Shown piece after piece: positions 1-50,490 of a DNA stretch of 50,490 bases (its first letter is position 1; each line of letters begins with the position of its first letter). The position numbers were made by a program, and so were the translations under genes. The stretch lies in the IMG/VR virus record IMGVR_UViG_3300044999_000017, positions 1-50,490 of that record. One strand, 5' to 3'. The notes below the pieces were generated by a model, which was not told the origin of the DNA, searched no databases, and saw only the letters and a list, made by a program, of their open reading frames with translations. This DNA is from a virus. Its lineage: Duplodnaviria > Caudoviricetes.

Positions 1-27
1 CTTGTGATTGGGCGCGTCGGCAAATGC
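1..27. repeat. 27-bp terminal direct repeat (circular assembly overlap), left copy
   Basis: cttgtgattgggcgcgtcggcaaatgc is identical to 50464-50490, and a reading frame continues across the join. Confidence 0.95.
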
Positions 28-339
28 GGCATCAGTCGGTCTTGTGCCAAGGGCAAATTGCTGTTGCTGGAAATCGCTTATTCCAGTGGTCGCTGTGTCC
101 GGGCCATAACTCAAGGTATCCGGCCATAGCTTTTCAGCACAAACGCCCAAGGTCTGCGCGGAATTGTTGAAATTTTCAAACAACTGCGACAACTGAACCA
201 CTGGCTGGCCTGCCAAGATTCCACACATCTCCATCGCGTAGAGCCTTGAGCACTGAAAGCAAAGACCCCCGACCTGCTCGCGCGGAGGAAGCACCGCCAG
301 ATAGCGCGGCGTCGGATCGAAAGTTGCTGGCAGGCTCAT
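28..339 (-). CDS. papain-like (C1-type) cysteine peptidase, 5' part; gene spans the origin, ~359 aa in total
   Basis: Manual translation: ATG at 339 (ATGA overlap with the upstream stop) gives MSLPATFDPT...PPREQVGGLCFQCS...QLSQLF...GVCAEKLWP, open across the junction into ORF 49723-50409. Resembles papain LP.xFDWR / QG.CGSCWAFS / LSEQ / G...E..YP motifs. Confidence 0.75.
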
Positions 340-479
340 CGGTCAATCCTGAAATGCGGGCCACTATGCCCAGCGTCGAGCAGACACTGGCCATCTGGAC
401 AACGAAACGGATCGACCACCGGCAAGGACTGGAATCGCCCCTGCAGGTAGCCGATCCAATAAAGCAAGTGGCCGATCAT
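336..479 (-). CDS. small protein with C-x-L-x-x-G-H-x-G-x-H motif
   Basis: MIGHLLYW...CLLDAGHSGPH; ATGA overlaps at both ends. Confidence 0.6.
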   Translation of the reverse strand: MIGHLLYWIGYLQGRFQSLPVVDPFRCPDGQCLLDAGHSGPHFRIDR

Positions 480-811
480 TTCCCGCTCTTGCCTTTGTGC
501 TTCGACAGCGCGCCATCGAATACGCCCTTTACCCACTGATATTGATTGGCGTCGATGTTGGGCGTGCGCATGGTCGATCCTCCACCATCAGCGCCGTCGT
601 TGGTGATAACCATTTCATACTTCAGCGTACCGCTCACACCAGGCGCTCCCGGCGCTTTCATGCGCTGGCGAGACGAATCATTCATCTTCTTGGCGACGCC
701 GAGGACGATGTCCTGCAGATCGCAGAGAGCATTGCGGTCGATCCCGGTAAAGGTCTTGGTTCCCGGCGTCGGATCGCTGTCGTGCGAGTAGGTTATGGTT
801 GCATCGAACAT
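476..811 (-). CDS. hypothetical protein
   Basis: 111-aa ORF with AAGGAG RBS, translationally coupled to the next gene. Confidence 0.7.
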   Translation of the reverse strand: MFDATITYSHDSDPTPGTKTFTGIDRNALCDLQDIVLGVAKKMNDSSRQRMKAPGAPGVSGTLKYEMVITNDGADGGGSTMRTPNIDANQYQWVKGVFDGALSKHKGKSGK

Positions 812-825
812 GATTTCTCCTTTGA

Positions 826-1035
826 TTACTTCTTGGGCGCTGCTGGAGCCTGAGCCGGTGCCGCAATCGCCGCCTGATAGACGACCATCGCCGCCAGGTC
901 ACACGCTATGCGCTGATCGGTTACAGGTGGAGGGTAAGCCGCCGCACAGGCTTGGATCGCGGCGAAATAGTCGGACTTCGGGCTGGCGTAGGCTGAGAGC
1001 GAGAACAGCGCGAGCAGTACGAGAACATATTTCAT
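826..1035 (-). CDS. small secreted/periplasmic protein
   Basis: MKYVLVLLALFSLSAYA signal peptide, AAGGAA RBS, two Cys. Confidence 0.65.
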   Translation of the reverse strand: MKYVLVLLALFSLSAYASPKSDYFAAIQACAAAYPPPVTDQRIACDLAAMVVYQAAIAAPAQAPAAPKK

Positions 1036-1054
1036 TTCTTTCCTTTCGTGGTTT

Positions 1055-1114
1055 GAAAAAGCGCGAGACCGAAGCCCCGCGTGAAGCTCAGGGCAAGGAG
1101 GAGGATGCCCCGAG
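1055..1114 (-). terminator. UCCUCCU-loop hairpin followed by an intrinsic terminator
   Basis: Minus strand: ctcggggca-TCCTCCTCCT-tgccctgag, then acgcggggcttcggtctcgcgc-TTTTT. Confidence 0.7.
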
Positions 1115-1118
1115 GTAT

Positions 1119-1364
1119 TCATTTCCCGATGACGTAAATGCGACCAGCCTTGCTGGTTGCAGACTTCGCATTCGGATTGTCCGAGTGCCGCGATACCTCC
1201 TCCATGAAAGCGTTGCGGTTCCACCATGTTCCGTGCTGGTCCAAGTGGCTCCCGTCATGTCCAGCCCGCAGCAGGCATTTCATGACGTGCAGCCCCCTTC
1301 CGGTGTGGTCCTTGACATCGAAGGTGGCGCGGCACTTGCGTTTTGGTATGAGACTGAAGCCCAT
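1119..1364 (-). CDS. small protein with CLLRAGHDGSH motif
   Basis: 81-aa ORF in operon orientation; same Cys/His motif as 336-479. Confidence 0.65.
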   Translation of the reverse strand: MGFSLIPKRKCRATFDVKDHTGRGLHVMKCLLRAGHDGSHLDQHGTWWNRNAFMEEVSRHSDNPNAKSATSKAGRIYVIGK

Positions 1365-1366
1365 TC

Positions 1367-1382
1367 AATGCCTTTGTGCATA
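1367..1382. promoter_or_regulatory. operator-like palindrome copy (AATGCC-TTTG-TGCATA)
   Basis: Matches WATGCM-N4-KGCATW; abuts a minus-strand TATACT -10 and sits just before ATG 1364. Confidence 0.7.
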
Positions 1383-1389
1383 GTATAGG

Positions 1390-2628
1390 TCATTCCGTGA
1401 CCATCGGCAGGGTGGTAGTTCCAACCAGCGTTCTATTACCCGAGGTGGTGATTGCCGCCCTGATCTCGTAGACGCAGCCAGAGACACCGTTCCTGATCGA
1501 CTGCCTGACTGTTAGTCCTGAGATATTGGCGGCGCCGTTCAAGATCGCGCTCGGCGTGGGATCAGCACCGTTCAAGAGGCTCACGGTAACGGTTGCCGAG
1601 GAGATGGTTTCAAGGCCGAGCTCCTGCGTGAAGTCAAGCGTGGCAATGATGACTTCGGATGGGTCTTTGGGTCCGATCGACATGGTATTTCCTAGAGGTA
1701 GCACTGCGATCCAGCGACGCGGAGCAATGATTTCGGTCCAGCGGCGCGGTGGAATGAGTTGGTAGAACTCCAGATCCAGCGAATAGGTTATTGGGCCACC
1801 GACTGACAGTGTCGGTATCTGCCCTGACTTGGTGATCTGCGCTCGGGCCGGCGTATAGCTGAACGCGCGTTTGAGTGTCGGGACTTGCCCGGTCAGCACC
1901 TTGCTTGCTAAACCCGGCGCACCTTTCCAACCGACGAAAAGGCTTGGTATCTGGCCGGTCTTGACGATGCTGGCGACACCGGGCGCGAAATTGAATGCAC
2001 GTACCAGTATTGGAACCTGCCCGGTCTTGAGCAAGTTTGTGGGGCTCGGATTGCCGCTGAATCCACCGCTTACGGTCAGGCTTGGAACCTGCCCGGTCTT
2101 GATCAGGCTCGCTAGGGTTGGCGTGTAATTGAACGCAACCTTGAGCGTCGGCACCTGGCCGGTCTTGAGGAGGCTTGATACTCCTGGTGCTCCTGTGAAC
2201 CCCTTTGAAAGATTTGGCACCTGCCCCGTCTTAACAAGGCTGGATACTGCAGGCGTGAAATAGAATGGTGTGCCAGGAGGAAGAACGGTCTGGCGCGTTC
2301 GCTGATTGCTGACCAGTCGACGCTTGGTAATGAGCGTGCTGACCGGCCGCAACGGAAAGCGAACAACGATAAAGCCGGAGATCCTCAGGATCGGGACTTG
2401 GCCTGTCTTGATGATGTGGGCCAGCCCCGGCGTATAGAGGCCGGGAACGGTGATGCCGCCATGCGGCCTAGCGAGATTGGCGTGCCCGAAGAGCCGCGGC
2501 TGCAGAGCCCGGCGGGCATTGCCCGCGCCTTTAACAACCAGCGGTCTTACCGGAGGTTTGCTTGTTGCGTACCCGTGCGGTCCACCGAGTTGTGCTCGGA
2601 CGAGGTGTCGTCGAGTTCCGGCAGCCAT
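1390..2628 (-). CDS. tail appendage/scaffold protein with KTGQVP repeats and a C-terminal fiber-tail adaptor-like domain
   Basis: 8 copies of P...S++KTGQ(V/I)P.L; the C-terminal KDPSE...LDF...ETISSATV...G..YEI...TTS..RT segment resembles small phage adaptor domains. Confidence 0.6.
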   Translation of the reverse strand: MAAGTRRHLVRAQLGGPHGYATSKPPVRPLVVKGAGNARRALQPRLFGHANLARPHGGITVPGLYTPGLAHIIKTGQVPILRISGFIVVRFPLRPVSTLITKRRLVSNQRTRQTVLPPGTPFYFTPAVSSLVKTGQVPNLSKGFTGAPGVSSLLKTGQVPTLKVAFNYTPTLASLIKTGQVPSLTVSGGFSGNPSPTNLLKTGQVPILVRAFNFAPGVASIVKTGQIPSLFVGWKGAPGLASKVLTGQVPTLKRAFSYTPARAQITKSGQIPTLSVGGPITYSLDLEFYQLIPPRRWTEIIAPRRWIAVLPLGNTMSIGPKDPSEVIIATLDFTQELGLETISSATVTVSLLNGADPTPSAILNGAANISGLTVRQSIRNGVSGCVYEIRAAITTSGNRTLVGTTTLPMVTE

Positions 2629-3390
2629 TTAGAGGTTCGCACGGTTGCGCGCTTGTAGCCCAATGATCTGAATTGCCTTGGCGTGTGGCGCTCCTCCAGC
2701 TTGCGGCGGCTGCAGCGCCACTAGCATCGTCGTGTAGTGATCCGTTGTCCCCGTCGTTGATCCTTGGCTGAACGTCGCATGCGCCGAGCCGGCGCTTGCC
2801 AATATCCGATACGACAGCCGGCTACAGTCAAATAGGTTCGGGCTTGTAATGCCGTTGATGGCACCAGAGAAGCTGGTTCCGTCTGCAGGAACATTGCTCC
2901 CGCTACCCTGCGTGTCGTGATCCTGACAGAAGGCGACCAGCATGCAATTAGCAACGGAAGTCGACGCGCTCCCTGCCGATGTTATTGCGTCAGTGCCGGC
3001 CCCGGGCGAGGTCTGGCTAGCCGCTTCGTGAGCATTGACGATGCTCGCAGTGGTATCGGCTCCACTCCACTCACTGAGCGTCAATCGCGGATAGACGCCG
3101 TTGGATCCTGTGTAACTGACGGTCACCGTTTGTGGCGCATTGGTGATGTTCCTGGCGACATAGCTACGAAGTTCGTTGGCATTGGCCGCTCCACCAAGAA
3201 TCGTATCGACCGGCGCGTAAGTGTTGCTCTTGTCGTCAGTGAGTCCGCTGATAGTGCCGGTCGCACCGTGCTTGAGGAAGACAACAACACTGTTCCCGCT
3301 CGCGACTGTGCCAGTAAACGTGACCGCCAGCGACGATTGCGAGGATCCATCGAAAAAGCCGAATTTCTGCTGGACAGGGGCGATAGCCAT
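2629..3390 (-). CDS. putative tail appendage / receptor-binding protein
   Basis: Ser/Thr/Gly-rich beta-sandwich-like sequence (TDDKSNTY, ITNAPQTVTV) in the tail cluster. Confidence 0.55.
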   Translation of the reverse strand: MAIAPVQQKFGFFDGSSQSSLAVTFTGTVASGNSVVVFLKHGATGTISGLTDDKSNTYAPVDTILGGAANANELRSYVARNITNAPQTVTVSYTGSNGVYPRLTLSEWSGADTTASIVNAHEAASQTSPGAGTDAITSAGSASTSVANCMLVAFCQDHDTQGSGSNVPADGTSFSGAINGITSPNLFDCSRLSYRILASAGSAHATFSQGSTTGTTDHYTTMLVALQPPQAGGAPHAKAIQIIGLQARNRANL

Positions 3391-4605
3391 TTAGACCACC
3401 ATCGTTGCACGTACCGACTTCTGCGCTACCTGCATCGGCGGATATACAAAAGCGGCGCTCGCCGCACTCTCGGTCGTCGCGTTCATCGCCGTCGCCGTGT
3501 AGGAATGGGAAGTTCCCCGCCAATTCGCTGAATCGTCGTAGTAGCAATAAATCGGATTGGCGATCTGCACCCCGTCGCGGTAGAGCTTGGTCGATAGGTA
3601 AGCATTGGTACAGCCGCTCGGATCCCAGATCAGCCGATTATTGATCACCCGGATATTCTTTGGCGGGAGCAGAGTTGCACTCGTGCTTGAGCCGGCAATG
3701 AAGGGCAGGACCATGTTGCTTCTCGGTGCCCAATTTGGATCAAAGGCACCGTACTGTTGACTTGCGATCTGCTGGTCCTGCACTGCCCACGAGAGCCAGC
3801 CGCGAATCTTTGCATCGGCCATATTGCCCAGCGTTGCAAGACCGATACACCAGTTCGTTACCTGAGTGCTGGTGTAGGCACTGAAATCCGCTCCACCTTC
3901 GCCGAACAGTATTTCTTTCGTTGGATGCGTCGTCCGCGGATTGTTGGTGACATCGGTGGTCGTCGGTTGCGCGCTGATCTCATAAGTCTGCGGATAGACG
4001 TGGTAATCCAGGCAATCACAAGACGCGATGATGGTTGAAATCCATGCGTCATCTTTTAGCCCAAGCGTGCTGCTAAAAGTACAGGGGATAATGGACGGAA
4101 CGCTTGACTTGACCAGCGAGTAAATATTGTTGCAGCGAGCCGCCGTCATGTTGGCATTGGCTTCCTGAATAATATCGAGCTCGATGATGTTAGCTCGATA
4201 ATCAGGTGCGCCCGATACTCCGGTAACGCAGCCGACATTGCTGATGACGATGTTGGAAATCTGGGCATCAGTCATCGCCACAGTACCGTTATCAGTGCCT
4301 CCTGTATCGTAAGTCGCGCAGCCGGTAAGCAGGACCGATAGGCCGTTAGCGACGCAATAGGCGACAAGCTGCTGCGTGCGGGTGTTGTACGTCGCTTGGG
4401 TGATCAGTCCGTTCTGCACCATCGCTACATCACCGATGAGGCGAATGCAGTTTGCCCCCAAGCTCATCGCGTAGTCGATCTGCCGCCGAATCCAGCCAAC
4501 CCAGTCCCACTCAATCCAATACGCGGACTCAAGCGGCGACCCGGGCTTGCTGGTCAGGTTCCAACCACGAACCTTGCCGGCGAAATTGACTGCTACATCA
4601 GCCAT
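3391..4605 (-). CDS. GH5/clan GH-A-like glycoside hydrolase with C-terminal FnIII-like domain
   Basis: GANCIRL, ELDIIQEAN (acid/base position), LDYHVYP and EILFGEGG (nucleophile position); C-terminal LYRDG...YYDD...SYTATA. Confidence 0.7.
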   Translation of the reverse strand: MADVAVNFAGKVRGWNLTSKPGSPLESAYWIEWDWVGWIRRQIDYAMSLGANCIRLIGDVAMVQNGLITQATYNTRTQQLVAYCVANGLSVLLTGCATYDTGGTDNGTVAMTDAQISNIVISNVGCVTGVSGAPDYRANIIELDIIQEANANMTAARCNNIYSLVKSSVPSIIPCTFSSTLGLKDDAWISTIIASCDCLDYHVYPQTYEISAQPTTTDVTNNPRTTHPTKEILFGEGGADFSAYTSTQVTNWCIGLATLGNMADAKIRGWLSWAVQDQQIASQQYGAFDPNWAPRSNMVLPFIAGSSTSATLLPPKNIRVINNRLIWDPSGCTNAYLSTKLYRDGVQIANPIYCYYDDSANWRGTSHSYTATAMNATTESAASAAFVYPPMQVAQKSVRATMVV

Positions 4606-5024
4606 CAGTGGGTTGCCTTTGTAGTCCTGCGGTACTCTTTGTTTTCAACCCGCTTTATCCAGTTGCAATTCGCGCACAAAAGTTGCATTACTAAGCGCGC
4701 TGTCTCTTGGTTTTTCTTTACATAGTTATATCGTTTCTGCAGTGACCATCCAACATCCTGTCGATACTTATGGCCGTCCCCGTTGATGTGGTCAATTTGC
4801 AGCACTCTTGGATCATCAATCCCGCAATGAACACATTTGCCGCCAAAGAAATCTAAAATCCATTGGCGAATGCGCTCGTTGTACGATTGGTGTGTTTGTT
4901 GTTTCCGCTCGGGATTGAGACGAGTCCATTTCTCATTCCCTGCTCGACTGATCTCTCTGGCTCGGTCTCGGTTATCAGCCCGCCAAGACCTCATGTAAGT
5001 TGCCTTTTTTTCCTTATTAATCAT
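4605..5024 (-). CDS. free-standing HNH endonuclease
   Basis: CVHCG...LQIDHINGDG...QLLCANCN; more AT-rich than its neighbours. Confidence 0.85.
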   Translation of the reverse strand: MINKEKKATYMRSWRADNRDRAREISRAGNEKWTRLNPERKQQTHQSYNERIRQWILDFFGGKCVHCGIDDPRVLQIDHINGDGHKYRQDVGWSLQKRYNYVKKNQETARLVMQLLCANCNWIKRVENKEYRRTTKATH

Positions 5025-5031
5025 TATGTTA

Positions 5032-5493
5032 TCACTCGTCCCATTCCAAATTCGCGTCAGCATTGATCGCTGCACCCGCTCCGCGGTTGGCACGAATGCT
5101 GTACCCCTTGGCGGTCGATGCGGCGCCCTGCACTGTCGGCTCACGGCCAAGCGGGTACTGAATGACTAGGCCAGAAGATGGCGGCACGTTGTACGTTTTG
5201 AGAATGGTGACTGTGCCCTCTGACGCCGGCAACTTCTTCGCCGTGAAGGCGGAACCTCCGGCTATTGTTCCGTCTTGTTGTAATGACGGAGTTACGGACG
5301 TACCGGCTGCCGAGGTCGCAGTAACCATGCAAAGCTGGACTAGTACTGGAGGATCAGTCGCCGAAACACCCGAGAATGTGATTGACATTTCGGTGATGAT
5401 CGCTTTCCGATTAACTGGCGGATTGACTTCGAGAATCGTTGCCATTGAGGCGGGAACTGCCGCCGCTTCTGCTGTTGCTGCAAAGAGTGCCAT
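5032..5493 (-). CDS. putative virion structural protein
   Basis: 153-aa ORF with AAGGAG RBS, in the tail cluster. Confidence 0.6.
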   Translation of the reverse strand: MALFAATAEAAAVPASMATILEVNPPVNRKAIITEMSITFSGVSATDPPVLVQLCMVTATSAAGTSVTPSLQQDGTIAGGSAFTAKKLPASEGTVTILKTYNVPPSSGLVIQYPLGREPTVQGAASTAKGYSIRANRGAGAAINADANLEWDE

Positions 5494-5506
5494 TTGAAAG
5501 CTCCTT

Positions 5507-5980
5507 TTATGGGCTGTGGGTAATTGCGATCAAACCCGATCCGCCCGGTAGAATCGTGATCGTATTCGGTGCGGCGGTAAGCGGAACATCGGCCGGTGTC
5601 GCATCGCCAAGTACAAAACCAACTAACGGCTTGGCATGACCGTTGATGGTCGCGTTGACGTAAATAATCGCCCACCGCCATGCGGGAATGCCAGAGCTCG
5701 ACGCGGTCCAGCTCGGACTCGGACCCGTGAAATTGAAGGTCGTGGTCCCAACGCTGCGCGTAATCGTTACTCCGGTCAGCGTGACTCCGCCAAGCGTGTA
5801 CCCGTTGCCGGTAGTGAGTTCGTTGGTCAGATCGCCATAGAGCGATTGCGCCGCCGAGGTAATGGTCTGCGTTACCGTGACCAGCACCATGTTGAAGGTA
5901 TTGGCGGCTTTCAAAATATCTGTTCCGTCCGCTTCCCACAGGGTCACGGTATCGAACAGGGTGAAGGTTCCCATTGCCAT
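5507..5980 (-). CDS. putative tail-associated structural protein
   Basis: Thr-rich 157 aa with NEL..GNGYT.GG.TL and WTAS motifs typical of small phage tail proteins. Confidence 0.65.
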   Translation of the reverse strand: MAMGTFTLFDTVTLWEADGTDILKAANTFNMVLVTVTQTITSAAQSLYGDLTNELTTGNGYTLGGVTLTGVTITRSVGTTTFNFTGPSPSWTASSSGIPAWRWAIIYVNATINGHAKPLVGFVLGDATPADVPLTAAPNTITILPGGSGLIAITHSP

Positions 5981-5991
5981 GATTTATTCCT

Positions 5992-7314
5992 TTAGTAAGC
6001 CCACTCTGTTGCAAAGCCCATCTTCTGCAGCGCTGGGATGTCCTGTTTCAAGCGCTTCCCGATGTCGGTGCGGTATTGCGGATTGTTCGGAATCTCGACG
6101 CTGTCGGCCGCGGCATAGGCTTGCCGTGCAGCTTCCGAGACGGTATCGCCAAGCCCTGTTGCGACTACCAGATATTCGCCAGCCGACACCATGCAGCGCT
6201 GATCGACCCCGTTGTCATCAGGAGCCATGCCTGACACCAGCTCGCACGGCGCAAGGTAAGGACGGTATTCGTTTTCATCATCGAGCCCCCAGACCGGAAT
6301 GCCATTGGACGCCTTGGGTTCTGGATTTTTGTTCGGCCATGGAGGAATGCTCATGACGATGCCCACCGCAATGTCTGGCATTGGTTCAAAGGTATCGTCA
6401 CCATCGACCAGATGAGCCAGCCACTCGCACGGATCGGGATGCAGGGTCTGCACGATATTGAATGACGGCCAGCCCAGGCGACAGGTGAACTCCATTGGCC
6501 GCGGGCTTCCGTCCTCGTCGATGATTACCGATACGTCTACTGAGCCGGTGTGTCCCATCTTGATCAGGTCACCCTCAAGCGGTAACAGGACTTCCTGAGC
6601 CAGTTGTGATTCGCTCATTTTCATGTAGCGGATCGCCGACCCAGTCTCGCCCGTATTGGGTCCAACATCGTCATTCATGAACGTCTTGTGTTCCCAGCAT
6701 TCCTCGACATACTTTAGGAACCCGTTTTTGCCGAGCCAGCCGTTGACAGAAAACTCAACGCCCTCGACCTTCTCCTGCATCATGAAAGTGCCATGCGTCT
6801 TTCCGTCAGATCCAACGCGGCGCAGCTTGAACACCATGTCCTTGACCGACTTCCCGACATAGGAAAGCGCCTTGTCCTTATCCCCATTGGGCTTGCTCAC
6901 AAAGGGCCGTTTCTCCGCAAGAACGTACTTTTCCGCCTTCTTGTAGTCGGAAAACATTTGGTAGGGGATGACGTCGATTCCGCACTTCTGCATGAGCTTC
7001 TGGCCCGCTCCGCGATCAAGCTCAAGTTGTGCTGACTCATACGAAGGAGAAAGCACGGGGTATCCTTTTTTGCGGTAGACATCGAGCTCCTTCAGCCACT
7101 TCACGTTGTCGGTAGTGATGATCAGGTCGGCCCAGTTCACATGCGCTTGCCACTTCTCTCCCGCGATCTTCTCGATCAGACCGTCTCCGATCTTTCGCGG
7201 CTGCTTGGTATCCTTGTCGATCGCCATGCAGGTCATGACTCTATGCCCTCGTGCATAGCAACGAAGCGCAAAATCCAGCGCGGAGCCGGTTTGATCGAGC
7301 ACCAAGATATTTAT
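5992..7314 (-). CDS. PurD (GAR synthetase)-like ATP-grasp ligase, divergent
   Basis: QEKVEGVEFS, EHKTFMNDDVGPNTGETG, MEFTCRLGWPS and YRTDIG correspond to PurD motifs; probable ATA start at 7314 (track start TTG 7305). Confidence 0.8.
   Translation of the reverse strand: MNILVLDQTGSALDFALRCYARGHRVMTCMAIDKDTKQPRKIGDGLIEKIAGEKWQAHVNWADLIITTDNVKWLKELDVYRKKGYPVLSPSYESAQLELDRGAGQKLMQKCGIDVIPYQMFSDYKKAEKYVLAEKRPFVSKPNGDKDKALSYVGKSVKDMVFKLRRVGSDGKTHGTFMMQEKVEGVEFSVNGWLGKNGFLKYVEECWEHKTFMNDDVGPNTGETGSAIRYMKMSESQLAQEVLLPLEGDLIKMGHTGSVDVSVIIDEDGSPRPMEFTCRLGWPSFNIVQTLHPDPCEWLAHLVDGDDTFEPMPDIAVGIVMSIPPWPNKNPEPKASNGIPVWGLDDENEYRPYLAPCELVSGMAPDDNGVDQRCMVSAGEYLVVATGLGDTVSEAARQAYAAADSVEIPNNPQYRTDIGKRLKQDIPALQKMGFATEWAY
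7242..7257. promoter_or_regulatory. intragenic operator-like palindrome (TATGCC-CTCG-TGCATA)
   Basis: Full match to the consensus, near the 5' end of the ATP-grasp gene. Confidence 0.6.
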
Positions 7315-10184
7315 GGTCGCCCCTCACTTGCCCTCCGGCGATTCTGCCTGCTCTCGGGATCTTCGCTTTCCTGTATCGCCTTCTCGGCACCGTAGATCAT
7401 GCCGCGGAACACGTAGGCTTTGACATAGCCTTTGTCGATCAGCCGATCGACAAGTGACTGTCCGCTGTTGGTGCGAATGTCACCGAACACTTTCCGTGCC
7501 GTGGTGAGCGATAGCGGCTGGGATGAAGGAGTTGCCGACAGCTCGAGGATCGCGGTTGCCGTCTCCGGGTCATAGAGCGCACGTCGTTTCGCCTGCTCGA
7601 CCGCGTTCTGCACCTTGGCATTCACAAACCGTGACATGCCGAGCAGCGCAGTGTAATTCGCTCCGGTACGTCCGGTTGAAACCGCACGCAGATCGTTGAC
7701 CCAGCTTTGCATACCAGCACCTGTAGCGCTCTTGACCGGCGAATCGGTGAGGATGGACCCCGCCTGCAGATATTTCGGATCGGTCGCTGCCTGGCGAATA
7801 GTGAAGCGAGAGATGGCTTCCAGCGTATCAAGATGACGCTTGCCTTCCCTCTCGCCAAAAGCACGCGAGAATAGTGTCTCCATGGGCGACGGCGTCTCGC
7901 TGGTGCGCTTCCCCGCCTGCACGATCTTGAGGATCGCTTCCGGGTCGTAATCGCCGTTCTTGAACGGATTGGCCTGCTGAAAAACCTCCTTGACCAGTTC
8001 CTTCGCCGCGCCGCCCTTGGTCGCTGCCAGTAATTGTTCCATCTTCAGCGGATCAGAGAGCGCTGCCTGGAACATGGCCTTGGCTTGAATTGGCCCGACT
8101 GCTTTGGTCACGTCGGAGCCCATGATGTCGCGGTAGCGCTGCAACTCCATCTTCTTCTCATTTTGCAACGTCAGCATCTTGGCCGCTTGGGCATCGATCT
8201 TATCGGCCACTTCCGGTAGCCGGTCTAGTCCGTTGGCGTACTTGGTCTTGAACTCGTTCAGATTCGCCTCGAACATGCGCTCGCTGAACGGACGGTCCAA
8301 AACTGTCTTGCGGAACCTGTCTTGCAAGGCCACATTGAGTAACTGTTTCGCTTGCGGATCCTTGCCAAAGGTTGTATCGAAGTCGCGCATCGCCGTCTCG
8401 CTCGACAGCACTTCATCCATGATCTTTTCCGACTTCAGCGCCTCGCGACCCTCGTAAACACCGCCGCGCTCCTTGCCCATGGCCTTGCCAAGCCCCTCTT
8501 GGAAGCGGGGGGCATGTTCCTTCGCCCAATAACGTCGCGCCTCGCCATAGGCCGCTAAAGTCTCCGGTGACATCTTTGTGCTGTTGATGGTCTCCTGTAC
8601 TTGAGCCTCGAGCTCCTTGGCGCGGTTGAAGGAGACATAGTTCTCGCTCGACTTGGCGTTGCTTGCCGCCTCTCCCAACGCTCGCGACAGGTCATTGGCT
8701 TCTTTCAGCGTCAGCGGCTTGCCGGCACTGTCCGCTTCCGCCTTGGCGCCCGCGCGCTCCGCGGCGAGCTCGTCGGGCAGGAGCAGAGACGCTTCGCCAC
8801 CCTGCTTGACCTCGGTGGCCTTGAGCAAGTCCTTGACCACCGGAGGCACCTTGCTCGGATCGACCTTGCTGTAGAAGTTCTGCAGGATTTCGGTTGCCTG
8901 CTCACGCACCGCACCAACCTTGATCTGCACGCCCTCTGTATCGGCCATCTGCTCGGCCTGCAGATACTTGCCGGAGGCGATCTGGTAGGACTCGCCGGCC
9001 ATCTTGTCGCGAAGAGCCCGGGCCTTGTCGCCGACCTCATGCTCCTCGCGGACGTTGAGCCGCGGGAACGCTTCCTTGACCTGTCCGGTCTCGGCGGTCA
9101 GGGCATCAACCTTCTTCTGAGTGAAGGCTTGGAACGCCTTCGCAGACGCTTCGATGCCCTTCTCGTCGGCGGGCAATTTGGCACCCTGCACCAGCCGGTC
9201 GTACGCACCCTTGATCGACAGCTTCATCCCGGTCACGCGCTCGGCCATGGTTGCCGCTTCTTTTGCCGAATCCGGCCGTGCTCTGGCAGTCGTTTCTGTC
9301 AGCGATGGGACCAAGGTACGTTCACCCAAGCCCCAGTCCTTCGTTTCCAGCCCGGTCACTTTCGCATCCTCGACGAACGCCTTAGCGTTGTCGGAAGCTC
9401 GGTAGTCCTGACGAATGAGACCGGCGACTTGCCGATTGGTGAATTCCTGAATCAGACCGTTCGTTTTGGCCCGCAAGGCTCCAAATTCGTCGGCAAAGAT
9501 CGGCCACAGGCTTCGTTCGTCGCCAGCCGCTTGCCGCGCTCGAGCCGATTGAAGCGCTGCCGGGATGGACTTCACTCCGGAGCCCACCTGCCCGACAACC
9601 TCGCCCATTGCCCGCACGCGCCCCACGTTAGCCTGCGCACCGACCCCACCACCAAGCACTGTCCCCGTTCCTTCTCCGGTGGCGCGATATTTCTCACCAC
9701 CGAAATAACTGAATAGACCGCCCATCATCGAACCCGCGATGTCGGCACCTTCGCCCATGCCCACCGCGGCAATGATGTTTCTGGCGAGACCACCGCCCAT
9801 GGGCATCGTGAGCATGCCGCCAGCACCTTCTGCTGCTCCACCCAGCACCTTGCCGACAAAGGTTTGCGGATTCTTGGCCCGCTCATTGATGGCCTTGGCA
9901 TCATCTTCAAAAACGGGGCGCATGATCCGGCCGGCGATTTCACCTGCCTTGCCCGTTTCTGGAATGAGCGGACCCACTGCGGCATGGATACCAGCCTTGA
10001 TAAGCTCGTCGCCGCCACGTACTCCCTTCTTGACTCGTGCCGACAGGTCTCCGCCAACGTCCGCTAGAGAATGCCCGCCGACAGCAGCCGGCGCAGGCTC
10101 CGCATCGGCGAGCGGAACCGACTTGGGTTCCCAGTCGCCAAGCTGCTCCTTGATGCGATCGGCAACGTCTTGTGAAACGGGCAT
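7311..10184 (-). CDS. large internal virion / DNA ejection protein
   Basis: 957 aa, Ala-rich and helical with Gly-rich hydrophobic N-terminal segments; last of three ejection-like genes after the nozzle. Confidence 0.65.
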   Translation of the reverse strand: MPVSQDVADRIKEQLGDWEPKSVPLADAEPAPAAVGGHSLADVGGDLSARVKKGVRGGDELIKAGIHAAVGPLIPETGKAGEIAGRIMRPVFEDDAKAINERAKNPQTFVGKVLGGAAEGAGGMLTMPMGGGLARNIIAAVGMGEGADIAGSMMGGLFSYFGGEKYRATGEGTGTVLGGGVGAQANVGRVRAMGEVVGQVGSGVKSIPAALQSARARQAAGDERSLWPIFADEFGALRAKTNGLIQEFTNRQVAGLIRQDYRASDNAKAFVEDAKVTGLETKDWGLGERTLVPSLTETTARARPDSAKEAATMAERVTGMKLSIKGAYDRLVQGAKLPADEKGIEASAKAFQAFTQKKVDALTAETGQVKEAFPRLNVREEHEVGDKARALRDKMAGESYQIASGKYLQAEQMADTEGVQIKVGAVREQATEILQNFYSKVDPSKVPPVVKDLLKATEVKQGGEASLLLPDELAAERAGAKAEADSAGKPLTLKEANDLSRALGEAASNAKSSENYVSFNRAKELEAQVQETINSTKMSPETLAAYGEARRYWAKEHAPRFQEGLGKAMGKERGGVYEGREALKSEKIMDEVLSSETAMRDFDTTFGKDPQAKQLLNVALQDRFRKTVLDRPFSERMFEANLNEFKTKYANGLDRLPEVADKIDAQAAKMLTLQNEKKMELQRYRDIMGSDVTKAVGPIQAKAMFQAALSDPLKMEQLLAATKGGAAKELVKEVFQQANPFKNGDYDPEAILKIVQAGKRTSETPSPMETLFSRAFGEREGKRHLDTLEAISRFTIRQAATDPKYLQAGSILTDSPVKSATGAGMQSWVNDLRAVSTGRTGANYTALLGMSRFVNAKVQNAVEQAKRRALYDPETATAILELSATPSSQPLSLTTARKVFGDIRTNSGQSLVDRLIDKGYVKAYVFRGMIYGAEKAIQESEDPESRQNRRRASEGRP

Positions 10185-10185
10185 G

Positions 10186-11619
10186 CTATTCCTCGTTGGA
10201 TGGAAGTTCGAACATGTCCTTCTTGTCCTTCCCGAACGTCAGGTACTCCTTGCCGTCAATCTTGATCTTCTTCGCCTTGCCTGTTTTCACGACCATGTCG
10301 ACATCGCCGTGCAAGGTTAACGTGGTCGGATCCTGGCCCATCTTGTCCTTGTAAACCGCCGCCCGGTGCAGCTCGACTTTGAGCAGGTCACTATGACGAT
10401 CGGCCGCCAACTGTTTCATTTCTCGCGTGGTCTGCAGCATCACGTCTTTGGCAAGAATCTTGTCGCCCTCACCAATGGTCGTCGCAAACTTCTCGACGCG
10501 CTGCAGCATGCCATTCATCTTGCCAAGTTCTGTTTCCTGAAACTTGCCCCCACTACGAGAGCGGAAGTTGTCTATTTCGAGCTTGAACTGATCGGCCAGG
10601 GTACGAGCCGTCGCGGTTGTTACGTCGGCATAACCGCGAGCGAGGTCAGTCAGTGACCGCTCGACGCGATCGGCAACCTCGAATGCCTTGTTGTAAGCTG
10701 GAATCTGGTATTCCTTGGCGTCCTTCTCGACCTGAGTCTGAGTGTCCTTGAACAGCGTGTAGTCGAACTTCTTGTCGCGCATGTTCATCATCGCCGCGGT
10801 ACGCTTCTCAGACTCAGCAAGACGACGATCGGCTCTGGCTGCATTCGTCTGTGCGATGGCTGCCTGTTGATCGAGCTGCTTGTCGCGCTGCGCTTCCCTG
10901 ACTATTCGATCATCATCCCGCTTCGCGTTCTCTCTCGCCGTTTCGATGTCCTTTTTTTGCCGCAGCGATTCCGACGCAGTAAGGCTCTGCTTCTCGACGG
11001 TCTCCAAGGCCCGCTTAGTACCCGGGCCCCAGATTATTTGTCCGGTGATCGGCTCCCGATTGAACGATGCGCCTTGCAGGGACTGTGGGTCGATGCGGCG
11101 CATCTGCGAGAGCACGTCGGGAAGATTCGAACCGTCTGGTTCAGCAGACCCAGCCGCGGACGACAATTCCTGCCGATTCTCCTTCCGTAACGTGATCGCC
11201 TTTCCGTACAGATCCTTGAACTTGGCCTCCTCCCCTTCCGAGCGCTTGATGAAGTTGTCATAGGTCTTCATGTCGCCGCCACCGGAAAGCACCTGATTCG
11301 CCGCTTCGCGGTAGGTCTTTGCCGTCTGCTGTGCTGCGCGCATGCCGTCGACCAGGGGGTTTCCCATATCGGTCGCGGAAATACTATCGAAGCCATCGGC
11401 AACGCCGGACTCCGAAACTTGCTTGGCCGTCTGGGTGCGGTTCATCTCGGCCAAAATCTTCCGGCTCTGATCCTCCGCCGCCATTTCCTTCTGCAAAGAC
11501 TGAGTCTGCGCCTGGTGAAGCTGGGTCAACTGTTGCGTCGCCTCGATGTTGGCGTTGCTCTGCCCAAGGTTGTTGATGCCTTGCAGCACGCTTAGGGTAT
11601 GGGTCAGGTAGTCAGGCAT
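10186..11619 (-). CDS. internal virion / ejection protein
   Basis: 477-aa Gln-rich coiled coil at the podovirus ejection-gene position. Confidence 0.6.
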   Translation of the reverse strand: MPDYLTHTLSVLQGINNLGQSNANIEATQQLTQLHQAQTQSLQKEMAAEDQSRKILAEMNRTQTAKQVSESGVADGFDSISATDMGNPLVDGMRAAQQTAKTYREAANQVLSGGGDMKTYDNFIKRSEGEEAKFKDLYGKAITLRKENRQELSSAAGSAEPDGSNLPDVLSQMRRIDPQSLQGASFNREPITGQIIWGPGTKRALETVEKQSLTASESLRQKKDIETARENAKRDDDRIVREAQRDKQLDQQAAIAQTNAARADRRLAESEKRTAAMMNMRDKKFDYTLFKDTQTQVEKDAKEYQIPAYNKAFEVADRVERSLTDLARGYADVTTATARTLADQFKLEIDNFRSRSGGKFQETELGKMNGMLQRVEKFATTIGEGDKILAKDVMLQTTREMKQLAADRHSDLLKVELHRAAVYKDKMGQDPTTLTLHGDVDMVVKTGKAKKIKIDGKEYLTFGKDKKDMFELPSNEE

Positions 11620-11621
11620 GG

Positions 11622-12377
11622 TCAGCCGCCGAAAAGAGAGCCAATGTCGGGAATCTGATCGGTGCCACCGAAGATGTCGTTGATGATGTTGACGTCACCC
11701 GACGACATATCGCCAGTCACGGCATTGGTGTCCGTAAGCGCACCGCCAAGACCACCGGAAGCGGTGCCGGGGTCAGTAAGGCCGTACCCGGTAATGTCTC
11801 CGCTGGTGACTCCGCTCCCACCGCCAAACATTTCCCCGATCTGTTTAGCAAGCCCAGCCGGAAGACCCGCCTTAACCAGCGCATCGATAATTCCGCCAAT
11901 CCCGGCAAGACCCGCGCTGATCCCTTTTTGTTGATTTTGTTGGCCCATCTGTGTCGCGAACGCAGCAGCACCGGGATTCCCAGTCGTGGCCCCGGTGAGC
12001 GGTAGAAGCTCGTTGTATTTCATCTTCTCGAAGTCGAGCGCCGACGATTGGCCGAAGCTGAACAGGGACGCGAGCTTGTTCCCTGAATTTCCCATGCCCG
12101 CAGCACCCGCATTGCGCGCGACTGCCTCACCGCCGACCGACTGCGCTGCCTTGAACGCCGGATCATTGAAAATCGCCGACGGGTCCGACATGAACTGCTG
12201 CATCTGCTGCTGATACTGCGGGCGCTGATCCATGAACGGATCGGCGATATGAGCCACTTGACTCGCATTGCTCGCATCCTTCCCGCCCAACGATTGGATA
12301 AGGCTGATGATCCCAGCAATGTCGGTCCCAATACCCTGTCCCGGAGTGAGATTGCTACCAGTCGTGGCGTCTGCCAT
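11622..12377 (-). CDS. DNA transfer / pilot protein (P22 gp7-like position)
   Basis: Gly-rich; DPAFKAA...AVARNAGAAGMGNSGN.L..L..FGQ..A motif typical of podovirus pilot proteins. Confidence 0.65.
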   Translation of the reverse strand: MADATTGSNLTPGQGIGTDIAGIISLIQSLGGKDASNASQVAHIADPFMDQRPQYQQQMQQFMSDPSAIFNDPAFKAAQSVGGEAVARNAGAAGMGNSGNKLASLFSFGQSSALDFEKMKYNELLPLTGATTGNPGAAAFATQMGQQNQQKGISAGLAGIGGIIDALVKAGLPAGLAKQIGEMFGGGSGVTSGDITGYGLTDPGTASGGLGGALTDTNAVTGDMSSGDVNIINDIFGGTDQIPDIGSLFGG

Positions 12378-12378
12378 A

Positions 12379-12954
12379 TCACGGACCTTTCGAAGCCTGA
12401 CCCTTCATCAAATCGTTGAGCAAACCCATAATCGAATTACCCCAACCGCCAGCACCCATGCCCATGCCACCCGCTACCAGCATCGGAATCATGGGACCGA
12501 TAATGTCGAGCAGTGTGGACTTACTCCCGGTGATTTTACTCGTCACATTCGATTCCGGTGTGAGTTGCCCGTAAATACTGTCTTGCATTTTCGTCGGATC
12601 AATCAGCGAGTGCCACATCACATCGCCGCCGCCCATGTCGTACTGCTTCTTGCTCTGCGCATTGAAACCGCCGACCGGGATTCTTCCCGCGCGTTCACCC
12701 GCAGCCCCGGTTTGCGGCACCGCAGGAAGCTTCCCCTGATCATAGGAAATGTCGTAGAAATTGTTTTCCCCGGTCTGCTGGATCGAGGCATTGGGATCGT
12801 ACTGCTTCAACTGCGCCAAGCGCGCAAGCAAATCAGGATCGGTTGCCGACTGCGAACTGCTGCCGGCAAAGGTCTGCCCCTGATTGCCGCTGGCTCCCGG
12901 AGTCTTGATCATCTGCCACGGAAGATTGGCGAGCCAGGAAAGATCAATCGGCAT
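12379..12954 (-). CDS. putative virion protein
   Basis: 191-aa ORF coupled to the nozzle gene, with a Gly-rich hydrophobic C-terminus. Confidence 0.55.
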   Translation of the reverse strand: MPIDLSWLANLPWQMIKTPGASGNQGQTFAGSSSQSATDPDLLARLAQLKQYDPNASIQQTGENNFYDISYDQGKLPAVPQTGAAGERAGRIPVGGFNAQSKKQYDMGGGDVMWHSLIDPTKMQDSIYGQLTPESNVTSKITGSKSTLLDIIGPMIPMLVAGGMGMGAGGWGNSIMGLLNDLMKGQASKGP

Positions 12955-15260
12955 CAGCTTTCGCCTTCGCTGTAAGTAATCTCAGCCGCTTCCCAGCGCG
13001 CGGGATTGCTGTCCTGTTGCGAAAACCGGAACGCACGTCTCCTGCTTGAGCCCAGTCGATACATCCGCGGTCGATCGCTGGAATTGACCATTTGCGTCGG
13101 CTGGCTGAAAGTCGCATAGTCATCGTCCGACCACGACACAGCAATGGTGGCCGGCGACTGATCGGCAACGAAGTCGAGACAGCCCCAGAATTTGCGCTGT
13201 AAGCTACCGCCATCGAGTTTGTCGGTCTGCACCATCACCGGAAAGGGCACTGCATCGTCGTCGAAATAATCCTTGCTCGCAAAAAAGGTGTTGCCGGCTC
13301 GGTTGCCCCAGCCAAGCCACACGTCGGCTCCGGAGAAGTAGGTCACCGCATGGCTCCAGTTGAAACCTCCGGGGGCGGTCCAGACGTGCCACTGCTGAGT
13401 GTCCATGTCGTAAACAAGAGCGATTCGAGTCGACAGGTTGAAGCACAGCACATAGAAAGTGTGGCCTGTCCCAGCCGCGGTCACAAACGATTGCGTGTCC
13501 ACCGCCAGGTTCTCGTTCACTACCCGATCAACCCAATCGGAACTGACTTTCTTCGGCACCATGCCGTCCATGATGTAGACGCCCCAGTTTCGCTCTGGGG
13601 TAGCGCCGACCCAGATCAGCGTGTTCTTGATGTTCTGGACCGTGCTCGCCTGCGCGCAGCCCATGCGCAGATTGGCATTGATGTACGGATTGATCGGGAT
13701 GCCCGGAGGAGGATTGCCGGCATCGTAGAAGAATTGAATGGTGAACTGCCCGAACACGGTAACGTAATTGAGGTACTTGCCGACCCAGATCGCAGGATCG
13801 TCTTCGTAGTCGGCAGTAGTGAACTGAAGCGACGGCCAGATCGTCGCGTCGTCGATCTTGCACGCAAGTATCGTTCCTCCCGGCGTGCAAACGTAGGCGA
13901 AGCTATTGAGCACCGCGATCCCCGGAACCGTGACCGCCGGATAATTCGGATCGACTACTTTGGTCACGGCTCCATTTGCCAACACCCAGAAATTCGACTG
14001 GTTCTTGAGCAGCAGGATAGTGCCGTTCTCGAAAGTGTTGAACTGGTACGGCTGATTGATCACAGCAGGCGAGAGCGTGTAGCTTGCCAACTGCATCGTA
14101 TTGATGTTGCCAAACCAGACATCGGCATCCTCGGAACCGAGTAACCCTCCGGCAAACACCCACAGCGTCGGAAAGCGATAAGGCGATACCGTGGTCGGCG
14201 TCTTGAATGCCTGCACGCACGGACTACCGCGGGCGCTGAAGCCCGGCATTGAAGTGACCAGACTGAACGTGATTCCATTGACCGAGGAGTACACGTCGGC
14301 CACTTGGGTTGCCCCCGCCGTGACCCCGCCGATGACCCAAATCTTGTTGTTGTAGACGGTAGCACCCATCCGATAGCGGGCGCTGGCAAATGCTGCTGCG
14401 GTGGTCTGAGTCCAATTGATACCATCGGGCGTTGACCACACATCGTTTTTCAACCCAGCATCAGTGCCGCCCATCAGGTAAATCTTGCCGTTGAACACGG
14501 CGTAAGCAAAGCCTGTCCTTGCCGACCATGCCGCCGCGGTTGAGATCTGGGTCCAATTCACCCCGTCTGGGGTCGACCAGACATCGTTTTTGTAACCCCC
14601 GGCCCCATCATCGCCACCGAACAGGATCATGTTGTTGCCAAGAACAACCAGACCGAAACTTTGTCGTGCGCTCCACGACGCATTCGCCGTTACCTGCGTC
14701 CAGTTGGTCCCGTCAGGCGAGGACAGCACGTCATTTAAAACAGTGCCCGCTGGCTGACGACCGGCCAGCATGTAGATGTTATCCTGAAACACTACGCAGC
14801 GATGATCGAGTCGGAGAACTCCTGCTCCGGCGGTTGCCAGCGACCAATTGATGCCATCCGCAGTCGACCAGATGTCGCCGTGCGGATTTCCAGCGGAGTC
14901 GATACCGGCACCGAGCACAAACATGCTGTCGTGGAAGATCACACTCTGCTGACTAGTGCGTTTTGCCCATGGAGGTCCAGCCAAAGTGAACGCAGTGCCA
15001 TTGGTACTCGAATTGACGAGGCTCGACAGGTACAAAACATCGCGAATCACCGCGTAGATCGCGCCGTTGCTGTAGATCGCGCCTTGAAAGTTGGCAAGAT
15101 CGCTAAAAGTCGTGCCGTGCAGGGTTCCCGGGCGCTTCATCACGTAGGATTTGTCGCCATGCTTGCTCAAATAGGCGTTTTGCACGAACGAATCCTTGGC
15201 CGTGATGCTGCCATCGCGACTTGCAAAGGCTTGCGCCAACGGATAGCGGATTTTCGCCAT
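12954..15260 (-). CDS. tail nozzle/hub (P22 gp10-like) with inserted Kelch-like propeller
   Basis: N-terminal KRPG; C-terminal SWSDD..TFS...RLGSSRRRAFR typical of gp10-like stabilisation proteins; internal NDVWS.PDG.NW repeats. Confidence 0.75.
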   Translation of the reverse strand: MAKIRYPLAQAFASRDGSITAKDSFVQNAYLSKHGDKSYVMKRPGTLHGTTFSDLANFQGAIYSNGAIYAVIRDVLYLSSLVNSSTNGTAFTLAGPPWAKRTSQQSVIFHDSMFVLGAGIDSAGNPHGDIWSTADGINWSLATAGAGVLRLDHRCVVFQDNIYMLAGRQPAGTVLNDVLSSPDGTNWTQVTANASWSARQSFGLVVLGNNMILFGGDDGAGGYKNDVWSTPDGVNWTQISTAAAWSARTGFAYAVFNGKIYLMGGTDAGLKNDVWSTPDGINWTQTTAAAFASARYRMGATVYNNKIWVIGGVTAGATQVADVYSSVNGITFSLVTSMPGFSARGSPCVQAFKTPTTVSPYRFPTLWVFAGGLLGSEDADVWFGNINTMQLASYTLSPAVINQPYQFNTFENGTILLLKNQSNFWVLANGAVTKVVDPNYPAVTVPGIAVLNSFAYVCTPGGTILACKIDDATIWPSLQFTTADYEDDPAIWVGKYLNYVTVFGQFTIQFFYDAGNPPPGIPINPYINANLRMGCAQASTVQNIKNTLIWVGATPERNWGVYIMDGMVPKKVSSDWVDRVVNENLAVDTQSFVTAAGTGHTFYVLCFNLSTRIALVYDMDTQQWHVWTAPGGFNWSHAVTYFSGADVWLGWGNRAGNTFFASKDYFDDDAVPFPVMVQTDKLDGGSLQRKFWGCLDFVADQSPATIAVSWSDDDYATFSQPTQMVNSSDRPRMYRLGSSRRRAFRFSQQDSNPARWEAAEITYSEGES

Positions 15261-16036
15261 CAGCGACCCATTCCCATCCGGTAATCAGGCTGGAACCACA
15301 TCGGCGCCTGCTCCTGCGCGCCCCAGTTGGCAATCTCTTCAAGTGCCTGCGCCGCTTCCTGCTTGACGCGCATCAGCCTTTGCTCGGGAATCTCGTACTT
15401 GTCTCCGACCGCAGCAGCTAATCCCTTGGTCAGCGCTTCGTAGCACTCCAACGGCAGGTCGAAGGTGTCGCCCGGATTCACAATGTCCTGAATCGGCCGA
15501 TGCACTTCGAGATAGACCGTGCGCGTGGCGTCGATCGGCGTGACATAGAGCTTGAGCACCCCCATGGCGTTCGCTGGGTTGTAGGCAGCATTCGGCGTCG
15601 CCGTCATCTGCGGATCGTAATAGAACGAATTGGCGTATCCGGCGACGGTCTTACTCCCCAACTGCTGATACTCCATGCGCGAGAGCAGGGTGAGCTGCAC
15701 GTCGAAGTTCTGTCCGGCAGTGGTGAAGCGAATGAACGTGCCTTCCAGAGCTCGAAGCGGCCGATAGGAAATAACGTCGGCCCCGGCCGGGCCAATGGTG
15801 TAGCTCGCCTTGTTCGCCTGACAGGGAATGACCAGCGTATCGCGGCACCACAGCCACAGCCCCTTGATGCCCCATTTCTTGAGCAGGAAATTGAGCTTCA
15901 GCGTACACGTCACAAAATCATCGGCGCTCGGTGTGCCGTTGGCTCCGAGCAGGCGCAAGTCCGAAAGCGCGTCGGCGATGATCTGATCGCGAGTAACGGT
16001 AACGCTATTGATGAAACCGCTGGTTTGCGAGCTCAT
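15260..16036 (-). CDS. head-tail adaptor (P22 gp4-like)
   Basis: TRDQIIADAL..L..LG...TPS...LNFLLKKW, SYTIGP and LP.E.YEAL..GLA motifs; lies upstream of the nozzle. Confidence 0.75.
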   Translation of the reverse strand: MSSQTSGFINSVTVTRDQIIADALSDLRLLGANGTPSADDFVTCTLKLNFLLKKWGIKGLWLWCRDTLVIPCQANKASYTIGPAGADVISYRPLRALEGTFIRFTTAGQNFDVQLTLLSRMEYQQLGSKTVAGYANSFYYDPQMTATPNAAYNPANAMGVLKLYVTPIDATRTVYLEVHRPIQDIVNPGDTFDLPLECYEALTKGLAAAVGDKYEIPEQRLMRVKQEAAQALEEIANWGAQEQAPMWFQPDYRMGMGR

Positions 16037-16042
16037 GATTTC

Positions 16043-16867
16043 CTAGCTTGACCAAAAAACGACGCAGTATCCGTCACGTCCAGCCGCGCCGGTATTGACC
16101 GAGTTCGGCCTCTGCCCACCAGAGCCACCGCCACCTGTGCCGTAAGCCGTCGCAGCCGGCAGACTGCCGTTAGCATGGCTTGCTCCGCCAATCCCACCCG
16201 ATCCCCAAGGTGACGATCCACCACCACCGCCACCGCCATCAAACGTGGGGGTTCCGCCAGTACCGCCGACGCCTCCTGGTGTCGCTTCAGCTATCCCACC
16301 CGGCGCTGCGGTAAAGTTCACCTCGCCTGCCGAGCCGCTGCTGCCGCCCTGATAAGTGCTCGTCTCAAGCCCCGCCATATAACCACCGGGAGCGCCCACA
16401 ACATTGCCTTGTATAGATCCTCCAATGATGTCGTAACAACCACCGCCATCACCGCCCATGTCTGCGCCACCGGCAGCCGTGAGCGGCTGAAGCTCCGGGT
16501 GATACACAACATGCGGATTGCCCTGTCCGGCGGCCACCCCGCCCCATCCCCCGTCAGCACTTGCAGCACTGCCAAACATGCTCGTCCCGCCGTGCACTCC
16601 TCTCAGATTTCCCAAAACCGCGCCAGCACCACCAGCACCAATAGTTATCGGGACCGTACCGCCTGAAGGCACGGCTATCAAACGACTTCGGCAAAATTCC
16701 GCAGCACCGCCGCCGCCGCCGCCATTGCTAAGAAATGGTGAGTTGGGCGGCCAATCCGAAGCGCCACCGCCACCGCCGCCAATCATGGTCAGCCACACCG
16801 CAGTAACACCGACCGGAACATTGAATGTCCCGTTGGCGGTGAATTCCTGTGAATGCAGCGTTGCCAT
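16043..16867 (-). CDS. glycine-rich tail fiber-like protein
   Basis: Start MATLHSQEFTANGTFNVPVGVTAVWLTMIGGGGGG (TAATG overlap); ends G.AGRDGYCVVFW. Confidence 0.75.
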   Translation of the reverse strand: MATLHSQEFTANGTFNVPVGVTAVWLTMIGGGGGGASDWPPNSPFLSNGGGGGGAAEFCRSRLIAVPSGGTVPITIGAGGAGAVLGNLRGVHGGTSMFGSAASADGGWGGVAAGQGNPHVVYHPELQPLTAAGGADMGGDGGGCYDIIGGSIQGNVVGAPGGYMAGLETSTYQGGSSGSAGEVNFTAAPGGIAEATPGGVGGTGGTPTFDGGGGGGGSSPWGSGGIGGASHANGSLPAATAYGTGGGGSGGQRPNSVNTGAAGRDGYCVVFWSS

Positions 16868-17895
16868 TAGCTGATCCAACACACCAGAACGTAGCCAGCA
16901 GTCCCATTGCCACCGGCCGTCGTGTTCCCGGTCTTGCCACCAGCTCCCCCGCCGCCTGCCCCATAGCTTGTCGTTGCCGCGCTCACTCCGGCTACTCCAC
17001 CATTGCCGCCCGCACCACCAAGCCCCCAAATCGTCGCCGCACCACCACCGCCGCCGCCTTGAGTAGAAGCCACCGCTCCGCCTGCACCACCAAGCGGAAA
17101 GCCGCCGGAGCCGCCGCCAGCAAAACCGGAGGTGGTCGTATTGCTGCTGCCCCCACCACCACTGCTGCCGCCAAAGTAGCAAGGCGATTCGGCGGATCCC
17201 AAAGCACCTAAACCAGTGCTGCTAAGAGCGCCCCTGGCCCCGCCACCGGCACCAGAGCTATTGCTTGTCGATATCGCACCTAGACCGCCCTTGGCAACCC
17301 AAGGTGTTCCGAACGAAGTGTCGCTGCCGTTGCCACCATCCGTTGAGCCAATTCCCGCGGCTGCACCCACACCGCCAACCCCAATCGTGATCGTGACCGG
17401 GCCTGTGATCGGCACCAGCATGTTTTCGACCAACTCACCGGCACCACCTCCACCGGCACCTACTGCGCCCGACCGCGTCGCACCACCACCACCACCTCCG
17501 ACCATCGTGACCCACGCCGCAGTAACACCAGCCGGCGGGGTCCATGTTCCGTTTGCGGTGAACGCCTGACCCTTGAGCAGCCCACCACCGCCGGGACCAC
17601 CCGTAGACGAAATCGTGACCGGACCCTTGGCGCCGCCATCGACAATCGTGATGCCAGTACCCGCAGTTAGAAGGCGATCCTGCGTGAGTCCGGCGTTTGA
17701 CGCGGGGAATACAACATAGTCAGCCTGAATGAACGCATTGCCATTCGGAGGCGGGGTGTCGTTGTCCTTGGCGACAAAAGCGAAGGCATCGGTAAGTCTC
17801 GCCGCCCACTCGTAGCCGCTCACCGAATCGAACTTGTCGAACGAATTCGGCGGGCGTACCTGCCCCAGCAGGGCAAGTGGATCAGGCGCGGCCAT
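16867..17895 (-). CDS. glycine-rich tail fiber-like protein
   Basis: FTANGTWTPPAGVTAAWVTMVGGGGGG...GGNGTAGYVLVCW; paralogous domain to 16043-16867. Confidence 0.8.
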   Translation of the reverse strand: MAAPDPLALLGQVRPPNSFDKFDSVSGYEWAARLTDAFAFVAKDNDTPPPNGNAFIQADYVVFPASNAGLTQDRLLTAGTGITIVDGGAKGPVTISSTGGPGGGGLLKGQAFTANGTWTPPAGVTAAWVTMVGGGGGGATRSGAVGAGGGGAGELVENMLVPITGPVTITIGVGGVGAAAGIGSTDGGNGSDTSFGTPWVAKGGLGAISTSNSSGAGGGARGALSSTGLGALGSAESPCYFGGSSGGGGSSNTTTSGFAGGGSGGFPLGGAGGAVASTQGGGGGGAATIWGLGGAGGNGGVAGVSAATTSYGAGGGGAGGKTGNTTAGGNGTAGYVLVCWIS

Positions 17896-17898
17896 GGC

Positions 17899-18267
17899 TC
17901 ACGTCTTTGCCTGCAGGTTGCGATACGCGCCGAGCGCTGCAAGCGCCGCTGCGAAGCCGGTACAAACGGAACCTATTGCGATCCCAAGCGGTTGCGGATC
18001 GAATTTGTGCAGGGGGTCGAAGTACATCGCCCACACGTAAAACGCAATCATTACCGGGATTGCGCCGAGCACGCTGACGCCGAGCCATGCGACCAAGACC
18101 AGCCCAGCGTCTTTCGTCCGGTTGTCGGCCTCCGTCGTCATCTGTTGCCAGACGCCGGCCGCTTGTTCCGGCGGTTGCGGCTCCGGCGGCGTATAGGGCA
18201 GCGCAGTGCCACTGGCGACTTCTACCTTCGCCGGCTGGGCGGCCGCTTTGGCTTTGGGTTTAGTCAT
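17899..18267 (-). CDS. membrane protein, holin/antiholin candidate
   Basis: Two hydrophobic helices; adjacent to the endolysin candidate. Confidence 0.55.
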   Translation of the reverse strand: MTKPKAKAAAQPAKVEVASGTALPYTPPEPQPPEQAAGVWQQMTTEADNRTKDAGLVLVAWLGVSVLGAIPVMIAFYVWAMYFDPLHKFDPQPLGIAIGSVCTGFAAALAALGAYRNLQAKT

Positions 18268-18659
18268 TGCACCGTGATCCACACAGGTTCGCCGCGACCG
18301 AGAGCGCCCTCGATCTTGGGATAGAGCGCATCGAACGCAGCCTTCGAGCTTCCGATGAAATCATCGCCAGAGGTCTGCCCGACGAGAATGCACCCCTCAG
18401 TGTCGGCGGACGTATTACCGGGATGAATACGCACGCCATCGAAACCTGGAACGTCGACCAGCAGCGGTAACGGTCGTCCAAAATGCGGCGACATGGTGAT
18501 GACAACCTTGTAGCGCCCGAACGGTATCGCAGTCTCACCCTTGATCTTCACGGCGCGAATCGTCGGCTCCAGAGCGAAGCATTCAAAGATCGAGTTAACG
18601 AATAGTTCCCCGGCGGTCGAAACGCCGTCACGATCTGAGCGGTATAGGTCGAGTTCCAT
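18264..18659 (-). CDS. DUF5675-type putative endolysin
   Basis: TAIPFGRY.V....SPHF...LP.L.DVPGFDGVRIHPGN...DTEGCILVG signature. Confidence 0.8.
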   Translation of the reverse strand: MELDLYRSDRDGVSTAGELFVNSIFECFALEPTIRAVKIKGETAIPFGRYKVVITMSPHFGRPLPLLVDVPGFDGVRIHPGNTSADTEGCILVGQTSGDDFIGSSKAAFDALYPKIEGALGRGEPVWITVQ

Positions 18660-18979
18660 CACTTCACCTGCACGCGAGTCCTGAGTTCATTGATCTGCGC
18701 TTCAACCAAAGCAAGCCGCCGCGTCATTTCGTCGTCCTTGTTTTGTAGCAGCAGAAACTTCTGTTCCATGAATTCGCGCTCGTGCCGCGCATCGTCTTTG
18801 GTATAGGCCGCGATCTTGTTGGATGCGTTGTCATCTATAACGGCCGTCAACTTTCCGTTCTGGCTCGCCAGAAACCAAGTAAAGGTGATCGTCTGCAAAA
18901 TGATGAAGCCGACCACCGAGACCGGGATATCCTTCGACAGCCTCCACCTGCCGTTATCGTGAGCACCTATTTCGTTCAT
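18659..18979 (-). CDS. single-TM coiled-coil protein (holin-like)
   Basis: WRLSKDIPVSVVGFIILQTITFTWF TM segment followed by a coiled coil. Confidence 0.6.
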   Translation of the reverse strand: MNEIGAHDNGRWRLSKDIPVSVVGFIILQTITFTWFLASQNGKLTAVIDDNASNKIAAYTKDDARHEREFMEQKFLLLQNKDDEMTRRLALVEAQINELRTRVQVK

Positions 18980-19134
18980 AGCCTTCCGAGCAGCAAGAGG
19001 ATGATCAGCACGATAATGAGAACGCCGACAACCCCCGGCGGCCCGTAGCCCCAATCTTGCGAGTGCGGCCAAGTCGGCAGCACACCAATGAGAATCAGGA
19101 TGAGAACAATCAACAGTACGGTTCCGAGGCTCAT
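18976..19134 (-). CDS. DUF3309-like small membrane protein
   Basis: MSLGTVLLIVLILILIGVLPTWPHSQDWGYGP.G..G...I. Confidence 0.85.
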   Translation of the reverse strand: MSLGTVLLIVLILILIGVLPTWPHSQDWGYGPPGVVGVLIIVLIILLLLGRL

Positions 19135-19271
19135 ATTTTCCCCACCAGTAAGACGCCTGAAAGTACGAACGCCCAGCCGAGGGTCCAGAAGCTGACGCCC
19201 GGCGGGCTCCAGAACGCGGAAATCGCGATCAAGATGATGCCGATAAGGATTAACGCCAAATTGAGGCTCAC
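19131..19271 (-). CDS. small two-TM membrane protein
   Basis: Manual: GTG start with GGAG RBS, MSLNLALILIGIILIAISAFWSPPGVSFWTLGWAFVLSGVLLVGKI, ATGA overlap. Confidence 0.65.
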   Translation of the reverse strand: MSLNLALILIGIILIAISAFWSPPGVSFWTLGWAFVLSGVLLVGKI

Positions 19272-19280
19272 GTGTTTCTC

Positions 19281-19610
19281 CTATGGCAATCCAATGTCCA
19301 TCAACGCCTGCGCATTCACCCGCCCTTCTACAATCGAACCCGCCGCCCAACTCTGCCCGGCCGTACCATCAGCACCGCGGACAACCGTGAACGCGTTCCC
19401 CACCATCGCCGTCACTTTCACAATCTCCCGCTGTGCTGGCGGTATCGTCTGACTCGCATAGCTCGGTTGATCGATCAAGGTGGCATAGAACCAATCGCTA
19501 CCACCAATAGCGGGAGCGCCGGTCGACGAGACAACCGCGATCGAAGTCTGCGACGCCGTGATCTGCGCCGCCAAGGTGGTCGAGAAGTAGTTGGAAAATT
19601 TGACGGCCAT
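19281..19610 (-). CDS. tail-fiber N-terminal-like structural protein
   Basis: FSN..STTLAA.IT...TSIAV...EIVKVTA.....TVVRG.DGT....W.AG..VE.R motif common at tail fiber N-termini. Confidence 0.7.
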   Translation of the reverse strand: MAVKFSNYFSTTLAAQITASQTSIAVVSSTGAPAIGGSDWFYATLIDQPSYASQTIPPAQREIVKVTAMVGNAFTVVRGADGTAGQSWAAGSIVEGRVNAQALMDIGLP

Positions 19611-19612
19611 GG

Positions 19613-19897
19613 CTATCCCAGCGTCAGTCCGTCAACAATCATGGCGTCGACCACGCGCGTACCCGGCTGATGCATGGTGCCGACAAAGATCCACGGCGGA
19701 TTGGAAGTCGAGGCAGGAACCGCGGAACGATCCGGCATGCCGCGAATGAAATCCTGCGGCTGACGATTTTCAAAACAACGACGGCATACCCAGAAGCCGT
19801 CCCAGCGCTTGCGGAGTTCAGAGAAGTAAAACTTCTCCGCACATTCCTGGCACCGGCCAGCCCACGTCCCAAGCCTGAAATGGTCGGCATGACCCAT
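19613..19897 (-). CDS. small Zn-ribbon virion-associated protein
   Basis: CQEC...ELRKRWDG.WVC..C.E.RQPQDF.R. Confidence 0.7.
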   Translation of the reverse strand: MGHADHFRLGTWAGRCQECAEKFYFSELRKRWDGFWVCRRCFENRQPQDFIRGMPDRSAVPASTSNPPWIFVGTMHQPGTRVVDAMIVDGLTLG

Positions 19898-19907
19898 GGC
19901 TCATGGC

Positions 19908-20228
19908 CTAGGCGGAAGCAAAACCATCACCGCTGCCTTGCAGAACGGTAAAGGTTACGCTTCCGGAACCAGCGGTCACCTGAAATCGCAAAGCTCGCAC
20001 CGGAGACTGAGAGATGGCGGAAATCTGGTTGGTCGTGGCCGCAGTCAATGCAGCAACCACCGGAAACCAAGTCAACACCGCCACAGTATTAGGATCGTCC
20101 AATGTCTGAGTTACCGAGTACGTCGCCGTGCCGCTGACCACCGCCTGAATGGTGAGATTGGGAGTGAAGTAATCGACCGGGAAAATAACCGTCTGGCCGT
20201 TCGTCAATAACTGCGGGCTCGCGCGCAT
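19908..20228 (-). CDS. putative structural protein
   Basis: 106-aa beta-rich ORF in the head/tail cluster. Confidence 0.65.
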   Translation of the reverse strand: MRASPQLLTNGQTVIFPVDYFTPNLTIQAVVSGTATYSVTQTLDDPNTVAVLTWFPVVAALTAATTNQISAISQSPVRALRFQVTAGSGSVTFTVLQGSGDGFASA

Positions 20229-20237
20229 GAAGGGTCC

Positions 20238-20639
20238 TTAGCTGAATTGCTTGACGAGCTCGAGTTGGACGGAGAATGCTTTGCGACCAGAAACGTACCC
20301 ATCCGTCGCGAACATGAGATTCCCGGTCGCGTTTGGATGAGGGTTCTGCCGACCACCCATCTTTTCATAGTTGGCACGTCCCTTCCCGGTCATCTTGAAG
20401 CCGTGCATATGGTCCTCATCGCCTTCCCACAGTAATTCGACGGACAGGCCCGGATCGACGAAATATTCGACATCCTCGATACGTAACTTGGTAATCTTGT
20501 AGCCCTGCTCGGCAAACAACTTGGCTATGTCGACGACCACCGTGGGCTCTAAGTTCGACTCGTCGAGAACGCACCCAATGTCCACGATCGCATTGCGAGC
20601 GCCATCGTGAATGACCTTCATGTTCAGATCTGGCTTCAT
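20238..20639 (-). CDS. putative structural protein
   Basis: 133-aa ORF coupled to the upstream gene. Confidence 0.65.
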   Translation of the reverse strand: MKPDLNMKVIHDGARNAIVDIGCVLDESNLEPTVVVDIAKLFAEQGYKITKLRIEDVEYFVDPGLSVELLWEGDEDHMHGFKMTGKGRANYEKMGGRQNPHPNATGNLMFATDGYVSGRKAFSVQLELVKQFS

Positions 20640-21421
20640 CAGAAGCGAACAATTTCGTTGGCCGTGAGGAAGTAATCGACGGTATTGGTTCTTGCCACCG
20701 CCGTGCTGTTCTTGATGCCGAATCCAGCCGTCAATCCCGTTGCCGCCAAGGGCAGATTGGTCAACGGATTAGCATTGGAGCCATCAGCACTGGCCGAAAT
20801 AATCCGCTGATTGCCGCCAGCCCAGTACGGCTGTCCCTGCGAGGTCGGAATAGTCAGACCAATGGTTGCGTACGCATACAGAGTCGGCGTCGCTGAGCCG
20901 TCGTAATACCAGCCCAAGGTGTAGGCCGTGGCCGCAGCCACGGTGCCGACGAGAAGCGTGGTCTTGGTGCCGCCCTTGTTGAGAATCAGATTCAGCACCG
21001 CAGCGCCGGACGGCTTCTCGAAATAGATGCCATCGGTCGGAGCCATGGTGGCAAACGTGTTCGCCCATCCGGCCTGAAACAACGACAGCGTCGCGCTATC
21101 CAGGTTGACGTTGATCGCAAACCACGCTCGCGCACCCGTAATCAGGTTAAACGACTTGACCGAAAGTTCATTGGCCTGAATGTCTGTCGCACCCGCAGAA
21201 GTGGTCTGCAAAAGGAAGCCGCCATTGCCAGCAGCAAGCGCTGACGTTCCGGTCGCGGTGGTTACGATCCACTGCGACGCGAGGTAGGTATCGAAATCGC
21301 TGTAAAACTCGTGAACAGCGGGAGGCGTCGGCCGCGGGTAGCTGCCGAACAAATAATTGAGTGGCGATGTTGAGACCCCGGCCGTATACCGCACTGGGGG
21401 AGAACTTGTCGGAAAGCCCAT
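20639..21421 (-). CDS. putative structural (head fiber/decoration) protein
   Basis: 260 aa, lectin-like beta-rich, AAGGAG RBS, downstream of the capsid. Confidence 0.65.
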   Translation of the reverse strand: MGFPTSSPPVRYTAGVSTSPLNYLFGSYPRPTPPAVHEFYSDFDTYLASQWIVTTATGTSALAAGNGGFLLQTTSAGATDIQANELSVKSFNLITGARAWFAINVNLDSATLSLFQAGWANTFATMAPTDGIYFEKPSGAAVLNLILNKGGTKTTLLVGTVAAATAYTLGWYYDGSATPTLYAYATIGLTIPTSQGQPYWAGGNQRIISASADGSNANPLTNLPLAATGLTAGFGIKNSTAVARTNTVDYFLTANEIVRF

Positions 21422-21483
21422 GCTTGCTCCTTTGAGCGCCAGTTAAGGCGCGGCGTGAGCCGCGCTCTCGGGAGACAAGAAAC

Positions 21484-21588
21484 TTACGACTGCTTCTTGC
21501 CGTAGTCCTTGGGAAGCACCGGCTTTTCTACCGGCTTGGCCGGATACTTGGGCGGTGCTTCACCAAAATCTCTGCGTTGCTTGTTCAT
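21484..21588 (-). CDS. small basic peptide
   Basis: Manual: MNKQRRDFGEAPPKYPAKPVEKPVLPKDYGKKQS; ATGA overlap. Confidence 0.5.
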   Translation of the reverse strand: MNKQRRDFGEAPPKYPAKPVEKPVLPKDYGKKQS

Positions 21589-21710
21589 AGCGCGACGTGC
21601 TTCACTTTCTTTTTCTTCACGCCCGCACCCTTGCTAAATGCCTTGCCGGAAGCGCCCTTCGCCTTCATGGTTGCGCTGCCCGACTTCTTGCGCATCGTCT
21701 TTCTTTTCAC
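21585..21710 (-). CDS. very Lys-rich small peptide
   Basis: Manual: GTG start with AAGGAG RBS, MKRKTMRKKSGSATMKAKGASGKAFSKGAGVKKKKVKHVAL. Confidence 0.6.
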   Translation of the reverse strand: MKRKTMRKKSGSATMKAKGASGKAFSKGAGVKKKKVKHVAL

Positions 21711-21725
21711 TGAAGTCTCCTTTCG

Positions 21726-22652
21726 TTATGGTCCCGGATTGACCCACAGACCGCGCGGATCCGCCCACCCTCCGGTGTAACGCTCCATCGCACCCTGCTT
21801 GTAATTGAAAGTGTCGAAGTCGTTGTCGGAGAAGGTGCGAATCTTCTCGCGCTCCTGATAGATCATGCCGTGACCATCGCCACCAACATCGGTGCGGAAG
21901 AACCACGTATGCGGTGCGGTGAGATACACGCTCTCGATGACGCCCTCTGGAATCGCGCCGACCGCCTTGGTGGCGTTGATGTCGTTGTTCGCGGACCCAG
22001 GCTGATAGACGCTCTTGGTGATCCGAAGCGCGTTGTAGAACTCCTGCCGCGGAACCACCAATGACCGAACTCGGGCGTCGATGAACAAGCCCTTGTCGTC
22101 CTGAAACCCACGGACTGCAATCAGCCCGTCCTCGACGCTCGCTTCGGACAAATCAGCAGCGACGGTCGGGGTGTTAGCGAAAGTGCCGCCGGAGACATTC
22201 GGGTGCGCTGTCGATGCCAAGGCAACGCCATCGCCGCCAACATAGGTTGCGTTGGCAGCTCGGTTATAGATCAGGTGCAGGTTGATCTCCTTCGCCTGCA
22301 GCATCGAGAAGGCAAGAGACCCAGTACGGCTCATGGTGATTTTCTTGTACTGGTTGTCCTTGATTTCCTCGTAGGTGACGATGAAACCCAATGCATAGGT
22401 CGCGTTGACCAGACGAGTAGGAAACCCGCCCTGCTGAGAATCGTAGGAGAGTCCGGTCCCTTGGGGTTTCAGTTGTCCCGGCCCGAACCCGGTGACGCCC
22501 GCATAGACCTCGTAGTTCTTGTCGCTCTTGACGGTGTCGAACAACGATGGATAGGTCTTCGCGTGTTTGTTGTAACCCACGCCGAAAAATTCCATGATGC
22601 CCGGCCAGTTTGAGAGCGGGATACTTCCTGTGTTGATTACGCCGCCAGCCAT
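21726..22652 (-). CDS. major capsid protein
   Basis: 308 aa; TYALGF.VT.E...DN.Y, GGDGVAL.STAHP, LVVP, YLT....WF and ERY..GW.DPR motifs of an HK97-fold capsid family. Confidence 0.85.
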   Translation of the reverse strand: MAGGVINTGSIPLSNWPGIMEFFGVGYNKHAKTYPSLFDTVKSDKNYEVYAGVTGFGPGQLKPQGTGLSYDSQQGGFPTRLVNATYALGFIVTYEEIKDNQYKKITMSRTGSLAFSMLQAKEINLHLIYNRAANATYVGGDGVALASTAHPNVSGGTFANTPTVAADLSEASVEDGLIAVRGFQDDKGLFIDARVRSLVVPRQEFYNALRITKSVYQPGSANNDINATKAVGAIPEGVIESVYLTAPHTWFFRTDVGGDGHGMIYQEREKIRTFSDNDFDTFNYKQGAMERYTGGWADPRGLWVNPGP

Positions 22653-22671
22653 GATCGAATCCTTTCAGTTA

Positions 22672-23214
22672 TCAAGCGGCCATGTCAGGCCAAATAGAGT
22701 TTTGCTTGCGACAGTTGTCGACCGCAGGAATAACTCGAAGATTATGTTCAACGTGCAAACCACAAACCCTACTTGATCGCAGAGGAACTAGATGATCGAC
22801 ATGGTGCTTGATGCCGGTGGCTTCCGACACTAACTTTGCCAGCATGTACATATCTTTGATGTACACGTGGTTCGCCCACACTGGCGTGGCGTGAATTTTT
22901 CCCAAATGACGCCGAAGATTTCCAGCGTTGATGGCTGCTGCGTGTTTCTTTTTTTGCAGTGCGACCTGCTTCCTTACCTTCTCAGGATTCTTAAGACGAT
23001 GCATCGACGAATACATCCTGAGTCTTTCAACAGGTTGTTTCACTCTCCATTTCTTGTACGACTCACTCTGTTTTCCCGGATGTTTCTTTCTCCATCTGGC
23101 CGCGAACATTGCAAAACATGCACGGCACGAATATTGAAGACCATCCACAGATGCCACGCGAGCACCGAAATCCGACAACGATTTCTCAACCTTGCATGAA
23201 CTGCAAAGTTTCAT
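22672..23214 (-). CDS. free-standing HNH endonuclease
   Basis: CSSC...CRAC N-terminus; ATP.WA, HHVDH.VPL....VCGLHV..NL.VI....N..K.N. Confidence 0.9.
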   Translation of the reverse strand: MKLCSSCKVEKSLSDFGARVASVDGLQYSCRACFAMFAARWRKKHPGKQSESYKKWRVKQPVERLRMYSSMHRLKNPEKVRKQVALQKKKHAAAINAGNLRRHLGKIHATPVWANHVYIKDMYMLAKLVSEATGIKHHVDHLVPLRSSRVCGLHVEHNLRVIPAVDNCRKQNSIWPDMAA

Positions 23215-23837
23215 ACGCCTGCCGTGTTTCCTTGGAACTCATGCTGATTAATCTTCGCGTTCCAAAGCGCGAAGGCGCCGAAGGCCGGTGCATTGCCCTG
23301 ATTCACAACTTGGGCGATGCCAAGAGCCTTCATGTTCAGCCCTGCCGTGGTCGCAAGAGACGAGGACAACATCACCGTGCCGGAATGCGATTGCAGCGTT
23401 GCACCGGCCGCGATGGTGAGCGAGAAATTCTTGTTCGCGTTTGTCGCGACGAGACTCGCACCAGTGATTCCGTCATCCTGAATGATGTACAGAATGCTCG
23501 GATCATCAGCGACGAGGATGTAGTACGCCTGCGCCTTGGTCGCCGGAATGCCGATGTTGCCATCGGTCACCGCAGCGCCGGCCAAACTGACCGCGCCGGG
23601 CGCGGGAAAGTAGGCACCCATCATCACGCCGCGCAGAGTTTCCGTGCCGACGGTCGCCTTGATCATGCCGGGGACGCCGTTGGTATCGCCCTGTGCGGTC
23701 GACAACACCGCATCGCCTACATAGTAGGCGTTGGCATCGGCCGATCGAATGTAATAGACCGTCCCTTGTTCATTGAACATATTCGCGTCGACTGTGCGAA
23801 CGGGAGCGAGCCCAAATGGTTTTGCTACAGCAGCCAT
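23211..23837 (-). CDS. capsid decoration/cement-like protein
   Basis: PFGL.PV...Y.GD.V...VADDP...Y.IQ motif; upstream of the capsid gene. Confidence 0.7.
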   Translation of the reverse strand: MAAVAKPFGLAPVRTVDANMFNEQGTVYYIRSADANAYYVGDAVLSTAQGDTNGVPGMIKATVGTETLRGVMMGAYFPAPGAVSLAGAAVTDGNIGIPATKAQAYYILVADDPSILYIIQDDGITGASLVATNANKNFSLTIAAGATLQSHSGTVMLSSSLATTAGLNMKALGIAQVVNQGNAPAFGAFALWNAKINQHEFQGNTAGV

Positions 23838-23846
23838 TGAAGTCTC

Positions 23847-24395
23847 CTAACGATAGTTCTTGGTGTCCAGTTCGATCGGCGGCAAGTTAGAGCCGGGGAC
23901 TTGTCCTGGGGCGTATTGACGATCGTCTCGCTTATCGCTGACACGACCTTGACGCAGCGCTTGCTCCTGGCGTTGATGAACCTTTTCGTGCTCGGCCTGG
24001 TGTTTTTCGTGCAACCAGAGCGGCTTTTTCATCAGATACGCATACAGGGGCTTGTCTCCTGCTTGACCCACTATTTTTCGGACATTCGTTCCTAGATCAT
24101 CACTGCCTGACACCTTGCTATCGTTGAGTAGAACTTCATCGTTGGTGACAAACTCGTAACCACTTCGCTTGGCCTGACTGATGCGAACACCAGAGCCTTG
24201 CGTGTCGTTGAACCAGTAGAGACGAAATCCAGGGAGCGGATCGGTCGCTGATCCGTTCTTGCCGAAGACCTCGAGCTCCTTGGTTTCACCGGAAAATAGG
24301 TTCGGCGGAATCTCGACTTCGTCTGGAGGCGCGGCCGGCGTATCAACCACCTTTGCCGCGTCAGACCCTTTTTCTGGCTTTATGCCTGGGTGCAT
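23847..24395 (-). CDS. head-module protein
   Basis: PGF.LYWFND....RI..A...GYEFV and AYLMK motifs. Confidence 0.65.
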   Translation of the reverse strand: MHPGIKPEKGSDAAKVVDTPAAPPDEVEIPPNLFSGETKELEVFGKNGSATDPLPGFRLYWFNDTQGSGVRISQAKRSGYEFVTNDEVLLNDSKVSGSDDLGTNVRKIVGQAGDKPLYAYLMKKPLWLHEKHQAEHEKVHQRQEQALRQGRVSDKRDDRQYAPGQVPGSNLPPIELDTKNYR

Positions 24396-24396
24396 A
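24381..24396. promoter_or_regulatory. operator-like palindrome over a start codon (TATGCC-TGGG-TGCATA)
   Basis: Full consensus match overlapping ATG 24395. Confidence 0.65.
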
Positions 24397-24397
24397 G

Positions 24398-25300
24398 CTA
24401 TTTCCGAAAATGTTGAGGCTCGGAGTTGGCGAGCATCCGCGCCTTGGATTTCTTGAGTTCCGCTTCGCTCAAGCCCTGTCCATCAAGCATCTCTTCCCAG
24501 TCTCTGCGGAATTCCGGCTTCAAGTCCGACCACATCCTGCCGTTGGGCCGTGAACTCGAATGCTCGCCACCAGTCTCACCGATAGCGCTGGTCTGCTTGA
24601 TCTTCTCCGGATACCTGCGACGCACTTCCTCAGCAGCATCGGACATGGCTTCCTCCATCGAATCGGCGGTCTTGCTGTCGACGATCAGCTTTAGCTCTTG
24701 AGTAAACTTGCGGGCCAGAAACTTATCGTCCTTGATCCACGCATTGCTGTTGACGAACTCGGTGAAGCTGCGCTGAATCTCGGGATCGACCGTCGGTTGG
24801 GCCGGCTTTGGCGCGGCCTTCTCGGCGATCTTCAAATCGAACATCTTTTCGGTCAGCTCGTCGACGCGGTCCCAGTCGTTAGCCTCACGAGCGCTGCGCA
24901 GCTCCAACTTCATCGTCTCGCGGGCAAGTCTGGTTTCCGCCGCAGCACGCTCCTGCTTTTCGGTATCACGCTCGCGCCGAAGCTCGGCTAACTCGCGTTG
25001 GAGTTTGGAGGTTTCCTCCTTGATAGCCGGGATGTACTTGCGCTTGAAGTCAAGGAACTCCTCAGCCGGCTTCCACGGCTTGCTGCTGTGCCATTCCTCT
25101 TTCGGCACCCAGCCTTCCTTGCGCGCGTCGGCTTCCAGAAGCGACTGCTCGCTGTTCGGAGCCTCGTCGTGACCTTCGTCGAGTAACGGCGGGCCAACAT
25201 CCTCGTCGTCGAACTGCTCGCGCTCGGTGCCGGGAATCGGTTCGGAGCCAGCCCCGAACTCATTCCGGGGCGTCGATTGGTTAGTGCTCACATTCGCCAT
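24398..25300 (-). CDS. capsid scaffolding protein
   Basis: Acidic N-terminus, AR..GWVPKEEW...W..AEEF motif, coiled coil; between portal and capsid. Confidence 0.75.
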   Translation of the reverse strand: MANVSTNQSTPRNEFGAGSEPIPGTEREQFDDEDVGPPLLDEGHDEAPNSEQSLLEADARKEGWVPKEEWHSSKPWKPAEEFLDFKRKYIPAIKEETSKLQRELAELRRERDTEKQERAAAETRLARETMKLELRSAREANDWDRVDELTEKMFDLKIAEKAAPKPAQPTVDPEIQRSFTEFVNSNAWIKDDKFLARKFTQELKLIVDSKTADSMEEAMSDAAEEVRRRYPEKIKQTSAIGETGGEHSSSRPNGRMWSDLKPEFRRDWEEMLDGQGLSEAELKKSKARMLANSEPQHFRK

Positions 25301-25309
25301 ATGCCGCCC

Positions 25310-25338
25310 TGTTTATGCCTTTAGGCATAGCTTGTCAA
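25310..25338 (-). promoter_or_regulatory. sigma70-like promoter with operator TATGCC-TTTA-GGCATA (25314-25329)
   Basis: Minus strand TTGACA-17-TAAACA with the palindrome between the boxes; upstream of the scaffold gene. Confidence 0.65.
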
Positions 25339-25724
25339 GTAGTGACATCGTTGACCCCGAAAACCTCGGCGGTCGAATCAGCGCCGCGGAGGACAAAGTC
25401 CGGGAGCTTAGTCGCCTTACCGAGCACACTCTTGGCCTGCATGATCCAGTAGTTGTCGCCGTTGATCGGGAAGTGGGAGCCGGAGTAGCGGGGGAACAAC
25501 ACCGCATCGCCAGGCTTAACGCCGCGCATCTCCTTCGCCGTCCACGCCTCTTCGCCGGCATCGACGATATAGCCGATCTGCTGCGCGACCTGTTCCTTGT
25601 CCTGAGTAGCCTGCGGAATGATGATCCCGCCCGCGGTCTTCTCCTCGACCTTGAGCAGCACCACCAAAACCCGATCACCCGTTACCGTCAGCCCCGACTT
25701 GTTCTCCACCCTGCTTTTCTCCAA
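25335..25724 (-). CDS. groES: GroES-like co-chaperonin
   Basis: GDRVLV...EEKTAGGIIIP...G.+V..G....VKPGD.VLF.RYSG; start may be slightly downstream. Confidence 0.85.
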   Translation of the reverse strand: MEKSRVENKSGLTVTGDRVLVVLLKVEEKTAGGIIIPQATQDKEQVAQQIGYIVDAGEEAWTAKEMRGVKPGDAVLFPRYSGSHFPINGDNYWIMQAKSVLGKATKLPDFVLRGADSTAEVFGVNDVTT

Positions 25725-25941
25725 TTGATTCGATCATGTCAGCAATGCGCGCCAGCGTTTGCGCAGTAGCCAGCGCGGCGGCGTTTATTGTTACCCATTC
25801 ATGGGTCGTAGGAACCTCATAGCGCCGGTTGAGCCATTCCTCCTGGTGTTCCAGCACCATTTCCTTTAGCAGCGCCACCAGCCTTTTGGTCTCCGCCTGA
25901 TTTTTCCACGCCATCCACTCCGGCCCCACCATCGTTTCCAT
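25675..25941 (-). CDS. small head-module protein
   Basis: EW..WK....TK motif typical of the gene following a portal; overlaps the portal 3' end. Confidence 0.6.
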   Translation of the reverse strand: METMVGPEWMAWKNQAETKRLVALLKEMVLEHQEEWLNRRYEVPTTHEWVTINAAALATAQTLARIADMIESIGEKQGGEQVGADGNG

Positions 25942-27985
25942 CCTTCTGCCCCTTCTGAACTATTTCCAACCCCTTCAACAAGCCGTCCAAGTGGTTTTTC
26001 TTGGCGGCAATCTTCATTTCGATCAGTGCTATTTCGTGCCCAGTGGCAACACCTTTGGCATCGGCCATCAGCTTCTCCGCTTGGGCATAGAGCTTCATGA
26101 TGTCGGCCGTGTTGTGCGCGACCTCCATCTGCATTTCCAGCTTCGTAGTCTGCTGCTCGGTCTGGAAGCGTATTCTTTCCAGCTCGAACTCCTTGTCCTT
26201 CCGCTGTTGCTCCATCATCTTCGGATTGGGCATCGGTGGAAAGTCTTTGGCCGGGACCATCTTCTTCGGATCCTGCGGGTCCGGCTGCTGCGGTGGCGGC
26301 AGGATTTCCTCGATGTTGGGAATCCGCATCGCGCGGTAGAGTCTCAGGGTCGCCTGATAACGGTTGTGTCCGGGGACTTGTAAAGAGTTGGCAAAGACCA
26401 GCTTCGCCTGCTCGATCGACTGCACGTCGGAAACGATGTGCGGATCGGCGGCGGGACGAATATCGGTCGATGGGCCGAGGTAATCGTCCGGTCGGACAAT
26501 GGCACCCTTGCCGCTGGTCAAGTCCTCGAACTGAGCGTCCTTGTCGAGAAACAGCGAATTCAGATCGTAGCGGATCCGGTATTCCTCGCGCATGCAGCGC
26601 CAGTCGCGCTTGTAGATGCCGCGATAGACTCTGGCCCCATTCTCGTTCAAAGTCCTGGTCGTCTCGGCTGGCGTGTTCTGGCCTGGATTCTCACCCATCT
26701 GAATGTCGGTAGCGCTGACAATCCGTTCTGCATATTGAGTCAGGAAGCCGATCATCTGGAACAGTACTGCACTCGGCTCTCGAACGGGCAGCGGGATGAT
26801 GCTCTTGCGAAGATCGTCTCCAGGAGCGTCGACCGGATACCACATGTTGGGCTGAAAGCTGATCGGCCCTCCCTTGCCCTTGAAACCACGGCCCAGGAAA
26901 CCACCGCCAAGAGTCGCCATCGTGCCGGCATCGAAAATCTGGTTGATCGCCGTGTCAACACTCTCGTTGAGAGGACCAAGAATGGAACCCAGCCCTATGT
27001 CGTAAAAGCCGCCATCGGGAGAAGGAATGAAACCGTACTTGGTAAAGACACTTACCGGCTTGATCTTGTAGACCTTGTCGCCCTTTTGCCAACGCTCGCC
27101 GGCAAGGTTTCTAATCCCGCTCGGTAGAAAACGTGGAGCAATGCGACGTACCGCGCCGGAAGCAATATCGAAGGTGACGATGTACGGCTCTTCGTAGCCA
27201 TCGCCGTCGAGATCCCACCAGCAGTATTGCTCGGCGGTGAAATAGGGAGTGATGCGTTCCTCGACTTCCGGCTCAGTCGTTCCCTGTCGTTCATTCATCG
27301 CCTCGCTGATCTCGTCGGCCTCGGCTCTTGCCGGCTCGGCCTTGACCTCGACAAACCTTCCATCGAGCTCGCGCTGCTTAATGTTGTTGCTGTTGAGATA
27401 GAAAGTGTGGGTGTAACGCGGAGAGTCCGCGAGATGCTTGGTCCAGTAGTTGACCACGAAATTCTTCGGCAGCACCAGCATGGAGATTATCTTGCCCGGC
27501 CCTGGCTCGTAGACCGTCTTGATGAAAGCCGATCCAGCAATCGCCTGCACCAGAAACAATTTGTCGTGCTCCTCCTCCCACGCCTCATCCTGCTCGAGAC
27601 ACTGCCAACTCATGTGGGTCGACACCCGCTTGGCGCGCAACGACTTCATGCCGTCAGGGTCATCACCAAAGACCCGGCACTTGACCAGATCATTACCGTC
27701 AACCAGCGACGGATAAGCCTTGGCGTGATACTGCAAAGCAGCAACGGTGATCAGCGGGAACTTGACTGATGCCGCTCCCGGCCAGGGAGTCGTCTTCTCC
27801 TCGTAAACCTGAAGCGCGAGCCGGTTCGACTGCGCCTGCCGATCCTCCCACTCGCGGCGCGAGGTCAGGTCGTCGTGATAGCCATCCAACGCTGCGGAAC
27901 CGATCTCCTTTACATCGTCCTCATCCATGACCTTGATGAGATTGGCGGCGCCAACGATCTTGTCGAGCGAGAGTTTGCGGTTCAT
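25817..27985 (-). CDS. portal protein
   Basis: 722 aa after TerL; K..PW.GA..V.FP, DLD.DGY.EPY.VT and F.KY.F.P..DG.FY..G.G motifs; C-terminal coiled-coil barrel. Confidence 0.9.
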   Translation of the reverse strand: MNRKLSLDKIVGAANLIKVMDEDDVKEIGSAALDGYHDDLTSRREWEDRQAQSNRLALQVYEEKTTPWPGAASVKFPLITVAALQYHAKAYPSLVDGNDLVKCRVFGDDPDGMKSLRAKRVSTHMSWQCLEQDEAWEEEHDKLFLVQAIAGSAFIKTVYEPGPGKIISMLVLPKNFVVNYWTKHLADSPRYTHTFYLNSNNIKQRELDGRFVEVKAEPARAEADEISEAMNERQGTTEPEVEERITPYFTAEQYCWWDLDGDGYEEPYIVTFDIASGAVRRIAPRFLPSGIRNLAGERWQKGDKVYKIKPVSVFTKYGFIPSPDGGFYDIGLGSILGPLNESVDTAINQIFDAGTMATLGGGFLGRGFKGKGGPISFQPNMWYPVDAPGDDLRKSIIPLPVREPSAVLFQMIGFLTQYAERIVSATDIQMGENPGQNTPAETTRTLNENGARVYRGIYKRDWRCMREEYRIRYDLNSLFLDKDAQFEDLTSGKGAIVRPDDYLGPSTDIRPAADPHIVSDVQSIEQAKLVFANSLQVPGHNRYQATLRLYRAMRIPNIEEILPPPQQPDPQDPKKMVPAKDFPPMPNPKMMEQQRKDKEFELERIRFQTEQQTTKLEMQMEVAHNTADIMKLYAQAEKLMADAKGVATGHEIALIEMKIAAKKNHLDGLLKGLEIVQKGQKDGNDGGAGVDGVEKSGGDQKAGGAAKGNGAGTPGGMAQPAL

Positions 27986-28088
27986 GTCACCACCAATGCA
28001 TCACGCGCGTACCGAAAACGAATATGGAAAAAGACAGTGCGCCCACAGACACAACGAGCGAGGCTATAGCTAGTTTCAGATCGCTCAT

Positions 28089-29573
28089 CTAGTACCCCGT
28101 GATCAGTGAACGACCCTGACCAATGGTCTCGGTCGCATCCTTCTTCGCCTGCATCCAGGCTTCGAGCTCTTCGTCTTCCTCGCTGATCGGCGTCACCATC
28201 CGCTTCAAGCCCTGGCCAAGCCAGGCAATCGCGTCCACACAGTCATCGTTGCGACCGCGGGTTCCCTCTTGCGCAAACTCAAGAAGCTCCTGCTTCGCCT
28301 CCGGGAACCACGACGCTTTAGTATCCCAGCGCACACCACGCGCGCGCATGCGCGCTTGAATAGGCATCGCACGAATCGCTTTGTCCTTGGTCGGGATCAG
28401 ACCCGGACAAATGTTCAAGTACCCTTCCTCGCGCATGCGGATCTCTAGCGCGGCGTTCAGCGCCTTCAGAATCGCACCGTCCTCGATGAAATACTCCGCC
28501 GGCTCCCACGCCTCATTGATCGAATACATCTCGTCAATGATCTGGTTGCCATCCCAGCGCCCGCGGCGACGATCGACAATATGCAGGATTCCATGCTCGT
28601 CGAGCCCCCCCACAACTTGGACGGTGAAGTCGCGGTGCTCCTTGGTCGAAATAGCAAGGTCGCCGCCAACGTAGTAAGTCTTTGGGGTGTCGTACTCCTC
28701 ATCGCGCATCGGATGGAAGTCCTCCGGACGGAAGAACCCCGTCTCGGTGTCCATCGCGATGTTGCGGTACTCCATGTTGAAACCGGCGAGGTTATTAAGC
28801 GCTACGAAGCCGCGCTTCTTCTCCTCCAACCGCTGCTTGCTCCACATCTGCGGCCACAGAATCGAAGGTTCCGAAACCTCCTCGTCGCACGCTTCGTACA
28901 GCCGGCTCATCCATTCCTTGCTACCCAGCAGCCGCGACAACAGAGAGTCGTTGTGCAGGATGGTTCCGATCACCCGGATCTGCGTCTTGCGCCCGCCCAT
29001 CGGCATCAGGGAATTGGTGAACCACTTCAGCATTTTCTCCCGCCGCTCGATGCTCAAAACCTGCTCGTCGTCCTCCATGTCGTCGCAAATGATGAGCGAC
29101 GGTCGGATGGTTCCCCAAGCCCGCCCACGCAAACCTGCCTGCTCCGCGCCCACCGCCAACATCCGAAGTCGATAGCCGTCGGCCATCTCGGCAATGAAAT
29201 CGTCCTCGGTATCGCGAATAAATTTACTGAGCTTGAATATCTCCGTCAGCTTGCGGTTGTTCTGCAGCTCGTCCTTAGCGTGGGTAATCTTCTCGATCGC
29301 CAGGTCGCGGGTCCGACAAACCTTTAACTGAAATGGATGCCTCTTGTAAAGAGCCGCGGCGAGCCCGTAAGCATGATTGATCGAAGTGGTCTTGCTGTGC
29401 TCGCGCGGCGCCGCAAGAGCAATGCGCGGATGCTCCGAGGTCACCATCCGCCACCAATCCCGATGCATGTCGGTTATCGGCTGCGAATCGTTGTAGCGCT
29501 CGATCAGAAATGAATCGACAAAGCCTTCAACCGAATAACGGTTAAGCGGCGTCTCTTCCAAGTTCACCCTCAA
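28089..29573 (-). CDS. terL: terminase large subunit
   Basis: APREHSKTT Walker A variant, LIICDDMED Walker B, IGT motif III, GGDLA and NDDCVDA nuclease motifs. Confidence 0.92.
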   Translation of the reverse strand: MRVNLEETPLNRYSVEGFVDSFLIERYNDSQPITDMHRDWWRMVTSEHPRIALAAPREHSKTTSINHAYGLAAALYKRHPFQLKVCRTRDLAIEKITHAKDELQNNRKLTEIFKLSKFIRDTEDDFIAEMADGYRLRMLAVGAEQAGLRGRAWGTIRPSLIICDDMEDDEQVLSIERREKMLKWFTNSLMPMGGRKTQIRVIGTILHNDSLLSRLLGSKEWMSRLYEACDEEVSEPSILWPQMWSKQRLEEKKRGFVALNNLAGFNMEYRNIAMDTETGFFRPEDFHPMRDEEYDTPKTYYVGGDLAISTKEHRDFTVQVVGGLDEHGILHIVDRRRGRWDGNQIIDEMYSINEAWEPAEYFIEDGAILKALNAALEIRMREEGYLNICPGLIPTKDKAIRAMPIQARMRARGVRWDTKASWFPEAKQELLEFAQEGTRGRNDDCVDAIAWLGQGLKRMVTPISEEDEELEAWMQAKKDATETIGQGRSLITGY

Positions 29574-30084
29574 TCGTCTTCATGTTTTCCGGTTTCCGCC
29601 TCGCCAACTGCGCCAGAGCAGCCCAAATCTCCTGATTACTCGGCGCATCAGGATCAGACCCAATCTGCCCCTTCAGCCGATCGCCCAGCATCAGGTGACG
29701 GTGAATCGACTTGTCCATGATGTTGTTCAACTGCCACGCGGGGATCGGCCTGCGCGTCTCTTTCCCGTCTTCGTCATAAACCACGTCACCCAACAAAACC
29801 CGATCCAGCAACGCCCGCCCACTGGCAGCAATCACCCGCCCCAAAGTCGAATACGTCGCTATCTGCGAGTCCGCATCCAGCCGCCCAACAATCTCCCGCC
29901 AACCCTTCTTCCTGGTCCAGCCTCCCATCATCTGTACCGAAATACCCAGCTTCTCAGCAATTGCGTCGCTGTCGCCGGCAGCTATCCACATGCCAACCGC
30001 TTCGAGCAGCGCCTCATCACTGCACGTCCGCGGAATATCGGCCGGGCGCGTGAACGGCTGCTCGGTGGTCGCGAGATCGTTCAT
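29542..30084 (-). CDS. terminase small subunit (putative)
   Basis: N-terminal HTH (AIAEKLGIS....W...GW) directly upstream of terL. Confidence 0.7.
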   Translation of the reverse strand: MNDLATTEQPFTRPADIPRTCSDEALLEAVGMWIAAGDSDAIAEKLGISVQMMGGWTRKKGWREIVGRLDADSQIATYSTLGRVIAASGRALLDRVLLGDVVYDEDGKETRRPIPAWQLNNIMDKSIHRHLMLGDRLKGQIGSDPDAPSNQEIWAALAQLARRKPENMKTIEGELGRDAA

Positions 30085-30089
30085 CGGTC

Positions 30090-30140
30090 AATGCCCATGT
30101 GCATAGCGCGGACTGTGAGCGTCCACTAACCGTTTGTCAA
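30090..30140 (-). promoter_or_regulatory. late promoter candidate with operator AATGCC-CATG-TGCATA (30090-30105)
   Basis: Minus strand TTGACA (30140-30135)-17-CACAGT; palindrome lies just before the terS ATG. Confidence 0.6.
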
Positions 30141-30143
30141 TTC

Positions 30144-30254
30144 CTATGCCAGCAGCGGCCTAACGACGACAGCGAAGATCACCCCCAGGACGATCGCCAA
30201 CAACACCCAGTCGAACATCGGCACCCGCTTGATCGCCTCAATCAACTCATCCAT
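30144..30254 (-). CDS. 36-aa single-TM peptide
   Basis: Manual: MDELIEAIKRVPMFDWVLLAIVLGVIFAVVVRPLLA with GGAG RBS. Confidence 0.55.
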   Translation of the reverse strand: MDELIEAIKRVPMFDWVLLAIVLGVIFAVVVRPLLA

Positions 30255-30710
30255 CTCACGCTCCATGTTAGTGCCCACTTACAGAACGACCGAAAAGTAT
30301 GGGCGGGATTGCAGATAGCAATACCCAATTTCTCACACGAACAGATTTTCCCCTCCCCACCCCTGCCCGAGCTGCGCCTGGTATGTCCCTCTGTCGTGGA
30401 CATAGCCTGGCTCTAGTTGACATAACACTTTACACATTATGCGCAACTCATGATCATAAGCTATGTATATCAATAGCTTGTGAGTGCGCTCATAACCGCG
30501 TCCATGCTGTAGAGCCTGTTGTCCACCCCGTTCTGCAGGAGCATGACAAGGCTTACCGCTCACCAACGGTCGCCAGGTCGAGATCGTCGTGGACAATTTC
30601 AACCTCCGTTCAGCAATGATCTACTGTCGGGCAAAGTCTACATGCTCTTGCTCAGTCTGCTCAATGCTCACGCGCACAGGTTACATAGTACCTGTGTGCG
30701 CGAGAGCAAG

Positions 30711-30765
30711 ACTTGTGCGCCATTGTGCGGTACTTGTGCGTACTTGTGCAGGGTTTACTTGTGCA
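30711..30765 (+). repeat. tandem (AC)TTGTGC repeats in a long non-coding region
   Basis: acttgtgc at 30711, 30732, 30742 and 30757, plus cattgtgc at 30721. Confidence 0.75.
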
Positions 30766-30889
30766 GATGTTTAGTGGCGTATTTGGGCGTCAGAATGTGA
30801 CGCTCTATGTAGCGTGAGTGACTGCTGACTTATGCCTATGTGCCTGATATCTGCTATATAGCGTTAGTGGCATTGATTGTGCTTTGAAC

Positions 30890-30905
30890 TATGCATACAG
30901 GCATT
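30890..30905. promoter_or_regulatory. operator-like palindrome TATGCA-TACA-GGCATT
   Basis: Consensus match 45 nt upstream of the plus-strand operon starting at 30950. Confidence 0.7.
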
Positions 30906-30949
30906 GAGTCTGTATCGGCCGCCAAGCCGATCACTAAAGGGGTACTCCA

Positions 30950-31183
30950 ATGGAACTCGACGGATTCAGCGCTTCGCTGTTGGACAAACAGCCGCAGTTT
31001 ACCCACGTTTGCAGCGCATGGGACGTGGTGACGTTCTTCGGTCAATGGCTGGACCAGCAAAGGTTTGAACTGACGCCCGAAGAGATTACATCGCTCGTCG
31101 AAATCGTTTGCGCTGATCCTGAGTATTGGGGCAATTCGACGATGATGCGCTTGTACGACAACGTGCACGGAATGCACAACTAA
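30950..31183 (+). CDS. hypothetical early protein
   Basis: 77-aa ORF with AAGGGG RBS. Confidence 0.6.
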   Translation: MELDGFSASLLDKQPQFTHVCSAWDVVTFFGQWLDQQRFELTPEEITSLVEIVCADPEYWGNSTMMRLYDNVHGMHN

Positions 31184-31228
31184 CGGTGTTCGGTTTGCCG
31201 CGCCAACGGCACAACGAAAGGGAAGATC

Positions 31229-31543
31229 ATGGACAGGATCACCATTAAGCATCTGCGCTCGATGTGCGACACCCTTAACCGCCGCACGGGTTCGCCGATG
31301 ACGCCTTACGTCAAGGATGAGAACGGGCATAACGTGGGCCAGATCGGTTGCTACATCATCGACTGCGCATACGGAGGGTATCAGCTTGCGCGGATCATGA
31401 ACGAAGGGGGAGGGCAGACTGCGCCGCTCGGGCTGGGGTTCGGTACTGCGCGCGAGCTGTACGACAAGATGCGCGCCTACAACGCTGGTATGGACGATGC
31501 CATTGAAGATTTTAGGTATCCGCGCTCAAAGGTTGGATCATGA
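31229..31543 (+). CDS. conserved phage early protein
   Basis: RIT.K.L......LN......PY...G.Y....AYGGY.L....NE.GG motif. Confidence 0.75.
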   Translation: MDRITIKHLRSMCDTLNRRTGSPMTPYVKDENGHNVGQIGCYIIDCAYGGYQLARIMNEGGGQTAPLGLGFGTARELYDKMRAYNAGMDDAIEDFRYPRSKVGS

Positions 31544-31923
31544 ACCAATCGCGCGCTACCTACTGGCTCTTATCCGCATCGAACAAGGCCCGGCGGGCGA
31601 GTGCTCAAGTACGGGCCATGGTCGCCAAGGCTGTCGAGCGCTTCTTTGAGTTCTGCGAAGAGCTGCGTCTGGTCGCCATTGAGATAGGCTGGGCTGAATA
31701 TGGCGGCAGTATTATTCGCGATCCCGACACTGGTGAGGTATGCGGCCGTACGCCTTGGGTGCCCCGTTCTGAGTTATGGCCTGGTCGGCCCGATAAGGCG
31801 CTGACCGAGAAGCAGGCCCATGCTGCGCTGCGCAAGGCTCAGGATGGTGACAAGCTATCGCCGATCGAGGGTCGCTTTGTGCGTCACGTCTGCCTGACCA
31901 TGTGCGATCGGATGGCAGCATGA
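31540..31923 (+). CDS. hypothetical protein
   Basis: ATGA-coupled 127-aa ORF. Confidence 0.6.
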   Translation: MNQSRATYWLLSASNKARRASAQVRAMVAKAVERFFEFCEELRLVAIEIGWAEYGGSIIRDPDTGEVCGRTPWVPRSELWPGRPDKALTEKQAHAALRKAQDGDKLSPIEGRFVRHVCLTMCDRMAA

Positions 31924-32156
31924 ACCACACGACGGGTGCCCAACGCATCAACGCACGGCGCGACAAGATTTACGCGCAAAGGGACAAGCTCGCCGCCGCA
32001 CAAGCAAAGCGTCTATCCGACGCAGCGCCGGAATATCTGCGGACGGCGCACGCCCTGCTTAATGCCCTGTACGCCGAGTACCCGGAAAAGTTGCCATTCT
32101 ATTGCCGCGACGCCGCGCAAGAGCTGCTTGACGTTCTCGACAAGGTGAACGCATGA
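31920..32156 (+). CDS. hypothetical protein
   Basis: ATGA-coupled; RLSDAAPEYL resembles the phage ARLIAAAPELL motif. Confidence 0.6.
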   Translation: MNHTTGAQRINARRDKIYAQRDKLAAAQAKRLSDAAPEYLRTAHALLNALYAEYPEKLPFYCRDAAQELLDVLDKVNA

Positions 32157-32285
32157 GCCGCAGTCCGGGCAAGGCACAATAGGCGAAGCCCGCAAGGCGC
32201 CAACCTCGCGAGCTTCTGACCGCAAGCGACGGAAAGGGTAAGCACGCTTGCGGCTGTTGATAGTGTACCGTTTAGATCGAAAGGG

Positions 32286-32489
32286 ATGAATATGGAATCA
32301 ATGCTTATCGTTACCGGCTGGGGGCTCGCGCTGGTATTTTGTGTGCTGTTTCTGGCGATGCGGTTTCAGCGTGACAACGCCATCGCCGCAGCGCATCGTG
32401 GGTGCGATTTGGCGAAAACAGCTACCGATGACCACGCCGACTTTGTGTGCTATGTCGAGACCGAACTCATGCCGCGGCTCCGCTCATGA
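32286..32489 (+). CDS. small membrane-anchored protein
   Basis: N-terminal TM helix. Confidence 0.55.
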   Translation: MNMESMLIVTGWGLALVFCVLFLAMRFQRDNAIAAAHRGCDLAKTATDDHADFVCYVETELMPRLRS

Positions 32490-32692
32490 TCCGCCAATCG
32501 GAGAAGGTAACGCAAGCCCTGGCGCTGGTCGCTGGTGGAATGACGCCCTACGCTGCAGCAAGGCAGATGGGTATAGCCTTGAGTACTATTTATCGGGCAC
32601 AGAGGCGTCAGCTAGGTAAATATATGGGACTTATATACATGACTCCCTACCGTTCGTCGGATAGTTTGCATATAGCTCCGTTAGGTACTTGA
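32486..32692 (+). CDS. small HTH protein whose 3' end runs into the IS
   Basis: GMTPYAAARQMGIALSTIYRA HTH; frame enters the IS left end at 32626. Confidence 0.65.
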   Translation: MIRQSEKVTQALALVAGGMTPYAAARQMGIALSTIYRAQRRQLGKYMGLIYMTPYRSSDSLHIAPLGT

Positions 32693-32717
32693 CTCCCTCG
32701 ATGAATTGGCCTATTCT
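32689..32717 (+). promoter_or_regulatory. IS-internal sigma70 promoter
   Basis: TTGACT-17-TATTCT ending 6 nt before ATG 32724. Confidence 0.65.
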
Positions 32718-32723
32718 CCAAGC

Positions 32724-32933
32724 ATGAGCCAAGCAACCAAACCAGCCGTTCAAATGCAAGGAAAATGCATCTGCGAACGGCATGATGGCGGCTGGCTTGT
32801 GATGACACCCGATGGCGCCGTGCGCTGGGTGGCCGCAAAAGCGACCGCCGAGCGTCACTGCAAATCGTGGTTCTGGATTCACAATGACACCACCAAAATC
32901 GGGTGGGGAACAATCGAATGGAGAAAGTCATGA
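32724..32933 (+). CDS. IS passenger hypothetical protein
   Basis: MSQATKP...IEWRKS, coupled to the next ORF. Confidence 0.6.
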   Translation: MSQATKPAVQMQGKCICERHDGGWLVMTPDGAVRWVAAKATAERHCKSWFWIHNDTTKIGWGTIEWRKS

Positions 32934-33199
32934 ACCTCCCAAAATGCGAACGCGACCCGACGCTGCGCCACTTGGCAGGAACGGATGCAACGCTGGAATC
33001 GAACATCGTGCGCCGCCTCGGTTACAAGACCGAATTCCGCTATACCGTGTGGCAACAGGGCAGGAACATGGGAACCATCCACAAGGACGGTCGGCACTAC
33101 TGGATAAAGCCCCGGGGCTACAACACAACCGACCACAATCCGCTGATCGAGCGGACGCTTTTGAACGCAGCGCGTACCTTGCTGGAATTGGCGTCATGA
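32930..33199 (+). CDS. IS passenger hypothetical protein
   Basis: MNLPKCE...; GGAG RBS; ATGA overlaps on both sides. Confidence 0.65.
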   Translation: MNLPKCERDPTLRHLAGTDATLESNIVRRLGYKTEFRYTVWQQGRNMGTIHKDGRHYWIKPRGYNTTDHNPLIERTLLNAARTLLELAS

Positions 33200-34116
33200 A
33201 CGATCACCTAACCATCAGCACGTTCCAACTGTTCCAGATGTTTCCCGACGCGGAGTCGGCGCGGACGTACCTGGAATCGCGCCGCTGGCCGCAAGGGCCG
33301 CGCTGCCCGGTATGCGGCCTGACGGACCGGATCACCGTGCGCAAGGACGGTTACTACCGCTGCGGTCAGTGCAAAGAGGATTTCACGGTCCGTACCGGGA
33401 CGATCTTCGAGCGCAGCCATGTCCCGCTGCACAAGTGGCTGTATGCCATGTACCTGCTCGTCACGGCGCGCAAGGGCATCAGCAGCCTGCAACTGTCGAA
33501 GGAAATCGGGATCACGCAAAAGTCCGCATGGTTCGTTCTCAGCCGCGTCCGCGAGGCGTTGGGCTCTGATCTGAAAGTGCTGCAAGGCATCGTCGAAGTG
33601 GACGAAACCTATATCGGCGGGAAGGAATCGGCCAAGCACGAAGGCAAGAAACTGAAAATGGGGCGCGGTGCCGTGGGAAAAGCCGCCGTCCTCGGCATGC
33701 GTGAGCGCGGCGGACGAACCGTCGCCATGCCGGTCGAGGACGTAGACACAGTCAACCTGCACCGCGCGATCCACGCGCATATCGAAGTCGGAAGCATGAT
33801 CCACAGCGACGAGCACGCAGCCTATCGCGGCCTTGGCGGGTTGTTCTTTGGCCGCGAGACAGTCAACCACAGCGCTGGCGAATACAGCCGCAACGGCGTC
33901 CATGTCAACGGTATCGAGAGTGTTTGGGCGGTCATGAAGCGTGGCGTCCACGGCGTCTACCATCAAGTCAGCCCGAAGCACCTTGGCCGCTACGTCAACG
34001 AGTTCGCGTTCCGGCTGAACGAAGGCAACGTCAAGATTCGGACGCTGGCGCGGCTCGACGCCATGATCGCACTCGCTGGCAATCGCCGGATCACGTACAA
34101 GGAGTTGACGGCATGA
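33196..34116 (+). CDS. IS1595-family DDE transposase
   Basis: CPVCG..RCGQC Zn ribbon, KGISSLQL HTH, VEVDETYIGG, IHSDE, NGIESVW, YVNEFAFRLN. Confidence 0.95.
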   Translation: MNDHLTISTFQLFQMFPDAESARTYLESRRWPQGPRCPVCGLTDRITVRKDGYYRCGQCKEDFTVRTGTIFERSHVPLHKWLYAMYLLVTARKGISSLQLSKEIGITQKSAWFVLSRVREALGSDLKVLQGIVEVDETYIGGKESAKHEGKKLKMGRGAVGKAAVLGMRERGGRTVAMPVEDVDTVNLHRAIHAHIEVGSMIHSDEHAAYRGLGGLFFGRETVNHSAGEYSRNGVHVNGIESVWAVMKRGVHGVYHQVSPKHLGRYVNEFAFRLNEGNVKIRTLARLDAMIALAGNRRITYKELTA

Positions 34117-34346
34117 GCTACCCGCTGACGAAGGTTTGCTTCGACCGTTGGCGGCACATGGAGTGGAAAGCCGTACTCGACGAAATGGCCGTGTTGTTCC
34201 ATCTTGCCGTCCAGATCGACAAGGTAAAAGGCTTGCTCGACGCTGCCGTGGACAAGGTACTGGCGCACAAACCGAAGCCAAAATCGAAGCCCGCGCGCAA
34301 GCGCGCCCGTCGCGCGAAGAAGATCGCGCAGGCCGCTGATGTTTAA
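34113..34346 (+). CDS. IS passenger protein with basic tail
   Basis: MSYPLTK...KPKPKSKPARKRARR; ATGA-coupled to the transposase. Confidence 0.6.
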   Translation: MSYPLTKVCFDRWRHMEWKAVLDEMAVLFHLAVQIDKVKGLLDAAVDKVLAHKPKPKSKPARKRARRAKKIAQAADV

Positions 34347-34375
34347 GGGGCGCGGGAGTCATGTATATAAGTCCC

Positions 34376-35545
34376 CTACATAACCACCAGCCCGAAACGT
34401 GGTGTTCGATTGGAATACAGGCCAACCTGCTGACGGATGATCGTCTTTTCGGTCATCAATTGATGTGTGGCATTAGCAAGCTCGCGTCTACTCAAGCCTT
34501 CGTTGAAATTGTACTGAATGATGAGTTTTGGGAGATAGTAGGGAGATGGTGCGGAGTCGCTGCCAAACACTCCCATGGCCGCAAGCTGTCCAATTGCGGT
34601 TGTCACTACTGCGCGGGCGTTGCCCTTGTTGATTGAATCTATCAGACCGCCTTCGGTTGGCTGTACGATGATGGTGTAAGTGCCGTCATCCCATACCATT
34701 TCGCACACATCGCGGCTGCTGTAGTTGACCTTGCGTTTGTAGAGCCAGCGCTTGTCGGTCGGACTGCTTTCATCATCGGTTTCCTCAAGTTGATTGGGTG
34801 GTTTATCGCCGAAATAGAGGCGAGCTCGGACCGCGTTTTCCCACGCAGTAGATCCAGAGTATTCGCTGCCCTTCGGTTTTGAGACATGTCCAATGAGCAG
34901 CATCGCCGCGTGTGTTGGCAGGCCGGCCCATGATAGCGCTGAGATGAATTCACGCACATGATGGCGGTCGTTCTCGTTGCCGCCGAACAGGCACGACAGG
35001 TTATCCAGCATGGCAACATCGGCGCGGTAGTCTCCGATCTGCTCACGTAATTCCTTGAGCATCGAGGTTCGAATCGGCTTGCCCATCATGATGTCAACCA
35101 GGCAGCACTCAACATCGCGTAGCGGCTGGATGATCAGGCGCTTGTCGAGGTCTGTGCGTCTTATGCCGGAATGTTCGCAAATCTTGATTTGTCGTCGAAT
35201 AAGCTCGTTTTCGTCATCTTCGGCGGCCCAGATCAATACTGTTCTGGGAGTTTGAATGGAGGCAATGAAATGGTCTTTGGCGACTAGCGCGGTAGCCATT
35301 TGCTGGATCAGTACGCTCTTGCCAATGCCGCCCAGACCGGAGAGCAGGGTCACGTAGTCCATTCCCAGCCAATGGTCGATGGCCCATTCTCGTTCTGGTG
35401 GCGGTCCGCGCTCCTCGGAAGCGGGCCAGTCGATCGGCGTTCGCTGGTAGGCTATCGGCTCCTCGCGCGGCACCACGTCGAGCTTGGTCACGGATGCTAA
35501 AGCCTTCCGCTCCTCCTCCGATTCATCCCGATCGGCCAAGATCAT
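34376..35545 (-). CDS. RepA-like AAA_25 helicase
   Basis: TLLSGLGGIGKS Walker A, AAEDD, MLDNL...GGNEND, LLIGH..K, GSTAWEN.VR. Confidence 0.88.
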   Translation of the reverse strand: MILADRDESEEERKALASVTKLDVVPREEPIAYQRTPIDWPASEERGPPPEREWAIDHWLGMDYVTLLSGLGGIGKSVLIQQMATALVAKDHFIASIQTPRTVLIWAAEDDENELIRRQIKICEHSGIRRTDLDKRLIIQPLRDVECCLVDIMMGKPIRTSMLKELREQIGDYRADVAMLDNLSCLFGGNENDRHHVREFISALSWAGLPTHAAMLLIGHVSKPKGSEYSGSTAWENAVRARLYFGDKPPNQLEETDDESSPTDKRWLYKRKVNYSSRDVCEMVWDDGTYTIIVQPTEGGLIDSINKGNARAVVTTAIGQLAAMGVFGSDSAPSPYYLPKLIIQYNFNEGLSRRELANATHQLMTEKTIIRQQVGLYSNRTPRFGLVVM

Positions 35546-35748
35546 TCCATCGGTTCTCGCAGACTGGTCAAAGCCCGCTCACGCGCCTCTGGCGTCAATT
35601 GCTGCAGCGCAAAATGGGCGGCGAATATGAGCGCTGAGTAAATCTCCTGGCGAAATCCAAGCCGGTCGTACTTATCAACCAGTACCATCAAATCATTAGT
35701 GATGGTGTCAGCTAGCGCCAAATTGATTGGCTTGTTGTCAGGATGCAT
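35542..35748 (-). CDS. hypothetical protein
   Basis: Coupled 68-aa ORF in the replication operon. Confidence 0.55.
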   Translation of the reverse strand: MHPDNKPINLALADTITNDLMVLVDKYDRLGFRQEIYSALIFAAHFALQQLTPEARERALTSLREPME

Positions 35749-36067
35749 CGCCAGGCCAATAAACCGTTACATGATCGGAAACGCCCACCAATCGCGCCAG
35801 GGGGAGCTCGAGGAGCTTTCGCGCCACTTCATGCATCCGATCCTGATTGCCGCCCAGCAACAGGCAATCCAAGCCGGCGGCGATGGAAAGATCAAGGTTT
35901 GCCAGGTCGCGATCGGGCGGGACCACGATTCGCCACTCAAACAGGTGGCGGCCGGCTTTCCAATCTATTGCGATGCACAATGAATTGGTGGGCGACTTTC
36001 CCTGCCGGCGCCTTTCGAGCAGTGCGCGCGCGTACGCGGGCAGTCGCAGCCCGCCGGTGGCGCTCAC
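35738..36067 (-). CDS. hypothetical protein
   Basis: Coupled 109-aa ORF (RLPAYAR.L...R..G..P; LD...AGLD). Confidence 0.6.
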   Translation of the reverse strand: MSATGGLRLPAYARALLERRRQGKSPTNSLCIAIDWKAGRHLFEWRIVVPPDRDLANLDLSIAAGLDCLLLGGNQDRMHEVARKLLELPLARLVGVSDHVTVYWPGDAS

Positions 36068-36255
36068 TCGGTCTCGACAGTTAGTTCGGCGTCGATGCCA
36101 TATTTGCGCAGAGCGTCGACATCAACTTCGGCCTGTCGCAAGTTGGTTCCGTAGTGCTTGAACAGCTTCTTCTTGTCGTGGGCGGTGTTCCAGCAAAAGA
36201 CGGTATGATAGGCGATTGCGGATTCCGATTCGGTATCCGCGTGGATTTGAGGCAT
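36064..36255 (-). CDS. hypothetical protein
   Basis: AGGAG RBS, 63 aa. Confidence 0.55.
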   Translation of the reverse strand: MPQIHADTESESAIAYHTVFCWNTAHDKKKLFKHYGTNLRQAEVDVDALRKYGIDAELTVETE

Positions 36256-36342
36256 GGGAAACTCCTAGATAGGTGGGCAGCGCCGCGGAAGGAGGAGTAA
36301 CGCCCGGCGCCCGTCGCTGGGGATCAGCCGCGACGTTGCCCG

Positions 36343-36528
36343 TTATTTGTCTGTTTTCATGTTCAACATAATGAATTCATAACCAGCTTGCATGCGGTTG
36401 ATGCGCCGGTCGGCTTCGTCCTGCTTCAGCTTTCCTTCCTTGACTAATTGCGGGAACGTGTCGCGGCGCATGGAGAGCTCGCGGCCTATCTCCTGCAGAA
36501 TCTCAGTGCGGGTTGCCAGCGGGGTCAT
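36343..36528 (-). CDS. conserved small phage protein
   Basis: REL.MR...FP..V..GK+....AD..I..M motif. Confidence 0.7.
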   Translation of the reverse strand: MTPLATRTEILQEIGRELSMRRDTFPQLVKEGKLKQDEADRRINRMQAGYEFIMLNMKTDK

Positions 36529-36830
36529 GGGCGTCGCAATCTGCCGCGGTAATACGCGACCAGATCGAGCGCAGCGCTCACGCTATCGACGGTATGCACC
36601 TTCCCATGCCATGCGCCGTGCCAAGTCTTCTGCGGGCCGGTAAGGGTGCGTCGCGACATGGCTTTGCTGCCGTCCTTGATCTCGAATAGCAGGTTGAAGC
36701 CACCGACGCCTACCAGCAGATCGGGAATCCCATGACCACACGCGGCAAGGCTCTGCACGCTGCAGCCGACTTGGCGTAGTACGTCGGCAATTTCGCCGTG
36801 GTTATCGTCAATCCGTGCTGCTAACCGCAT
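36525..36830 (-). CDS. PD-(D/E)XK (VRR-NUC-like) nuclease / resolvase
   Basis: MRLAARIDDNH.EI...LR..G.SV...G.G.PDLLVG....LFEIKDG...LT..Q..W. Confidence 0.8.
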   Translation of the reverse strand: MRLAARIDDNHGEIADVLRQVGCSVQSLAACGHGIPDLLVGVGGFNLLFEIKDGSKAMSRRTLTGPQKTWHGAWHGKVHTVDSVSAALDLVAYYRGRLRRP

Positions 36831-36915
36831 GGCTAAAGTCCAAAAGAGTTCCCGGCGGAACTGTCTAGCCCGCCGGGAAATCGAATCCGCTGCGCAGTCA
36901 GCAGCGGCGATGCTC

Positions 36916-37428
36916 TTACGCCGTGACGCCAGGTCCGACGACCTCGATCGAACCTGCAACGGCCAAGCCGGGCGCGACACCGAGCGAGCCCTGCAACAGG
37001 TAGTTGCCGGGCGTGCCGAGCTTCGTCTGATCACCGAACGCCGCGGTGATGTTGATGGCGCCCACCTTGCCGGTCAGGGTCAGCGTCGCCCCTTGCGGAT
37101 TGGCTGGATCCGGCGCCACCAGCGTTGCCAGGGTTGTGTCGTCGATCGCGAAAACCGGGATGCTGGTCTCGGTGGTCGTGTTGCCCTTGTCATCGACGAA
37201 CTTGTCGACGCTGAGTTGAAACGGGCCGCCGTCTACTGTGGTGTTGCTCATAAAATTTCCTTTAAAAGAGATTTCAAATCCCGGGAACTTGATTCGCCAC
37301 CCCCGGGTTTCCGACTCGATTCCAAGCAGCGAATCAAGTTTGCCTTCGACGCTTACGAACCCGGCAGCCAGAGCTTCCAGAATCCGCTTGCGTTCTTTCT
37401 TGAAACTAATGCATTTGCTGATGTTCAT
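36916..37428 (-). CDS. hypothetical protein with Ig-like C-terminal region
   Basis: Start MNISK at 37428 (ATGA overlap); internal MSNTT is an alternative start. Confidence 0.55.
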   Translation of the reverse strand: MNISKCISFKKERKRILEALAAGFVSVEGKLDSLLGIESETRGWRIKFPGFEISFKGNFMSNTTVDGGPFQLSVDKFVDDKGNTTTETSIPVFAIDDTTLATLVAPDPANPQGATLTLTGKVGAINITAAFGDQTKLGTPGNYLLQGSLGVAPGLAVAGSIEVVGPGVTA

Positions 37429-37736
37429 TCGGAGTCCTCGAATAACAATGAGTGGGTCGCGGCAAAACGACGAAACAAGATGTCTTGCGCGTGGGCCGTC
37501 TCGCGATCGACACAAACCTTTTCCTTGCCCACTATTTTCTTGTCCAAGATGTCCAACAACTTTGGGATGTCGTCGAGCCTCACGCCCTGCTCGCCATTGA
37601 GAACCTTGGTCGTCCACGATTCGCCCTTGTCCATAGCGGAATCAATGTATTCACGCTTTAGTTTCCCGATGGCTTCCCGAAGTCCTCTTGAGTTAGGGAG
37701 TGCCGTGGGAGGGGGGATCTGCGACAGTTCGGCCAT
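37425..37736 (-). CDS. CII-like transcription regulator
   Basis: HTH-like AMDKGESWTTKVLNGE; directly after the Cro-like gene. Confidence 0.6.
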   Translation of the reverse strand: MAELSQIPPPTALPNSRGLREAIGKLKREYIDSAMDKGESWTTKVLNGEQGVRLDDIPKLLDILDKKIVGKEKVCVDRETAHAQDILFRRFAATHSLLFEDSE

Positions 37737-37739
37737 GAC

Positions 37740-37946
37740 CTACGCCCGCGCCCGTTTCTTGTCATCGGCAGATAGCCAGTCGGCTATGGCCTGGACGGTT
37801 GATGCCCTTGGGTCGCGGTCCTCGTGAACGAGACGCCAAATCGTGGAGTACCTGACTCCCGATTCCGAAGCGATGGTGAGCCAGCCGGGATTCTCGCGAC
37901 GCTTGTTGAGCCCGCTGCGAACATTAGCGATAAGATCGTTTGCCAT
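37740..37946 (-). CDS. Cro-like XRE HTH protein
   Basis: IASESGVRYSTIWRL...DPRASTVQAI; divergent from the repressor. Confidence 0.8.
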   Translation of the reverse strand: MANDLIANVRSGLNKRRENPGWLTIASESGVRYSTIWRLVHEDRDPRASTVQAIADWLSADDKKRARA

Positions 37947-37953
37947 GGTCGAC

Positions 37954-37983
37954 AGCGTATGCCTTTTGGCATAGTGCCGTCAA
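37954..37983 (-). promoter_or_regulatory. PR-like promoter with operator TATGCC-TTTT-GGCATA (37958-37973)
   Basis: Minus strand TTGACG-18-TACGCT, 7 nt before the cro ATG. Confidence 0.75.
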
Positions 37984-38033
37984 GCGCTACCGCATGCCCA
38001 AGTACATTGGCTTTACCAGTAGCGTCGGCGGGC

Positions 38034-38534
38034 ATGGACCCAAAGGATCTTAAGCAAGTGCTGAAGGCCAACATCATTGCGTTATGCGAGCACCTTGGCG
38101 AAAATAATGGTGTGTGGCGTATGCACAAGGGCAAGTGGCGCGTAAATCAAGCTGGCCTGAGCGAGCGCATCTCGAAACAGGGAAAACGTGGCGAGAACTT
38201 GAATCAGAGCGAAATTTCACGGTTACTGACCGGCGACCGATTCGCTACACTAAATACTCTTGAAGCATTGGCGGCCGGACTGAGCGTTCCAGGCGCGGAG
38301 ATCGAGGCATGGATGATGCTCGTATGGAACCTAGACCCATTGGACAGGCCCATCTTGACTAACCGCGCAGCCTTGGCGCGGACCTTTGGGGTAGAGCTCG
38401 GCGGCGGGTATGGCAAGCAGAAAACAAAAGCAGATAGCCAGCTTTTTAGCGACCCTGTTCATCGAGACAGCGCGGGCGTTCGCACCGCGACCAAAGCCAG
38501 AGTCGTCAAAGCCAAGCGCAAGCGCGCCCGTTAG
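38034..38534 (+). CDS. CI-like XRE repressor (no S24 peptidase domain seen)
   Basis: NQAGLSERI...LNQSEISRLL.G....TL.TLEALA.GL; divergent from cro. Confidence 0.75.
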   Translation: MDPKDLKQVLKANIIALCEHLGENNGVWRMHKGKWRVNQAGLSERISKQGKRGENLNQSEISRLLTGDRFATLNTLEALAAGLSVPGAEIEAWMMLVWNLDPLDRPILTNRAALARTFGVELGGGYGKQKTKADSQLFSDPVHRDSAGVRTATKARVVKAKRKRAR

Positions 38535-38651
38535 TACGAAGCGCCGCAAACCGGCGCAACCTGACGCCCGCCGACAGCGGCGCAAATTGTAGTCCTCACC
38601 TTCTGTAGCCCCCGTTTGCAACAAATAGTTGCTGGTTTATGCACAAACCCA

Positions 38652-38680
38652 TTGACAGGCTGTATGCCAACTGGCATAGT
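38652..38680 (+). promoter_or_regulatory. PL-like promoter with operator TATGCC-AACT-GGCATA (38663-38678)
   Basis: TTGACA-17-CATAGT with the palindrome overlapping the spacer and -10. Confidence 0.8.
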
Positions 38681-38805
38681 CCTTATGCGCTTAGGGCGCG
38701 GATACCGGAGCGGCAAATGAATCTCGTAATCGTAATCGCGCTGACGCTGTTCGATTCCATTGTTTGGATACGGGTGGGATTGGATCTGTTGCGGTCGGCG
38801 GCGAC

Positions 38806-39195
38806 GTGAGCACAGCAACGAAGCGCCAGCCATCGCCAGAAATTGTTGCGCGGATGCGTGAGTACCGAGCCAATAAATGGCGTTGGCACGACGGGACTTG
38901 TCGCTTCTGCGGATACCTTGCTGGCGCTCGCCGCTGCTTGAAATATGGGACGCGGCACTACGCGTGCGCCGAGTGTGTCAACGGCATTCTGCTGCGTGCC
39001 GACCTCGCCGCGGCTGAGAAATTCGGCAAAGAAAAGATAACGATCAACCCGTATCCAGATTCAGCGCTTGCTCAGAAAATGGCACCGCAAGTGAGAGTGC
39101 TACCGGGCGAACGACCAGTCACGCGCGACTGCTATGGCGCACACACGATAAGTTGGGCTGGCGGCGCGACGCCGAAAAGGAAACCGGCGCCATGA
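38806..39195 (+). CDS. Zn-finger hypothetical protein
   Basis: CRFC...KYGTRHYAC.EC; start uncertain. Confidence 0.55.
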   Translation: MSTATKRQPSPEIVARMREYRANKWRWHDGTCRFCGYLAGARRCLKYGTRHYACAECVNGILLRADLAAAEKFGKEKITINPYPDSALAQKMAPQVRVLPGERPVTRDCYGAHTISWAGGATPKRKPAP

Positions 39196-39488
39196 ACTCG
39201 CCACTAGGCGACATGCTATTCGAGCAAGGCGCGAAGCTAAATCGGGTAGCGGAGAAAGCGTACGAACGCGATCTCGATCCGCCCGATGGTCTCGGTGATC
39301 TCACAGATGCGGAAGTGAATGCCGTGCAGCGGATCGTGGAAATGCGCGCCGAGGACGAGATGCTTGAGGCCCGCGACAATTTCCGCGACTGGGTCAGTAG
39401 CAACAAACGAGTTTTGCAGGACTGGCAGCAATACCGCGTGGCGATGCTGTCGGAAGATGAACAACGCGAAATATTGGAGACGCTATGA
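39192..39488 (+). CDS. hypothetical protein
   Basis: ATGA-coupled acidic ORF. Confidence 0.6.
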   Translation: MNSPLGDMLFEQGAKLNRVAEKAYERDLDPPDGLGDLTDAEVNAVQRIVEMRAEDEMLEARDNFRDWVSSNKRVLQDWQQYRVAMLSEDEQREILETL

Positions 39489-39805
39489 CGCCAGCAGAAG
39501 TCTTGGAGAAGGCCGCAGATGTGATCGACGAGCGCGGGCATTGCAAGGGCAAATTAATAGACAGCAGCGGTCGCGTCTGCATTACCGGAGCCATCTGTTT
39601 TGCAATAAACGGTTATGCCGGAGGCCGTCCTGTTGGGGGCATAACACAATATCTTCATGCTGTCATTGGACGCGATGTAATTTCGTGGAACGACGCTCCC
39701 GAGCGCACCGCCGCAGAAGTAACCAGCACCATGCGTGCCGTCGCTGCCGTCTTGCGAGCGCAGGAAGCCCAAGAGCCGGTGCGCGAGACGGAGACAGCGC
39801 TGTGA
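39485..39805 (+). CDS. DUF6197-like protein
   Basis: VLEKAADVI..RG...G......G..C..GAI...WND.PERT..EV. Confidence 0.7.
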   Translation: MTPAEVLEKAADVIDERGHCKGKLIDSSGRVCITGAICFAINGYAGGRPVGGITQYLHAVIGRDVISWNDAPERTAAEVTSTMRAVAAVLRAQEAQEPVRETETAL

Positions 39806-40002
39806 GGCTCGCCATTCTCTGCGCGCTGCTCCTCGTCGCCGGCTGTGATGACGATAATCCAACGATGAAAAGCCGGCTTGGGGATGGACAAGCGATGGTC
39901 GTTATGGACGAACAAGGGAATCGATACGTCGTAACGCATGCCGACAGCAAGATATACCACGTTGTTCCGATCGATTCGTCGTTCAGGGAGCGCGCCAAAT
40001 GA
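39802..40002 (+). CDS. small lipoprotein
   Basis: GTG start, MRLAILCALLLVAGC lipobox. Confidence 0.6.
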   Translation: MRLAILCALLLVAGCDDDNPTMKSRLGDGQAMVVMDEQGNRYVVTHADSKIYHVVPIDSSFRERAK

Positions 40003-40271
40003 GCGCTGTGAGCCTTCGCCAGATCTATCTCGATGCAGCTGAGTACGTGCGCAAGCATGGTCTGTCCGACGGCCAGGGTCGCGATGGCGGCCCACGTTGT
40101 TTCGCCGGTGCCATTAATAGCGCGATGCGCGGTCAGCCAATGCCTGCAGACGTTCCCGAATTGGCTGCCGTTATTAGTCGCAGCGCATTTATTCACCCTG
40201 TCCGCGACGGCTGGACTACGCGTGACGCCATTGCCGCCTTCGAGATTGCCGCTGATCTAGCGACGCCATGA
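39999..40271 (+). CDS. DUF6197-like paralog
   Basis: AAEYV..HG...G.....GPRC..GAI. Confidence 0.6.
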   Translation: MSAVSLRQIYLDAAEYVRKHGLSDGQGRDGGPRCFAGAINSAMRGQPMPADVPELAAVISRSAFIHPVRDGWTTRDAIAAFEIAADLATP

Positions 40272-40453
40272 CCGCCAAGCTGACCCCTGCCGAAATCGCT
40301 CGCTGCATCCAAATCTACATGGGCGCGAAGCTCGGCGTGATGCCGGACACGCTCACGGTATGCCTGCACTGGCGCGGGCGCTATGCAACGGTGGAAACCG
40401 GCAAGGGTCATCCCGCAATGTCTGACGAAGATAAGCGAGCCATAGGCCAATGA
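40268..40453 (+). CDS. hypothetical protein
   Basis: ATGA-coupled 61 aa. Confidence 0.5.
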   Translation: MTAKLTPAEIARCIQIYMGAKLGVMPDTLTVCLHWRGRYATVETGKGHPAMSDEDKRAIGQ

Positions 40454-40602
40454 AACCAGCCATACCAATCACGGACCCGCGATTTGTCTATACGCATTCG
40501 ACGCATACGGACTTGCGGAAAAGCTTTGCGCGCATTCGCAAAGAGGCGGAGAAAGCCAAGCCGCAGACGCATGTGGTCATTGATTTGAAAAGGAAGCCGT
40601 GA
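40450..40602 (+). CDS. small basic phage protein
   Basis: Manual: MKPAIPITDPRFVYTHSTHTDLRKSFARIRKEAEK... Confidence 0.6.
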   Translation: MKPAIPITDPRFVYTHSTHTDLRKSFARIRKEAEKAKPQTHVVIDLKRKP

Positions 40603-40805
40603 TGAACGCTGAAGTGAAACTGAAAAAGTTTGTGGTCATCCCGCGCGATGCGCTTGAGTGCTTGACCAATCGACACGGCACGCTTGACGAGGCTACTGGC
40701 GATGCGGAGGCGCGCTGTGCGGAAACCGGCATGACGACATTCGTAATCGAGTTGAAGGCTGTCGCTGCGCGAGCGGATAGGCCGGTAAAGGTACGGAAAC
40801 TGTGA
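40602..40805 (+). CDS. hypothetical protein
   Basis: Coupled ORF. Confidence 0.55.
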   Translation: MNAEVKLKKFVVIPRDALECLTNRHGTLDEATGDAEARCAETGMTTFVIELKAVAARADRPVKVRKL

Positions 40806-41134
40806 GTGCTGAGTACCGCGCATTGATGGCGCTCTCTCAACCGACGACGCAAAAACCGGGCGATATGTGGTTATGCCGAAGGCTTGGCATTGTGCGTGTA
40901 ATGACCGCTCACAAGCGCGGGCAGGCGAAGCGCTCGCGGTTGACCTACTTCAGTCTTTATCACTTCGGGGAGCCGGGCTTGTATTTGCATCCGCAAGATT
41001 GGCGAGACAACGACGCCAATGGTTCCGTATTCGACCCCGATGGGCCACGCGAGGAAACATGGCAGTACATCGGCAATATTCTTGCGATGCTCCCATACGA
41101 ATTGCTGGCCGGCGTGTCGTGGAAATGGTCATGA
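40802..41134 (+). CDS. hypothetical protein
   Basis: GTGA-coupled 110 aa. Confidence 0.55.
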   Translation: MSAEYRALMALSQPTTQKPGDMWLCRRLGIVRVMTAHKRGQAKRSRLTYFSLYHFGEPGLYLHPQDWRDNDANGSVFDPDGPREETWQYIGNILAMLPYELLAGVSWKWS

Positions 41135-41336
41135 CCATGCGCGACATTTGGCGCTTTCTACACCTTCGCTGGAGGTTTGCGCGTTGCAAGACACCGGAAC
41201 AGCGCAGCCATGTACGCAGGAGTCATGCGCAGATTTACAGGACGCGAAAGAGCAAAACGTGAACGACGCAGCACAGCAGCCGCACGACCACGACCACGAA
41301 CAGTGGCTCCAATACTTACACGAACAGGACACGCAC

Positions 41337-41732
41337 ATGAAACTCAATGACATGATCGAATCGACCTACCTCAAGCAAGAGGACGTGGACGGCGAAAAGC
41401 TAGTCACTGTCGCCAGCATGAAAAAGGTGAACATCGCGCGGGACGACGAGGATGCGCGGTACAAATGGACAATCAAGTTCGAGGAGTTCGCAAAGCCGAT
41501 GGCGATGAATGTTACGAACTTGAAGCGCATGTTCCGGTTCCTGGGTGACGACAGCGACAACTGGATCGGCGGCAAGGTCATCGTGTACGCGGACCCGGAC
41601 GTGGAATACAAGGGCGAGACTGTTGGCGGATTGCGGATCAAGGCCGCGCCGCGCGCAAAGAAGCCGCTGACCGAGGACGAAGCGAACCGCAAGCTGCGCG
41701 AAATGGAAGATGACTCAAGCGTGCCATTCTGA
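41337..41732 (+). CDS. putative ssDNA-binding / recombination partner protein
   Basis: S.YLK..D....VT+......K....N.TN......GDD...W.G..+.+Y....V...G..VGG+RI with an acidic tail ending VPF; upstream of the exonuclease. Confidence 0.65.
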   Translation: MKLNDMIESTYLKQEDVDGEKLVTVASMKKVNIARDDEDARYKWTIKFEEFAKPMAMNVTNLKRMFRFLGDDSDNWIGGKVIVYADPDVEYKGETVGGLRIKAAPRAKKPLTEDEANRKLREMEDDSSVPF

Positions 41733-42349
41733 TGATGACCGGCGACGAAAAGGCGTTCTGGCTCAACTCCAGATGCGGCAAGCTCACAGCTTCGCGCATG
41801 GCCGACGCTATGGACTTCCTGCGCGACGGCAAGACACCATCGGCACGGCGCGTGAAGCTGATGCAAGAGCTACTTGCGGAGCGGCTGACCGGTGACTCTA
41901 TGCCGCACGTCGTCACTGATGCGATGGAACACGGGCTGGAATACGAGGACGAGGCTGTCGATATGTTCGTGGAGCTGACCGGCCGCGATGTGAAGATGAG
42001 CCGCTATTACGATCATCCGACCATCGAGAACTTTGGCGCCACGCCTGACCGAGAAGTGAACGATGGGCTGATGGAGGTCAAGTGTCCGAGCACGCCCAAG
42101 TTCATATGCTGGCGCTTGGCCGGCGTGGTGCCGGAGGAGCACAAGCCGCAGATGCTCGCCCAGCTCGCGTGCACCGGCAAGAAATGGTGTGGCTTCCTGG
42201 CCTACGACCCGCGCATTCGTGAAGTCAGCAAGCGGCTGTTCATGGCGAAGTTCGAGCCGAGCGCGGAGCAGATCGCGGCAGTCGAGAATGCGGCGCGGAC
42301 ATTCCTTGCCGAACTCGACGAGATGTTCTCACAGTTCGTCACAGCATGA
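41732..42349 (+). CDS. YqaJ / lambda-exonuclease family protein
   Basis: W...RCGKLTAS, AME.G...E, GATPD, EVKCP, QM..QLAC, F.AYDPR. Confidence 0.9.
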   Translation: MMTGDEKAFWLNSRCGKLTASRMADAMDFLRDGKTPSARRVKLMQELLAERLTGDSMPHVVTDAMEHGLEYEDEAVDMFVELTGRDVKMSRYYDHPTIENFGATPDREVNDGLMEVKCPSTPKFICWRLAGVVPEEHKPQMLAQLACTGKKWCGFLAYDPRIREVSKRLFMAKFEPSAEQIAAVENAARTFLAELDEMFSQFVTA

Positions 42350-42516
42350 TCTCAATCTGGTGGGCATTCGCAGCCTTTCTAGCCGGCGGCATGTGCGGGG
42401 TTATCGGCATGGCGCTACTGCAATTTGCGGGCGCGTTGCCACGACCGAGAATCGACCTGCGGCAGAGCCATCCGCAAAGTCTGAGTCCGTGGCTTGATAG
42501 ACCATCTGGCGCATGA
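42346..42516 (+). CDS. small TM peptide
   Basis: Manual: MISIWWAFAAFLAGGMCGVIGMALL... Confidence 0.5.
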   Translation: MISIWWAFAAFLAGGMCGVIGMALLQFAGALPRPRIDLRQSHPQSLSPWLDRPSGA

Positions 42517-42704
42517 GGGATGGAGTGAAACTTAAATTATCGGCATCAAAGAAAGTGGTCCGCACCGGATGCCTCGATGCGTGGTGGTACGAAAACAAAC
42601 GGTCGATAGACGTGTACGTCGAAGCCTACGGCACGCGGCAGATCACGCATTGCCGCATACCACGTGCGGCGCTAGTCGATTACATTCGCCGGAGTCGGCC
42701 GTGA
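42513..42704 (+). CDS. hypothetical protein
   Basis: AWWYE....I.VY motif; coupled. Confidence 0.55.
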   Translation: MRDGVKLKLSASKKVVRTGCLDAWWYENKRSIDVYVEAYGTRQITHCRIPRAALVDYIRRSRP

Positions 42705-43684
42705 GCGACCAGCCCGACGCACTGGGACTGAGCGCTGCAATCGAATGGTTCAATGCTGAAGATCCGGCGAGTGGAAAGCTTTGCTATGAACTGTTGGGCC
42801 TGTCCACAAACGACCGGAAACGCTTTGCGCTTGTTCTCGCCGCCGCCCGCCTGGCAATTGGTACAGCACCGGAACACGAATTGATTGCGGAGTTGGACGC
42901 TCGGCTTGCCCACCTGCGGCGGTATTACCCGGTCGATGATGATGATGAAGCGTTACTCACCCGCTGCCGCACTGCATTCTCAGCCGATACAGGGCGATTC
43001 GATATGCTCGCGCACCTTCAACGGCAGCGTGAATGGAGCGAGCGCACATTCGGGCCGGGGGCGAGGACAAAGGGAGTGGTCGATCATATCCACAAGGAGT
43101 TGGCCGAAATCGAGGCGGCACCGGGCGACGTGTCGGAATGGATCGACGTTGTGATACTGGCGCTTGACGGCGCGTGGCGAGCCGGGTTCCAGCCGCAGCA
43201 AATCGTTGATGCCATCGCCGCCAAGCAAACGAAAAACGAGGGGCGGACGTGGCCCGACTGGCGCACGGCTCCGCTTGACCAAGCGATTGAGCATCATCGC
43301 GCCGCACCAGCCGATACAGCGCGAGAGCCGGTTGCGTGGCTTGATCGTAAAAGCGGCTTGGCGACTGCCGATCCGACGACGAAGGATCGCTACCCGGATG
43401 GCGATTATCAGCCTTTGTACGCCGCCCCAGCCGATACAGCGGTACGGGATGCGCCCCCAAGAGAGCCGACAAACGGAATGCTTAACGCTGGACTAAGCGC
43501 ATGGGAGCGCAGTTATCCGGGTTTCAGCATTGATCGTCTCGGTGATATTTGGACCGCCATGTTCGACGCTTATCTTGCCCCTCCATCAGCGCCGCCTCGG
43601 GAGAGCGTGGAGCCGCCAATATGTACAGAGTGTGATGCGATAGTCGGCCATAGTGCGGCCTGTTCTAAAAGTGGCGAGCCATGA
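42701..43684 (+). CDS. mosaic protein with DUF550 (dATP/dGTP pyrophosphohydrolase-like) domain
   Basis: QREWSERTFGPG.RT.GV.DHI.KEL.EI...P.D..EWIDVVILALDGAWR...K...N..R.WPDWR; EPVAW...PLY and REPT..ML modules. Confidence 0.85.
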   Translation: MSDQPDALGLSAAIEWFNAEDPASGKLCYELLGLSTNDRKRFALVLAAARLAIGTAPEHELIAELDARLAHLRRYYPVDDDDEALLTRCRTAFSADTGRFDMLAHLQRQREWSERTFGPGARTKGVVDHIHKELAEIEAAPGDVSEWIDVVILALDGAWRAGFQPQQIVDAIAAKQTKNEGRTWPDWRTAPLDQAIEHHRAAPADTAREPVAWLDRKSGLATADPTTKDRYPDGDYQPLYAAPADTAVRDAPPREPTNGMLNAGLSAWERSYPGFSIDRLGDIWTAMFDAYLAPPSAPPRESVEPPICTECDAIVGHSAACSKSGEP

Positions 43685-43796
43685 CCGACAATAACTGCCG
43701 CGTGGGCAAGCCTTGTGGCGGATGTCTGATGCTGGTCGGAGTAACCATGCGTTGCGTTCAAATCCTTACGGCGCTGCCGCGCTCTGAAAGTGAGAT

Positions 43797-44192
43797 ATGA
43801 AATACACGATGACAACGCCGTGCGATGCCTGCCCGTTCTTGAAGGGGAGCGGATTCACTTGGCGCAGTTTGAATGCTCACGCATCCGGTGAGTTCGGTTG
43901 CCACAAGGCATGCAAACTTAGCGACGATGACGAAGGAACCTACGTTCCGTTAGACAAGACGCCGCACTGCGCGGGCGCGTTGATCTTCCTTGAAAAGCAG
44001 GACCGGCCGCATCAGATGATGCGGATTTGCGAACGGATTGGAATGTATGACCGGGCAAAACTTAACATGGCCGCGCCGGTTGCGGCATCGCCAAAGGATT
44101 GCCGCCGAGAATCGAAGCGCGACCGCGAAATGAGAGCCGAGCCTTTAGAGACTCAACAGATCAATAGAGCGCTGGCAACGCGAGCGAAATAA
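43797..44192 (+). CDS. Cys-rich hypothetical protein (CxxCPF...F.CH...CAG)
   Basis: PCDACPF, EFGCHK, HCAGALI; reads through a cassette right-end site. Confidence 0.7.
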   Translation: MKYTMTTPCDACPFLKGSGFTWRSLNAHASGEFGCHKACKLSDDDEGTYVPLDKTPHCAGALIFLEKQDRPHQMMRICERIGMYDRAKLNMAAPVAASPKDCRRESKRDREMRAEPLETQQINRALATRAK

Positions 44193-44238
44193 GCATGAAT
44201 CTCATATCGGGGTGCTTGATGGCGAAGAAGCGAGCGGG

Positions 44239-44685
44239 GTGAGGCTAGCGCTCATTCCGATGGATCGTGACGGCGCGAACGAGTACGTGCGCTCGCACCA
44301 TCGGCATAGCAAGCCGGTGCAGGGCTACAAGTTTGCGGTTGCGGCGTGCAACGGGGAGTTGTGCGGCGTCGGTATTGCTGGGCGTCCTGTCGCGCGAGCC
44401 TTGGACGATGGCAGCACAATCGAAATTCTCCGCGTATGCACCGACGGAACGCGCAACGCATGCAGCCTGCTCTACGGCGCGCTCTGCCGAGCTGCGGCGA
44501 ACCTTGGTTATCGGCTCGCAGTGACCTACACGCGAGAGTCGGAGAGCGGATCGAGTCTACGCGCCGCCGGATTCTCGCCGGTAGCCAACGTCAAGGATAG
44601 GCAATGGGACACCCCGTCGAGGCCGCGCGAGGATCGAGAACTCATTGGCGACAAGATCCGATGGCAGCGGAAACTATCCCCATGA
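44239..44685 (+). CDS. XF1762-like / Mom-like GNAT-fold protein
   Basis: AN.YV..HHRH..PV.G.KFA...GV.I.GRPVAR.LDDG..+E+.R.CTDGT.NACS.LYGA...A...GY....TY....E.G.SLRAAG. Confidence 0.8.
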   Translation: MRLALIPMDRDGANEYVRSHHRHSKPVQGYKFAVAACNGELCGVGIAGRPVARALDDGSTIEILRVCTDGTRNACSLLYGALCRAAANLGYRLAVTYTRESESGSSLRAAGFSPVANVKDRQWDTPSRPREDRELIGDKIRWQRKLSP

Positions 44686-44738
44686 CCCCGCCCCGGATCG
44701 ATGCCGAACAGAGGATAAGAGCGATGAGCGCACCAAGG

Positions 44739-45175
44739 GAGATTTGACCTGTAGCTTCGATGAACACGCTGCCGCACCCTTAGAGGAACCCATGAATCAA
44801 ACGCGGAAATGTCCAGTTTGCGGGAAGTGGTATGAGGTTTTGCATTACACGACTGCCGATCAGAGTATTTGCGCGCGATGTCTAGCGCGGCGCAACGATG
44901 CGGTCAGCGCTCCATACACGCCTGAGCAGACGCGGCGAAGCGATGACGAATTCGGAAGCGGGATGCCACCTATCGACTTTACGCCATCGTCGCCCCCGGA
45001 GCCGTTTAGCGGCGGTGGCGGCGAATTTGGCGGTGGCGGCGCGTCTGGATCATGGGACAGCGGATCGTCTGATAGCTCGTCATCTAGTAGCAGCGACAGC
45101 GGATCATCGAGCAGCGATTCCGGCTCGTCCTCAAGCTCTGAATGACGGTAACTAGCGAGCATGCCGTTTGAGACT
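44739..45175 (+). mobile_element. putative single-gene cassette A (GAGATT...GAGACT)
   Basis: Left end homologous to 47098-47140; right end homologous to 47338-47368 and 44128-44157. Confidence 0.55.
44792..45145 (+). CDS. Zn-ribbon protein with FSGGGGEFGGGGASGSW Gly/Ser tail
   Basis: CPVC...CARC; GAGGA RBS; low-complexity Ser tail. Confidence 0.7.
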   Translation: MNQTRKCPVCGKWYEVLHYTTADQSICARCLARRNDAVSAPYTPEQTRRSDDEFGSGMPPIDFTPSSPPEPFSGGGGEFGGGGASGSWDSGSSDSSSSSSSDSGSSSSDSGSSSSSE

Positions 45176-45247
45176 CAACGGTAAATATGGCACCTGTAAC
45201 TCCGACTGGATGACCATGCATTTTTTCGATGCCGAAGGGGGGATGGG

Positions 45248-45445
45248 GTGTTCCTGACCGCCGAAGAATTACGAGAGCTGACCGGACGGGCGCATCCGTC
45301 GCGCCAGATTGCGTACCTCAAAGCCCATCGTATTCGGCATTACGTCAACGCTGCGGGGCGTCCTGTGGTCGCTGCCGCGTGGCTCGGTCTAGGCGGGCAG
45401 ACGGAAGCCCCCGTGCACCCTAACTTTGACGGCGTGAAGGCGTAA
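45248..45445 (+). CDS. excisionase-like (DUF4224-like) protein
   Basis: MFLT.EEL.ELTG.....RQ...L....I....N..GRP.V; immediately upstream of the integrase. Confidence 0.85.
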   Translation: MFLTAEELRELTGRAHPSRQIAYLKAHRIRHYVNAAGRPVVAAAWLGLGGQTEAPVHPNFDGVKA

Positions 45446-45446
45446 C

Positions 45447-46427
45447 ATGCGCACGATGGGGCGCCGACGCCAGCACGACCACCACTTGCCGCCCCTGATG
45501 CTCGAGCGCGCGGGCCGCTATTACTACGGCCGGAATCACGAGGCGCTAGGACCGGACTTCCCCGCGGCGCTCAGGAAGTACGCCGAACTCCACGGCGCGA
45601 CATTCGAAGCACAAACCTTCGCCGAGGTCGCCGCTGAATACCTCAGATCCGGCACCAAGCACCTTGCCCCTAAAACAGTGAGGGAATATGAAAGGCAAAT
45701 GCCGATCCTCGTGCGGGTGTTTGGCACATGCAAACTTGCCGGAATCCGGCCAGTACACGTCCGTCAATACCTTACCAAGCGGGAGAATAGTGTTTCAGCT
45801 ACACGCGAGAAGGCACTGTTATCTGGTGTCTTTTCCTTCGCAAGAAACGTTGGACTCTTTGACGGCCCAAACCCGTGCGGGGGCATCAAAGGGAAAAAAG
45901 CACATCGTCGGCGTTACGTCACTGATGGGGAGTTCAACGCGACGCTGGGGTGTTGTGATTCCACCACTAGAGACTTCCTCGAGCTCTGCTACCTGACCGG
46001 CCAACGGCCCAGCGACGTGCTCAAGATGCGCCGCACGGACATTCAGGACGGGGCGCTATGGGTCACTCAAGCAAAGACAGGGGCCAAGGTCAGGATAACG
46101 ATTGTCGGCCCGCTGGAGGCCGTTTTAGCCCGGTCCTATCCCGTTGGAAGTTTGTACCTCGTTCGCGACGAGCGGGGCCAGCGCATGAATCTCCAGGCAA
46201 TCCGCAAACGCTTCTGGAAAGCTCGCAAGGCAGCCGGGCAGGATTGGCGCATTCAGGACTTGCGGCCGAAAGCAGCAAGCGACATGGCGACGTCACAGAA
46301 GGCACAAGCTCTGCTCGGGCACTCCGCGGCGAGCACCACGGACGGCTATATCCGGCAACGCATCGGACAGCTTGTGGAACCTGTTTTGCGGGAAACGGCT
46401 GCAATTGCGGGAAAGCAGAAAAAGTGA
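45447..46427 (+). CDS. int: tyrosine integrase
   Basis: LTGQR..D (R), QAKTG (K), QDLR (HxxR variant), LLGH and TTDGY (Y); adjacent to attP. Confidence 0.93.
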   Translation: MRTMGRRRQHDHHLPPLMLERAGRYYYGRNHEALGPDFPAALRKYAELHGATFEAQTFAEVAAEYLRSGTKHLAPKTVREYERQMPILVRVFGTCKLAGIRPVHVRQYLTKRENSVSATREKALLSGVFSFARNVGLFDGPNPCGGIKGKKAHRRRYVTDGEFNATLGCCDSTTRDFLELCYLTGQRPSDVLKMRRTDIQDGALWVTQAKTGAKVRITIVGPLEAVLARSYPVGSLYLVRDERGQRMNLQAIRKRFWKARKAAGQDWRIQDLRPKAASDMATSQKAQALLGHSAASTTDGYIRQRIGQLVEPVLRETAAIAGKQKK

Positions 46428-46602
46428 AATGGCCGGAGAATGGCGGAGAGAGTGGGATTCGAACCCACGATACGTTGCCGTATACCTGATTTCGAGTCAG
46501 CCATCACTGCTTTGATTCTTAAATAGAATACGCCAAATCGCTCCCGCAAAAGATTTGAGATAATGCAACTTGCTCCACGGGAAACCGTCGGAATTGCGGG
46601 AG
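46386..46602. promoter_or_regulatory. attP arm-type integrase binding sites
   Basis: TTGCGGGAA at 46386 and 46405, inverted copy at 46541, CCACGGGAA at 46575 and TTGCGGGAG at 46594; both outer pairs spaced 19 nt. Confidence 0.7.
46441..46500 (-). other. attP core: 3' portion of tRNA-Ser(CGA)
   Basis: Minus strand CTGA-CTCGAAA-TCAGG, long variable arm TATACGGCAACGTAT, GTGGGTTCGAATCCCAC T arm, TCTCTCCGCCA; 5' third absent. Confidence 0.9.
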
Positions 46603-46613
46603 GGAGGGATGCC

Positions 46614-46820
46614 ATGAACCCAACACCAGCACGGAAAGCGAGCGAGTCGATGGCCAGCGTAATCTATGACGAAGGTTTCGCCGCCGGGTTCCGCGCCGGG
46701 ATCGAGCGAGCGGCGAAGGCATGCGAGAACCTTAATGCAGTCGGAGAGGAGCTTGGCCGCTGGGATTATATTGCTGCTGTCCGAGCACTACTCTATGAGC
46801 CTCAGGAGCCGCCGAAATGA
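46614..46820 (+). CDS. hypothetical protein
   Basis: GGAGG RBS; GIERAAKACE...IAAVRAL motif common in phage small ORFs. Confidence 0.6.
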   Translation: MNPTPARKASESMASVIYDEGFAAGFRAGIERAAKACENLNAVGEELGRWDYIAAVRALLYEPQEPPK

Positions 46821-47032
46821 CTACTTCGCAGCTAGTGACAGTCGAGTTAAGGTACGAATCGGGAACTATGCCAATCCTGCGCCACGCGCATAATTTCCTC
46901 TATGCGATCGGGCTGACTTTCAGCGTTAAGGACGGAGTCGCGCGCATCTTCGTGCCGGGCTATGACTTCATCATTGTGCCGGACGGTGAAACTGTCGGCC
47001 TAACCATCGCCCGAGGGGACCCGCCAAAATAG
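46817..47032 (+). CDS. hypothetical protein
   Basis: ATGA-coupled 71 aa. Confidence 0.55.
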   Translation: MTTSQLVTVELRYESGTMPILRHAHNFLYAIGLTFSVKDGVARIFVPGYDFIIVPDGETVGLTIARGDPPK

Positions 47033-47083
47033 CGCGGAGACCGTAGCCCCCGCGCAAGAGCGCCAGCAGGAGGAGCTGGCGCT
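47026..47083 (-). terminator. UCCUCCU-loop hairpin plus terminator at the end of the late operon
   Basis: Minus strand agcgccagc-TCCTCCT-gctggcgct, then gcgcgggggctacggtctccgcgc-TATTTT. Confidence 0.7.
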
Positions 47084-47097
47084 GTGCTTAACTTTTG

Positions 47098-47368
47098 GAG
47101 ATTAGACCTGTGGCTTCGACTGAAGCGCTACCGCGACCCGAAATCGAAGCCATGACGCCAACAGAAGATTCTGAGTCGGTACTGTTGCAGCATAAACGAG
47201 CGGCAAAGCTGATGCTCGGCGGCCTTGCGACGGAGTATCCGAAAGCCATCGTTAGTGACAGGCTGACACTCTGGGCTGCCGCAGCACACGCCATCATCGA
47301 TTGGATGGCCCTCGCAAAACCATACGATGAAGCACCGACAGTAACTGAGTCCGAGCCTGTTAGAGACT
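47098..47368 (+). mobile_element. putative single-gene cassette B (GAGATT...GAGACT)
   Basis: Same ends as cassette A; lies antisense between the last late gene and its terminator. Confidence 0.55.
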
Positions 47369-47385
47369 ATCCGCGACCGCCTTAG
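47152..47385 (+). CDS. cassette-borne hypothetical protein
   Basis: 77 aa MTPTEDSE...; ATG at the same distance from the left end as in cassette A. Confidence 0.55.
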   Translation: MTPTEDSESVLLQHKRAAKLMLGGLATEYPKAIVSDRLTLWAAAAHAIIDWMALAKPYDEAPTVTESEPVRDYPRPP

Positions 47386-47388
47386 CCG

Positions 47389-48024
47389 TTACAGTCCGTC
47401 AAAGACAGTTTTGGTCTCTGCAAGCTGTCCCGCGTTGAACGGTTGAACAAATACCGCCCCTTGGGCTTGCAGATTGGCAATGGCCGTCTCGGGCGCGATT
47501 CCGGAAACAACAACCTGAGCCACCCCTGCGTTCCACGTCTGATCGGCGAGGTAGTTGGCAGCGTAGTAGCGTCCGAACGCAGCTTGATCGCCAGCGAGCC
47601 GCATGGCAGCAGCTTGGGCCGCGGTCCGCTTTTCCTGCGAGATTCCGCCCAGATCGCCGATCACGATCAGGCGGCCGATGCCGGTGTACGGCCAGGGTGT
47701 GATGTCTGACGCGGTCGGCGCGACGGCTGGAGCGCTGTCGATGTAGTAGCCCTGCCCCTTGCTGCCGATAGCGAGCCAGAGAGTACCGGGGCGGCCGTCC
47801 TGATTCGCGCTGCGCGGAGGCCATCCTCCGGGCGGCGGCTGATACAGAATCCCGGCGATGATCTGATCCTGCTCGCTGGTATAGCCGGGCGGGGCCGGGG
47901 GCGCAGGAGGAGGAGGTGCAGGCTTCGGCCCGGGCGGAGGTGGGGGCGGCTGACCCTGCGTTGAGGCTGCAATAGCGTCATACAGCTCGGTCAGCGTGGC
48001 TTCGGATAGGGCAATAGTTCTCAT
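47389..48024 (-). CDS. Pro-rich hypothetical protein
   Basis: 211-aa last gene of the late operon. Confidence 0.65.
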   Translation of the reverse strand: MRTIALSEATLTELYDAIAASTQGQPPPPPPGPKPAPPPPAPPAPPGYTSEQDQIIAGILYQPPPGGWPPRSANQDGRPGTLWLAIGSKGQGYYIDSAPAVAPTASDITPWPYTGIGRLIVIGDLGGISQEKRTAAQAAAMRLAGDQAAFGRYYAANYLADQTWNAGVAQVVVSGIAPETAIANLQAQGAVFVQPFNAGQLAETKTVFDGL

Positions 48025-48269
48025 GGTTTCATCCAGGATGGGCGGGCGAGTTTAGTTACAGGCTGCACGGCGACGACATGATCTGCCGCGACGACATTGG
48101 TTGTGGGCACGATCACCGCTCCCGCCGGCGCATGACCGTGCTCGAACATATGCGCGAGCTTCGCCTTCAGACCGTGAGCAATGGCGAATTGCCAAACATT
48201 GACCCCCAGCGATACGCAGAGAGCGATTAGCAGATAGTTCAAATCCAGCGAGACTAGCCATGCGCTCAT
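48021..48269 (-). CDS. small membrane protein
   Basis: MSAWLVSLDLNYLLIALCVSLGVNVWQF TM segment. Confidence 0.55.
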   Translation of the reverse strand: MSAWLVSLDLNYLLIALCVSLGVNVWQFAIAHGLKAKLAHMFEHGHAPAGAVIVPTTNVVAADHVVAVQPVTKLARPSWMKP

Positions 48270-48406
48270 GGTTTCTTGCTCCAAAGTGTTTTGATCCACG
48301 CCACGATAGGCGCAGTCCAGCCGGGATTCTTGCCGGTGATCCAGCCAAGCAGGAAGCCGATTGCGCCGCCGATCAGGAGCAGGCAAATGGCACCGAGGAA
48401 GGTCAT
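48266..48406 (-). CDS. small membrane protein
   Basis: Manual: MTFLGAICLLLIGGAIGFLLGWITGK...; ATGA overlaps at both ends. Confidence 0.55.
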   Translation of the reverse strand: MTFLGAICLLLIGGAIGFLLGWITGKNPGWTAPIVAWIKTLWSKKP

Positions 48407-48588
48407 GCGGGCTCCGTCCGTCCGTAAGCGATGGCCCGAAGCGCGGCTATCTCTTGGCTCCAGTTTTCGCCGGTGTATGGCCGGCCGTGGATCTGCACCA
48501 TCAAAAACGCATTGTTCAGCGCTGGCTCAAGGCGGTCATACTTTTCGACGAAATCGCGTATCGCTTTGACAAGCTGCGAATTGGTCAC
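48403..48588 (-). CDS. hypothetical protein
   Basis: Coupled 61 aa, IHG.PY.G.NW motif. Confidence 0.55.
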   Translation of the reverse strand: MTNSQLVKAIRDFVEKYDRLEPALNNAFLMVQIHGRPYTGENWSQEIAALRAIAYGRTEPA

Positions 48589-48938
48589 GGCTTCGGCTCC
48601 TCTGCGGCACAGCCCAAAAGGGCAGCGTTGGCCTTGATCTTGTAATCATCGAGCGCGAGCAGATCGGCCTTCGTCTGGTAGTAGCGCTGCAACGGCGTAC
48701 CGTTCGGATCAATCGTATTCGGTGGCAGCGGCGGCATTTCCTTGCACTTGTCGGCCGGGTTTGCGCCTACGCACCCCCCGATGGGTTTCACGCATCGCAC
48801 CGGAACAGGATCGTGCACTGGCGGCAGCGATGTAACGGAGCTGACCAGTTTCGGCTCGGGCTTCAAGGCGGTTGTGCCGCAGGCGGTGAGCAGGGCTATA
48901 ATGATGACGCAGGTGTGGACCGTCTTTAGCGGCGGCAA
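48585..48938 (-). CDS. o-spanin (Rz1-like) lipoprotein
   Basis: TTG start with AGGA RBS, IIIALLTAC lipobox, Pro-rich PVPVRC, C-terminal L.GC. Confidence 0.7.
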   Translation of the reverse strand: MPPLKTVHTCVIIIALLTACGTTALKPEPKLVSSVTSLPPVHDPVPVRCVKPIGGCVGANPADKCKEMPPLPPNTIDPNGTPLQRYYQTKADLLALDDYKIKANAALLGCAAEEPKP

Positions 48939-48951
48939 ACCGTTCCTGCTT

Positions 48952-49084
48952 TGAGCGGCAGCGCGGAAAGCTAGACGTGCGTTGGAAGTGGCTAACGCAT
49001 CCCCACCATAGGTTGCGAGTCGGCCGACGGATGCCACAGACGATGGGAATTTGCCCACAGCCGGAGTAGCGCCCGGCCCGCTCA
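48952..49084 (+). ncRNA. putative tRNA-like structured RNA
   Basis: 7-bp acceptor stem TGAGCGG/CCGCTCA, D-like arm GCGCG/CGTGC, T-like arm GCCGG/CCGGC, expanded central region. Confidence 0.55.
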
Positions 49085-49255
49085 TTCGAGGTCTCGCAGG
49101 ACAATGCGCCCGCAACGAATACACCTGCGCCATTGCCTCATACGGCCTTTGGTTAAGTCCCACTTGCTCCACTTATGCGTAATCCAGCACTGGTCTGCGA
49201 CCTCTCGCGGAGGCGGCGGCATAGAATGCGACACAAGCTTTAATATCTTGCCCAT
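49082..49255 (-). CDS. small Zn-binding protein (C..HKW...RC.RCG)
   Basis: Manual translation, 57 aa: MGKILKLV...CWITHKWSKW...RRCIRCGRIVLRDLE. Confidence 0.6.
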   Translation of the reverse strand: MGKILKLVSHSMPPPPREVADQCWITHKWSKWDLTKGRMRQWRRCIRCGRIVLRDLE

Positions 49256-49258
49256 TGT

Positions 49259-49726
49259 CTACTTTCCAACCCTCACCGCATCGACCGGAAACAATATCGC
49301 CCGCTGCGCTGCAAACTGTTTGCTGTCGGCGTCGATCTCGGCCAAGGTCTGCTCGCAGGTCATGACCGTTGCAGGTCTTCCAGCCTTCGCCCGCGCATCC
49401 TTCTGCGCTGCGGAGAGTTGCACCAGCGTCGATTGAGCAGCATTCAGGTTGTTCTGCGCGACGGTCGCAGCACGTTCGGCTAATCCCTTCCACGCCAGCA
49501 CGTTCGAGCTCTGTTCGTCGCGCTCCTTCTTGATAGGTTCTATGCTGGCTTGTAGAGACACATTGTCAGCCAAGCACGTTGCCGTATTAGCTTGCGCTGC
49601 GCTAATTGCAGCCTCATCTTTAGCTTTTTGCGCTACTGCTATACCGTGATCGTGTACCGCAACGAATCCCGCTAGGCTCGCAAGGAGCACTAGAATGGCG
49701 ATGCCGCCGATCATCCAGCTTGTCAT
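49259..49726 (-). CDS. i-spanin (Rz-like)
   Basis: N-terminal TM, long Ala-rich coiled coil, C-terminal Cys; upstream of the lipoprotein. Confidence 0.7.
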   Translation of the reverse strand: MTSWMIGGIAILVLLASLAGFVAVHDHGIAVAQKAKDEAAISAAQANTATCLADNVSLQASIEPIKKERDEQSSNVLAWKGLAERAATVAQNNLNAAQSTLVQLSAAQKDARAKAGRPATVMTCEQTLAEIDADSKQFAAQRAILFPVDAVRVGK

Positions 49727-50490
49727 GGCGCTGTCGTCGCGCTCCAGCCGCTGCCGGTCCAGAGATACCAGTTGCCGCTGCTGTTCTTGACCTTGATCTG
49801 CCCCGCCTTGAGACTGATGACGACGCCCTGACCTAAGGCGGCGGACACGCCATTACGCATGATCCAGTAGCCATACATCGAAGCGCCGGCCAGCGACCAC
49901 ACCGCCCCGCTCGGATCGGTGAGCGTTGAGCCATCCCGCGGAACCTGTATCTCCGGCACTGGCGCGCTCGCTACGTCGGGCACAAGCTGATTCCACAACG
50001 CCTTGCCTGCGTCGATCTGCGCTTGCGTGACGCTGCCGAGGGTCAGTCCATTCCCCGCGGCTTTGATATTGTCGATCAGCATTTGAGTGTTTCCTGTTGG
50101 CGTTGGAATAGACGGCGGCGGCACGACAGGCCCGAAACCATACGCCGGATAGATCGTCGGATACGAGGTCGGGCCGGTGAAACTGACGCTGCGTACAACC
50201 CTATACGGCGTTAACTCAGCATAGCTATAATGAAACGGAATCGGGCTCGCGCTGCGAGAGTCAGGTCCTAACCAGCCAGTGCTGTCGTATCCCCACACAC
50301 AAAGCTCGTGCCCTGGTGGCGGGGCGTAGTTCATCGAGCACATGACCGGATGCCCTGCCGCAATCTCGGTCTTCATTTGCAGAATCAAGTCACTTGGCTG
50401 GAAAACCATACTCCCGTTTTGCGGGACCCAGATGCCGCCCTGTATGTCTCCGTATTCGAGGATCTTGTGATTGGGCGCGTCGGCAAATGC
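49723..50490 (-). CDS. papain-like cysteine peptidase, 3' part (continues from 339-28 across the origin)
   Basis: GHELCVWGYD catalytic-His motif, Pro-rich linker, C-terminal aromatic beta domain. Confidence 0.75.
   Translation of the reverse strand, partial: AFADAPNHKILEYGDIQGGIWVPQNGSMVFQPSDLILQMKTEIAAGHPVMCSMNYAPPPGHELCVWGYDSTGWLGPDSRSASPIPFHYSYAELTPYRVVRSVSFTGPTSYPTIYPAYGFGPVVPPPSIPTPTGNTQMLIDNIKAAGNGLTLGSVTQAQIDAGKALWNQLVPDVASAPVPEIQVPRDGSTLTDPSGAVWSLAGASMYGYWIMRNGVSAALGQGVVISLKAGQIKVKNSSGNWYLWTGSGWSATTAP
50464..50490. repeat. 27-bp terminal direct repeat, right copy
   Basis: Identical to 1-27. Confidence 0.95.

What the first reader, a model, noticed from the sequence alone, without database searches (positions are those of the whole stretch)
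48952..49084. tRNA-shaped 133-nt RNA antisense between the spanin genes
Seen on the plus strand, in a gap of the minus-strand operon: a 7-bp stem TGAGCGG/CCGCTCA; a 2-nt linker, then a D-like hairpin GCGCG-GAAAGCTAGA-CGTGC; and a T-like hairpin GCCGG-AGTAGCGC-CCGGC stacked directly on the acceptor stem. The anticodon arm is replaced by about 80 nt with extra hairpins (GCGTTGG/CTAACGC, TGGG/CCCA). There is no TTCRA loop and no encoded CCA. Established: RNase P-processed cloverleaf phage RNAs exist (P1 C4, P4 CI). Inference: a tRNA-mimic scaffold presenting a variable insert, possibly an antisense regulator or a decoy for anticodon nucleases, potentially expressed in lysogens.
Basis: partly seen in the sequence, partly recalled or inferred. 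Interest (0 to 1): 0.7.

Follow-up and report, generated by a model that had tools for sequence, protein, structure and literature searches.

The report
Widespread phage tRNA-shaped small RNA
The 133-base stretch is a real gene for a tRNA-shaped RNA that cannot read codons, and it belongs to a large, apparently uncatalogued family carried by many phages and prophages whose job is still unknown.

Summary
The stems are at the stated coordinates. On its own the fold is no better than shuffled sequence (z -0.87), and ARAGORN and Rfam find nothing.

Comparison settles it. Of 117 matches, 104 carry the whole frame:
- a 7-bp closing stem
- a 2-nt linker
- a 5-bp hairpin with a GAAAGC... loop
- 35-200 unrelated nt
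- a 5-bp hairpin with an AGUAGCGN loop stacked on the closing stem

On 84 sequences, 98.9% of cells pair and 11 of 17 pairs show double changes. None of 500 shuffles reached this.

The RNA strand is the window's plus strand. All 12 tRNA genes within 1 kb of a copy share that strand.

Three cultured phages carry unannotated copies: Ochrobactrum POI1126, and Pseudomonas PotUPM1 and Persinger.

Here the gene fills the spacer between a 57-codon ORF and the o-spanin-like gene, antisense to both.

Function is not shown. The likeliest reading is a stable RNA processed like a tRNA, with a phage-specific arm. No local antisense target was found.

The parts
48952..49084 (+). Gene for the tRNA-shaped RNA (133 nt), the only copy in this phage
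   Evidence: Model R1 finds one match in the window, at 48952-49084 on the plus strand (75.8 bits). The window was in the training alignment, so the score holds partly by construction. Alignment A4 and the pair counts support the frame.
48952..48958 (+). 5' strand of the 7-bp acceptor-like closing stem (pairs with 49078-49084)
   Evidence: Helix 1: 99.5% of cells paired, and 5 of 7 pairs show changes on both sides across 84 sequences.
48961..48980 (+). D-like hairpin: 5-bp stem GCGCG/CGTGC with loop GAAAGCTAGA
   Evidence: The family consensus is GCGUG-GAAAGCAGA-CACGC. The window keeps pairing through a U:A to C:G double change and a G:C to G:U change.
48981..49059 (+). Variable arm (79 nt) in place of the anticodon arm
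   Evidence: It is unalignable between family members and purine-rich on this strand across the family. It contains no anticodon stem-loop.
49060..49077 (+). T-like hairpin: GCCGG / 8-nt loop AGTAGCGC / CCGGC, stacked on the closing stem
   Evidence: AGTAGCGC is the commonest loop, in 50 of 104 complete elements; AGTAGCGA is in 15. In helix 3, 4 of 5 pairs show double changes.
49078..49084 (+). 3' strand of the closing stem. Its last three bases, read on the minus strand, are the TGA stop of the 57-codon ORF
   Evidence: The same stop-codon overlap is seen in L002, L021, L082 and L091.
48897..48902 (+). TATAAT, a candidate -10 box for a plus-strand transcript, 49 nt before the RNA. A weak -35, TTGTGC 48872-48877, lies at a 19-nt spacing
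   Evidence: Read from the sequence. The consensus scan did not report it. On the minus strand it is the Ile-Ile codon pair ATT ATA, and ATA is 32 of 423 Ile codons in this phage. L002 has the same hexamer just before its RNA. Inference only.
48585..48938 (-). o-spanin-like lipoprotein gene, read from TTG 48938 (signal peptide ending LLTAC). AGGA at 48947-48944 lies 5 nt upstream
   Evidence: Homologues P0001-P0037 share the lipobox and the Pro/Cys-rich mature part. No PHROG or Pfam family matches, so 'spanin' is inferred.
49083..49085 (-). In-frame ATG overlapping the upstream stop (ATGA). This is an alternative, longer start of the lipoprotein ORF that would be translated across the antisense of the RNA gene
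   Evidence: Homologues P0002, P0004 and P0005 were called from the same MSGP start. The codon statistics of this stretch are ambiguous: -0.03 bits per codon, at about the 5th percentile of real coding windows.
49082..49255 (-). 57-codon ORF (CxxxH ... CxxC) between the two spanin-like genes; absent at this place in L002
   Evidence: No family match.
49259..49726 (-). i-spanin-like gene (N-terminal membrane helix); the L002 homologue lies directly before the lipoprotein gene
   Evidence: No family match.

Best explanation
The stretch is an intact gene, on the plus strand, for a small non-decoding RNA built on a tRNA frame. It is one member of a large family carried sporadically by tailed phages and prophages of many bacterial phyla.

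Shown:
- The frame is under strong selection for pairing and for two loop sequences. The frame is a 7-bp acceptor-like stem, a 2-nt linker, a D-like hairpin, and a T-like hairpin stacked on the acceptor stem.
- The segment replacing the anticodon arm differs from phage to phage.

Inferred:
- The RNA is transcribed on its own or together with tRNA genes.
- Its ends are cut by the tRNA end-processing enzymes: RNase P at the 5' end, and 3' trimming with or without CCA addition.
- The 12-bp acceptor/T helix and the two conserved loops give stability and a docking surface for a conserved host or phage factor.
- The variable arm carries the phage-specific part of a job done in trans.

In this phage the gene sits antisense in the 143-nt spacer between the 57-codon ORF and the o-spanin-like gene. 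Its transcript would also be fully complementary to the late lysis mRNA. I take that as a by-product of where it landed, not as its main function.
For: Family and structure:
- 104 of 117 matches to the D-arm motif in viral contigs carry the complete frame, and about 95 of them have the loop NNUAGCGN, which the search did not ask for.
- On 84 sequences, 98.9% of cells pair, 11 of 17 pairs change on both sides, and the covariation score is 0.415 against 0.098 in shuffles (0 of 500 reach it). Slid controls give 31-45% pairing.
- Three cultured phages that were not in the model score 79.2, 66.3 and 54.3 bits.

Strand and expression signals:
- All 12 tRNA genes within 1 kb of an element are on its strand, 7 of them within 50 nt (112 loci examined).
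- TANNNT hexamers starting 11 to 20 nt upstream of the RNA's 5' end number 27, against 6 on the control side (134 loci).
- Terminator-like hairpins within 90 nt downstream number 7, against 1 in the opposite sense (135 loci). Persinger also has a clear terminator 10 nt after the RNA.
- The variable arms are purine-rich on this strand: G 32.4%, C 26.1%, A 24.1%, U 17.4% over 13,145 nt.

tRNA-like ends (102 distinct elements):
- U at -1 in 42.
- A as discriminator in 40.
- CCA encoded after the discriminator in 6.

Discrete, selected unit:
- L125 and L141 share 97% of the insert, while their 300-nt flanks are at background identity (55% and 54%, against 50 +/- 2%).

Sporadic, mobile distribution:
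- One copy in each of 5 bacterial genomes.
- 2 of 151 genomes in one bacterial family.
- Prophage-type neighbours.
Against: - No transcript was seen; no sequencing run could be listed.
- The window's own fold is not better than shuffles.
- The consensus scan found no promoter or terminator on the plus strand near it. The nearest -10-like hexamer is 49 nt upstream, outside the position where the family shows its peak.
- The D- and T-like loops do not resemble tRNA loops, so recognition by tRNA enzymes is assumed, not shown.
- No partner protein is suggested by neighbourhood. The largest cluster of neighbouring ORFs covers 6 of 140 loci.
- No target of the variable arm was found near the gene (0 of 116 loci exceed controls).
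- The acceptor and T stems of the sequences counted were pre-selected for pairing by my script, and most D stems were fixed by the search pattern. The counts therefore lean towards the structure. The independent support is the unrequested loop consensus and the three held-out phages.
Confidence: 0.6

Rival explanations
1. It is a tRNA mimic that acts as a decoy or sponge. The conserved frame is the whole function: it titrates a host tRNA-binding enzyme or a defence protein that acts on the acceptor end or the elbow of tRNAs. The variable arm is only a tolerated spacer.
For: - The frame is far better conserved than any neighbouring protein, across phages of very different hosts. That fits a partner that is conserved in bacteria.
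- Insert length ranges from about 35 to over 200 nt, with no shared motif.
- No antisense target was found.
Against: - A useless spacer should shrink, yet every complete member keeps at least 33 nt.
- In one lineage the insert is 97-100% conserved while the flanks are unrelated.
- The acceptor stem sequence is free to vary, so no particular tRNA is imitated.
- The loops are unlike tRNA loops.
Confidence: 0.2
2. In this phage lineage the RNA works locally as a cis-antisense regulator of the lysis genes. Made from the plus strand, it pairs with the late mRNA between the 57-codon ORF and the o-spanin-like gene and lowers or uncouples spanin synthesis until late.
For: - The RNA sits at the same junction in the window and in L002, and, judging from the N-terminus MSGPGATPA, in the contig of P0002.
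- A TATAAT made of the rare codon pair ATT ATA lies upstream of it in both DNA loci.
- The element ends 13 nt from the TTG start and abuts the AGGA.
Against: - Across the family the RNA lies in many contexts: tRNA arrays, next to integrase, repressor, terminase, tail and replication genes.
- Neighbouring genes are co-oriented or opposed about equally: upstream 56 same and 41 opposite, downstream 53 and 48.
- So antisense pairing with a neighbour cannot be the family's function.
Confidence: 0.1
3. It acts as DNA, not RNA. It would be a folded single-strand recombination or priming site, or a small mobile insertion whose ends form the closing stem.
For: - It is a discrete unit in unrelated flanks.
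- It lies exactly against stop codons in 5 of 13 loci of the first set.
- It lies directly after the integrase gene in Persinger.
- Its orientation relative to neighbouring genes is mixed.
- Both strands fold about equally well in 13 members.
Against: - 12 of 12 nearby tRNA genes are on the same strand.
- Promoter-like and terminator-like signals are on that strand.
- Purine skew and G:U pairs are on that strand.
- There are no terminal direct repeats, and no recombinase travels with it.
Confidence: 0.07
4. Nothing special is here. The stems are chance pairings in G+C-rich sequence that is simply the 5' coding part of the lipoprotein gene.
For: - The fold energy is at chance level.
- The frame from ATG 49085 is open, in phase with the lipoprotein, and overlaps the upstream stop as ATGA.
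- Homologues were called from the same start.
- In L002 no other start exists.
Against: - The same 29 nt at the 5' end and 25 nt at the 3' end recur in over a hundred phage contigs that have no such lipoprotein gene, with covarying stems.
- The window and L002 read the shared bases in different frames, and their hairpin loops differ by 4 nt.
- The stretch has atypical codon-position G+C: 0.63/0.69/0.55, against 0.60/0.47/0.68 in the phage's genes.
Confidence: 0.03

Closest known systems
Phage T4 RNAC and RNAD (species 1 and 2 RNAs)
   Same: Small stable phage RNAs, 139 and 119 nt, lying in the tRNA gene cluster on the tRNA strand (annotation). PMC9697503 (passages read) says their functions are still unknown and that they were confirmed by Northern blot. 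Several members of the present family also lie within 4-27 nt of tRNA genes on the same strand.
   Different: - Model R1 finds nothing in the T4 locus at E up to 10 with filters off.
- T4 RNAC has a canonical UUCGAAU T-loop; the present family has AGUAGCGN.
- No homology is shown. That the T4 RNAs are processed by RNase P is recalled, not checked here.
C4 antisense RNA of phages P1/P7 and CI RNA of P4
   Same: Short phage RNAs cut out of longer transcripts by RNase P that act by base pairing as immunity factors. Some copies of the present RNA lie in the immunity region, next to a cI or S24-type repressor.
   Different: - No Rfam family, C4 included, matches the window or six relatives' elements at lenient thresholds, or 13 relatives' loci at gathering score.
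- No complementary target was found near the gene.
- The size and the conserved loops differ.
YrlA, the bacterial Y RNA-like tRNA mimic (Chen et al. 2014, PMC4201824; search listing and abstract only)
   Same: A non-decoding RNA with a tRNA-like module, also found in phages.
   Different: - The Rfam model gives no match.
- In YrlA the ends form the Ro60-binding stem and the tRNA-like part is internal (recalled).
- No Ro60-like protein appeared among the neighbours scanned, but this was not searched for specifically.
Other anticodon-less tRNA-shaped phage RNAs noted earlier in this scan (e1-5359013, e1-5848360, e1-5357982)
   Same: They are the same kind of thing: tRNA outer frame, the decoding arm replaced, carried by phages, function unknown.
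   Different: As described, those keep canonical tRNA D and T loops or a leucine/tyrosine-type frame. A look-up by sequence with a typical member of the present family found none of them. I did not compare sequences directly.
Engineered 'tRNA scaffold' for expressing recombinant RNA in E. coli (the method referred to in PMC3753655; search listing and abstract only)
   Same: An insert replaces the anticodon arm, so that the cell's tRNA-processing enzymes trim and stabilise it. This is the mechanism I propose for the natural family.
   Different: It is man-made and uses a real tRNA frame with canonical loops.

Membership tests
The phage tRNA-shaped RNA family defined here (model R1, unnamed) | 7-bp closing stem whose last two pairs are G:C | tested here: met
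   48952-48958 pairs with 49078-49084, all 7 pairs standard. Columns 6 and 7 are G:C in 81 and 82 of 84 sequences.
The phage tRNA-shaped RNA family defined here (model R1, unnamed) | 2-nt linker, then a 5-bp hairpin with a loop starting GAAAGC | tested here: met
   The linker is CA (consensus CG). The stem is GCGCG/CGTGC, with one compensatory double change. The loop is GAAAGCTAGA, against consensus GAAAGCAGA.
The phage tRNA-shaped RNA family defined here (model R1, unnamed) | 5-bp hairpin with an 8-nt loop AGUAGCGN, joined to the closing stem without a spacer | tested here: met
   GCCGG-AGTAGCGC-CCGGC at 49060-49077 is identical to the commonest form (50 of 104).
The phage tRNA-shaped RNA family defined here (model R1, unnamed) | Significant score against the covariance model | tested here: met
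   75.8 bits, E 3.9e-11, full length. The window was one of the 84 training sequences, so this is partly by construction. Held-out cultured phages score 54-79 bits.
Canonical tRNA (Rfam RF00005) | Anticodon stem-loop and detection by tRNA finders | tested here: not met
   ARAGORN finds 0 genes in the window. Rfam gives no match at gathering score or at E up to 10. 79 unrelated nt stand where the anticodon arm should be.
Canonical tRNA (Rfam RF00005) | T-loop UUCRANY and D-loop with GG in the tRNA context | tested here: not met
   The T-like loop is AGUAGCGC (8 nt) and the D-like loop is GAAAGCUAGA.
tmRNA | Detection by ARAGORN or Rfam, and the G3:U70 alanine identity pair | tested here: not met
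   ARAGORN reports no tmRNA and Rfam has no match. Pair 3 is A:U in the window and never G:U in the 84 sequences (2 have U:G). A tag reading frame was not tested.
C4 antisense RNA family (P1 C4, P4 CI) | Match to the Rfam model | tested here: not met
   No match in the window, in 13 relatives' loci at gathering score, or in L091, L102 and L105 at E up to 10.
C4 antisense RNA family (P1 C4, P4 CI) | Loop sequences complementary to target sites in the same operon | tested here: not met
   The longest complementary match of the insert to its own locus exceeds the best of 40 foreign inserts in 0 of 116 loci. Only exact matches within the DNA held were tested.
C4 antisense RNA family (P1 C4, P4 CI) | 5' end made by RNase P | not testable with these tools
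   Needs an in vitro cleavage assay or 5' end mapping.
YrlA (Y RNA-like) | Match to the Rfam model | tested here: not met
   No Rfam match.
T4 RNAC/RNAD | Sequence and structure similarity to the T4 genes | tested here: not met
   R1 with filters off finds nothing in the T4 tRNA region at E up to 10.

The most novel reading that the evidence does not exclude
This is a new, widespread class of phage-borne RNA. An invariant tRNA-like handle carries a fast-changing, phage-specific arm. The arm acts as a programmable specificity element: a guide, a bait, or an antidote for a host or rival-phage system. The handle recruits a conserved cellular machine. That would make it a natural counterpart of the engineered tRNA scaffold, and a tool of phage-host conflict that has gone unannotated even in cultured Pseudomonas and Ochrobactrum phages.
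Probability: 0.3. Interest if true: 0.85.

Novelty: new variant of a known kind. Interest (0 to 1): 0.68.

Why it matters
Phage genomes are known to hold a few tRNA-like RNAs of unknown function. T4 RNAC and RNAD have lacked an assigned function since the 1970s (the date is recalled).

This family is large:
- 28 copies were found in bacterial genomes.
- Three or more cultured phages carry it.

It has two loop sequences that barely change across hosts from Proteobacteria to Planctomycetes and Acidobacteria. It is missing from Rfam 15 and from the GenBank annotation of the phages that carry it.

That gives three things:
- A well-defined covariance model for annotating it.
- Cultured systems in which to test it.
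- A clear question: what binds the two conserved loops, and what does the variable arm do?

It is also a caution for annotation. Gene callers run the neighbouring ORFs through it. In one relative a lipoprotein gene really does seem to start on its antisense strand.

Tried and rejected
- Protein searches around the site gave no family. PHROGs and Pfam on 9 local ORFs gave only two weak hits.
- Relatives by protein: scans of viral contigs and genome contigs with the lipoprotein or the i-spanin-like protein found nothing. The metagenome scan gave one locus, L002.
- blastn of 48300-50490 against cultured phages found no match.
- The 'coding extension' reading was my first working idea. I dropped it as the main explanation once the family appeared.
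- My first DNA pattern was built on the T-like arm. It mostly returned unrelated hairpins after stop codons and a phage tRNA-Gln; about 13 of 121 matches were real members.
- The genome-contig scan with the D-arm pattern was dominated by a thiolase coding motif (GGVESMS). Only 28 of 120 were real members.
- A CsrA-type sponge is not supported. GGA is not enriched beyond base composition in the variable arms: 315 seen, about 325 expected on my arithmetic's composition.
- A repeated GUAGCG module inside the variable arm is not supported: 4 seen, 4.9 expected.
- A conserved neighbouring protein: none. The largest cluster covers 6 of 140 loci.
- A local antisense target: none.
- E. coli genomes: no match.
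- Literature: four full-text searches returned no paper describing an RNA with these features. PMC10690425 predicts 10,006 unnamed structured RNAs from IMG/VR. Its supplementary tables, which I could not open, may include this one.
- Structure prediction, fold search and complex prediction were not used, because no protein question justified them.

Full report
**What is in the window**

The window is a complete 50,490-bp virus record with terminal repeats. It has an integrase at 45447-46427 and the usual head, tail and terminase genes on the minus strand.

The finding lies near the end of the minus-strand late operon. The genes there, in operon order, are:
- an i-spanin-like gene, 49259-49726
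- a 57-codon ORF, 49082-49255
- a lipoprotein gene of the o-spanin type

The lipoprotein gene has a well-formed start. TTG at 48938 is preceded by AGGA 5 nt upstream, and it gives a 20-residue signal peptide ending in the lipobox LLTAC. Between the stop of the 57-codon ORF and this start lie 143 nt.

**Check of the observation**

All the stems are there as described.

By itself the fold is unremarkable. The plus strand gives z -0.87 and the minus strand +0.41 against dinucleotide shuffles. ARAGORN finds no tRNA or tmRNA in the window. Rfam 15 gives nothing at gathering score over the whole window, and nothing relevant at E up to 10 around the site. The promoter and terminator scan reports nothing on the plus strand nearby.

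**A first, wrong lead**

The minus-strand frame of the lipoprotein gene stays open upstream to a GTG at 49172. It holds an ATG at 49085 that overlaps the upstream stop as ATGA.

A protein search gave 7 relatives. A profile search of 1.8 billion representatives gave 33. Most have ordinary short lipoprotein signal peptides. Several have long N-termini starting MSGP, like the window's ATG form.

The only homologous DNA I could fetch was L002. It has the same ATGA junction. It has no other in-frame ATG, GTG or TTG before the lipobox except one 4 codons before the cysteine.

Codon statistics of the window's 147-nt stretch are ambiguous. It is the best of six frames, but only at about the 5th percentile of real coding windows, and it has the wrong G+C pattern by codon position. 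At this point the stretch looked like a poorly constrained coding extension.

**What changed the picture**

The window and L002 share a 14-mer at the junction. Each follows it with a GCCGG...CCGGC hairpin, but the loops are 8 and 4 nt long. So the two hairpin arms are read in different frames in the two loci.

Folded on the strand matching the window's plus strand, L002 gives the same architecture with z -3.32.

A pattern built on this hairpin hit at least 119 viral contigs. Most were unrelated. About 13 shared a conserved 5' part and a conserved 3' part on the window's plus strand, with an unrelated middle.

I then searched with the 5' motif alone (the D-like arm), which says nothing about the other two stems. 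Of 117 matches, 104 have the full frame. About 95 of those have the loop NNUAGCGN, which the search did not ask for.

**Structure**

I aligned 84 distinct elements of up to 165 nt: 76 from the second search, plus the window and 7 from the first. The three stems then show:
- 98.9% standard pairs, against 83.3% after shuffling partners and 31-45% when the 3' partner is slid by 1-3 columns
- 11 of 17 pairs with changes on both sides
- 210 doubly changed cells, against 49.6 expected
- 0 of 500 shuffles reaching any of the five measures

The first five pairs of the closing stem use all four Watson-Crick types freely.

Two caveats apply. My script kept only candidates with at least 6 of 7 and 5 of 5 pairs. 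The D stem was largely fixed by the search pattern. Independent support comes from three sources:
- the first set, where the D stem varies and still pairs (GCGUG/CACGC, GCAUG/CAUGC, and the window's GCGCG/CGUGC)
- the unrequested loop consensus
- three cultured phages outside the model, which score 79.2, 66.3 and 54.3 bits

The window has one copy.

**Which strand**

- All 12 tRNA genes found within 1 kb of an element lie on its strand, 7 of them within 4-27 nt (112 loci). Rfam adds one more in L102.
- -10-like hexamers peak just upstream of the 5' end. 27 start at -20 to -11, against 5-11 in the other bins and 6 on the control side (134 loci).
- Terminator-like hairpins follow it in 7 loci, against 1 in the opposite sense (135 loci).
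- In Persinger the RNA lies 12 nt after the integrase stop codon and 10 nt before a clear intrinsic terminator.
- The variable arms are purine-rich on this strand.
- U at -1 (42 of 102), G at +1 (42 of 104) and A as discriminator (40 of 102) are tRNA-like tendencies. 6 of 102 encode CCA after the discriminator.

**What kind of gene it is**

- The family is not in Rfam 15.
- It is not called by ARAGORN.
- It is not annotated in the GenBank records of Ochrobactrum phage POI1126, where it sits between two tRNA genes, or of Pseudomonas phages PotUPM1 and Persinger.
- It occurs in bacterial genomes of many phyla. 28 of the 120 genome hits are real; the rest are mostly a thiolase coding motif.
- Its genomic contexts there are prophage-like: DnaB, SSB, D5-type primase, S24 repressors.
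- There is one copy in each of five genomes.
- It is in only 2 of 151 genomes sampled from one bacterial family.
- It is absent from complete E. coli genomes.
- Neighbours differ from phage to phage: terminase and HNH genes, portal, tail, lysis, integrase, repressor, replication genes.
- No neighbouring protein family covers more than 6 of 140 loci.
- Neighbouring ORFs are co-oriented or opposed about equally.
- In L125, L141 and L163 the whole element, insert included, is 97-100% identical. Similarity stops within about 30 nt upstream and a few nt downstream.

It therefore behaves like a tRNA gene or a moron: a compact, self-contained, horizontally shuffled unit.

**How it most likely works**

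Shown:
- a conserved, base-paired tRNA-like frame
- two conserved loops
- a variable arm
- the coding strand
- frequent co-location with tRNA genes

Inferred:
- The transcript is trimmed like a tRNA. The 12-bp acceptor/T helix is the known minimal substrate for RNase P, 3' processing and CCA addition (established knowledge, not tested here).
- The frame gives stability and a docking surface.
- The variable arm does something phage-specific in trans.

I put about 0.6 on this. Of that, the existence of the RNA gene itself is above 0.9.

The main rival is a pure decoy in which the arm is a spacer (0.2). A local antisense role on the lysis mRNA is possible for this lineage (0.1) but cannot explain the family. 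A DNA-level role (0.07) and chance (0.03) fit the data poorly.

I found no target. The insert's best complementary match to its own locus never exceeds the best of 40 foreign inserts (0 of 116). No motif stands out in the arms.

**Relation to the lipoprotein gene**

The N-terminal MSGP of several homologues is the antisense reading of the RNA's 3' end. The PPL before their hydrophobic core is the antisense of its 5' end. So the long N-termini mark loci that hold the RNA.

In the window the gene can start at TTG 48938 without touching the RNA. In L002 it apparently cannot. There the lipoprotein's signal-peptide leader would be encoded on the antisense of an RNA gene. That overlap is unusual and needs experimental confirmation.

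**Comparison with what is known**

- The nearest in kind are T4 RNAC and RNAD. These are stable RNAs in the T4 tRNA cluster, still of unknown function. R1 does not match them.
- C4/CI RNAs and YrlA are similar in idea, but their models do not match.
- Earlier notes of this scan describe other anticodon-less tRNA-shaped phage RNAs on other DNA. A sequence look-up with a typical member found none of them.
- Four literature searches gave no description of this family.
- It may be among the unnamed predictions of PMC10690425, whose supplements I could not see.

**Verdict**

- The interpretation as a tRNA-mimic scaffold with a variable insert is supported.
- The proposed functions are untested.
- This is a new variant of a known kind.
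- Interest is about 0.68.

Noticed in passing
L002:2875-3030 (+), and window 48939-49085 (-): In L002 the o-spanin-like ORF has no usable start other than an ATG lying on the antisense of the RNA's 3' end. Its signal-peptide leader would therefore be encoded on the antisense of the RNA gene. The N-termini MSGP... of P0002, P0004 and P0005 have the same origin.
   Followed up: partly
window 48897-48902 (+); L002 about 3012-3017 (-): The Ile-Ile codons ATT ATA of the lipoprotein signal peptide read TATAAT on the RNA's strand in both loci. ATA is only 32 of 423 Ile codons in this phage. This may be a -10 box kept inside a coding sequence.
   Followed up: partly
L364:2909-3172 (-), phage T4 rnaC and rnaD: T4 rnaC contains the 8-mer GAGUAGCG twice; this is the hallmark of the family's T-like loop. 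T4 rnaD starts with a CCGG hairpin whose loop holds the complementary CGCUAC. R1 does not match either RNA. This could be coincidence, a shared protein site, or an RNAC-RNAD contact.
   Followed up: partly
L125:7541-7667, L141:2798-2924, L163:2803-2929: Three viral contigs carry the same element, insert included (97-100% identical), while the 300-nt flanks of the L125/L141 pair are at background identity (L141/L163 flanks are 71% and 59%). This points to recent transfer of the RNA gene as a unit.
   Followed up: partly
L063:2225-2391 and L015:3154-3344: Two members have a 40-110-nt insertion inside the D-like loop. In L063 the insertion carries a second GAGUAGCG.
   Followed up: no
L010, L017, L030, L032, L035, L036, L086 (positions): Seven viral contigs share another ATGA gene junction, followed by a GGGGC-GAAA-GCCCC hairpin and a conserved G-rich tail. 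This is a separate recurrent element and was not examined.
   Followed up: no
window 49082-49255 (-): A 57-codon ORF with a CxxxH ... CxxC pattern is inserted between the two spanin-like genes. In L002 those genes overlap directly. It has no family match.
   Followed up: no
window 47032-47055 (-) and 45447-46427 (+): A strong intrinsic terminator (10-bp stem, 8 G:C pairs) ends the late operon about 600 nt from the end of the integrase gene. The attachment site probably lies between them.
   Followed up: no
Genome-contig loci such as L243, L248, L255, L259: The D-arm search pattern also matches the coding sequence of the thiolase motif GGVESMS(R). This accounts for many of the non-member hits in bacterial genomes and is a trap for anyone searching this RNA by that motif.
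   Followed up: yes
L046, L059, L109: A sub-family has a shorter D-like loop (GAAGGA) together with a different T-like loop (UAUCAAUC, UAUUAAGC, AAUCAAGC). L102 has a near-canonical UGCAAAU loop. The two loops seem to change together.
   Followed up: no
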